A stretch of DNA of 32,000 nucleotides. Origin: Ferroglobus placidus DSM 10642. GTDB lineage: Archaea > Halobacteriota > Archaeoglobi > Archaeoglobales > Archaeoglobaceae. How positions within the stretch are numbered: position 1 is the first letter of the stretch; each line of letters starts with the position of its first letter. A program made the position numbers and the translations under genes. A model generated the notes under the pieces. The model did not search any database. It saw only the letters and a program-made list of their open reading frames with translations, and had not been told where the DNA came from. The stretch is from contig NC_013849.1 in the NCBI RefSeq assembly GCF_000025505.1, positions 780,001 to 812,000 of the forward strand, written 5' to 3'. Below are positions 1-32,000 of the stretch, in pieces.

Positions 1-1507
1 CTGGATAATCGTTCTTTAGTATCTTCGGCTTCTCTTTCTTTTCAGCTTTAGAGTGCCTCGAAGCGAGCTCGGCGTACAAATCCTCAACCTCCTCAACCTC
101 AGCTCCTTCTTTTTCCGCTATGCTTATTACGATCTCGGGAGGAATTCCGTGGGAATCGTAGAATTCGATTAAGTCCTCTTTCGTTACCTTCTTCTTTCTC
201 TTCACGGTTCTTTCAACCATCGATTTTCCTCTCTCTATCGTCCTTTTGTACTTCTCCGTCTCAAGCTCAAGAATCTCTTGGATAGTGTCAAGCTCTACTT
301 CAAACTCGAAGGCTTTCAGAATCTTCCTGTGAAGCTCCACCAAATCGAAAAGCGTTAGCGTAAAGCCGATGTCGTCAGCTAACCTCAAACTCCTCCTGAT
401 CATTAGTCTTGCCAAGTATCCAGCCCCAGCATTAGAGGGGACTAAACCGTCTCCGAGCATGAAGAGGATCGCTCTCGTGTGATCCGCTAAAGCGTAAGCT
501 TTCTCCATCGGGGAAATTATCCTGTCAAGCACCTCAACGCTCATTCCGAACTTGTCGGCAATGCTCTTTCTAAGCTTCAAAAGCTCTTCTCCTCTCAAAG
601 AGCTCATAACTCCAGCCAGTTTCGAGCTTTCAGCTAAAAGCCCCTTCATGTCTTCATCTTTTCTGCTGAATTCAATGCTGCTGTTTTCGACGATTTTATC
701 AACGACCTCCGGAAATATCGCATCGTAAACTGTTGGAGTCCCCTGAGATGCCCACACAAAACGCTCAAGTCCGTAGCCGGTATCGACGATGTAGTTGTCC
801 ATCCTTCTGTATCTCTCTCCTTTGATCTCTATGTCGCCATTCGGATCAAGTTCGAGGTTCATGAAAACTAAGGTGGCAAGCTCAAGTCCGCCGACAATCG
901 CTTCTAAGCAAGGTCCAGCATTTCCTCCTCCAGCCCAAGGCTCTTCTTTGTACACTATTTCTTCCTTCCTTACTCCAAGCTCGTTTAACAGCTCTGTGCA
1001 GTAAGCTACAGTTTCGTTCTTCCAGTAAATCTCCTTTCCGGGATAGTTGAAAGCGTGATGCGCCATCATTTCGAACAACGTAAGGTGCCTTCCGGTTCTC
1101 CCAATGCTGTCGAGATCTTCCATTCTTATACACGGCTGGGATATGGTGAGGGGATTAGCCGGAGGAGGAACTAAACCGGAGGTTACGAAAGGTTGAAAGT
1201 CAGCTATACTTGCTATCGTCAAGTAGATGTCATCTCTCCACCTCGCGACAACCGGATAACGCTCAATTCTTTCGTGCCCCCTCTTTTCGAAGAACGATAA
1301 GTAATACTCCCTCATCTCGTCGATGTTCATTTTTTTCTTGAAAATTGGATTACCTATGAACGTGTAAGTTCCGCATGGAGGATCTCCGCAAATTTCTCTG
1401 CTTTCATCGGCAGTCCAGAAGTATTTGCCACACGAAGGGCACTTCTTTCTGACGAATCCGTTCTCCTTGAGGAACGTTATGTCTAAATACTCCTTCTCCA
1501 AGCTCAT
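1..1507 (-). CDS. alaS: Alanyl-tRNA synthetase, N-terminal catalytic part (gene continues beyond the left window edge)
   Basis: Absent from the ORF track because it is open at the edge. My reverse translation from the ATG at 1507-1505 gives MSLEKEYLDITFLKENGFVRKKCPSCGKYFWTADESREICGDPPCGTYTFIGNP...ARWRDDIYLTIASIADFQPFVTSG...ISQPCIRMEDLDSIGRTGRHLTLFEMMAHHAFN...EEPWAGGGNAGPCLE...DTGYGLERFVWA. This matches the archaeal class II AlaRS N-terminus. Confidence 0.9.
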   Translation of the reverse strand, partial: MSLEKEYLDITFLKENGFVRKKCPSCGKYFWTADESREICGDPPCGTYTFIGNPIFKKKMNIDEMREYYLSFFEKRGHERIERYPVVARWRDDIYLTIASIADFQPFVTSGLVPPPANPLTISQPCIRMEDLDSIGRTGRHLTLFEMMAHHAFNYPGKEIYWKNETVAYCTELLNELGVRKEEIVYKEEPWAGGGNAGPCLEAIVGGLELATLVFMNLELDPNGDIEIKGERYRRMDNYIVDTGYGLERFVWASQGTPTVYDAIFPEVVDKIVENSSIEFSRKDEDMKGLLAESSKLAGVMSSLRGEELLKLRKSIADKFGMSVEVLDRIISPMEKAYALADHTRAILFMLGDGLVPSNAGAGYLARLMIRRSLRLADDIGFTLTLFDLVELHRKILKAFEFEVELDTIQEILELETEKYKRTIERGKSMVERTVKRKKKVTKEDLIEFYDSHGIPPEIVISIAEKEGAEVEEVEDLYAELASRHSKAEKKEKPKILKNDYP

Positions 1508-1600
1508 CGGATTTTCAAACTTCCGCAAAAAATATAACAGTTTCGTAACCGCTTTTTCCAAGCGAAAACTTTAAATTGATGATTTCGTCGGGGACATAAG

Positions 1601-1852
1601 ATGAAAATAATTAGATGTCCTTCTTGCGGAGAGGAAATCGAATTAAAAGACCTCTACGAAGGGATGGAAGTAAACTGTAGCCTCTGCGGAATTACTTTGC
1701 TTTACGAAGAGGGGAAGTTCATACTTCTCGACACGAACGAAGAGTTCGATCCAGAAGATTTGCAAGAGGACTTCGAGGAAGAAGAGGAGTTTGAAGAGGA
1801 AGAGTTCGAAGAAGAAGAGGAAGAGTACGATTACGACTACGACGAATACTGA
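1601..1852 (+). CDS. Small zinc-ribbon protein (CPSC-x16-CSLC) with a long polyacidic C-terminal tail; LysW-like fold but not a canonical carrier protein
   Basis: The 83-aa ORF has a TATA-like CTTTAAATTG about 27 nt upstream of the ATG. The N-terminal 45 aa resemble the LysW/ArgW zinc ribbon. Of the last 40 residues, 27 are D/E and none are K/R, and the protein ends YDYDYDEY. Confidence 0.7.
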   Translation: MKIIRCPSCGEEIELKDLYEGMEVNCSLCGITLLYEEGKFILLDTNEEFDPEDLQEDFEEEEEFEEEEFEEEEEEYDYDYDEY

Positions 1853-1886
1853 AAAATTTTTAAAAAATTTTTACTTTTTCAACTTT

Positions 1887-2654
1887 ATGAAACTTCTTGC
1901 TCTGGTCGGAAGCAAAAGGCACGGAAACAGCATTTTTTCCTCCAAGTACATCGCTAAAAAAATCGGAGCAGAGCTGGAGATAGTCAATTTGGCAAATTCG
2001 AAAATAGAGCCGTGCAAAGCCTGCTACGCTTGCATATTCGGAGAGGAGTGCAAAATAGATGATGACGTCTACGAAATTCTGGGGAAAATTGAAGAGAGTG
2101 ACGCCATATTAGTTTCTTCTCCAGTTTACTGGCTCGACGCAACCGGGAAAGTGAAGCTTTTCCTCGACAGATGCTTTATGGCTTACCCATACCTTGAGAA
2201 GTTCAAAGATAAGAAAGGGGCTGTTGTTTACTTCTACGGATTCGAAGAACTCAGAGGATGGGCATCCACAACTTACAACGTATTGCTTAGATGCATGGGA
2301 ATCGAACCTCTCATAGTGGCTCCGATACACTCGCCACTTCCAGGAGAAATTTTCGAGAAGGTTGAAATCCTCGACAAAGTTGCCGAAGCTTTAGAGAGCG
2401 GAGAGAGATACGTTTTTAACGGACAGTGTCCCGTTTGCTTGAGCGAAAGCTTCAGATACACATCGGCTTTCGAATGCGCAATCTGCGGCTCAAAGCTCAA
2501 CGAGAAGCTTGAGGTGGTTGAGAGGGGAGAGAGGTTGAGCTACGAGTGGATGTTAAAGCATTACGAAGAGCTCAAACACTTCAAAGAGAAATATTTACAG
2601 AAGAGAGGCGAGCTGAAAAAGCTGGTGGAAGAGTATGTGGGAGAAGGCAATTAA
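1887..2654 (+). CDS. Iron-sulfur flavoprotein (ISF) / NADPH-dependent FMN reductase-fold protein with an extra C-terminal zinc-ribbon domain
   Basis: I place the start at the in-frame ATG at 1887 (MKLLALVGSKRHGNS...), not at the track start 1791. The compact cysteine motif CKACYACIFGEEC (C-x2-C-x2-C-x5-C) is typical of ISF. SSPVYW is a flavodoxin-like motif. The C-terminus carries CPVC-x13-CAIC. Confidence 0.75.
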   Translation: MKLLALVGSKRHGNSIFSSKYIAKKIGAELEIVNLANSKIEPCKACYACIFGEECKIDDDVYEILGKIEESDAILVSSPVYWLDATGKVKLFLDRCFMAYPYLEKFKDKKGAVVYFYGFEELRGWASTTYNVLLRCMGIEPLIVAPIHSPLPGEIFEKVEILDKVAEALESGERYVFNGQCPVCLSESFRYTSAFECAICGSKLNEKLEVVERGERLSYEWMLKHYEELKHFKEKYLQKRGELKKLVEEYVGEGN

Positions 2655-3318
2655 CGAGGAGTTCGTTGAAAGGTGCAAGAACTTAAAAAAGACTGGAAAC
2701 ATTTTCAACCCAATATTTTACATAGTTTTCACTCGCCTCGTGGAAGTTTCTTCTATAATAAACGAGGTTTTTCTTGCAACCCCCGAAGACCTCGAGGAGA
2801 TGTTTAAAACGAGGAAAGACCTTCTTGAAATCGACTTAAAGACGATAAACGAAACTTTGAGGAGAGCTTGGAAGTTTGAGATAGAGAGGGGAGTGAAGTA
2901 CAACTTCAGCGACGGAATAGAGGATTTAATGTACGTGGTTTACAGAATGCGGGAAATTCAGAGCACTATAGACGAAATGATAAAAAGCCTCGTCAAAGAG
3001 TGGAAAAAGAGCGAACTCGTAGATATTTACTTCTCACTCCTCGTTGAGCTTCTGGAGCTTGAGGAAAAGATCCAAAAAGAGGTGGAAAGGGAAATCGCTT
3101 TAGAAAACTTCGTAAGACTCGCTAAAGAACTCGGCTACAATTCGGATTTTCTGGTCAAATCCTACGAGATTTTAAAGAGTGAAAACAAGCCTATAAATCA
3201 CGTGAGGCTCGAAGAAGTTGGAGAAAAAAGTAAGCTTTCGGAACTGTTAGCTCAAACCGATGAAGAAGAAAAGAGATTCGTTTTGTCGGCTTTGAAGGTT
3301 ATTTTCGGAAAGGAGTGA
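2635..3318 (+). CDS. Hypothetical alpha-helical protein
   Basis: The 227-aa ORF overlaps the upstream gene by 20 nt and has E/K-rich hyperthermophile-like composition. I recognise no motif. Confidence 0.6.
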   Translation: MWEKAINEEFVERCKNLKKTGNIFNPIFYIVFTRLVEVSSIINEVFLATPEDLEEMFKTRKDLLEIDLKTINETLRRAWKFEIERGVKYNFSDGIEDLMYVVYRMREIQSTIDEMIKSLVKEWKKSELVDIYFSLLVELLELEEKIQKEVEREIALENFVRLAKELGYNSDFLVKSYEILKSENKPINHVRLEEVGEKSKLSELLAQTDEEEKRFVLSALKVIFGKE

Positions 3319-3320
3319 AG

Positions 3321-3369
3321 TTTGTCAACTTAGTAATTTGACAAAGTGTTTCGCTTTTCTGTGAAAAGC
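3321..3369 (+). terminator. Two consecutive perfect hairpins followed by T-runs, acting either as a terminator or as an operator
   Basis: The first hairpin is TTTGTCAA-N9-TTGACAAA (3321-3345). The second is GCTTTTC-tgt-GAAAAGC (3353-3369). A T5 run follows at about 3383-3387. The site lies between the stop at 3318 and the oxidoreductase promoter. Confidence 0.3.
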
Positions 3370-3404
3370 CTTTCAGATGTCTTTTTCGTTGGAAAGTTAG
3401 GTAA

Positions 3405-3414
3405 TTCTTAAATA
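3405..3414 (+). promoter_or_regulatory. Candidate TATA box of the oxidoreductase operon
   Basis: TTCTTAAATA lies about 40 nt upstream of the GTG at 3451. A GGGAGGTG Shine-Dalgarno-like sequence sits immediately at the start. Confidence 0.35.
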
Positions 3415-3450
3415 CTGATAATTTCCCTCATAGAATACAGATCTCGGGAG

Positions 3451-4032
3451 GTGAGTTTTATCTTAATAGAGGTAAGATTTCACGGGAGAGGGGGGCAAGG
3501 TGCCGTTACAGCGGCAGACATTTTAGCTATAGCCGGCTTCAAGCAAGGATACTACACGCTATCCTTCCCAATGTTTGGAGCGGAAAAAAGAGGAACTCCA
3601 GTCGTGTCTTTTCTCAGAATCTCCGACAAGCCAATTGTTGTTAGAGATGAGGTTCGCAACCCAGATTACGTGGTGGTCATGGATCCCTCCTTGTTGGATG
3701 TCGTTGATGTTTTGGCTGGAATAAAGAAGGGTGGTATGCTGATAGCAAATTATCCGAAGGGCAGCGAGGAATTAAAAGAAAAGCTGAAAGCTGAAGATGT
3801 GGAGATCTACACGATAAACGCGACGAAAATGGCTACGGAGATACTCGGAAGACCGATAACGAACACCGCAATGGTAGGAGCTTTCGTAGGAGCAACCAAC
3901 GTCGTGAAGCTGGAGTACGTGGAAGAGGCGATTAGGGAGTTTTTCGAAGATAAGGATATTGCTGAAAAGAACGTTCAGCTCGTTAGGAAAGCTTACGAAT
4001 ACATGAGGGAGGTGTGCGCATGGAAAGAATGA
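3451..4032 (+). CDS. 2-oxoacid:ferredoxin oxidoreductase gamma subunit (pyruvate/2-ketoisovalerate type)
   Basis: GTG start. The sequence IEVRFHGRGGQGAVTAADILA...FPMFGAEKRGTPV is the hallmark of the gamma subunit. The gamma-delta-alpha-beta order fits POR/VOR rather than KOR. Confidence 0.9.
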   Translation: MSFILIEVRFHGRGGQGAVTAADILAIAGFKQGYYTLSFPMFGAEKRGTPVVSFLRISDKPIVVRDEVRNPDYVVVMDPSLLDVVDVLAGIKKGGMLIANYPKGSEELKEKLKAEDVEIYTINATKMATEILGRPITNTAMVGAFVGATNVVKLEYVEEAIREFFEDKDIAEKNVQLVRKAYEYMREVCAWKE

Positions 4033-4313
4033 AGCTTTATATAGGAGCGAGCAACCCGCCGAAAACCACTCAGATGAAAACCGGAGATTGGGGGACCGAG
4101 TGGGCTTTTGTGGACGAAGAGAAGTGTATTGGCTGCGGAAGATGCGTTAAATTCTGCCCCGAGCCGTGTATCGAGCTCGTGGAGAAAGACGGAAACAAGG
4201 TAGCGAAAGTCGATCACGACTACTGCAAGGGTTGCGGAATTTGCGCAAGCGTTTGCCCGGTTAACGCTATTAGGATGGAGACTAAAGAAATTTACAAGGT
4301 CGAGGTGTGTTAA
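4020..4313 (+). CDS. 2-oxoacid:ferredoxin oxidoreductase delta subunit (2x[4Fe-4S] ferredoxin-like)
   Basis: Two CxxCxxCxxxCP motifs are present (CIGCGRCVKFCP and CKGCGICASVCP). I prefer the ATG at 4020, 5 nt after GGGAGGTG; the track ORF starts at the GTG at 4014. Confidence 0.9.
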   Translation: MERMKLYIGASNPPKTTQMKTGDWGTEWAFVDEEKCIGCGRCVKFCPEPCIELVEKDGNKVAKVDHDYCKGCGICASVCPVNAIRMETKEIYKVEVC

Positions 4314-5489
4314 ATGAGGAGGGTAGTTAGAGGTTTTTATGCGATTGCCGAAGCCGTAAGGCTTTGCAGACCAAACGTTATCTGCGCGTATCCTATAACT
4401 CCACAAACGGAAATCGTCGAAAATTTGGCCGAAATGTACGCAAACGGAGAGCTCGATGCGGAATATATAACTGCCGAATCGGAGTTCGCTGCGGCGTCAA
4501 TAGTTTTAGGAGCTTCGGCAGCTGGAGCGAGAGTGTTTACAGCCACGAGCTCCCAAGGGCTTTTGTTGATGACGGAAGTTCTGTTCAACGCAGCTGGAAT
4601 GAGGTTACCTATAGTGATGGTCGTTGCGAACAGATCAGTTTCAGCTCCGCTGAGCATTTGGAACGATCACCAAGACAGTATGACGGTGAGAGATGCCGGA
4701 ATTATTCAGATGCATGCAGAAAACAATCAGGAAGCCCACGATTTGATTCCTCTCGCCTATAAAGTTGCGGAAGATAAAAGGGTTCTCTTGCCGTTCATAC
4801 TCAACGTGGACGGATTCAAGCTAACTCACGCTTACGAGCCTGTCGATCTTTTAAGCCAAGAGGTCGTCGATAGTTTCTTACCACCCTACGATCCCGTCGT
4901 AAAGCTTTCAACGGAAAAGCCGGTAGCTATGGGTTGCTACGCTCCTCCTCCGTATTACATGGAGTTCAGAGTTGCGATGGAGTATGCGATGGAGAGGGCA
5001 AAGAAAGTTATGGAGGAAGCTTTCAAGGAGTGGAGCGAGATAATAGGAAGAGACTACGGTTCACACGTTTCAGCGGAGCATTGCGAGGATGCGGAGGTTG
5101 TTGCGATAGCGATGGGTTCTCTCGTCGGTCTCGTAAGAGACGTGGTGGAGGAGATGAGAAAAGAAGGAAAGAAGGTTGGATTGCTGAAAATCAGAACTTT
5201 CAGACCGTTCCCGGCTGAAGAAGTTAGAGAGGCTTTAAAGAACGCAAACAAGGTTATAATCTTCGAAAGGTCGCTCTCAATTGGCTCCGATCCGCCGGTT
5301 ACTCTCGAAGTTAAGAGCGCTCTCTTCGGCAGCTCATCTCCCGAAATTCATTCGGTAGTGATAGGACTCGGTGGCAGGGACATACCCAGAGAGCAAATTG
5401 TTAAGGTGATAAGCGAGGTTTACGAAGGAAAGGTGAAGCCCGGAAAGAGGTATGAGGGTGTTAAGGAGTTTGAAGAGGTGATTCCATGA
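4314..5489 (+). CDS. 2-oxoacid:ferredoxin oxidoreductase alpha subunit
   Basis: The 391-aa product has a typical POR/VOR alpha N-terminus (AIAEAVRLCRPNVICAYPITPQTEIVE). It starts directly after the delta stop. Confidence 0.9.
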   Translation: MRRVVRGFYAIAEAVRLCRPNVICAYPITPQTEIVENLAEMYANGELDAEYITAESEFAAASIVLGASAAGARVFTATSSQGLLLMTEVLFNAAGMRLPIVMVVANRSVSAPLSIWNDHQDSMTVRDAGIIQMHAENNQEAHDLIPLAYKVAEDKRVLLPFILNVDGFKLTHAYEPVDLLSQEVVDSFLPPYDPVVKLSTEKPVAMGCYAPPPYYMEFRVAMEYAMERAKKVMEEAFKEWSEIIGRDYGSHVSAEHCEDAEVVAIAMGSLVGLVRDVVEEMRKEGKKVGLLKIRTFRPFPAEEVREALKNANKVIIFERSLSIGSDPPVTLEVKSALFGSSSPEIHSVVIGLGGRDIPREQIVKVISEVYEGKVKPGKRYEGVKEFEEVIP

Positions 5490-6364
5490 GTTATTTCGGA
5501 CCCGGGCACGGAGCCTGTCCCGGTTGCGGATTTCCCATCGCTGTAAAAGCCGTGCTCGAAGCTTTGGAAGGGAAGGCTTTCGTCGTAAATCCAACCGGAT
5601 GCTTAGAGATAGTTAGCTCGATGTACAACAGAAACGTCTGGGGAGTTCCCTACATTCACTCCCTTTTCGAGAACGCTGCAGCCGTTGCTGCGGGAATTGA
5701 GGCAGCTCTCAGAGCTTTGAATAGAAAGCACGAAGGACACGTTGTCGTTTTCGCCGGAGACGGTGCTACTGCTGACATAGGTTTCGGTATGGTTTCCGGA
5801 GCATTCGACAGAAATCACGACATTCTCTACATCTGCTACGACAACGAAGCGTATCAGAACACCGGAAATCAGCAAAGCGCGTTAACTCCTCCGGGAGCGA
5901 GGACCACTACAACGCCAGTCGGAAAAAGACAGCCGGGAAAGATCGGGAAGAAAAAGGACATGGTTAGCATAGCAGTCGCCCACGGAATTCCCTACGTTGC
6001 TTCAGCTTCGGTAGGCTATCCAAACGACTTAAAGAGGAAAGTGAAGAGGGCTGTTGAATTCGAAGGAGCGAAGTACATCCACGTTCACGCACCGTGCGTT
6101 ACTGGCTGGGGAATCGACGGTAAACAGACTGTTGAAGTGGCGAGGCTGGCTGTCGAAACCGGACTGTATCCTCTCGTGGAATTCGAACACGGAAAGCTCG
6201 TGAGGGTTATGAAAATCAAGGAGAAGAAGCCCGTGGAAGAGTACCTCAAAGCTCAAAGGAGGTTCAGGCACCTGTTCAAACATCCGGAAGGTAGGAAGAT
6301 TATAGAAGAGCTTCAGAGAATAGCGGACGAGAACATAAAGAGGTACAACCTCCTGCAGCAATGA
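5486..6364 (+). CDS. 2-oxoacid:ferredoxin oxidoreductase beta subunit (TPP- and [4Fe-4S]-binding)
   Basis: CPGCG lies near the N-terminus. GDGATADIGF...NEAYQNTGNQ is the TPP motif. There is an ATGA overlap with the alpha subunit gene. Confidence 0.9.
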   Translation: MSYFGPGHGACPGCGFPIAVKAVLEALEGKAFVVNPTGCLEIVSSMYNRNVWGVPYIHSLFENAAAVAAGIEAALRALNRKHEGHVVVFAGDGATADIGFGMVSGAFDRNHDILYICYDNEAYQNTGNQQSALTPPGARTTTTPVGKRQPGKIGKKKDMVSIAVAHGIPYVASASVGYPNDLKRKVKRAVEFEGAKYIHVHAPCVTGWGIDGKQTVEVARLAVETGLYPLVEFEHGKLVRVMKIKEKKPVEEYLKAQRRFRHLFKHPEGRKIIEELQRIADENIKRYNLLQQ

Positions 6365-7143
6365 AGGAAAAAGAAGCTTTGGAGCTTTCGAGAAAAATCG
6401 GAGAAGAGGTCAGAAAAAAGGTAATCAAGATCAGCGGCAAAAGAGAGGCTGGAGAGGTAGTTGGAATAGGAAAGGACGGAACGCCGACGAAGAGAATTGA
6501 TCTGATAGCCGAGAAAAAAGCCCTCGAAATACTGAGGGAAGAAGACGTAAGAGTTGTTACTGAAGAGTCCGGGGTAGTTGGAGAAGGAGAAGTTACCGTT
6601 GCTCTCGACCCGATAGACGGAACGTTCAACGCAACAAGAGGTATTCCAATTTTTTCAATTTCTCTATGCTTTCTGAAAGGTGAAAAAATAAGAGACGCTT
6701 TCTTCGGCTACGTCATGAACCTCGCCACGGGAGATGAGTACTACTCCCTCAACAACAAGTCTTACAAGAACGGAGAGAAGATTGAGGTTTCGAAGAAAGA
6801 AGACGTGGAATGCGACGTCGTAATATACTATCCAAAGAAGAAGTACCCGTTTAAGAGAGTGAGAATCTACGGGTGCTCTTCGCTCGAAATCTGCTACGTT
6901 GCCGAAGGTGCTATCGATGCGTTTATAGACATAAGAGTGAGCGAGAAGAGGGGAGAAGAAATCATAGGCTACCTCAGAAGTTTTGACGTTGCCGCAGCTC
7001 TGTTCATAGCGAAGAACGCGAAGGCTAAAATAAGCGATCCAGATGGGAAAAGCGTTGAAGAAAAGGTTGTAAGCATGGAGGAAAGGTTTAGGCTCGTGGT
7101 TGCCAACGAGAAGCTCCACGAGAAAATTCTGAAAGTGCTATGA
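6361..7143 (+). CDS. Inositol monophosphatase family phosphatase (IMPase/FBPase/NADP-phosphatase type)
   Basis: The motifs VVTEESG, LDPIDGTFNATRG and FDVAAALFIA are present. ATGA overlaps occur on both sides. Confidence 0.85.
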   Translation: MKEKEALELSRKIGEEVRKKVIKISGKREAGEVVGIGKDGTPTKRIDLIAEKKALEILREEDVRVVTEESGVVGEGEVTVALDPIDGTFNATRGIPIFSISLCFLKGEKIRDAFFGYVMNLATGDEYYSLNNKSYKNGEKIEVSKKEDVECDVVIYYPKKKYPFKRVRIYGCSSLEICYVAEGAIDAFIDIRVSEKRGEEIIGYLRSFDVAAALFIAKNAKAKISDPDGKSVEEKVVSMEERFRLVVANEKLHEKILKVL

Positions 7144-7907
7144 GAGTAGCGCTCGTTTACAAAAAAGAGTCGGAAAGCGTAGCTGAGAGAGTTAGAAAGT
7201 TTCTGGAAAGAGTTAGCGACGTCGCAGTTTTTTCTTCACCAACCACCGAACTCGAGGACTTCGACGTTTTGGTAATTGTGGGTGGAGACGGAACGGTCTT
7301 AAGGACCGTGCAAGAAATAAAGAATGTTCCGCCAACTTTTGTCGTCAACACAGGAAGGGTTGGGATCTTTTCCCACGCTAATGCAGAGGATTTCGAGGAT
7401 AAGCTCGAAGAAGCTCTCAAAAGCATGGAGTACGAGAGTTTCATGAGGTTGGAGGCTAAGGTGAAAGGGAGCATTTTAAGAGCCCTCAATGAGATAAGCG
7501 TTCTAACTCACACTCCTTCGAGACTCCTCAAGTTCGAGATCAGTGTTGACGGAGAGCTGATAGAAGAGATGAGGTCGGACGGCATGATCTTTTCAACCCC
7601 ACTCGGCTCCACGGCGTACAACCTCTCCTCCGGCGGACCCATAGTCGATCCGAAGCTTGAGGCTATCGTAATTACTCCGGTTTCGCCTTTCAGACTCGGA
7701 TGGAGACCTTGGGTCGTTAGCGGAGAGAGAACCATTTTAACCAGAGTTGAATTGAGAGAGGCTGTTGTCGTTGCCGACGGGCAAAAGTCCGTTGTCATAG
7801 AGCCCGGAGAAGTTGTGGAAGTGAAAAAGTCTAAATATCCGGTAAATTTCTTTAAAGTTGAGAAAAGGCTTGAAAAGATGTCCAAAAAGGTGAGGGAGTT
7901 AACGTGA
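7140..7907 (+). CDS. nadK: NAD kinase
   Basis: The motifs GGDGTVLR, NEISV and STPLGSTAYNLSSGGPIV are present. Confidence 0.9.
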   Translation: MRVALVYKKESESVAERVRKFLERVSDVAVFSSPTTELEDFDVLVIVGGDGTVLRTVQEIKNVPPTFVVNTGRVGIFSHANAEDFEDKLEEALKSMEYESFMRLEAKVKGSILRALNEISVLTHTPSRLLKFEISVDGELIEEMRSDGMIFSTPLGSTAYNLSSGGPIVDPKLEAIVITPVSPFRLGWRPWVVSGERTILTRVELREAVVVADGQKSVVIEPGEVVEVKKSKYPVNFFKVEKRLEKMSKKVRELT

Positions 7908-8707
7908 AGCTCTTTGGAGTTATAGGTTACCCGATAAAGCACTCCCTAAGCCCGGATATGTTTAACGCCGTATTCAAACGTCTAAAGCTCGACGCCGTTT
8001 ACCTGAAACTGGAGGTAAAGCCGGAAAACTTGAAAGAAGCTTTGATCGGAGCGAAAGCTCTCGGCTTCGTTGGGCTGAACGTGACGATACCCTTCAAAGA
8101 AAGGGTTCTTCAGTTCGTAAAAGCGAGAGGAGTTGCTGAAAAAATCAAGGCTGTAAATACCGTAAAGCTCGAAGAAATGGAAGGGTACAACACCGATGCA
8201 TACGGCGTTTTAAAATCTCTTGAAGAGCACGATGTAGATTTTTCCAGCAGGTTTTTAATTATAGGTGCCGGTGGAGCTGCGAGAGCTGCCGTTTTTTCGC
8301 TCGTAGAGAGAGGAAGCGAGGTTTACGTAACCAACAGAACGGAAGAAAGGGGAGAGAAGCTTGCGAAGGAGGCTGGTTGTCACTTCGTGAAAATGGGAGA
8401 AGTTGAGAGGATGAGGTTCGATGTTTTAATAAACGCGACGCCCCTCGGAATGGTAGGGATGGAAAGAGCGTTGCCCGTTAAGGAAGATGTTATAAAGAGA
8501 GCTTCAGTCGTCTTCGACATGGTTTACAATCCGGCAGAAACGCTTTTTATTAAAAAAGCAAAGGAATTCGGAAAGGAAGTTATATACGGATACGAAATGT
8601 TGCTTTATCAGGCTTACGAAGCTTTTAAAATCTGGAACGGATTTTACCCTCCGCTGGAAGTTATGAAAGAGGCTTTGTTGAAAAAGTTAGGCTTTTATCC
8701 AGAGTAA
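7904..8707 (+). CDS. aroE: Shikimate 5-dehydrogenase
   Basis: A GTG start overlaps the nadK stop. The motifs GVIGYPIKHSLSP, NVTIPFKE and GAGGAARA are present. Confidence 0.9.
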   Translation: MKLFGVIGYPIKHSLSPDMFNAVFKRLKLDAVYLKLEVKPENLKEALIGAKALGFVGLNVTIPFKERVLQFVKARGVAEKIKAVNTVKLEEMEGYNTDAYGVLKSLEEHDVDFSSRFLIIGAGGAARAAVFSLVERGSEVYVTNRTEERGEKLAKEAGCHFVKMGEVERMRFDVLINATPLGMVGMERALPVKEDVIKRASVVFDMVYNPAETLFIKKAKEFGKEVIYGYEMLLYQAYEAFKIWNGFYPPLEVMKEALLKKLGFYPE

Positions 8708-8721
8708 GCCAACTGAAAAAC

Positions 8722-8943
8722 ATGATGGAGGGTATGACAACTCTCGATTACATAAAATACGTCAGAGAGCATCCAGAACTTAAGTGCAAGGAGTGTGGCA
8801 AAAGTTTCAAAGATGTCGTCTGGTTTATAGACTTCAAAGAGGACGAAAACGGAATAGAAGTTAAGGGGAAGGGTAAAGGAAGAGTTTACGTGGTTTGCTG
8901 CAACTGCGGAACCGAGAACGACCTCCTTGAATTAGTAGGCTGA
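8722..8943 (+). CDS. Small zinc-ribbon protein, function unknown
   Basis: The 73-aa product carries CKEC...CCNC cysteine pairs. A T6 run follows at 8945-8950. Confidence 0.55.
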   Translation: MMEGMTTLDYIKYVREHPELKCKECGKSFKDVVWFIDFKEDENGIEVKGKGKGRVYVVCCNCGTENDLLELVG

Positions 8944-9055
8944 ATTTTTTCCCAATATTTTTATTCAAGTCGTTACGTTAGAAAAGTCATCGACTCAATA
9001 ATTTTCACAACTTTACGCAAGGTTTGGAGTAAGCTGCTGATTCTAACACCGAAAA

Positions 9056-9066
9056 CTATATATTTA
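9056..9066 (+). promoter_or_regulatory. Candidate TATA box of the histone gene
   Basis: CTATATATTTA lies about 50 nt upstream of the ATG at 9113. A GGAAGGAGGTG Shine-Dalgarno sequence sits at 9095-9105. Confidence 0.4.
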
Positions 9067-9112
9067 ACCTATACCAATTTATTTTGAAAATTGAGGAAGG
9101 AGGTGTTAGAAC

Positions 9113-9322
9113 ATGGCTGAGTTGCCACTTGCACCGGTTGACAGATTGATTAGGAAGGCTGGTGCCGAGAGAGTTAGTGAAGAGGCAGTTAAAAAAATGG
9201 TCGAAGCACTGGAGGACTACTGCACCAAGATAGCGAAGAAAGCCGTTGAAATTGCCAAGCACGCTGGAAGAAAGACCGTCACAGCTGAAGACATTAAGCT
9301 TGCCGCTTCAATGGTTCAGTAA
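9113..9322 (+). CDS. Archaeal histone (HMf family)
   Basis: The 69-aa product reads [26 protein letters not shown]...[17 protein letters not shown], a canonical archaeal histone fold sequence. Confidence 0.95.
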
Positions 9323-10078
9323 TTCCTTTTTTATTAAATTTTTAATATTTTCGTAACCCTTTTTAGGCTTTAAAATTTCCACGACGTCTTCGCACCTCAA
9401 ATACGCCAGCTTTCCGGCAATTTCGGCAGCCTTTCTGTACCTTTCTCCGTCGCAGACGAAGTACTTTCCCGGGGTGACTATAACGACTTTATCCGCTTCA
9501 AGGGACTCCTCGTTGGGATAAGCGAGGTTTCCCGAGGACTCAACAACGAGAATTTCGCTTTTTCTCTTTAACTTCTTTAAAATTTCGTTCGACGCATCCC
9601 TTCCAGAAAGCAGTAGATCGTTTACACTTTCAATTTCAACCTTCGATATCTCTCTGTTTCTCAGAATTCTCTCGACTCTCTTAAGGAATGATTTTACAAA
9701 CCTGCTTAACGGCTCTACAACGTAAATGCTTTCCTCAATTCTAACAACAGCTGTCTGAAAAACCGGAGATTCCAAGCTCGTCGTATTCCAGTCCACAGCT
9801 TCTAAGTCTATGGGAAGGAGGAGGGAGAAGACGGGATTCAAAATTTCAAGTTTTTCCTCACCTTTTACAAGTTCGCTAACCCTAAGAACGTCATGACTAA
9901 CGAATTCACCTATTTCAAGAATTCTTTCAAAAGCTTTCTCATGGTAGAAAGCGTTCAGCGTTGCCAACGGCTTAGAAAACTCTACGCTAAAACCCTCTCC
10001 TCTAAAAGCTTTAACTATCTCCTCCACAGCCTTTGTCTTCCCCACGTGCTGCCCTACTCCCACAACGAGAATCAACAC
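9308..10078 (-). CDS. P-loop NTPase, BioD/CobQ-like N-terminus, function unknown
   Basis: Walker [10 protein letters not shown] lies at the N-terminus of the 256-aa product. The 3' end overlaps the convergent histone gene by 15 nt. Confidence 0.65.
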
Positions 10079-10128
10079 GAAAATCGTTAAGACAAAGTTT
10101 TTATAAAGTTTAAAGAAGTTCTTCTTCG

Positions 10129-10458
10129 ATGCTGCCGCTAAATCCGAATCAGATGAAAAAGATGATGAAGCAGATGGGCATAGAAATGGAAACGATCGAA
10201 GCTGAGGAAGTTATAATAAAAACGAAAGATGCAGACTACGTTTTCAAAAATCCGGTGGTAAATAAAATCTCGGCTAAAGGAATAGAGACGTTTCAAATTA
10301 CCGGAAGCTACGAAGTAGTTGAGAAAGTCGTGATAAATGAAGAGGATGTCAAACTTCTGATGGAGCAAGCTGGAGTTAGCGAGGAAGAGGCAAGAAAAGC
10401 TCTCGAAGAAGCTAAAGGAGATCTTGCGGAAGCTTTAATGAAGCTGCAAGGAGAATGA
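10129..10458 (+). CDS. nac: Nascent polypeptide-associated complex protein (NAC domain plus C-terminal UBA)
   Basis: The N-terminus reads MKKMMKQMGIEMETIEAEEVIIK. The C-terminal UBA-like segment is EDVKLLMEQAGVSEEEARKALEEAKGDLAEALMKL. Confidence 0.9.
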   Translation: MLPLNPNQMKKMMKQMGIEMETIEAEEVIIKTKDADYVFKNPVVNKISAKGIETFQITGSYEVVEKVVINEEDVKLLMEQAGVSEEEARKALEEAKGDLAEALMKLQGE

Positions 10459-11195
10459 AACCGCCGGTCGTTCTGATTAGAGGGAGAAATGCTTTCTTAG
10501 TTGAGAAGTTCGAAGGGGAGCTTCACACACACAAAGGGATAATAAAGCTTGAAGAACTTAAAAACAAGAAGTTTGGAGATAAAGTAAAGACCCACCTCGG
10601 CTACGAATTCAGCATAATTCCTTTCAACGCTTCCAAGTTTTTCCAGCTCTTTAAAAAAGGTCCGACGCCGGTTATGCCGAAAGACATTGGAGCCGTAATA
10701 GCTTACACCGGTTTACAACCAGATTCCCTTATTTTTGACGCTGGAACCGGAAGTGGTGTCGTTGCAGCGTATCTTGCTTACTTCAACAAGTACGGAGAAG
10801 TCGTGACTGTGGAAAAGAGAGAGGACTTTGCAAAAATAGCGAGGGAGAACTTCAAAAAAGCTGGATTGAAGAACGTTCATCAGATTATCGGAGATGCGAT
10901 TTTTGTCGCTGACGGCTTCAAAAAAGAGTTCGATCTCGTTTTCCTCGACATGAAAGACGACGTGGAGTTTCTGCCAAAAGCTTGGGAGATCTTAAAAGAG
11001 GCTGGATACTGCGTGGTTTACAACCCCTACATAGAACAAACGAAAGCCGTTTACGAGAAAATGAAGGAGATAGGCTTCAAAGAAATCGAAGCCTTCGAGC
11101 TCGTAAAGATAAACTTGGAGTTCAAAAGAGTTGGTACGAGACCTTTTACCGAAATCTTCCACACAGGCTATCTGGTTTTCGGGAGAAAGGTCTGA
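10455..11195 (+). CDS. trmI: tRNA (adenine57/58-N1)-methyltransferase
   Basis: The protein matches my recollection of Pyrococcus TrmI along its whole length. DAGTGSGVVAAYLA is the SAM motif and the C-terminus reads RP..EIFHTGYLVFGRKV. There is an ATGA overlap with nac. Confidence 0.85.
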   Translation: MKPPVVLIRGRNAFLVEKFEGELHTHKGIIKLEELKNKKFGDKVKTHLGYEFSIIPFNASKFFQLFKKGPTPVMPKDIGAVIAYTGLQPDSLIFDAGTGSGVVAAYLAYFNKYGEVVTVEKREDFAKIARENFKKAGLKNVHQIIGDAIFVADGFKKEFDLVFLDMKDDVEFLPKAWEILKEAGYCVVYNPYIEQTKAVYEKMKEIGFKEIEAFELVKINLEFKRVGTRPFTEIFHTGYLVFGRKV

Positions 11196-11196
11196 G

Positions 11197-11913
11197 CTAA
11201 CCCATCCTTCCTTTTATCCCGAGTTCTTTTAGAACATCCCTAATCTTCGGAACTATTTTGTCGTACTTCTTTTTCAGCTCCTTAGTTCTCTTCTTCTTTT
11301 CCCTCTCGAATTCCGCTGCTCTTTCCGCAGAAAGGGTGCAAAAAAGCTCGAGGAATTCCCAAACCTTGTCCATGGATTTTCTGGTCTTCCTGTTCTTCTT
11401 TAACCGCTTTGTAACTTTTTTTAGAAGCAAAAGCTCGTCTCCGGATCTATCGAGAATTATCGAAGCTAAGACGTTTTCCCACCCAAGGTTTAGCGTGGCT
11501 AAAACGAATTCTCTAAAAAGATCTACGACCTCGTCCTTCTTTTCGTTGCCCGTCTTCTCGAAAGAGAATTCCTCAAGTTTTTCGTAAGCTTCTCTGCTCA
11601 ACGCATCGTAAGATTTCTCCACAGACACGCCGTAATCAACATAAGCTTCGCAGAGCTCCGTTAGCTTCTCAACTGTAAATTCCTCCAAAGAGTCGAGCAT
11701 TCTGTGGAGAAGGTAATAACATAACCCCTCCACGTTCCAATTTTCCACGAGTCTGTCAAACAGAGCCTCGGATAGTTTTTCGGAATCTGCAATTCTGTCG
11801 ACTTCTCGATTATAAAAATTGCAAACAATTTCCCCCATTCTGCTGTGGACGTCGAGAGAAGGTGACATGCGGAAAGAAAAGAAAAGGAGGATAAAAATCT
11901 TTTGAACTTTCAC
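11197..11913 (-). CDS. Hypothetical protein (start uncertain; the GTG at 11913 overlaps the upstream stop, and internal ATGs are possible)
   Basis: The 238-aa ORF is helical with a K/R-rich C-terminus. I recognise no motif. Confidence 0.55.
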   Translation of the reverse strand: MKVQKIFILLFFSFRMSPSLDVHSRMGEIVCNFYNREVDRIADSEKLSEALFDRLVENWNVEGLCYYLLHRMLDSLEEFTVEKLTELCEAYVDYGVSVEKSYDALSREAYEKLEEFSFEKTGNEKKDEVVDLFREFVLATLNLGWENVLASIILDRSGDELLLLKKVTKRLKKNRKTRKSMDKVWEFLELFCTLSAERAAEFEREKKKRTKELKKKYDKIVPKIRDVLKELGIKGRMG

Positions 11914-12698
11914 CTTTCCAAACCTTCGAGGAACTCAAGAACGAACCTGTTGAACTCTTCGGGATTTTCCATTTTTGCCAGATGGGCGGCATTTTTCACG
12001 ACCTTTAGTGTTGAATTTGGAATGAGCTTTGCTATCTGCTCTCCCAGCTCTGGAGGGGTTGTAATATCGAACTCAGCCACAATCACAAGCGTCGGCACCG
12101 CTATCTTCGGAAGCAAATCTTCGTAGTTAATCTTGCCGATTTCTATCGTTACTTTCGTGTAGTACTCTTTATCGTTCTTTCTTATAATCGTCTTGACCAA
12201 GTCGATCAGTTCTCTCCTCTTTTGATGAAAGGAGATGTTGGCGATAAATTCGGCAATCTCTTCCATACTTCCTCTCTCCAAAAGCTTAAGCCTCTCTTCG
12301 AATAAAGGCTTAGCCTCTTCCGGAAGCTTGTGGAGGGTATTGGCAAGCACTAACGACTTTACCCTTTCAGGATAGTTTTTGTAGAACTCGAAGCAAACAA
12401 CTCCTCCCATGGACAAACCGAGCAAATGTGCCGCATCTATCTTCAAAAAATCCATGAGGTTTTTTACATCCTCGGCAAAGTCTCGAACGGAAATTTTTTC
12501 GGGAATATCGGACATTCCGAAACCCCTCAAGTCGAGGCTAACAACTCTATATTTTCTCGCAAACTCCGAATACTGAAAAGTCCACCCCTCCAAACTCTCT
12601 CCAAGTCCGTGAATAAGTATTAGCGGCTCTCCTTTACCGACTTCAAAATACCTCAGCTTCAAGCCGTTGGAATCGAAAAAGCCAAACCTGAGCTCCAT
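11910..12698 (-). CDS. Alpha/beta-fold hydrolase
   Basis: HGLGES is an oxyanion-type motif, GLSMGG is the nucleophile elbow, and a late His occurs in NAAHLAKMENPEEF. Confidence 0.85.
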   Translation of the reverse strand: MELRFGFFDSNGLKLRYFEVGKGEPLILIHGLGESLEGWTFQYSEFARKYRVVSLDLRGFGMSDIPEKISVRDFAEDVKNLMDFLKIDAAHLLGLSMGGVVCFEFYKNYPERVKSLVLANTLHKLPEEAKPLFEERLKLLERGSMEEIAEFIANISFHQKRRELIDLVKTIIRKNDKEYYTKVTIEIGKINYEDLLPKIAVPTLVIVAEFDITTPPELGEQIAKLIPNSTLKVVKNAAHLAKMENPEEFNRFVLEFLEGLER

Positions 12699-12762
12699 AA
12701 TGTCTATATGATTTCAAAGCGTAAAAACTCTTTCAATTTTCTTCAACGAAAATGACAGTTCT

Positions 12763-13303
12763 TTACCGAATTCTAAACTCCTTCCAATACCAGACATAAG
12801 TTCTTTTTAGCTTCCTCCTCGTCCTGAAAGTCGTAATGTGATAAGTTTTTTACATCATCTCCTTCAACGAGGGTCCCATAAGGATCTTCTTTACAGCTGT
12901 CTGCATTTCCAAGCGATCGGATTGCTGAGAGAAGAACTTACGCATATGCCTGAGTCTAAGCTTCGAATTCAACCTGCTGAAATGATGTTGAATTGATTTT
13001 CCGAGAAAAGACATTTCGGTTTCGTGCTGAGATACTCGATTAAAGCTTCTTTAGCCTCCTCAGAGAAAAATGTAAATCGATCATCATAATTCTCAGTCAG
13101 CTGGAATGAGAACGGTGCAGTTGTTACAATCAATGTTTTCAAGCTTAAGACGATAAACCTCTTCAGAATGCATTCTTGACGTTGCCGCCATCAGAATTTC
13201 CGCTTTCATCTTCAGATTGCATGGATGACGAATGGATTTAACTTCCTTGAGCAACGCTCTCACATCATTCACATTAATAACCATACGGGAGGGGATCTTG
13301 AGT
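12763..13303 (-). pseudogene. Tyrosine recombinase (integrase) pseudogene, catalytic domain broken by at least 2 frameshifts and 1 in-frame stop
   Basis: My reverse translation gives four pieces:
- MVINVNDVRALLKEV...ILMAATSRMHSEEVYRLKLENIDCNNCTVLI, which carries the Arg-I box (track ORF 13093..13284).
- After a frameshift, ENYDDRFTFFSEEAKEALIEYLSTKP.
- After another frameshift, LRLRHMRKFFSQQSDRLEMQTAVKKILMGPSLKEMM, a box II LRH.
- After a TAA stop, KTYHIT, which carries the candidate catalytic Tyr. Confidence 0.6.
13284..13303. repeat. att-like copy of tRNA-Leu internal sequence (TACGGGAGGGGATCTTGAGT)
   Basis: This is a perfect 20/20 direct repeat of 14619-14638. The flanks are unrelated on both sides. 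Confidence 0.8.
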
Positions 13304-13600
13304 TTGAGGGTTCAGAATTCAAAATAGAGTATTCTCCTCTGAGAAATGCCTTCAAAAAGTGGTTATTTAAATATTCGAGAGGCTTTCATTGAATTGTAGA
13401 CTAATTTGATGTCTCTAATCTTAGCCTCTCTTACAAATCCCTGATCTTCCCTCGATTGATAGAAGACAAATTTCATTCCAAGCTTTAACTCCTTGAAAAC
13501 TGTAGCAGACTTGATAAATACATCTTTATCTTTTTTAAGAATCTATCCATAGAACTACTTAGGTATCGGGAAAGCTATGCCAACGATCTTCGCCGTTACC

Positions 13601-14092
13601 TCACAGACTTTCTATAACTTTTCTAGCTTTTTCATATACATTAACGCTCAACCACATCACGTTTGCGAGCTTTTCCAAATCTCCTAAACCTTCTTCCTTT
13701 GAAATCAATTCTAACCTAACAGCCTTGATGATTATACCTACTGAACCTACAACTTCCAAACCTAAGCCTAAAGCGAATTTTCTTGCGTCTGAGTCGTCTA
13801 ATAACACCGGAACGTTTAACGATTTGGCGAGTAAGATCGCACAAGCTTCGCCGTGATGTATTCCCACTTTCTTAGCCAGCTCATTGGCATCTTTCGGATC
13901 GTCAACGATTTTAATCCAATCCGTTGATTCGATCAGGAAAGCGTCAGGATTTCCCTTCTCTTTCCCTCTATCGATTACCTCCACTTTGACGGTTTTCGGA
14001 ACGATTATTTCTCCAAATATTTCCTTGAGCAGGTCTATCCTTCCGATTTTTGCCAAGTGGATTAACGGACCAGCGTTGCTGACAGCGGTCAT
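13601..14092 (-). CDS. PIN-domain toxin (COG2405/DUF3368-like)
   Basis: The sequence VSNAGPLIHLAKIGRIDLLKEIFGEIIVPKTVKVEV...HHGEACAILLAKSLNVPVLLDDSDARKFALGLGLEVVGSVGIII matches the family pattern. I prefer the ATG at 14092, which forms an ATGA overlap with the antitoxin stop; the track ORF extends to 14104. Confidence 0.8.
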   Translation of the reverse strand: MTAVSNAGPLIHLAKIGRIDLLKEIFGEIIVPKTVKVEVIDRGKEKGNPDAFLIESTDWIKIVDDPKDANELAKKVGIHHGEACAILLAKSLNVPVLLDDSDARKFALGLGLEVVGSVGIIIKAVRLELISKEEGLGDLEKLANVMWLSVNVYEKARKVIESL

Positions 14093-14394
14093 TTCATCGC
14101 CCACTTTATGTCAGCCTCAAGATCTTCTAAATCATATTTGAACGGGATGTTTCTCTTTCTCAACTCTTCTAAAGCCTCCCTGTACGTTATTCCCGCTATT
14201 TCAGCAGCTTTCCATAACGAAACCTTGCCATCTCGGTATAGCTCTAAAGCTCTCTTAATCTTATACTCTCTGAGCGATTCCGTTATAAGTTTGCGAATAA
14301 GCGTTCCTTTGTCTATTCCTTCCTCTTTACTCAATCTCTCAATCTCTTCGATAATCTCCTTGGGTAGTCTAACGGACGTAGTTACCATTTTCAC
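14089..14394 (-). CDS. Antitoxin: ribbon-helix-helix N-terminus fused to a UPF0175 (COG2886) domain
   Basis: VRLPKEIIEEIERLSKEEGIDKGTLIRKLI is RHH-like. ALELYRDGKVSLWKAAEIAGITYREALEELRKRNIP is UPF0175-like. A TATA-like TTTTAAGTATAC lies about 30 nt upstream. Confidence 0.8.
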   Translation of the reverse strand: MKMVTTSVRLPKEIIEEIERLSKEEGIDKGTLIRKLITESLREYKIKRALELYRDGKVSLWKAAEIAGITYREALEELRKRNIPFKYDLEDLEADIKWAMK

Positions 14395-14586
14395 AATTAC
14401 ATCTTAATGCGAAGTATACTTAAAACTTTGCGAAAGGTTTAGCGAGGAAGTTTAGAAGAATTTCTCGGCACGTCGAATGGTTGAAAGCTTTTAATCTGAA
14501 CTCGAGTCTGAGATCGAGAATTCGTTAAAGGAAGTGATCGAAAAATTAACTACGTTTTAAAGAAACTTAGAGAAATTCTGAAACAA

Positions 14587-14671
14587 TGCGGGGGGTGGGA
14601 TTTGAACCCACGAACCCCTACGGGAGGGGATCTTGAGTCCCCCGCCTTTGGCCTGGCTCGGCAACCCCCGC
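14587..14671 (-). tRNA. tRNA-Leu (anticodon CAA), class II with long variable arm, no intron, no encoded CCA
   Basis: The reverse complement folds by hand as follows: acceptor GCGGGGG/CCCCCGC; anticodon stem GGGGA/TCCCC; loop CTCAAGA; variable arm TCCCGTAGGGGTTC; T arm GTGGG-TTCAAAT-CCCAC; discriminator A. Confidence 0.9.
14619..14638. repeat. att core inside tRNA-Leu (anticodon loop to variable arm)
   Basis: Identical 20-mer to 13284-13303. Confidence 0.8.
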
Positions 14672-14724
14672 TGCTTCAAATTTAAAGGCTTCGATTTGCT
14701 TAAAGTATTTTGCGGTTATGCATA

Positions 14725-14829
14725 TTAGAATCCGTACTTAAATATCAGAATTGCAAAGACGATAACGACTAAAAGCATAGAAATCAAGAAGAGAATGTCG
14801 AATTCGTCTAAATCAAACTTTTTATCCAT
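14725..14829 (-). CDS. Possible 34-aa single-pass membrane miniprotein (MDKKFDLDEFDILFLISMLLVVIVFAILIFKYGF)
   Basis: The ORF is below the track's size cutoff and I found it by reverse translation. It has a charged N-terminus followed by a 20-residue hydrophobic helix. TTTTTTAAAT lies about 28 nt upstream of the ATG, which fits a leaderless transcript. Confidence 0.3.
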   Translation of the reverse strand: MDKKFDLDEFDILFLISMLLVVIVFAILIFKYGF

Positions 14830-14861
14830 GAAAGTACATCAGCAAAAGAATTTAAAAAATT

Positions 14862-16232
14862 TTACGAAAGAATATCTTTCACCGGCTTCTCATACCTTTC
14901 AAAATCCGCAAGATACTGCAAAAATATCAGTGCCGCCGATGGACTACCTCCCCCGTGCACGGCTCCAAAAACGTGAGATGAGGAAAGCCAGAAGCTAACG
15001 AACTTCGCTATCTTCAACCTTTCCTCCGGAGAGAATTTTTCCGAAGCTTTCAAAATCGTTCTCAGCTTCTCGCCGATTCCCTCAGCTTTAAGATCCTCTT
15101 CAGAAGGTGAAGTGGCTGGTAGAGCTCCCGAGATGTCCGTTAAAATTCCTATCGCTTTCATAAAACTATCAACACCAGCTACTTTAGCTGAATTAGCCAT
15201 AATTGCGTTGGGCACGTAAGCCTCTCCAACCTTTTCTCCTTTGTAAGCCGCTCCGATAGAAATGGCAAAAGCCGCTTCGCTCAACCCTACGATCTCAGCA
15301 ACCTTCTGGCGTAAAACGCTAACGTTCTCCAAGCCGTTAGCCTTGAGCATTAGACTTGCTGCCCCAGCCATCGAAGCCAAAAATTCAGCCTTACACGCTG
15401 CTCCGACGCATCTGTGAGAGTTCGCAAAATTCTGAAGAACCGAAGCCGTAGCTCTCAGGTCTTTGTAGATGAAAACGCGCTCCCAAGGGACAAACACTTC
15501 ATCCATTATTACGACGCAGGTTATCCTGTCTCCATACTTAGGATTGCCAGCATCAGCACCTTCCCTCTGCAAAGCCTGATAGCCGGTATTCTGCACGACG
15601 TAACTAACTCCCTTGTCTTCAGGGGTTAAAGCGAAAGCCACAGCGAACTCCTCTTCTCCTTTTTTAAACGTTTGCCCGGGAAGAACGAAGTTTATTTCAC
15701 TCGCAAAAGCTCCGCTTTGATGAATTTTCGCCCCGCTAACAACGATACCGTCCCTCTGCTCATCAACAACCCTCACGTACTGTTCTTTCTGCTCGGAAGG
15801 TCTTTTACTCCTGTCTCCTTTCGAATCGGTTAGCGAAGCTGTACAAGCGAGATCGTTTTTCTGAACTTCTTTTAAGAATTCGAACAGCTTTTTCCTTCCT
15901 TTGTCATTTAGCCCAGCCGCTAAAGAATTTATGGCGTCGCAACCAGTACATCTGTAATTGCAGGTCGCAAGCCTGTGGCTAAGCTCCTTCTGAAACTCGT
16001 ACCTGAAAACGAGTTGCTCAAAAGATTTTATGACAGCATTGAGGACATTCACCTTTCCGTTAATTAAATCTGAATGCACTCCTCCCATTTCTTTAGCCAA
16101 ATCGTAAGTGTAGGCTATCGCATTTACAACAGGTTTTACGTTGGGATGGTCATAGCCTACCTTCTCTCCCTTCACGTAAATCTCCTTTTTGTGCTCTTTC
16201 AGCCTCTCTCTGTATTCCTCACCGCTTATCAT
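14862..16232 (-). CDS. 4-hydroxybutyryl-CoA dehydratase / vinylacetyl-CoA isomerase family ([4Fe-4S] plus FAD) enzyme
   Basis: The protein resembles my recollection of Clostridium AbfD along its whole length. The cluster ligands are conserved: CNYRCTG (C-x3-C) and SHRCVGAAC (H-x6-C). I prefer the start MISGEEYRERL at 16232, which has TATTTAT about 26 nt upstream; the track ORF extends to 16295. Confidence 0.8.
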   Translation of the reverse strand: MISGEEYRERLKEHKKEIYVKGEKVGYDHPNVKPVVNAIAYTYDLAKEMGGVHSDLINGKVNVLNAVIKSFEQLVFRYEFQKELSHRLATCNYRCTGCDAINSLAAGLNDKGRKKLFEFLKEVQKNDLACTASLTDSKGDRSKRPSEQKEQYVRVVDEQRDGIVVSGAKIHQSGAFASEINFVLPGQTFKKGEEEFAVAFALTPEDKGVSYVVQNTGYQALQREGADAGNPKYGDRITCVVIMDEVFVPWERVFIYKDLRATASVLQNFANSHRCVGAACKAEFLASMAGAASLMLKANGLENVSVLRQKVAEIVGLSEAAFAISIGAAYKGEKVGEAYVPNAIMANSAKVAGVDSFMKAIGILTDISGALPATSPSEEDLKAEGIGEKLRTILKASEKFSPEERLKIAKFVSFWLSSSHVFGAVHGGGSPSAALIFLQYLADFERYEKPVKDILS

Positions 16233-16303
16233 AATTGTTTCTCGAAAACGACCGATAAATACGTTTCGAAAAGTGTTATTTCCGCTAAAATTCATTATCC
16301 GCT

Positions 16304-17323
16304 GTGGAGTGCAACCTCGTCAAGCAAGGATTTCAACCGGGATCCTGTGAGGTGAAAGTCGGAAATAAGATTAGAAGAGCTTGCGAAGCTACGCTTAAAA
16401 AGAATAAATCGTATCAGAGGCTGATAAAATCTGTACAACTTTCCCGCCCGGAAGATTACCTCAGCATATACCAAAGCGGATGCAATCACAGCTGCAAAAA
16501 GTGCCACTCTTGGTACTTCACCCAAATCGCTGACGGCAGATGGATGTCCACGGATGAAATAGCGAGGATTTGCGAAGAATACGAGAGAATTGTAACTGTA
16601 AATGAGCCGAGGAAAAGAGCAACAATGTTTCACGCCACGGATCTGTGCAAGCACTGTGGAAGCTGCATACTAACCGGAAAAAGAAGCGATCTCTGCCCCA
16701 AGAAACTGTCGAAAGATCAAATTCTCGTCAGTCCTCAGGGATTCGGACCGGCAAGAAACATAGTCGCATTTACTGGAGGAGACATCGTTTGTAGAGCTGA
16801 GTTTTACTCAGAAGCTGCTGAGAAAATAAAAGAAGTGGCGAAGCTATGGGTTCTCATAGAGACGAACGGCTACGGTTTAACTCCAAAAAACCTCGATTTG
16901 CTGAAGGATAACGTTGACAGCTTCTGGCTCGACATAAAAGCTTACGACGAAAGAGTTTACAAGGCTTTGTGCGGAACGACCAATAAGTGGATTCTGAAAG
17001 TTCCGGAGTGGATTGTCGAGAGAGGATTTGTTTTGGAAGTCTGCACTCTCTACATACCAAACTGGGTTGAAGCTGATCAGATCGGAAAGATAGCGAAGAT
17101 AATAGCTGAGATAGACCCGGAAATTCCCTTCACAATACTCGCCTACTTCCCGGAGTACAAACTTCACGAAAGAACTCCAACGCTATCCGAGATGATCTCC
17201 GCCTACAGCTCGGCTGTTGAAGCAGGATTGAAGAACGTAAAGCTCGGCAACATAGGAGTTTTTGCAAGAAGTGATACCGACTTCAAGCTTTTACTTGAGG
17301 TTCTCGGAGAGGATGTAATTTAG
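16304..17323 (+). CDS. Radical SAM protein, PflA/PflX-like activase family
   Basis: CNHSCKKCHSW is the CxxxCxxC radical SAM motif. GGD is the glycine-rich SAM motif. An additional CKHCGSC is present. The start is a GTG and is uncertain. Confidence 0.75.
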   Translation: MECNLVKQGFQPGSCEVKVGNKIRRACEATLKKNKSYQRLIKSVQLSRPEDYLSIYQSGCNHSCKKCHSWYFTQIADGRWMSTDEIARICEEYERIVTVNEPRKRATMFHATDLCKHCGSCILTGKRSDLCPKKLSKDQILVSPQGFGPARNIVAFTGGDIVCRAEFYSEAAEKIKEVAKLWVLIETNGYGLTPKNLDLLKDNVDSFWLDIKAYDERVYKALCGTTNKWILKVPEWIVERGFVLEVCTLYIPNWVEADQIGKIAKIIAEIDPEIPFTILAYFPEYKLHERTPTLSEMISAYSSAVEAGLKNVKLGNIGVFARSDTDFKLLLEVLGEDVI

Positions 17324-17424
17324 CCTCCTTATAAGATGCAATTTTCCGCAAAATTTAAAAACCTTCAACTGAAGTTATGATTGCCGTAACGGCTTTTTCT
17401 AAAAAGTTACGAGAAGTGAAGAAT

Positions 17425-18057
17425 ATGATACATGACAAGGTGTTTAAAGGTACGACTACCGTAGGGCTGGTTTGTAAGGACGGAGTGGTGCTTGCGACTG
17501 AAAAAAGAGCGACGATGGGAAACTTCATAGCGAGCAGAAGAGCCAAGAAAATTTACAAGATAACCGACAGAATCGCCATGACCACAGCAGGAAGCGTCGG
17601 AGACGCTCAGTTCTTGGCGAGGCTGATAAAGGTCGAAACGAACTTATACACGATCAGAAAAGAGGAAGAGCCTACAGTAAAGGCTGTAGCCACCCTCGTT
17701 TCGAATCTGCTCAACTCAGTGAGGTACTTCCCTTACCTCGTTCAACTGCTGATAGGAGGAGTCGACAAGACTGGAGCGAAGATCTACTCGATAGATCCCA
17801 TAGGAGGTGCCATAGAAGAGATCGACATCGTAGCCACTGGATCTGGCTCACCAATGGCTTACGGAGTTCTTGAGGACAACTACAGAAAAGACATAAACGT
17901 AGACGAAGCTGTCGAACTCGCAATAAGAGCGATTTACTCGGCTATGAAGAGAGATTCCGCTTCGGGAGACGGGATAGACGTTGTTAAGATTACCGAGAAG
18001 GAGTACGTGGAATTAACGCCGGAAGAGATCGAAGCTATTCTCGAGAAGTTGAGATAG
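17425..18057 (+). CDS. psmB: Proteasome beta subunit
   Basis: The N-terminus reads [30 protein letters not shown], a propeptide followed by the catalytic Thr. I prefer the ATG at 17425 over the track start at 17377. Confidence 0.9.
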
Positions 18058-18060
18058 AGG

Positions 18061-19965
18061 ATGGCTACGAGGAAAGTTTTAAGCGAGCTTAAGGAGAAGA
18101 TAAGAGGCTTTCTTCCAAACATAAAAATAAAGAGCATTGAATTCGAAGGACCGAACCTGGTCGTCTACGTAGAGGATCCCAAACAGCTACTGGGAAGTGG
18201 AGACATAATAAAGAAGCTCGCGAAAGATCTCAGAAAAAGGATTATAGTAAGAGCAGATCCAAAAAGCAGAAAACCGCCAGGAGAGGCTGAAGAAATAATA
18301 AAGCAGGTAGTTCCCGAAGAAGCAAAAATAACGAGCATATTCTTCGACGAAGAGAACGGAGAAGTTATAATCGAGGCAGAGAAGCCGGGAATAGTCATAG
18401 GAAAGAGGGGGAAAACGCTTAGAGAGATAATAATAGAAACGGGCTGGAGTCCAAGGGTAGTTAGGACTCCTCCGATAAGATCTAAGACTATCGAAGACAT
18501 AAGAAATTTCCTTCTGAGTGTAAGAGAGGAGAGAAAGGAGATACTGAAAAAGGTTGGGGAAAGAATACACAGAGGAACGATTTACAAAGACAAATGGGTG
18601 AGGATAACGTTTTTGGGCGGATCGAGAGAAGTCGGCAGAAGCTGCTACCTATTGCAAACGCCGGAAAGCAAGATAATGATAGACTGCGGTGTCAACGTTT
18701 CCAACCTCAACCAGACTCCATACCTCTACGTTCCAGAGGTAACACCCCTCGACAGTATAGATGCCGTAGTTGTCACCCACGCTCATTTAGATCACTGCGG
18801 TCTGATTCCTATCCTTTACAAGTACGGCTACAAAGGTCCGATCTACCTTACTCAACCAACAAGAGATTTGATGGTTTTGCTTCAGCTCGACTTCATCGAC
18901 GTGGCTGTTAAGGAGGGAGGAGTAACTCCCTACGAATCGCAACACATCAGAGAAGCTTTGAAGCACACGATAACTCTCGACTACGGAGTCGTCACCGACA
19001 TAGCTCCGGACGTTAGGTTGACTTTCTACAACGCCGGACATATTCTCGGTTCCGCGATAGCCCACTTCCACATAGGGGAAGGGTTATACAACGTCGCATT
19101 TACCGGCGACTTCAAATTCGAGAGAACGAGGCTTTTCGACAAAGCAGAAACGAACTTCCCGAGACTTGAGGCTTTGGTAATGGAAGCCACCTACGGAGGA
19201 AGCGAAGACTTTCAGCCTTCGAGAAAGGAAGCGGAAGAGAAGCTGATAGAAGTGATAAACAAAACAGTATCGAGGGGTGGAAAAGTTCTAATTCCCGCTT
19301 TCGCAGTAGGAAGAAGTCAGGAAGTCATGATTGTCTTGGAGGAAGCTATAAGAGAGAAGAAGATTCCAGAAGTTCCCGTTTACTTGGACGGAATGATTTA
19401 CGAAGCCACAGCTATCCACACGGCATATCCGGAATACCTCAACGCTCATCTGAGGGATTTGATCTTCCACCAAGGCGTGAATCCTTTCATCTCAGAGAGT
19501 TTTGTTAGGGTCGACTCGGCTTCGAAGAGAGATGAGGTAATAAACGATAAGTCTCCGGCTGTTATAATAGCAACTTCCGGAATGCTAAACGGCGGACCGG
19601 TGATGGAGTACTTTAAAGCTCTCGCTCCAGATGAAAAGAACACCCTCGTCTTCGTAGGTTACCAAGCTGAGGGGACGCTCGGTAGAAGGATACAGAAGGG
19701 TTGGAAAGAAGTTCCCTTCCCGAGCAACGGGAAGAGAGAAGTTGTTTACGTGAACATGGAAGTTGTAACAGTTGACGGTTTCTCAGGACATTCGGACAGA
19801 AGGCAGCTCATAAATTACGTGAAATCCCTAAGCTCAAAGCCGGAGAAAGTTCTTACGGTCCACGGAGACGAGGGGAAGTGCATCGAACTCGCTTCGGCAA
19901 TTTACAAAACCTTCAGAATTGAGACGAGAGCCCCCATGAACCTCGAAACGGTGAGGCTTCTATGA
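18061..19965 (+). CDS. aCPSF1: aCPSF1-type KH-domain / metallo-beta-lactamase / beta-CASP ribonuclease (archaeal transcription termination factor FttA family)
   Basis: The 634-aa product has N-terminal KH-like repeats ([14 protein letters not shown]), the motif [11 protein letters not shown] and a beta-CASP C-terminus ([11 protein letters not shown]...VHGD). Confidence 0.9.
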
Positions 19966-20438
19966 TAATAAGCTTCGTCGGAACTTCGGATAGCGGAAAA
20001 ACGACTCTTCTAACGAAAGTAATTCCGATTCTCGTGGAGCGCGGGTTAAAGGTAGCAGTAGTTAAGCATCACTCTCACGGAGATTTCGAGATAGATAAAG
20101 AGGGAAAGGACTCGTGGAAACTTTATCAAGCCGGAGCTGATGTGGTAATTTCCTCTCCGGTGAAGATGGCTTTCATAAAGCGAGCGACTAACGACGACCT
20201 CGACGAAATTTACGAGCGATATCTGAAAGGAGACTACGACCTCGTTTTGACAGAAGGTTTCAACAAAGCCGGAAAAGACAGAATAGTTATAGTGAGAGAT
20301 CCGAAGGACATCGAGTATTTTAAGCATGGAAAAATACTGGCTGTCGTCTGCGACGAGAAAGTGGAAGGTTACACCTGGTTTAGGAGGGACGAAGTGGAAA
20401 AAATAGCAGAGTTTATTATCAAACTCGTCAAAAGTTGA
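19962..20438 (+). CDS. mobB: Molybdopterin-guanine dinucleotide biosynthesis adapter protein MobB
   Basis: The P-loop is [10 protein letters not shown], followed by VKHH and an EGF motif. There is an ATGA overlap with aCPSF1. Confidence 0.8.
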
Positions 20439-20440
20439 GC

Positions 20441-20629
20441 ATGGAGAAGCTTAAGCACCTTCTCGATCACTGGATAGAACACAACAGAGAGCACGCTGAA
20501 AAGTACAAGGAATGGGCTGAAAAAGTGAGAGCTTCCAATCCGGAAATTTCTGAAATTCTCGACAGAGTCGTTGAAAAGATGGAAGAAGTGGAAAAGCTAT
20601 TAAAAGAAGCATACGAGAAGCTAAAATGA
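20441..20629 (+). CDS. Small helical protein with a His-x3-His-x3-His-x3-His ladder, function unknown
   Basis: The N-terminus reads MEKLKHLLDHWIEHNREHAEKY. The gene is coupled to both neighbours: its stop overlaps the hemD ATG. The track ORF starts at the TTG at 20435. Confidence 0.55.
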   Translation: MEKLKHLLDHWIEHNREHAEKYKEWAEKVRASNPEISEILDRVVEKMEEVEKLLKEAYEKLK

Positions 20630-21312
20630 AGGTGGCTTTTTTCAGTCCGAAGAACAGCGCAGAGGAAGTGATTGAAGAAATTAAAAAGTTCGGCTTCACT
20701 CCAATTCACGTGCCGATGGTTGAAATAGTTGAGAGGGAAGTTAACGAGGTTAGAGATGCCGATTACACGATTGTAACGAGCAAAACCGCCGCAAAAATGG
20801 CTGTGAGTAAAAATTTCGTTAAAGGAGACGTTATAGCCATCGGCGAGAAAACTGCTGAAATTTTGAAGGATTTTAATCCAATCACTCCTTCCAAATACGA
20901 CTCAAAAACTCTTTACGAGGAGTTCAGAGATTTTCTTAAGGGAAGAAAGGTAAACTTGTTGAGGAGCGATAAAGGAGATGAAATTCTGTTAAAGCTGTCT
21001 GAGATTTGCGATTTGAAAGAGTACGTTCTCTACGAAATAAAACCGATTGTCGGGGAAGAGCAAAAAAAGATCGTCAGGAGAATAGTTGAGGGGGAAATCG
21101 ACGCTGTAATATTTTCGAGCAGACTGATAGTCAGGAGTTTTTTCGAAAACGCCAAAGCTTGCGGAATTTACGATAAAGCTGCGAAAAGGCTTAACGAGAT
21201 AAAAACGATAGCTTTGGGGAAACCCAGCTGGGAAGAGCTGAAAAAATTCGGAGTAAGTGCAGCATTTCCGAAAAAGTACACTTTTTCGGAGGCTTTGAAA
21301 CTCATAAGATAA
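20626..21312 (+). CDS. hemD: Uroporphyrinogen-III synthase (HEM4 family), tentative
   Basis: The 228-aa size and overall pattern fit archaeal HemD (N-terminal bab unit, TSKTAAKM, AIGEKTAE, IFSSRLIVRSF, ALGKPSWEEL). The family is poorly conserved, so the call is tentative. Confidence 0.55.
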   Translation: MKVAFFSPKNSAEEVIEEIKKFGFTPIHVPMVEIVEREVNEVRDADYTIVTSKTAAKMAVSKNFVKGDVIAIGEKTAEILKDFNPITPSKYDSKTLYEEFRDFLKGRKVNLLRSDKGDEILLKLSEICDLKEYVLYEIKPIVGEEQKKIVRRIVEGEIDAVIFSSRLIVRSFFENAKACGIYDKAAKRLNEIKTIALGKPSWEELKKFGVSAAFPKKYTFSEALKLIR

Positions 21313-21321
21313 TTTTAAATA
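21313..21321 (+). promoter_or_regulatory. Candidate TATA box for rpl10e (leaderless-type spacing)
   Basis: TTTTAAATA is centred about 26 nt upstream of the ATG at 21343. Confidence 0.4.
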
Positions 21322-21342
21322 CAACTCCGCAAACTTTCTGCT

Positions 21343-21867
21343 ATGGCGAGAAAACCAGCGAGAATGTGGAGAAGACTCGAAAGACCCTACACGAGGAAGG
21401 AGTACATCGACGGAGTTCCTGGGCCAAGGATAAGGCAGTTCGACATGGGTAACAAAACCGCTTCTTTCCCCGTCATGGTCACCCTCGTAGCTGAAGAGGC
21501 TGTGCAGATAAGGGACATAGCTTTGGAAGCTGCGAGAGTTGCTGCGAACAAGTACATAACGAAGATGGCTGGAAGCAGCAACTACTACCTCAAAGTCAGG
21601 ATATACCCGCACCACGTTTTGAGGGAGCACAAGATGGCTGTCGGAGCTGGAGCGGACAGAATTTCGCAGGGAATGAGGAAGGCATTCGGAAAGCCGGTAG
21701 GTTTAGCCGCTCAAGTAGAGCCAGGAACGAAGATAATGAGCATATGGACGAAGCCTGAGTTCTTCGAAGCGGCTAAGGAAGCTCTAAAAAGAGCGAGCCA
21801 GAAACTACCAACGCCTACGAGGATAGTGGTTGAAAAAGGCGCCGAACTACTTAAGGGCAAGGTTTAA
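21343..21867 (+). CDS. rpl10e: 50S ribosomal protein L10e (uL16)
   Basis: The sequence MARKPARMWRRLERPYTRKEYIDGVPGPRIRQFDMGN...LREHKMA is the canonical L10e N-terminus. Confidence 0.95.
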   Translation: MARKPARMWRRLERPYTRKEYIDGVPGPRIRQFDMGNKTASFPVMVTLVAEEAVQIRDIALEAARVAANKYITKMAGSSNYYLKVRIYPHHVLREHKMAVGAGADRISQGMRKAFGKPVGLAAQVEPGTKIMSIWTKPEFFEAAKEALKRASQKLPTPTRIVVEKGAELLKGKV

Positions 21868-22536
21868 CTCTTTCAGATAATTTTCCAACTCCTTTCCTTC
21901 GACAAACGGAATTCCGTTTTCTTCAGCGTATTTCATAGCTTTTTCCTTCGGCAAAGCTCTTCCGGTCTCTTCGTCGAGCATCTCGCAAATAGCTACTGCA
22001 GGAGTAATTCCGGCTAACTTCGCAAGGGCTACGCTTAGCTCCGTCTGACCTCTTCTTTCTTCAAGAAGCCTTTCAGCTGCTTTCAACAAAGCAACATGCC
22101 CTGGACTTCTGAATTCGTTTGCAAAATCGAAGTCTTCGCCGTTCAAAACTTTTTCAACAGCTTCGCCGATTTTCCTTATCGTCAAACTTCTGTCCAGATC
22201 GGTAACTCCCGTATAGGTGTCAACGTGATTCACCCAAAGGCTGAAGGAAGAGCGGGAGTCGTAAGGAACCTTTTTCACGAAATTCTTCAGGCTGGAAAAT
22301 TTTGAAGATGCAGCCTCAAGAATCTCGTGCATGAAAGGCAAGCCGAGCTTCTCAGCAGCTTCGTAGCTTATCGCTACGCAAATCAATCCCCCTCCGTCGA
22401 TTCTCATCATAGCCACGTCTTTTGGCTTAACGTTTAAAGCCGGAATTGCTATGTCCGTCTCCCCCTCTCTGTCGTCGTAATCGTAGATTAAAACCGGTTT
22501 ACCTTTTTTAAAGTTCCTTATAGCTTCTTCGATCAT
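21847..22536 (-). CDS. ribB: 3,4-dihydroxy-2-butanone 4-phosphate synthase
   Basis: The sequence GKPVLIYDYDDREGETDIAIPA...DGGGLICVA...FRSPGHVALLKAA...RRGQTELSVALAKLAG...ICEM matches the MJ0055-type RibB. Confidence 0.9.
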   Translation of the reverse strand: MIEEAIRNFKKGKPVLIYDYDDREGETDIAIPALNVKPKDVAMMRIDGGGLICVAISYEAAEKLGLPFMHEILEAASSKFSSLKNFVKKVPYDSRSSFSLWVNHVDTYTGVTDLDRSLTIRKIGEAVEKVLNGEDFDFANEFRSPGHVALLKAAERLLEERRGQTELSVALAKLAGITPAVAICEMLDEETGRALPKEKAMKYAEENGIPFVEGKELENYLKELNLALK

Positions 22537-23180
22537 AATTCCACCTCCACCTCAACCTCGTCTCCATCTTTCAATCCGAGCTTCTCCCTCAGATTTACCG
22601 GAGCGATAATCTCCAGAACGTCTTTGGAGTAGTGTGTTCTCTCCGGAATTATCACAGCACCCTTAACGCTGTTTATCGAGCAACGAAAAGCCTTCACGTT
22701 TCCGAAAGTCCTGTCTTCGGTTTTGAATCCTTCTATCAGAATTCCCTCCTCCTCGTCCATCCTCGCTCTAAGAACGATCTGATCCTTCGAAAGCTTCAGG
22801 TTGAGGGTGCCGGGGAAGGGATCGAAGCCGAGTTTTTCGATAAACTGCTTTCTGTAGCCTTCGAGGGAAACGTAGTACTTCCCTTCTCCAAGACCGCTTA
22901 TCACCTTCCCTCTGATAACGATCTTTTCCAAATCTTCGAAAATTTTTTTATAGTCGAGGTACTCCTTGTAGAGAAGCTCCCTGCCCTTCTCCGTTATTAT
23001 CACGTACTGCCCGTCCTTCCGAATAATTCTCTCTATGTACCCCATCTCCTCAAGCTCCTTCAGTTTTCTCGCCGCAGTCTGAACGCTCTGGTTAATTTTC
23101 TCAGCGAGATCTTTCGAGCAGATTTTAACAGCTTTCTTCGTTGCGTTCATCAGCGCGAGTTGTTTCAGCGTTTCCATCAT
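22533..23180 (-). CDS. rbkR: CTP-dependent riboflavin kinase fused to an N-terminal winged-helix DNA-binding domain (RbkR type)
   Basis: The N-terminal HTH reads LAEKINQSVQTAARKLKELEEMGYIERI. The C-terminal archaeal RibK region reads GKVISGLGEGKYYVSLEGYRKQF...GFDPFPGTLNLKL. The gene overlaps ribB. Confidence 0.85.
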   Translation of the reverse strand: MMETLKQLALMNATKKAVKICSKDLAEKINQSVQTAARKLKELEEMGYIERIIRKDGQYVIITEKGRELLYKEYLDYKKIFEDLEKIVIRGKVISGLGEGKYYVSLEGYRKQFIEKLGFDPFPGTLNLKLSKDQIVLRARMDEEEGILIEGFKTEDRTFGNVKAFRCSINSVKGAVIIPERTHYSKDVLEIIAPVNLREKLGLKDGDEVEVEVEL

Positions 23181-23226
23181 CTTCTCAAAAATGAGATGCT
23201 TCTCAGATATAAAGATTTTGATCGCC
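23181..23226 (-). promoter_or_regulatory. rbkR-ribB promoter with a candidate operator
   Basis: On the minus strand, a TTTATAT TATA box (23207-23214) is followed by the palindrome TGAGA-N4-TCTCA (23192-23205). TGAGAAG occurs twice, 18 nt apart. The whole intergenic region is only 46 bp. Confidence 0.4.
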
Positions 23227-24597
23227 TTAGTAAATCTTAACGGTGTGCTCTACCACGTGAAGATATGTTATAATCGGGGGCATCTGGTCAACTAAAAGCC
23301 TGTAAGTTGATTGAGCGGTATTGAATCCATCAGCTCTGCCTTCGTAGATAACTATATCCGGCGACGTTTGGGCAGCAAGAACTCTAAAGTAATGCTCGGT
23401 AACGTTTTTTAAAGTAAGTACTTTACCTTCGTTGAAGTCTCCGAGCTGGTCGTTGACGAAATCCGTTTCGTTAATGTCGTTTCCCCAAGTCCATGTGACA
23501 GATGAGAAAGCGTTAGTCGGCCATCTAACTCCTCCCACGTTTATAGCTGCATCAGGTTTCTTGTACTCCATCCATATTGACTCGTTGAGAAAATCGAGGG
23601 AATAAAAACCGTCGTCATTCCACTTTAATGTTGTATTAGACTCCCACGATTCGTATTTCGATTCGTTTCCATAGTATACTCGAAGAATGAATTCGTTAGC
23701 ACTACCTTGCCTTTTTTGCATATATATTACAAGGGCTGGATCGGTATCGGTGTACCAGACGAGTTTGTAGTTTGACCGCAACTCATACAGATTTAACACG
23801 AATTCTTTTATCGGCTCTTCGTCGCTGTAATTCAACCTCGTTATTCTTATAGGCATCTCATACGTTTTAAAAACCGGAGCGGATTTTACTGCAAGCTCGA
23901 ACGTCACAGTGTTGTTTTCCGCGTCGATACTTCTAACTTCCGCATCGCTCCTCTCTTCAAAATAATTCATCCACCCGTCCCAGAACTCGCTCGTCACCTT
24001 AACTATAAGATAATCGCACTCCAATGGATTTACGAATCTCGGGTCTTTGGAAGGATCGGGATAAATTTTAGTTATTTTTACTCTCTTAACGCTTAAATCA
24101 ACCACACCGCTCCCGGCAATTGAAGCGGAAGAATCAATTTTTATTATCGGGAACGTCAGCGTATCTATCTTGTAATGAAACTCAGGTGGCGAGACCATTA
24201 CAGTTTTTCCACTCCTTTTCAGCCAGACACCGCCTCCTTCGTAACCTATAACCACATCTCCAATTCTGAAAACAACCCTTCCTATTGATGAGCTGTAAAT
24301 CACCTTCTCCTCCGTTCCGTTAAAAACTCCAATTATCGTTATGTTGTTTCCACCGCTTTCTATACTCAAAGAACCTCCGAGAAGGTTAAAAGATATGCTC
24401 TGGCTTGGAGAATCTCCGAGAGAAGCTCTACTTGCAACGTAATCGAGGAGAGACATCTGAACTTCAGCTATTCTAATTTTAGATTCGAAAATCTGATCGG
24501 AAATGTAAGGGTAAGAGATAGTAAAGACAGTCACAGCTACCAGCGTCACTATTCCGAACATCAACAACCACCCAACCACTTCCGACACAGCCCTCAT
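23227..24597 (-). CDS. Class III signal peptide (type IV pilin-like) protein, 456 aa, large beta-rich extracellular domain
   Basis: The N-terminus MRA|VSEVVGWLLMFGIVTLVAVTVFTI has a basic residue, a small residue and then a ~22-residue hydrophobic helix. At least 9 N-x-S/T sequons are present. It shares the motif DTLTFPIIKIDSSASIAGSG with the upstream 224-aa protein. Confidence 0.8.
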   Translation of the reverse strand: MRAVSEVVGWLLMFGIVTLVAVTVFTISYPYISDQIFESKIRIAEVQMSLLDYVASRASLGDSPSQSISFNLLGGSLSIESGGNNITIIGVFNGTEEKVIYSSSIGRVVFRIGDVVIGYEGGGVWLKRSGKTVMVSPPEFHYKIDTLTFPIIKIDSSASIAGSGVVDLSVKRVKITKIYPDPSKDPRFVNPLECDYLIVKVTSEFWDGWMNYFEERSDAEVRSIDAENNTVTFELAVKSAPVFKTYEMPIRITRLNYSDEEPIKEFVLNLYELRSNYKLVWYTDTDPALVIYMQKRQGSANEFILRVYYGNESKYESWESNTTLKWNDDGFYSLDFLNESIWMEYKKPDAAINVGGVRWPTNAFSSVTWTWGNDINETDFVNDQLGDFNEGKVLTLKNVTEHYFRVLAAQTSPDIVIYEGRADGFNTAQSTYRLLVDQMPPIITYLHVVEHTVKIY

Positions 24598-24599
24598 AG

Positions 24600-25274
24600 C
24601 TAACCACTCAGTATTTCGAGAGAGACCAGAGAATACTTCACGAGAATTTTCGATTCATTCAAAAATATTCTGTCGCCTACTCTCGTGTAATTAACTCCTA
24701 CTTCTTTTAATATGCTTTCCCACGCATCCGCGTTTACGCTTTCTATTGTAACGTTGTTCGCCTCGAAAACACCCCCTCCGAGGTTTTCGAATCCAATTAT
24801 CACCTTCGCTTTTCCTCCAATGCTTTCAAAGCTCGAAAACTCGATAACTGGGAAAAGAACTGTGTCTCCAGCTTTTAAAACTCTCGGAGCGTAATCCAAG
24901 ACGAATCTGTCTCCGTAATAAGTAAAGACGGCATCGTTTTCGAGAACAATTCTAACGTCGTCTTTTTCATACACGAAGCTGTAAAGAGGAATTGTTGTAT
25001 TTCTCAGCGATACGTTCCCGCTTCTTTGCAAGTAAAAGGTTCCTTCGTATATTGTTATTTGCGTGTTTCTCGATGGAAAGCTATCGAAAACAACTTTATC
25101 GAGATTCGACTTCAAAAGAACGTAAGAAGACCTCATTTCGCTCATGTGATTGGAACTAATTATTGACTCGCTCAAAACTTTCGATCCGGAGAGAATCATC
25201 CCGGTAGCTATCGCAACTATCGTTAATATTATCGCTATGCCAACTTCGGTTGAAAGAGCTTTATCTCTCCTCAA
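24600..25274 (-). CDS. Class III signal peptide (type IV pilin-like) protein, 224 aa
   Basis: The N-terminus reads MRRDKA|LSTEVGIAIILTIVAIATGMIL. The core motif DTVLFPVIEFSSFESIGG is paralogous to that of the 456-aa protein. Confidence 0.8.
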   Translation of the reverse strand: MRRDKALSTEVGIAIILTIVAIATGMILSGSKVLSESIISSNHMSEMRSSYVLLKSNLDKVVFDSFPSRNTQITIYEGTFYLQRSGNVSLRNTTIPLYSFVYEKDDVRIVLENDAVFTYYGDRFVLDYAPRVLKAGDTVLFPVIEFSSFESIGGKAKVIIGFENLGGGVFEANNVTIESVNADAWESILKEVGVNYTRVGDRIFLNESKILVKYSLVSLEILSG

Positions 25275-25707
25275 GATTTGTCACCTCGATTTTACCCCTT
25301 TCCGGATGGTAAACCAGATAAGCATTCACGCTAAGCGCTTCGCTCTCTTCAACCGGAATTTTGCTGCTGATAGGAACAAAAACCGAATACTTTCCTTCCA
25401 ACTCTACAGATCCCGGTTTTATTCTGATAATGTATGTCTCTCCCCCGATCTTCTCCGGAACCTCCAGTTTTTTTACCATCGTAAGGTTTCCAGGGTAAAT
25501 CGTCAGATAGTACATCGCGTGCAGGTCGTTCACTATTTTAGCGGCAACGTTCTGCATCGTGGCTTTAACAGCCGTCTCCTCCACTGACTTGAAAACTGAG
25601 TTGTAGTTTAAGAGAACCATCATGACGAGTAACGACAAAATTGAGAGCAGAAATAACGCCTCGAGAGTTTCCGACACTCCTCTAATCGAATTTAAATTTC
25701 TTCTCAA
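25261..25707 (-). CDS. Class III signal peptide (type IV pilin-like) protein, 148 aa
   Basis: The N-terminus reads MRRNLNSIRG|VSETLEALFLLSILSLLVMMVLL. The gene overlaps both neighbours. Confidence 0.8.
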   Translation of the reverse strand: MRRNLNSIRGVSETLEALFLLSILSLLVMMVLLNYNSVFKSVEETAVKATMQNVAAKIVNDLHAMYYLTIYPGNLTMVKKLEVPEKIGGETYIIRIKPGSVELEGKYSVFVPISSKIPVEESEALSVNAYLVYHPERGKIEVTNLEER

Positions 25708-28069
25708 AGTACTGGACCCTCCCGCCTTTTTCTACCTTAACCTTAACGTAGTACTCCTTGTTTTGCTTAAACTTCCAAGCAGGTGGCTTTAAAGAGCTTC
25801 CAACATCTGTACCTTCAGTTATAATTAAATCCGCGCCGCCATTTGTTTTAACTATCGAAAACTCGAATTTTCCGTCAGAGTCGGTTTTACCTTTTATCCC
25901 GGAGTAAACGACTTTTCCTTCGTTGTCAGTGATGTTCACCTCCACGGAAGCATTAGAAAGCGGGATCTCGATTAGTTTGTTCTCCTGATAGCTCTCCCAG
26001 AAACGCATCTTCACCTTAACGTAATTATCACCAGTGTCTACTTCTATCTTTCCCTCCCACTCCGCACCTTCTCCCGGCGTGCTTACAACGTTTTGAAACG
26101 TTACCGTCACGACACTTTCAGCCGTTTCGTTACCCCTCCTTCCGACAGCTTTGAGAGTGTGAGAGCCGTCCGAGAAAGCGGTCGTGTTCAAAGTTATTTC
26201 CCAGTAGCCGGTAGTTGCGTTAAACGTAAATTCTCCGACGTAAGCTGAGTCGACGTAGAAACTAACGCTTGAGGCGTTGGAGGAAACTTGAATGGTTTCG
26301 TTTCCACTCAAAATAGCGCCGTTAGTTGGAGAGACAAATTCGATGTAAAGCTGAGAGCTGCCAATCGTGTAGAATTCCGGAGGAGTGTAGTTGTACATGG
26401 CTTTTTTCAAAGTGTACTTCAAATTTTTAACGAATTCCGAGGAACCGTCGTTATATTTAATCGTCATATCGAGAGTTAGAGTGTATTCCGGAATTATTTT
26501 TGCGGCTGTAGCGAGCATAAAAGCGTCGAAAACCAGCATGATTCTCTCCGGTGTATAGCGGTTGACTGCTTCAGAATAACTCTGGTTGTGCCCTCCCATG
26601 TAGATTAGATGACCCTTTTCAAAGGGTGCGTAAGCGAGTATTATCGCATCACTTAAAGCGGTTGAGTTTATCAATGGAACGGTCTCAGGGTTATGTGCAG
26701 TAAGAAGCTTGAATCCTGGCGTGTGACCCCCTCTTGGAGCTACAAAACCATCTTGAGTGTAAGTCTGCGATATAAATAGGGTTGCGTTGTTGAAAAAGAT
26801 TGTGTCGAGAATTTTCCCCTCATTACTTTTAACTACATCCTTCTCATTCTTTGATAGTGGTTTGACGCCAACGAAACCGTACCAAGGGTGTAGATTCCCA
26901 TCTACCTTCTCGATCGTCGCATCCACGCTTTCAACACCGTAGCATTCCACGTGGTAAACTCCTCCGTTTTCGACCCACTTGAGTATCTTCCAAGCTGCAG
27001 TGTCTGTTAAATTTTTAGACGGATCGTAAGCTTCACTTATATCCGTGTGAGGTGTGAAAAGAAGATCTATGTTGTCCAAAGCTCCTCTTTCTATCTCCGT
27101 CGTATTTAATAGTGTGAACTCGCGATTCGTCAAACCAGCAGAATAAAAGTAGTTTTCCAAAATTTCGATGTTCGTCTGATCCTCAGGATACAACCCGATT
27201 CTCGGAGCTCCTATTATGTAAGCGTTCCACTCGTAAGTGAAACCTTCTTCTAACTCGTAAACGTCCAAGCCCAAATTTCTGGCTTCCTCTAAAATCATTT
27301 GCTTCAACGTGTTGTTTAAATCTTCGGCTTTAACAACAAAAGGTCCTCCCTTCAACTCCAGAAACTTTACCTCTCCGCTTACCAAAGTTCCGTTCTTACC
27401 GTCGACAACCTTTCTCGCTTTAACTGTAACGCTATAAGGTATTCCGTACGGGTCGTTGATATCGTCTCTATCTTTCCCTCTCGGATCTTCGAGAACTCTG
27501 TAAGTTGGAATCAAGTAATTGTCGAGAGCTGTGGCATTTTCATCTCTGTCGTTGAGAATTCTGTAAACAAGCCCGAAAACTCTCGCAGCCATCCAGTCGT
27601 TGTCTGAAGAAGAATCGTTCAAAAACCACTGGTTATCATCTACTGGAATTACCAGACTACCTGCTTTGTACGTGACGTTCTTTACCATGTAAACATTACT
27701 TCCCCTCGTGCTGATGTTGTAAGTTCTCTCAATCTTGGTCGATGAGAAGTTTATTTCAACATCCAAAGCCACCCCGTAATCAGCGTAAACTTTCTCAAGA
27801 AGATTCGTTAGATTCGTCAGGTGGTACTTCAAAACCTTATTAGCCTCGTTTAAATCGAGATTTTTTCGTTCGACGTAATCTAAAATTTTCAACGCGTTTT
27901 GCTCGTAGAGGTTTACAACGTCCCCGAACCTCAAAGTCTGCTGCGGTTTTTCTACTGCTGGATAGTTCAGACTCAAAAGAATGTTGTTAGCCAGTACAAC
28001 TATTATCGCCAAGCCAACAGCCATTATGAAAGCTGCAAGCAGCATTATCTGGGCTTTTACATCTTCCAT
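25682..28069 (-). CDS. Giant class III signal peptide protein (795 aa), putative pilus-associated adhesin with C-terminal Ig-like and prealbumin-like beta-sandwich domains
   Basis: The N-terminus reads MEDVKA|QIMLLAAFIMAVGLAIIVVLA. I counted at least 21 N-x-S/T sequons. The C-terminal region contains an Ig-like segment (SGNETIQVSSNASSVSFYVDSAYVGEFTFNATTGYWEITLNTTAFSDGSHTLKAVG) and a TDSDGKFEF-type beta-sandwich. Confidence 0.85.
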   Translation of the reverse strand: MEDVKAQIMLLAAFIMAVGLAIIVVLANNILLSLNYPAVEKPQQTLRFGDVVNLYEQNALKILDYVERKNLDLNEANKVLKYHLTNLTNLLEKVYADYGVALDVEINFSSTKIERTYNISTRGSNVYMVKNVTYKAGSLVIPVDDNQWFLNDSSSDNDWMAARVFGLVYRILNDRDENATALDNYLIPTYRVLEDPRGKDRDDINDPYGIPYSVTVKARKVVDGKNGTLVSGEVKFLELKGGPFVVKAEDLNNTLKQMILEEARNLGLDVYELEEGFTYEWNAYIIGAPRIGLYPEDQTNIEILENYFYSAGLTNREFTLLNTTEIERGALDNIDLLFTPHTDISEAYDPSKNLTDTAAWKILKWVENGGVYHVECYGVESVDATIEKVDGNLHPWYGFVGVKPLSKNEKDVVKSNEGKILDTIFFNNATLFISQTYTQDGFVAPRGGHTPGFKLLTAHNPETVPLINSTALSDAIILAYAPFEKGHLIYMGGHNQSYSEAVNRYTPERIMLVFDAFMLATAAKIIPEYTLTLDMTIKYNDGSSEFVKNLKYTLKKAMYNYTPPEFYTIGSSQLYIEFVSPTNGAILSGNETIQVSSNASSVSFYVDSAYVGEFTFNATTGYWEITLNTTAFSDGSHTLKAVGRRGNETAESVVTVTFQNVVSTPGEGAEWEGKIEVDTGDNYVKVKMRFWESYQENKLIEIPLSNASVEVNITDNEGKVVYSGIKGKTDSDGKFEFSIVKTNGGADLIITEGTDVGSSLKPPAWKFKQNKEYYVKVKVEKGGRVQYFEKKFKFD

Positions 28070-28632
28070 ATTGTCAGTCTCACCTCCAAAACGTTGTAAA
28101 GCTCGGAGGTGTTGCCGTCAACGTTGAAGGTTAGAGCTTTAATTCCCTGATTTGAACCGTCGGAATCGTAGATCGTCAAAACTTTCGAAACCGTCACAGC
28201 GTTATCGGAGGGATAGCCGTTCCAGACGAAAGGAATTGTAACAAAATCTATTGTTCCGTTAGCTGCGTCGAATTTGAAGTATCCTATCTCTATGTTGTAC
28301 GCTATTCCCTCTTTTTCGAATGTCTGATTGAGTATTGCTTTTAACCTTTCAGAGCCGGGATAGCTTTCAACGCCCCCGTACATAGTTTCTCCATCCCAGA
28401 AGAGCAAAGCCTCCTTTAGTGGAGAATACCTTTCTGCAAGAGATTCATACGTTATGGCGTTGATTACGTCCACCCCGTACTTTTCCAAGGCGTTTTCAAC
28501 TTGGATGTTAGCTGCTGAGGAGGTAAGAGGAGTGAGAGGGACGGCAAAGACAATTAGAAGGATGACTAATGTTAAAATTACCAGAGACATCATCGCTTCG
28601 AAAGTGAAGGTTTGAGCCCTTAAGTTCACCAA
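28057..28632 (-). CDS. Class III signal peptide (type IV pilin-like) protein, 191 aa, Q at +1
   Basis: The N-terminus reads MVNLRA|QTFTFEAMMSLVILTLVILLIVFAV. Confidence 0.8.
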   Translation of the reverse strand: MVNLRAQTFTFEAMMSLVILTLVILLIVFAVPLTPLTSSAANIQVENALEKYGVDVINAITYESLAERYSPLKEALLFWDGETMYGGVESYPGSERLKAILNQTFEKEGIAYNIEIGYFKFDAANGTIDFVTIPFVWNGYPSDNAVTVSKVLTIYDSDGSNQGIKALTFNVDGNTSELYNVLEVRLTIWKM

Positions 28633-29054
28633 ACCGCCACCTCCAGAAAGTATCTTTCGGATGTCTGATAAGTGGAAATCACCCTTCTCGTAAATCCCAC
28701 GTCAACATTCTCAGGAATTTTTTCGCCGAAACTAATAATCGTGTTTCCGCTCATATCTTTTAGAGTCACGTTCACTTTATATCTGCCTCCGGTTAACTCG
28801 GAGAGGTCTGCGTAACTTAAATACTGGACGAGCTTCGTTAGATTCACCGCTCCGAAAGCTTTCACGGCACTTTCTTCTGTGAAGTTAAGTATTAAGTACT
28901 CGGAAATCGATTCAGCCAAGTACTGAACGTCGAGCCTCTCTTTTGACAGAGGAGCAACTATGTTCATCGAAAGGTAAAAAACTATATAAACGACTCCCAA
29001 GAATATCAACACTCCACCGATGTAATCGATGCTGAGTTGAGCCCTCGAATCCAC
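28626..29054 (-). CDS. Class III signal peptide (type IV pilin-like) protein, 142 aa, Q at +1 (first gene of the operon, GTG start)
   Basis: The N-terminus reads MDSRA|QLSIDYIGGVLIFLGVVYIVFYL. Confidence 0.8.
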   Translation of the reverse strand: MDSRAQLSIDYIGGVLIFLGVVYIVFYLSMNIVAPLSKERLDVQYLAESISEYLILNFTEESAVKAFGAVNLTKLVQYLSYADLSELTGGRYKVNVTLKDMSGNTIISFGEKIPENVDVGFTRRVISTYQTSERYFLEVAVW

Positions 29055-29070
29055 GTTAATAGCCTCTGCG

Positions 29071-29093
29071 AAGATAATATTTAACGTTATCTT
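29071..29093. promoter_or_regulatory. Palindrome AAGATAA-N9-TTATCTT in the divergent argC / pilin-operon promoter region
   Basis: The perfect 7-bp arms lie between the GTG at 29054 (-) and the ATG at 29139 (+). The arms are AT-rich, so they could equally be two back-to-back TATA boxes. Confidence 0.3.
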
Positions 29094-29138
29094 AAATTTT
29101 TGTATTCACAGATAGAAAACAGAAGAGGGTGGTGTAAG

Positions 29139-30140
29139 ATGATTAAAGTCGGAATAGTGGGAGGAACCGGCTACACTGGAGGGGAGCTTTTAAGAATTCT
29201 TTCAACGCATCCTGAGGCTGAAGTTGTCGCTGTAAGCTCGAGAAAAGACGTTGGAAGGAAAATTCACGAAGTTCATCCCCATCTAAAAGGCTTTTACGAT
29301 ATCGAGTTCGTTCTGCCGGAGCTTAAAAACTTCGATGAATGCGACGTCGTTTTTACAGCCGTGCCTCACGGTGAGGCGATGAATTACGTTCCTCAGTTCC
29401 TGGAGGTAGGAATTAAAGTTATCGACCTCTCGGCAGATTACAGATTGAAAAAGGAGGTTTACGAGGAAGTTTACGGAAAAAAGCACGATGCTTATTTTGA
29501 AGCCGTTTACGGCTTGACGGAGCTTCACAGAGAAGAGATAAAGAAAGCTAAACTTGTGGCGAATCCAGGATGCTATCCGACGGGAGCGATTTTAGCTGCA
29601 GCTCCTTTAGCTGAAAAGGAACTGATAGAAAGAGTAGTCTTCGATTCTAAAAGCGGAATAACCGGAGCTGGAGCTTCTCCGACAGATTTCACGCATTTCC
29701 CCAACCTTCACGAGTCGATAGTTCCTTACAAAATAACCGACCACCGCCACTACTACGAGATGCTTCAAGAGTTGAAAGCTCTGCAAGAGGACATAAGAAT
29801 ATCTTTCACCCCTCAGGTTTTCCCCGGGTCGAGAGGAATTTTAACGAACGCCCACATCTTTCTCAGAGGAGACCTCGAAGAGGGGGAAATCAAGAAGATT
29901 TACGAGAAGTTCTACGAAGGATGTAAATTTATAAGGTTTCAGGAGAGCGTTAAGCTGATCTACGTTAGGGGAAGCAACTTCTGCGACATATCGATTCACA
30001 AGGGAAAAGACAGAGCTGTGATAATTTCGGCTATAGACAACCTCGTGAAGGGGGCGAGCGGACAAGCGGTTCAGAACATGAACGTCATGTTCGGGCTGGA
30101 GGAGGATGAGGGTTTGAATTACCCGCCGCTGTTCCCATGA
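29139..30140 (+). CDS. argC: N-acetyl-gamma-glutamyl-phosphate reductase (ArgC/LysY family)
   Basis: MIKVGIVGGTGYTGGELLRIL is the Rossmann motif and NPGCYPTG holds the catalytic Cys. I prefer the ATG at 29139, which follows GAGGGTGGTG, over the track's TTG at 29100. Confidence 0.9.
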   Translation: MIKVGIVGGTGYTGGELLRILSTHPEAEVVAVSSRKDVGRKIHEVHPHLKGFYDIEFVLPELKNFDECDVVFTAVPHGEAMNYVPQFLEVGIKVIDLSADYRLKKEVYEEVYGKKHDAYFEAVYGLTELHREEIKKAKLVANPGCYPTGAILAAAPLAEKELIERVVFDSKSGITGAGASPTDFTHFPNLHESIVPYKITDHRHYYEMLQELKALQEDIRISFTPQVFPGSRGILTNAHIFLRGDLEEGEIKKIYEKFYEGCKFIRFQESVKLIYVRGSNFCDISIHKGKDRAVIISAIDNLVKGASGQAVQNMNVMFGLEEDEGLNYPPLFP

Positions 30141-30853
30141 GCTGCGAAGACGCTTTGAAGGAAATAGCCAGGAAAAAGCTCCTCTTCGGAAAAGATCTCG
30201 TGAAGAAAGTGGTGGAGTGCGAGGATGCTCCAGAGCTTGTGGTGAAACTCGCCGACGAGCTTGATGAGATCAGCGATGGATGGTTTTCCGTTCACGCGAT
30301 CTTCATACTCTCGATAATCGGAAACGACAGAGCTTTCGAAGCTCTGAAGCACATAGTGTCGACGAGAGACCTCGGAGACTTTACAGTCGAGGACTTACCC
30401 TACTTGTTCGCGAGGTTTGAAGGAAAAGCGAGTGAGCTGAAGGAGATCGTGGAAAACGAGAATTTCGACGTTTTCGTAAGACTCGCGGCTTTCAAGGCTT
30501 TAATGCATTTAAGTAGGGAAGACGCCGAACTCGTTGCGGAGAAACTCCTCGAAGAAGTAAAAAAGAAAAAGGACGAGAGCTGCGTCTTTCTCATGTACAT
30601 TTCAGCTCTCGGAGGGAAGTTCAGGGAGGAGTGTTTAAAGCTCGCCGAGGATTGCGAAATTCACCCAGAAGATCTTCTAACTGAACTCGATTTCAGACTC
30701 GAAGATCCCTGGGAGCACTTCAGCCCCGAAAGCCTTCTGAGGCTTTACAAAATCAACTACGGGAAGCTAAACTTCGATAAATACGCTCCGTGTTTTTGCG
30801 GCTCGGGAAAGAAGTTCAAGTTCTGCTGCTACGAAGTCTGGAAGAGGATATAG
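30137..30853 (+). CDS. HEAT-like repeat protein with a C-terminal SEC-C metal-binding motif
   Basis: The C-terminus PCFCGSGKKFKFCC is a SEC-C motif. VRLAAFKALMHL is HEAT-like. There is an ATGA overlap with argC. Confidence 0.7.
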   Translation: MSCEDALKEIARKKLLFGKDLVKKVVECEDAPELVVKLADELDEISDGWFSVHAIFILSIIGNDRAFEALKHIVSTRDLGDFTVEDLPYLFARFEGKASELKEIVENENFDVFVRLAAFKALMHLSREDAELVAEKLLEEVKKKKDESCVFLMYISALGGKFREECLKLAEDCEIHPEDLLTELDFRLEDPWEHFSPESLLRLYKINYGKLNFDKYAPCFCGSGKKFKFCCYEVWKRI

Positions 30854-30857
30854 AAGG

Positions 30858-31940
30858 CTATCCGGACTCGATTCTTTCGAGCAGCTCTTTAGGAAGAAAG
30901 CTCTTAACGAACTCGTAAACTTTTGGAGAAACCCAGACCACTCTTTTCCATCCACCTTCCCCCTTCAAAAAGCTTGGAGATTTTAGATAAGCGAAGCTAA
31001 CTCCAGCAAACCCCTCCACTTGCCAACCAGCTATCAATTTCTCCATCTCTTCGAAAGTCAAGCCGACGGGAGTCTTCTTTTTGTACTCTCTGTCCACGAT
31101 TCCAAAGCCGTCTTTTTCCGGAATGTAGAAAACTATGGTTTCGGCAAAATTTCCGGCTAAAGGAGGATTTTCGAGAACTCTGTGAAGCTTTACTCTCTCG
31201 ACTTTTCCTTCCGTCATTTCTTTCACAGCCTCGTTAACTCCCGAGTACTCCCCTTCTTTCTCGCTGATCACCTCTCCCTTCTCTATGGGAAAGTAGTACT
31301 CCACGACCTTCAGCTCTTCAGCATTCCTAGCCTCTGCATAAGTCGTTCCGCAAGGCGAAGGTCTTTCCGGAGTTATCACGCAGACGTGGTTCGGCAGGTA
31401 AACCTGACAAGATTTGCAGCCGTAAAATCTATCAACGCTTATCTCTTTCAGCTCTCTTAACCTTTCCTCTCTCTTTTTATGAATTTCCTCAGCCCTTTTC
31501 TTCAACTTCTCGAATTCTTCCCTCTCGCAAACTATTCTGACTTTAACCGATTTTACAGCGGGAATAGACTTTACTGCTTCGTAAATAACTTTAGCGACGC
31601 ACTCCGCCGAAAACTTCTCTTCAGCTTCTTTGGAAATTTTTATCAAAGCCCTCTCCTTTCTGAAGGAGTAAGATACACCCTTCATCCTGTTTATCACTTC
31701 TCCAAAGAGACTCTCTATTGCTGAAGCCGCATCGTCGCTTATTCCGGAAACGAGAACGTGAATTCCCATCACGTCACCAAGCTCACCCAATACTTCGATC
31801 CCATCCCCCTCTCCGACTTCGACGAGCTCCACGACTCTGATCTCCTTTCCCTCAACTCTCTCTCCGGAAAAAAGTTCGCTCATCTCCAAGCAATCAGCTT
31901 TCACGTCTATTTTCTCCGGATCTATGTAGCGGTGGATCAT
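30858..31940 (-). CDS. CdhC / acetyl-CoA synthase (A-cluster subunit) paralog lacking the Ni-binding Cys-Gly-Cys
   Basis: FYGCKSCQVYLPNHVCVITPERPSPCG reproduces the C-x2-C-x8-C-x9-C cubane motif of ACS/CdhC. At the position where CdhC has ENPMTSCGCFE, this protein has ENPPLAGNFAE. An AGGAG sequence lies about 10 nt upstream of the ATG. Confidence 0.75.
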   Translation of the reverse strand: MIHRYIDPEKIDVKADCLEMSELFSGERVEGKEIRVVELVEVGEGDGIEVLGELGDVMGIHVLVSGISDDAASAIESLFGEVINRMKGVSYSFRKERALIKISKEAEEKFSAECVAKVIYEAVKSIPAVKSVKVRIVCEREEFEKLKKRAEEIHKKREERLRELKEISVDRFYGCKSCQVYLPNHVCVITPERPSPCGTTYAEARNAEELKVVEYYFPIEKGEVISEKEGEYSGVNEAVKEMTEGKVERVKLHRVLENPPLAGNFAETIVFYIPEKDGFGIVDREYKKKTPVGLTFEEMEKLIAGWQVEGFAGVSFAYLKSPSFLKGEGGWKRVVWVSPKVYEFVKSFLPKELLERIESG

Positions 31941-32000
31941 TTCCAGTTGCTCCTATCCTCTGAAAATGAAAGTTGCGGAAGTCGTTAATACTCTCAATAA

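Follow-up and report, generated by a model that had tools for sequence, protein, structure and literature searches.

A known pilin set of euryarchaeal clade-2 type IV pilus-like systems lies apart from motor genes in Ferroglobus placidus

Introduction

The described system closest to the locus studied here is the PilB4-type pilin set of clade-2 type IV pilus (T4P) systems (Makarova et al. 2016, Fig. 4B; "System 2" in Sivabalasarma & Albers 2026), whose reference locus is pilB4-pilC4 in the HVO_1160 region of Haloferax volcanii. The set comprises the families arCOG06117, arCOG04652, arCOG07777/06552, arCOG03926 and arCOG02911. For the PilB4-type system, arCOG03926 is predicted to be the major pilin, and arCOG02911 has been proposed as a minor pilin common to both clade-2 system types (Makarova et al. 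2016). In the published model, the pilin sets on which ATPase/TadC modules act may be encoded in trans, an arrangement that the definition of these systems allows, and PibD is a broad-substrate peptidase in Halobacteria (Makarova et al. 2016).

The PilA/PilB3-C3 adhesion pili of H. volcanii, whose adhesion function has been demonstrated experimentally, are likewise driven by a clade-2 ATPase, with pilins in trans to pilB-pilC and processing by PibD. Small PilA proteins (arCOG02416, Pilin_N/DUF1628) serve as their major pilins. The Epd pili of Methanococcus maripaludis belong to clade 1; a multi-gene operon encodes several class III signal peptide proteins, and the system relies on an ATPase from another clade, on a TadC that is split and on EppA, a 9-TM peptidase dedicated to it.

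In Bacteria, pilin-like genes are found in the gsp and comG operons, whose gene orders are gspE-F-G-H-I-J-K and comGA-GG. To our knowledge, Archaea have neither an outer membrane nor a secretin, unlike the bacterial systems.

We analyzed a 32,000-nucleotide stretch of the Ferroglobus placidus chromosome (the window; window coordinate + 780000 = NC_013849 coordinate) containing a six-gene operon. An earlier note on this DNA had considered the operon the strongest candidate for a novel system in the window. We conclude that it is a known conserved pilin set and not a new system, because it was catalogued in 2016 within a known euryarchaeal T4P system whose motor genes are present elsewhere in the genome.

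Results and Discussion

The operon (Ferp_0926 to Ferp_0921, here genes A to F; Table 1) consists of six ORFs on the minus strand at positions 23227-29054 of the window. The genes overlap or abut as first described, and the ORF coordinates agree exactly with the junction lengths then given: A-B, B-C, C-D and D-E overlap by 7, 13, 26 and 14 nt, and E and F are separated by 2 nt. The operon is flanked by housekeeping genes, which encode a riboflavin kinase regulator and RibB at one end and ArgC at the other. The spacer between gene A and argC contains A/T-rich TATA-like boxes, AAAATTTAAG and TTAAATAT, read by eye from the sequence, and an AGAGG Shine-Dalgarno-like element precedes the GTG start codon of gene A by 7 nt. 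This spacer is the putative promoter of the six-gene operon.

Table 1. Features of the six-gene operon, in window coordinates. Arrows mark predicted cleavage sites.
Feature	Locus tag	Length	Position	Strand	Assignment	N-terminus
Inferred operon promoter region		84 bp	29055..29138	.	divergent intergenic, gene A / argC; direct sequence reading	
Gene A	Ferp_0926	142 aa	28626-29054	-	pilin-like, DUF7287 / arCOG06117	MDSRA↓QLSIDY
Gene B	Ferp_0925	191 aa from TTG start (190 aa as annotated)	28057-28632	-	pilin-like, DUF7288 / arCOG04652	MVNLRA↓QTFTFE
Gene C	Ferp_0924	795 aa	25682-28069	-	large pilin-like, arCOG07777 / DUF7261-type N-terminus	MEDVKA↓QIMLL
Gene D	Ferp_0923	148 aa from TTG start	25261-25707	-	small pilin, DUF7266 / arCOG03926	MRRNLNSIRG↓VSETLE
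Gene E	Ferp_0922	224 aa	24600-25274	-	DUF7289 / arCOG02911, predicted minor pilin	MRRDKA↓LSTEVG
Gene F	Ferp_0921	456 aa	23227-24597	-	pilin-like, DUF7289 + DUF7308 / arCOG02911	MRA↓VSEVVG

Each of the six proteins has one hydrophobic segment, which is N-terminal and directly follows a [KR][GA] leader. All 49 ORFs of 100 aa or longer in the six frames of the whole window were scanned for a [KR][GA] pair no later than residue 22 and a strongly hydrophobic 17-mer after it. Exactly the six operon ORFs were positive, in agreement with the short charged segment, [K/R]-[A/G] pair and hydrophobic run that had been described for all of them. The motif is not a chance occurrence, because in every one of the six families the orthologues keep it, across Archaeoglobi, Methanosarcinales and Halobacteria; the D family of the Methanosarcinales is without K/R at position -2. 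The presence of the motif in all six proteins and its conservation in orthologues bear out the archaeal class III (type IV prepilin-like) architecture. The proteins are also rich in N-X-S/T sequons, with 2.15 per 100 aa compared to 0.36 in 21 other proteins of the window (Poisson p 4e-19). Together with the single N-terminal hydrophobic segment, this excess is an extracellular signature.

A hydrophobic N-terminal segment alone does not prove class III processing, and cleavage is predicted here. The six products could be uncleaved signal-anchors, that is, single-pass N-in/C-out surface proteins that neither build a filament nor depend on an ATPase, and indeed no ATPase adjoins the genes in F. 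placidus, A. fulgidus or the Methanosarcinales. We think this very improbable. [KR][GA] directly before the hydrophobic stretch and family-specific residues at +1 to +6 are kept in three classes, which argues against a plain anchor, since an anchor needs none of these. Pilin_N (PF07790) matches gene F at 19.8 bits, below the cut-off of 25.2, and its ANME-2 orthologue at 29.4 bits, above it. In addition, FlaFind returned "yes" for most of the six genes (Makarova et al. 2016, Table S4), and operonic linkage to pilB-pilC in haloarchaea and two Archaeoglobus species (see below) speaks for processed pilins rather than anchors.

The five proteins other than F have no Pilin_N match, and each falls into its own DUF family of the pilin set, C with a match below cut-off. 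Of the profiles that the earlier note had suggested searching, DUF7287 (gene A, 54 bits, cut-off 27), DUF7288 (gene B, 133.7 bits) and DUF7289 (gene E, 53.5 bits; gene F, 70.3 bits) matched above cut-off. Gene D matches DUF7266 (29.8 bits, cut-off 27.6) and gene F also matches DUF7308 (33.8 bits), so that A, B, D, E and F all exceed their own Pfam cut-offs, and C, with 17.7 bits for DUF7261 (cut-off 27), does not. The paralogy noted earlier between the 224-aa and 456-aa proteins was found again: they are 25% identical over 167 aa (BLASTP, E 5e-4), the alignment includes DT[VL]L[FT]FP[VI]I, and both belong to DUF7289. Sequence searches found no relative of known structure.

The family of gene A keeps the motif [RK][GA]↓Q.S.D, with Gln at +1 and Asp at +5, in three archaeal classes. 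The product of gene B is 99% identical to Ferp_0925 and belongs to a family of 579 representative clusters (E<=1e-3); Q7, T10 and E12 are invariant across 16 homologues. Its AlphaFold model (pLDDT 77) has a four-stranded sheet and a long N-terminal helix, and a Foldseek comparison with solved pilins and pseudopilins gave no significant match (best E 0.048).

Gene C encodes the largest subunit. It clusters with haloarchaeal DUF7261 proteins, and its orthologues carry PF23922. Residues 1-546 are homologous to the C proteins of Methanosarcinales (553-587 aa) and include a conserved central domain (~100-546), followed by C-terminal tandem Ig-like domains (~575-795) that include Big_7 (34.3 bits). 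The model has a mean pLDDT of 67, with a confident Ig region, and its Foldseek matches are tandem-Ig proteins only, such as S-layer and Bap proteins. The protein has 21 N-X-S/T sequons. It is a candidate for the role of adhesin or tip subunit.

Gene D is listed as "Pilin, FlaG/FlaF/PilA family" (Makarova et al. 2016, Table S4) and carries the UniRef name "Class III signal peptide". The GenBank model of this gene (138 aa) begins at Val +1 and is without a signal peptide. In Archaeoglobi orthologues R[GA]↓V[ST] is kept 5' of the annotated start, and therefore the GenBank model misses the signal peptide. Members of the D family are 590-960 aa long in Methanosarcinales, A. fulgidus and A. veneficus, which sits awkwardly with D as a universal major pilin.

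The order A-B-C-D-E(-F), with five families, is fixed across Archaeoglobi, Methanosarcinales and Halobacteria (33 loci). For example, ANME-2 and Halorubrum loci have matching Pfam families in matching order. In 20 of the 22 haloarchaeal loci, pilB (T2SSE with PilB3_N/C, about 1000-1200 aa) and pilC (T2SSF) lie directly upstream of the cassette, and on pHME505 of Hfx. mediterranei a T2SSF gene is followed by five cassette genes. In A. veneficus, the cassette, FlaI and TadC are on one strand; in A. profundus, the cassette is convergent with TadC-FlaI-KaiC. The cassette is unlinked from an ATPase in F. placidus, A. fulgidus, other Archaeoglobi MAGs and ANME-2/Methanoperedens. An adjacent ATPase or TadC gene is absent from five other Archaeoglobi loci (genome scan), eight Methanosarcinales loci and loci L039 and L040. 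The syntenic slot between the Uri endonuclease and Nob1 genes holds the cassette plus FlaI-TadC in A. veneficus and the cassette without FlaI-TadC in a related MAG, and this shows that one system has simply come apart, not that the cassette is a system of its own.

These data bear on the earlier proposal that the operon might form an unrecognised surface structure independent of known T4P machinery. The window and 13 other non-halophile loci show no ATPase/TadC link, sequence searches give no relative of solved structure, and RefSeq labels the haloarchaeal orthologues "hypothetical protein". However, exactly these six genes were already listed as clade-2 T4P pilins (arCOG06117, 04652, 07777, 03926 and two of 02911; Makarova, Koonin & Albers 2016, Table S4), and their families are in Pfam (DUF7287, DUF7288, DUF7261, DUF7266 and DUF7289, with DUF7308). 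PilB and PilC genes are physically linked to the cassette in many genomes, including most haloarchaea, A. veneficus and A. profundus, and the Uri...Nob1 slot shows one system that has merely separated. The linkage data largely refute a genuinely new structure, to which we give almost no credence, and the claim of novelty does not stand. The earlier note would have regarded the operon as a displaced part of some system already described if its families always sat beside a known pilus or archaellum locus. Such linkage is frequent and not universal, and the operon comes close to being such a piece.

The other alternative raised earlier, dependence on machinery encoded elsewhere, fits the absence of assembly genes nearby. 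Pfam searches of 20 further ORFs and tblastn found no T2SSE/FlaI, T2SSF/TadC or A24 peptidase in the window, so the statement that it lacks ATPase, platform and peptidase genes is correct. Elsewhere, the F. placidus genome has five clade-2 FlaI ATPases, four TadC and two FlhG/MinD genes and one PibD/FlaK-type (FlaK/PulO) peptidase with 5 TM segments (arCOG02298, NC_013849 46118-46825). In an ATPase tree, the cassette-linked ATPase of A. veneficus (327400022) is sister to 288931899 of F. placidus, and the clade with H. volcanii PilB4 (GI 292655315) branches as the sister of this Archaeoglobi group. The cassette-linked ATPases of A. veneficus and A. profundus fall into two different subclades, and the partner ATPase in F. 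placidus is ambiguous because both subclades are linked in relatives.

Epd-type pilins were rejected as relatives. The Gln at +1 had been read as a sign of EppA-dependent Epd pilins, and A to C do share this residue with Epd pilins. However, Gln +1 is specific to families A-C and is kept also in Halobacteria and Methanosarcinales. EppA is confined to clade-1 organisms, and neither a clade-1 ATPase nor a clade-1 system is listed for F. placidus (Makarova et al. 2016, Table S3 row "0 5 1 0 2"). There is no family overlap with Epd by sequence, and none of the six proteins has a Class_IIIsignal or Epd-type Pfam match at E<=1. Archaellins (FlaA/B, FlaF/G) were also rejected: no PF01917 match was found in any of the six, and the archaellum operon is elsewhere (1.247-1.254 Mb).

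We conclude that the six genes are very probably a complete conserved pilin cassette of euryarchaeal clade-2 PilB4-type T4P-like machinery that lies apart from its motor in F. placidus. The cassette most likely supplies filament and/or tip subunits, including the Ig-domain adhesin-like protein, for assembly in trans. We postulate that the six precursors insert into the membrane and that their short charged leaders are cut off by the PibD/FlaK-type peptidase. A FlaI-TadC pair, one of the four at other sites in the genome, would then extract the mature subunits and polymerise them via the hydrophobic helix at each N-terminus. The strongest candidate is GI 288931899/288931900 at 1.32 Mb, the orthologue of the A. 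veneficus cassette-linked pair, which belongs to the group placed as sister to the haloarchaeal PilB4 clade. An alternative could be 288930649/650 at 0.22 Mb, orthologue of the A. profundus cassette-linked pair. The product may be a surface filament with N-glycosylation, a heteromeric tip complex or both, with the 795-aa Ig-domain protein as a possible adhesive or recognition subunit.

Tentatively, the five families might instead build no filament of their own and form a stoichiometric minor-pilin priming or tip complex that starts and caps a filament whose major pilin is encoded elsewhere, perhaps comparable in function to bacterial GspH-I-J-K, FimU-PilVWX or ComGD-GG. Each family has one copy (except for the E/F duplication) and the order is strict in three classes; a fixed-stoichiometry complex therefore fits better than a homopolymer. 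The large Ig ectodomain, on C in F. placidus or on D in ANME-2, A. fulgidus and A. veneficus, is as expected of a tip adhesin, and the length of D in several lineages and the proposed minor-pilin role of arCOG02911 point the same way. Several stand-alone PilA-family (arCOG02416) genes of F. placidus, at 396953, 475522 and 1341217, could supply the major pilin. On the other hand, the PilB4-type system is argued to be independent of PilA, with arCOG03926 as its own major pilin (Makarova et al. 2016), and H. volcanii PilA pili require PilB3-C3, not PilB4-C4. The PilA/PilB3-C3 system shares the arCOG02911 minor-pilin family with the operon and has no conserved A-B-C-D cassette.

The haloarchaeal arrangement of ATPase, platform and five pilin-like genes in fixed order appears to follow the same operon logic as gspE-F-G-H-I-J-K and comGA-GG, which would also suit a minor-pilin complex. 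Bacterial pseudopilins and ComG proteins likewise begin with a charged leader and have a small residue ahead of the cleavage site, then a hydrophobic helix, and the invariant acidic residue at +5 in family A has a counterpart in Glu5 of bacterial pilins. However, neither sequence nor structure is alike: the only NCBIfam matches are those of gene D, at 17.8 bits for ComGE (cut-off 49) and 13.3 for ComGG (cut-off 40), Foldseek gives no match to solved pilins for the B model, and there is no hit to the N-methylation motif (G↓F/M xxxE). Bacterial T4 pilins, pseudopilins and ComG proteins were thus rejected.

The PilB4-type cassette remains the preferred reading. The operon and the PilB4-type set have all five families in common, in equal order and with class III motifs, and they differ in several respects. 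The ATPase/TadC module does not adjoin the cassette in F. placidus. The haloarchaeal ATPase (~1000-1200 aa) has long N- and C-terminal extensions, whereas the candidate Archaeoglobi partners are ~510-520 aa. Subunit C has 795 aa with extra Ig domains in F. placidus and ~320 aa in haloarchaea. The sixth gene in haloarchaea is on the opposite strand, with DUF7305 in place of DUF7308.

Organization of the cassette and its surroundings

The six minus-strand genes A to F are arranged as the earlier note had described. Successive ORFs overlap by 7, 13, 26 and 14 nt, except for E and F, between which there is a 2-nt gap. All six products begin with a short charged leader and a [KR][GA] pair followed by a single strongly hydrophobic segment, and this leader pattern singles out exactly these six among the 49 ORFs of at least 100 aa in a six-frame scan of the window. 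The products of E and F are indeed paralogous; BLASTP aligns 167 aa at 25% identity (E = 5e-4), and the motif quoted for the pair lies inside the alignment. At 99% identity, gene B corresponds to Ferp_0925 of Ferroglobus placidus DSM 10642 and gene D to Ferp_0923, and in every gene compared the NC_013849 coordinate equals the window coordinate plus 780000. Thus, the operon is Ferp_0926 to Ferp_0921.

Cassette genes and other features of the window. Scores are Pfam bit scores; the slash in each family motif marks the predicted cleavage site.
Feature	Window position	Strand	Length (aa)	Pfam family (bits)	N-terminal family motif
Gene A	28626-29054	-	142	DUF7287 (54)	[RK][GA]/Q.S.D, acidic residue at +5; conserved across three classes
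Gene B	28057-28632	-	191	DUF7288 (134)	[RK][GA]/Q..T.E; conserved across three classes
Gene C	25682-28069	-	795	Big_7 (34); DUF7261 (17.7, below cut-off)	[RK][GA]/Q[LIV][LMI]L; conserved across three classes
Gene D	25261-25707	-	148	DUF7266 (29.8)	R[GA]/V[ST]; no basic residue at -2 in Methanosarcinales
Gene E	24600-25274	-	224	DUF7289 (53.5)	[RK][GA]/[VALQ]S[EDT]..G; conserved across three classes
Gene F	23227-24597	-	456	DUF7289 (70); DUF7308 (34); Pilin_N (19.8, below cut-off)	As for E
Archaeal histone	9113-9322		69	CBFD_NFYB_HMF
NAC-domain protein	10129-10458		109
Short ORFs only	12700-13600
PIN-like protein	13601-14104
UPF0175/RHH protein	14089-14394
tRNA-Leu(CAA)	14587-14671

The assembly machinery is absent nearby, as had been claimed. 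Pfam scans of 20 other ORFs in the window found housekeeping functions only, including pyruvate:ferredoxin oxidoreductase, NAD kinase, shikimate dehydrogenase, a proteasome subunit, FttA, MobB, HemD, L16, RibB, riboflavin kinase, ArgC and CdhC. No T2SSE/FlaI ATPase, T2SSF/TadC platform or A24 peptidase is among the 20, and haloarchaeal PilB core and PilC queries matched nowhere in the window by tblastn.

The housekeeping part of the window also contains a small archaeal histone gene and a NAC-domain protein gene, both ordinary. The tRNA-Leu gene adjoins a toxin-antitoxin-like pair (UPF0175/RHH and PIN-like proteins), and the approximately 0.9 kb of short ORFs beside this pair may be a decayed insertion. 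An integrase remnant suspected near the tRNA gene (12.7-13.4 kb) found no support; the short ORFs there have no Pfam match.

A catalogued clade-2 pilin set

We classify the cassette, with considerable confidence, as the subunit set of a clade-2, PilB4-type type IV pilus-like structure. The six F. placidus genes (803227..809054) are catalogued as clade_2 type IV pilus components in Table S4 of Makarova et al. (PMC4858521). The arCOGs listed there are arCOG02911 (two genes, 'predicted pilin'), arCOG07777, arCOG04652, arCOG06117 and, for D, arCOG03926, which is labelled 'Pilin, FlaG/FlaF/PilA family' (PMC4858521). Clade-2 systems are of two types. The PilA-based type is represented in H. volcanii by the PilB3 locus. 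The second type, 'typified by the PilB4 locus', has its own pilin set with arCOG03926 as the predicted major pilin, and pilin sets are often served in trans by ATPase/TadC modules (PMC4858521). We propose that the cassette would supply the subunits of a PilB4-type pilus-like structure, that a PibD/FlaK-type peptidase would process the precursors, and that their assembly would fall to a FlaI-TadC pair encoded at another place in the genome. Protein C, with its 795 aa and Ig domains, might be an adhesive or recognition subunit.

The suggestion that the operon is a novel system does not stand, because the genes, their families and the type IV pilus assignment were published in 2016 and the families are now in Pfam; for the same reason it carries little weight as a discovery. 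The cassette is a correctly observed, already catalogued and functionally uncharacterized pilin set. Literature searches gave no papers under the names DUF7287, DUF7288, DUF7289, DUF7266 or DUF7261 or Ferp_0921 to Ferp_0926, and no filament, phenotype or structure has been reported for PilB4-type structures in any archaeon. Transcription of pilB4-pilC4 is known from H. volcanii and H. gibbonsii, the PilB4 protein was detected in glycerol minimal medium only, and a 2026 survey still terms the role of PilB4-type loci unclear.

DUF7288 comprises 579 representative clusters (E <= 1e-3) in a library of 1.84 billion proteins. A homologue search with gene D returned 2 proteins only, and NCBIfam added nothing beyond sub-threshold matches of D to ComGE and ComGG. 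B matches phrog_31921 (E = 2e-17) and F matches phrog_29908 (E = 2e-32), both PHROG families whose function is unknown. No viral relatives of B or F were found by tblastn against 50,697 phage records or in an IMG/VR scan, and the PHROG members probably represent host genes that were swept into predicted haloarchaeal proviruses.

Surface location and predicted structures

The six proteins contain 2.15 N-X-S/T sequons per 100 aa, compared to 0.36 in 21 other proteins of the window, a six-fold enrichment (Poisson p = 4e-19). This excess fits N-glycosylated extracellular proteins. In the AlphaFold model of B (pLDDT 77, pTM 0.67), residues 5-60 form a long, kinked helix at the N-terminus; two short helices and a four-stranded antiparallel sheet complete the model, which shows the general pilin layout. 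Foldseek found no significant relative of this model in PDB or BFVD, and we take the best match, ribosomal protein uS3 (E = 0.048), as chance. In the model of C (pLDDT 67), an N-terminal helix and a helical hairpin are followed by a central domain that is poorly predicted; the Ig-like domains at the C-terminus are modelled with confidence. In PDB, Foldseek matched this model to generic tandem-Ig surface proteins only (TM about 0.1), with no match to the low-confidence central domain. When B, C and F were compared with PDB chains by sequence and by profile, nothing meaningful emerged, only chance Fab/Ig matches at E > 0.04.

Conserved signal peptides and linkage to a motor

A degenerate pattern from the DUF7288 alignment was used to scan 185,579 species genomes and gave 33 loci, in which ORFs were called and clustered and the clusters mapped. 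The same five-family order occurs in Archaeoglobi, Methanosarcinales (ANME-2 and Methanoperedens types) and Halobacteria, and the same Pfam families were confirmed in one ANME-2 locus and one Halorubrum locus. Two companion clusters accompany the haloarchaeal cassettes: a protein of approximately 1000-1200 aa with T2SSE and PilB3_N/PilB3_C domains, and a T2SSF protein of approximately 680 aa. By tblastn, this pilB-pilC pair lies directly upstream of gene A in 20 of the 22 haloarchaeal loci. In Haloarcula, the pair is 5 kb away in one locus, and two loci have none within 10 kb.

Two further readings of the six proteins can be weighed against the conserved cleavage motif and the widespread pilB-pilC linkage, which argue against both. 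That the proteins are uncleaved membrane anchors is very improbable, and we give even less credence to the idea that the cassette builds a wholly independent new structure.

The two signal peptide flavours that the earlier note saw in the operon do exist, but they are family signatures that are valid in Halobacteria too, and their connection to EppA, the peptidase that serves the Epd pilins of Methanococcus, was rejected. EppA is confined to organisms with clade-1 systems, F. placidus is without a clade-1 system, and Pfam detected no Epd-type family among the six proteins. Thus, the EppA reading of Gln at +1 is unsupported. A relationship to archaellins was likewise rejected on the Pfam results.

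Outside the Halobacteria, tblastn found no ATPase or platform in the available flanks of six Archaeoglobi loci (the window, L003, L005-L007 and L012) or of eight Methanosarcinales-type loci. Other genes adjoin gene A there. In ANME-2 loci (L008-L010), a conserved, divergent MinD/ParA-type ATPase gene does so (approximately 1476-2288 in L008). Similarly, the Methanoperedens-type loci (L027, 6631-9375; L011; L013-L015) have conserved, divergently oriented genes adjoining gene A, whose products are a KaiC-like DUF7125 protein, a TPR protein and a small protein with a membrane anchor. Both kinds of neighbour are possible dedicated regulators. Makarova et al. name both MinD/ParA-type and KaiC-like regulator classes for clade-2 systems (PMC4858521).

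Candidate motor in F. placidus

The F. placidus genome encodes a single 5-TM FlaK/PulO-type peptidase (46118..46825) and five clade-2 FlaI ATPases (at 219571, 494244, 689506, 1224366 and 1322517), four of which have an adjacent TadC. An archaellum operon lies at 1.247-1.254 Mb, and the genome further contains two FlhG/MinD genes and several PilA-family pilin genes that stand alone. The cassette-linked ATPase of A. veneficus (327400022) is, in the published ATPase tree, sister to 288931899 of F. placidus, and this Archaeoglobi group is sister to the haloarchaeal clade that holds H. volcanii PilB4 (GI 292655315). The cassette-linked A. profundus ATPase (284161835) groups with 288930649 and 288931167 of F. 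placidus. Based on these positions, we infer that 288931899/900 is the best candidate motor, with 288930649/650 as an alternative.

A movable ectodomain and the role of subunit D

Residues 1-546 of C are homologous to the entire C protein of Methanosarcinales, and the Ig tail is an Archaeoglobaceae addition. The subunit that bears the Ig ectodomain is C in Ferroglobus-type Archaeoglobaceae and D in ANME-2, A. fulgidus and A. veneficus; in A. profundus and haloarchaea, neither subunit bears it. For example, the Big_7 Ig domains of ANME-2 are on a 597-aa D rather than on C (L008, 5459-7252), and D has 959 aa in A. fulgidus and 790 aa in A. veneficus, with a small position-3 gene in both (Table S4). 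Since lineages carry it on different subunits, the large ectodomain shifts between C and D.

Family D cannot serve everywhere as a conventional small major pilin; arCOG03926 proteins have 590-960 aa in several lineages. The size of D and the shift of the Ig module are awkward for the published structural model with arCOG03926 as major pilin, and favour the view of a tip or adhesin complex. Rather than forming a filament of their own, as in the published model, the six proteins could act on a PilA-type filament as a priming or tip complex of fixed stoichiometry. The single-copy, fixed-order gene organization is also in line with such a complex. However, PilA pili of H. volcanii need PilB3-C3, not PilB4-C4, according to the literature, and we regard the priming or tip complex as possible but somewhat unlikely.

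We can also imagine, as a long shot, that the five-family cassette is the archaeal counterpart of the bacterial T2SS/Com pseudopilus, driven by PilB/PilC, rather than an ordinary adhesive pilus. The proposed likeness is that of a short, heteromeric piston- or tip-like assembly. One subunit would polymerise and four would cap, PilB/PilC would drive protein secretion, DNA uptake or contact-dependent recognition, and the movable Ig-domain ectodomain would be a specificity module. In Fe(III)-respiring Archaeoglobi, a pseudopilus-like assembly could serve in attachment to mineral surfaces.

Variation among Archaeoglobi

The PilB4-type pilin set is found in quite different settings within the Archaeoglobi. 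In A. veneficus, the cassette is followed on the same strand by FlaI (GI 327400022) and TadC, and in A. profundus, TadC-FlaI (284161835) and an inactivated KaiC are convergent with it (Table S4). In A. fulgidus, where it lies between the TFE-alpha and rpl7Ae genes, the cassette is alone, as in F. placidus (Table S4). Two further contexts were reached through protein C. In one, from an Archaeoglobi MAG (L039/L040, 8993-14881), the cassette is flanked by a Uri-type endonuclease gene and nob1. A. veneficus has its cassette in this slot too (eIF-2beta and Uri endonuclease on one side, Nob1 and PRTase on the other), but in the MAG the cassette is inverted, the FlaI-TadC pair is missing, and there is no ATPase or platform within 10 kb. 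The comparison looks like a snapshot of cassette and motor separating. In the other (L041, 8987-22445), a complete archaellum operon (FlaC, FlaD/E, two FlaF/G-type genes, FlaH, FlaI, FlaJ and EarA) is convergent with the cassette, 1.6 kb away. Lastly, in L003 (1-9426, GCA_054014375.1) the genes immediately upstream of the cassette encode a type I restriction-modification system, a ParE toxin and a D5_N/DUF5906 primase-helicase. Such neighbours are typical of an integrated mobile element, and thus the cassette may occupy an insertion hot spot or travel with elements of this kind.

Because the contexts differ in this way, we conclude that the cassette moves as a unit and has repeatedly been parted from its motor. 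This movement and the repeated loss of the ATPase/TadC link make the Archaeoglobi a test bed for motor choice in trans.

Gene models and annotation

The 138-aa GenBank model of Ferp_0923 has as its first residue the Val at +1 relative to the predicted cleavage site. R[GA] is kept upstream of this Val in family D, and therefore the model omits the signal peptide. An automatic gene caller similarly shortens D to 120 aa and F to 444 aa; R[GA] in the orthologues supports the longer ORFs of both as the probable gene models. On Hfx. mediterranei plasmid pHME505, the genes after a 'type II secretion system F family protein' encode, in this order, five 'hypothetical proteins' and a Pilin_N protein. 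The five are cassette orthologues (L038, 324209-327441), and since RefSeq keeps the label 'hypothetical protein' for them, annotation is behind both the 2016 classification and the Pfam DUF families.

Follow-up and report, generated by a model that had tools for sequence, protein, structure and literature searches.

Acetyl-CoA synthase (ACS) is among the most studied of the ancient metalloenzymes, and matches to its gene routinely serve as markers of the Wood-Ljungdahl pathway in genomic and metagenomic data. Four cysteines (C506, C509, C518 and C528 in the Moorella enzyme) are the ligands of the [4Fe-4S] part of its A-cluster, and a Cys-Gly-Cys motif provides the ligands of the proximal and distal nickel. 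In the archaeal complex of acetyl-CoA decarbonylase/synthase (ACDS) the A-cluster subunit, beta, is CdhC (TIGR00316; structure 9c0s_E from Methanosarcina thermophila), and the bacterial counterpart is AcsB (Moorella, Carboxydothermus and C. autoethanogenum; structures 1oao, 7zkj and 6ytt). In the C. autoethanogenum enzyme, W405 forms a stack with the adenine moiety of acetyl-CoA, R383 and H386 are placed at the acetyl group beside the nickel, and Phe491 is a swinging gate residue (bioRxiv 10.1101/2024.08.05.606187).

We describe here a CdhC paralog of Ferroglobus placidus that keeps the cubane ligands of this family and has lost its nickel ligands. The G. ahangari genome paper (PMC4600277) mentions its ortholog only as one more copy of the beta subunit, and a 2026 preprint on ACS phylogeny describes clades without the C-terminal extension, the present clade not being among them. 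No description of a nickel-less ACS paralog was found in the full-text literature, the coverage of which was incomplete, and an earlier description may exist elsewhere; no expression data under the locus tag were found in the literature.

Fold and annotation of the paralog

The gene and its upstream spacer occupy the following positions of the window (the whole 32,000-nucleotide stretch of DNA that was analysed):

30858..31940, minus strand: coding sequence of the nickel-less CdhC paralog, 360 aa with A2-like and A3-like domains (open reading frame, PF19436, AF2 model, TM 0.87, start Met of the orthologs)
31941..32000, minus strand: beginning of the AT-rich spacer upstream of the gene, 117 bp long in all and running on past the window (sequence and neighbouring genes)

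In the alignment, the start Met falls at the same position as in the orthologs. The first-pass annotation, made from the sequence alone, had likened this protein to the A-cluster subunit of ACDS, and the profile searches agree. Residues 155-354 match the Pfam family PF19436 (ACS_CODH_B_C) with 174.6 bits (E 3.5e-51) against a cut-off of 25, PF03598, the model of the N-terminal CdhC domain, is weakly recognised (21.4 bits, under the cut-off of 24), and the best solved relative is the M. thermophila CdhC 9c0s_E (HMMER, E 2.5e-55). The AF2 model has high confidence (pLDDT 90.9) and superposes on 9c0s_E with a TM of 0.87, an rmsd of 2.6 A and 33% identity (Foldseek); according to this model, the paralog has the predicted A2-A3 fold of ACS. 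Like archaeal CdhC, it is thus a two-domain A2-A3 protein with an identical cubane motif, and many framework residues are common to both (G26-E27, FY-x-PE and GF-x-G, for example). The A2 and A3 domains of bacterial AcsB are also homologous to it (E 1e-38 to 1e-43, TM 0.76-0.86) and use the same cubane ligands, whereas the A1 domain, the nickel ligands and the CoA-binding determinants of AcsB are lacking in the paralog.

The protein had been estimated to be roughly 100 aa shorter than archaeal CdhC, and the difference is indeed 100-165 aa, since archaeal CdhC generally counts 460-470 aa and the canonical copy of F. placidus itself 525 aa. What is missing is the C-terminal extension or tail of archaeal CdhC (about 100-160 aa), and the alignment shows small deletions in the N-terminal domain as well.

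Annotation models give this protein two different standings. Against TIGR00316, the cdhC equivalog model (CO-methylating acetyl-CoA synthase, EC 2.3.1.169), it scores 263.4 bits, below the cut-off of 355.95, whereas the canonical CdhC of F. placidus reaches 800.8 bits. Against NF003379 (PRK04456), a model of the "domain" type that names a domain and not a function, it scores 424.6 bits, above the cut-off of 372, and therefore still counts as "subunit beta" by that looser criterion; more divergent members of the clade fail even this model (230 bits for P0046 and 192 bits for a short form). The caution, voiced from the sequence, that a cdhC annotation would be wrong is therefore borne out by the equivalog model, yet orthologs are labelled "CO-methylating acetyl-CoA synthase" in UniRef, JGI and the ESM Atlas, and the label "subunit beta" is in use for them as well.

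Cubane motif, lost nickel site and clade-specific residues

The segments that correspond to the metal and substrate sites of ACS are located as follows:

31350..31418, minus strand: [4Fe-4S] ligand motif C175-x2-C178-x8-C187-x9-C197; translation of the exact coordinates gives CKSCQVYLPNHVCVITPERPSPC
31146..31154, minus strand: Gly263-Asn264-Phe265 in place of the nickel-binding Cys-Gly-Cys (translation and HMMER alignment)
31644..31712, minus strand: former acetyl-CoA/catalytic segment, residues 77-99, with Arg replaced by Ser77, His by Gly80 and Trp by Leu99, and with the clade-specific F93-R94-K95 inside

The C-x2-C-x8-C-x9-C spacing pointed out in the first-pass annotation is exact over residues 175-197 and the same as in canonical ACS, and the four cysteines are invariant in the paralogs and in canonical ACS alike. 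The claim that the Cys-Gly-Cys is lost also stands: in the HMMER alignment, the cysteine-free ENPPLAGNFAE of the paralog lies over DAPHTSCGCFE of 9c0s_E. The protein contains seven cysteines (residues 17, 114, 138, 175, 178, 187 and 197), with none at residues 198-360 of the full translated sequence, and a displaced Cys-Gly-Cys is ruled out by the absence of any cysteine beyond residue 197. The motif is kept in all 62 canonical CdhC/AcsB sequences compared. All members of the clade examined, 49 long and 9 short forms, lack C-x-C, have both nickel cysteines replaced and retain the four cubane cysteines, and the first-pass judgement that the protein cannot assemble a normal A-cluster holds. In the long paralogs the triplet is made of an invariant Gly (49/49), then Leu or Asn, then Tyr or Phe.

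The damage is wider than had first been noticed, the acetyl-CoA-contacting Arg, His and Trp and the Phe gate being gone as well. The 62 canonical and 49 paralog sequences were compared column by column, with the numbering of the canonical CdhC of F. placidus; the canonical residues listed here are 90-100% conserved in the canonical set and are given with the state found in the paralogs:

R110: Ser or Ala
H113: Gly, Ser or Pro
H124: Tyr
R128: Lys
W132: Val, Arg, Glu or Leu
R134: variable
S217-F218-A219: x-Y-L
D241: Glu
P250: Ile, Val, Leu or Ser
P253: Tyr
C301-G302-C303-F304: G-(L/N)-(Y/F)-(S/A)
A338: Glu
C-terminal extension: wholly missing

Canonical R110, H113 and W132 are equated with R383, H386 and W405 of C. 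autoethanogenum through the R-x2-H-x18-W spacing rather than through direct alignment to 6ytt, and F218 corresponds to Phe491. The gate residue (F491 in C. autoethanogenum, F512 in Moorella) is Y181 in the F. placidus paralog. With the canonical residues at these places replaced, the paralog retains neither the nickel site nor the CoA site nor the gate. The paralog thus differs from archaeal CdhC in carrying G-(N/L)-(F/Y) at the nickel site and replaced Arg, His and Trp contacts and Phe gate, in addition to its missing extension, its position outside the cdh operon and its equivalog score under the cut-off. Lacking the nickel ligands and the contacts to acetyl-CoA, the protein cannot be what its database name says, and acetyl-CoA synthase activity is, judging from the residues, very unlikely.

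The clade has in turn acquired residues of its own. Its alignment contains 51 invariant columns, and the clade's own invariant residues are C17, F93-R94-K95, C114, F143, H154, S177, L182, P196, T199, E203, Y215-Y216, G263, E300 and S338. Two of them are new cysteines, found in 48-49 of the 49 long forms:

31890..31892, minus strand: Cys17, clade-invariant new cysteine (Pro in canonical sequences)
31599..31601, minus strand: Cys114, clade-invariant new cysteine (Tyr, His or Gln in canonical sequences)

The presence of invariant residues where the canonical ones were lost agrees with a change of function, not with decay. The short forms (P0121-P0129) show the same C-x-C loss as the long ones and keep S177, E300 and S338, these three residues and an aromatic one at position 216 being common to both forms. 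They differ from the long forms by the absence of the entire N-terminal A2-like domain, including C17 and C114, and by an extra cysteine immediately ahead of the first cubane cysteine. This distribution argues for C17 and C114 as an elaboration of the long forms.

Distribution, relatives and genomic context

The paralog clade is confined to Archaeoglobi. The long form is present in 22 of 96 genomes, belonging to seven genera, and a short form of 177-211 aa, reduced to the A3 domain, in 12 further genomes from three genera, Archaeoglobus veneficus included. Full-length open frames (45-92% identity) were found in 21 of the 22 long-form genomes, spread over the seven genera; one copy from a metagenome-assembled genome (MAG), G029, contains two in-frame TAA codons. 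Canonical CdhC accompanies the paralog in 33 of the 34 genomes that bear it, the exception being a 570-contig MAG, and is found in 82 of the 96 Archaeoglobi genomes overall; a genus that is mostly without ACS has no paralog.

Searches of large protein sets delimit the clade sharply. Among 5.8 billion proteins there are 46 close clusters of 338-378 aa, with 47-92% identity and scores of 328-726 bits; after a clean gap comes canonical CdhC of 460-470 aa at no more than 233 bits. The same gap in scores, from 606 and 517 bits to 278, appears when 1.84 billion representatives are searched exhaustively with HMMER. Longer or fused forms of the paralog were also sought, and the search for longer proteins gave only canonical AcsB/CdhC types.

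That the protein might belong to a distinct conserved clade had been put forward as a point for phylogeny, and the maximum-likelihood tree answers it positively. Long and short forms make up one clade (support 100), deeply branched internally and set on a stem that measures 1.39 substitutions per site; nested in it are the short forms (support 99), and the whole falls outside the canonical Archaeoglobi CdhC clade, its exact sister being uncertain because the tree gave a long-branch warning. The dN/dS value against a congeneric ortholog is 0.07, at a dS of 1.4 that is near saturation, and the sequences indicate that the clade is under purifying selection. The first-pass view of a probable repurposed Fe-S protein is strengthened by this conserved, selected clade.

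Nickel-less relatives exist elsewhere in the ACS superfamily. The 147 best non-clade representatives from the 1.84 billion-protein HMMER search were aligned onto the family alignment, where 140 of them span the motif. C-x-C is missing in 48 of these 140, of which 45 keep all four cubane cysteines, while in 25 the triplet is free of cysteine; as the query profile came from nickel-less proteins, these proportions are enriched and do not estimate the superfamily as a whole. On a FastTree phylogeny of ACS-like proteins, in which individual joins are uncertain owing to the method, the C-x-C character changes at least 10 times. These other metagenomic proteins (e.g. P0171, P0173, P0175, P0178 and P0181) resemble the paralog in keeping the cubane cysteines while losing one or both nickel cysteines, but they form separate lineages of 410-720 aa, some of which retain the Arg/His pair, and none belongs to the Archaeoglobi clade. 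P0173 is likewise a stand-alone nickel-less gene, on a marine archaeal contig. Two 632-aa candidates, P0141 and P0144, were rejected as nickel-less since they carry Cys-Ser-Cys and therefore keep both nickel thiolates.

The genomic surroundings also set the paralog apart from cdhC. Consistent with the first-pass remark that no cdh partner lies nearby, neither the window nor the 10 kb beyond its right edge contains a cdh partner, and in 23 orthologous loci no cdh gene adjoins the paralog. The canonical operon, whose existence elsewhere in the genome had been proposed as a check, was located through the second PF19436 match of F. placidus, at about 637 kb and some 170 kb from the paralog. It reads cdhA (end)-cdhB-cdhC (525 aa, HTSCGCFE)-cooC-like-cdhD and matches the published CODH/ACS operon Ferp_0731-33/0735-36 (cdhC being the Ferp_0733-type copy). 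In Ferroglobus, the paralog is followed downstream by a convergent DUF1186/SEC-C gene and by argC, and upstream, beyond the 117-bp AT-rich spacer, by a divergent gene for a beta-propeller lipoprotein. The gene appears monocistronic, and the spacer is likely, from its sequence, to be its own promoter.

Two neighbours recur in other genomes. In 21 of 34 genomes, representing 8 of 10 genera and among them 7 of the 12 genomes with short forms, the paralog faces a TIGR00725/SLOG-cluster-4 (LOG-like) gene head-to-head, and YjbQ/UPF0047 often follows that gene. A shared pathway was set aside, this adjacency being possibly positional: the LOG-like gene is found nearly throughout the family, in 77 of the 96 Archaeoglobi genomes, with or without the paralog, A. 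fulgidus has the same backbone of LOG-like and ribosomal-protein genes with the paralog simply absent, and in Ferroglobus the LOG-like gene is not beside the paralog, the LOG-YjbQ pair lying at 2.149 Mb, 1.3 Mb away. The second recurrent neighbour, a ThiS/MoaD-MoeA pair downstream of the paralog in 6 of 23 loci, is too narrowly distributed, chiefly in one genus, to indicate a function.

Possible roles of a nickel-free ACS fold

We conclude that the gene probably encodes a neofunctionalised, nickel-free member of the CdhC/AcsB fold family that is not an acetyl-CoA synthase. The paralog would carry an ordinary [4Fe-4S] cluster in its A3-like domain and act outside the ACDS complex, most likely as an Fe-S module for low-potential electron transfer or redox sensing. 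The former nickel pocket, which the clade-specific residues S177, L182, E203, Y215, Y216, G263 and E300 now line, would probably serve a different ligand or partner. It is in the A3-like domain that the core function would sit, because the short forms do without the N-terminal domain that carries C17 and C114.

A more specific proposal is that the paralog is a new enzyme, in which a re-equipped active site (E300, E203, Y215, Y216, S177, R94, K95 and H154), possibly with a second metal site at C17/C114 in the long forms, catalyses a reaction unrelated to acetyl-CoA synthesis. Many new invariant residues appear exactly where canonical invariants vanished, selection is strongly purifying, the two new cysteines are kept almost without exception in the long forms, and the recurrent loss of C-x-C in at least 10 cubane-keeping ACS lineages suggests a reusable scaffold. 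However, the short forms are conserved in three genera although they have neither C17 and C114 nor R94/K95, no conserved operon partner pointing to a pathway was found in the 23 loci, and the substrate cannot be named; we regard a new enzyme as a rather unlikely, though serious, alternative.

The co-occurrence of the paralog with canonical CdhC counts to some extent against a role outside ACDS, as it would also fit an ACDS-linked one. The protein would then be a non-catalytic accessory or regulator of the complex (a pseudoenzyme), docking on CdhA or CdhD/E instead of CdhC and modulating the flux of CO or methyl groups. The structure nearest to its predicted fold is the CODH-bound CdhC of 9c0s_E, and the paralog is absent from the genus mostly devoid of ACS. 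Co-occurrence is nevertheless weak evidence because most Archaeoglobi have canonical CdhC anyway. Moreover, the paralog is never linked to cdh genes in the 23 loci, it has no counterpart of the disordered C-terminal tail by which CdhC is crosslinked to CdhA in ACDS, and its short forms lack the A2 domain, which is part of the CdhA interface. Such a regulator is, in our opinion, improbable.

A functionless cdhC duplicate in decay, to which the loss of every catalytic determinant and the two stop codons of the G029 copy might point, is very unlikely in view of the low dN/dS, the full-length frames and invariant columns, the confident AF2 model and the age of the clade (long stem and deep internal branches). 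Just as hard to sustain is a surviving acetyl-CoA synthase with nickel bound through other ligands: the fold and the cubane are present and the NF003379 cut-off is passed, but no cysteine follows residue 197, other residues stand in place of the Cys-Gly-Cys (with its backbone and thiolate site), the Trp that binds CoA, the paired Arg and His, and the gating Phe, the TIGR00316 score is below the cut-off, and a complete canonical operon is already in the genome.

Returning to the nickel-free Fe-S protein that we favour, a wider reading can be offered tentatively. The Archaeoglobi paralogs, together with at least ten independent nickel-less lineages, may represent an unrecognised class in which the A3 scaffold with a plain [4Fe-4S] cluster is reused for nickel- and CoA-free chemistry or sensing, C17/C114 being a possible second metal site in the long forms.

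For annotation and for pathway surveys, hits of this nickel-less kind have to be kept out of ACS counts. The scaffold of ACS would have a second use, beyond the synthesis of acetyl-CoA, and the clade offers spectroscopists a natural "cubane-only" A3 domain. As our survey suggests that loss of the nickel motif is recurrent, both the problem and the opportunity would extend past one archaeal family.

Loss of the C-x-C motif among ACS-like proteins

The survey set (proteins P0166-P0312) was drawn from a search of 1.84 billion representatives. Among the 140 ACS-like representatives that span the Ni-binding motif, 48 are devoid of C-x-C, a proportion to be read with the bias that the query profile enriches for such proteins; all four cubane cysteines are present in 45 of these 48. 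The tree of ACS-like representatives requires at least 10 independent losses of C-x-C, and the proteins concerned include both AcsB-length (~700 aa) and CdhC-length members. One Ni-less CdhC-like protein, P0173, was found on an archaeal scaffold from TARA Oceans:

L046:5001-6332 (+), P0173, 443 aa

It reads TGL at the position of CGC and has retained the Arg/His. Its gene is solitary amid genes of housekeeping function (Pelota, PcrB, LysRS), and cdh genes are absent within 5 kb of it.

We also observed a divergent ACS-like clade of ~630 aa (P0141, P0144 (632 aa) and their relatives P0179, P0204, P0207, P0216 and P0240), in which Cys-Ser-Cys replaces Cys-Gly-Cys and an A1-like domain occupies the N-terminus.

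Short and possibly interrupted forms of the paralog

Short forms of the Ni-less paralog, composed only of the A3-like domain (177-211 aa, proteins P0121-P0130), occur in three other Archaeoglobi genera, A. veneficus among them. Short-form genes are located at:

L011:4974-5558 (+)
L013:5037-5570 (+)
L014:1517-2053 (-)
L015:4968-5504 (+)

These proteins are nested within the long-form clade; they retain the cubane cysteines, lack the Ni cysteines and carry an additional Cys immediately ahead of the first cubane Cys (CC-x-S-C-Q). A long copy in one MAG contains two in-frame TAA codons, which may reflect either pseudogenization or an error in the assembly:

G029:C60:400-1443 (+), long copy with in-frame TAA codons

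Genetic context of the paralog

In Ferroglobus, the paralog lies between two genes:

window 30137-30853 (+), DUF1186 protein, 238 aa, with a SEC-C metal-binding motif at the C-terminus
L010:159-2009 (genome 812058-813908) (+), lipoprotein-like beta-propeller protein, 616 aa (PF09826)

The start of the DUF1186 gene overlaps the argC stop (ATGA), and 4 bp separate its end from the stop codon of the paralog, which is convergent with it. The gene just right of the window, which the first-pass annotation had proposed to record, proved to be the PF09826 gene, divergent from the paralog.

Two other gene pairs were located:

L050:4100-4984 (genome about 2,148,600-2,149,480) (+), TIGR00725 (LOG-like) and YjbQ, Ferroglobus
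L006:6163-7660, L007:6178-7700, L018, L020, L040 and L044 (same strand as the paralog), ThiS/MoaD-like gene and moeA

The TIGR00725-YjbQ pair is distant from the paralog in Ferroglobus and head-to-head with it in most other genera bearing the paralog. At the six ThiS/MoaD-moeA loci, mainly from one genus, the paralog is followed by a gene encoding an 88-aa ThiS/MoaD-like product ending in GG and by moeA, with gaps of 56-110 bp; there, the paralog and these molybdopterin/tungsten cofactor genes may form an operon.
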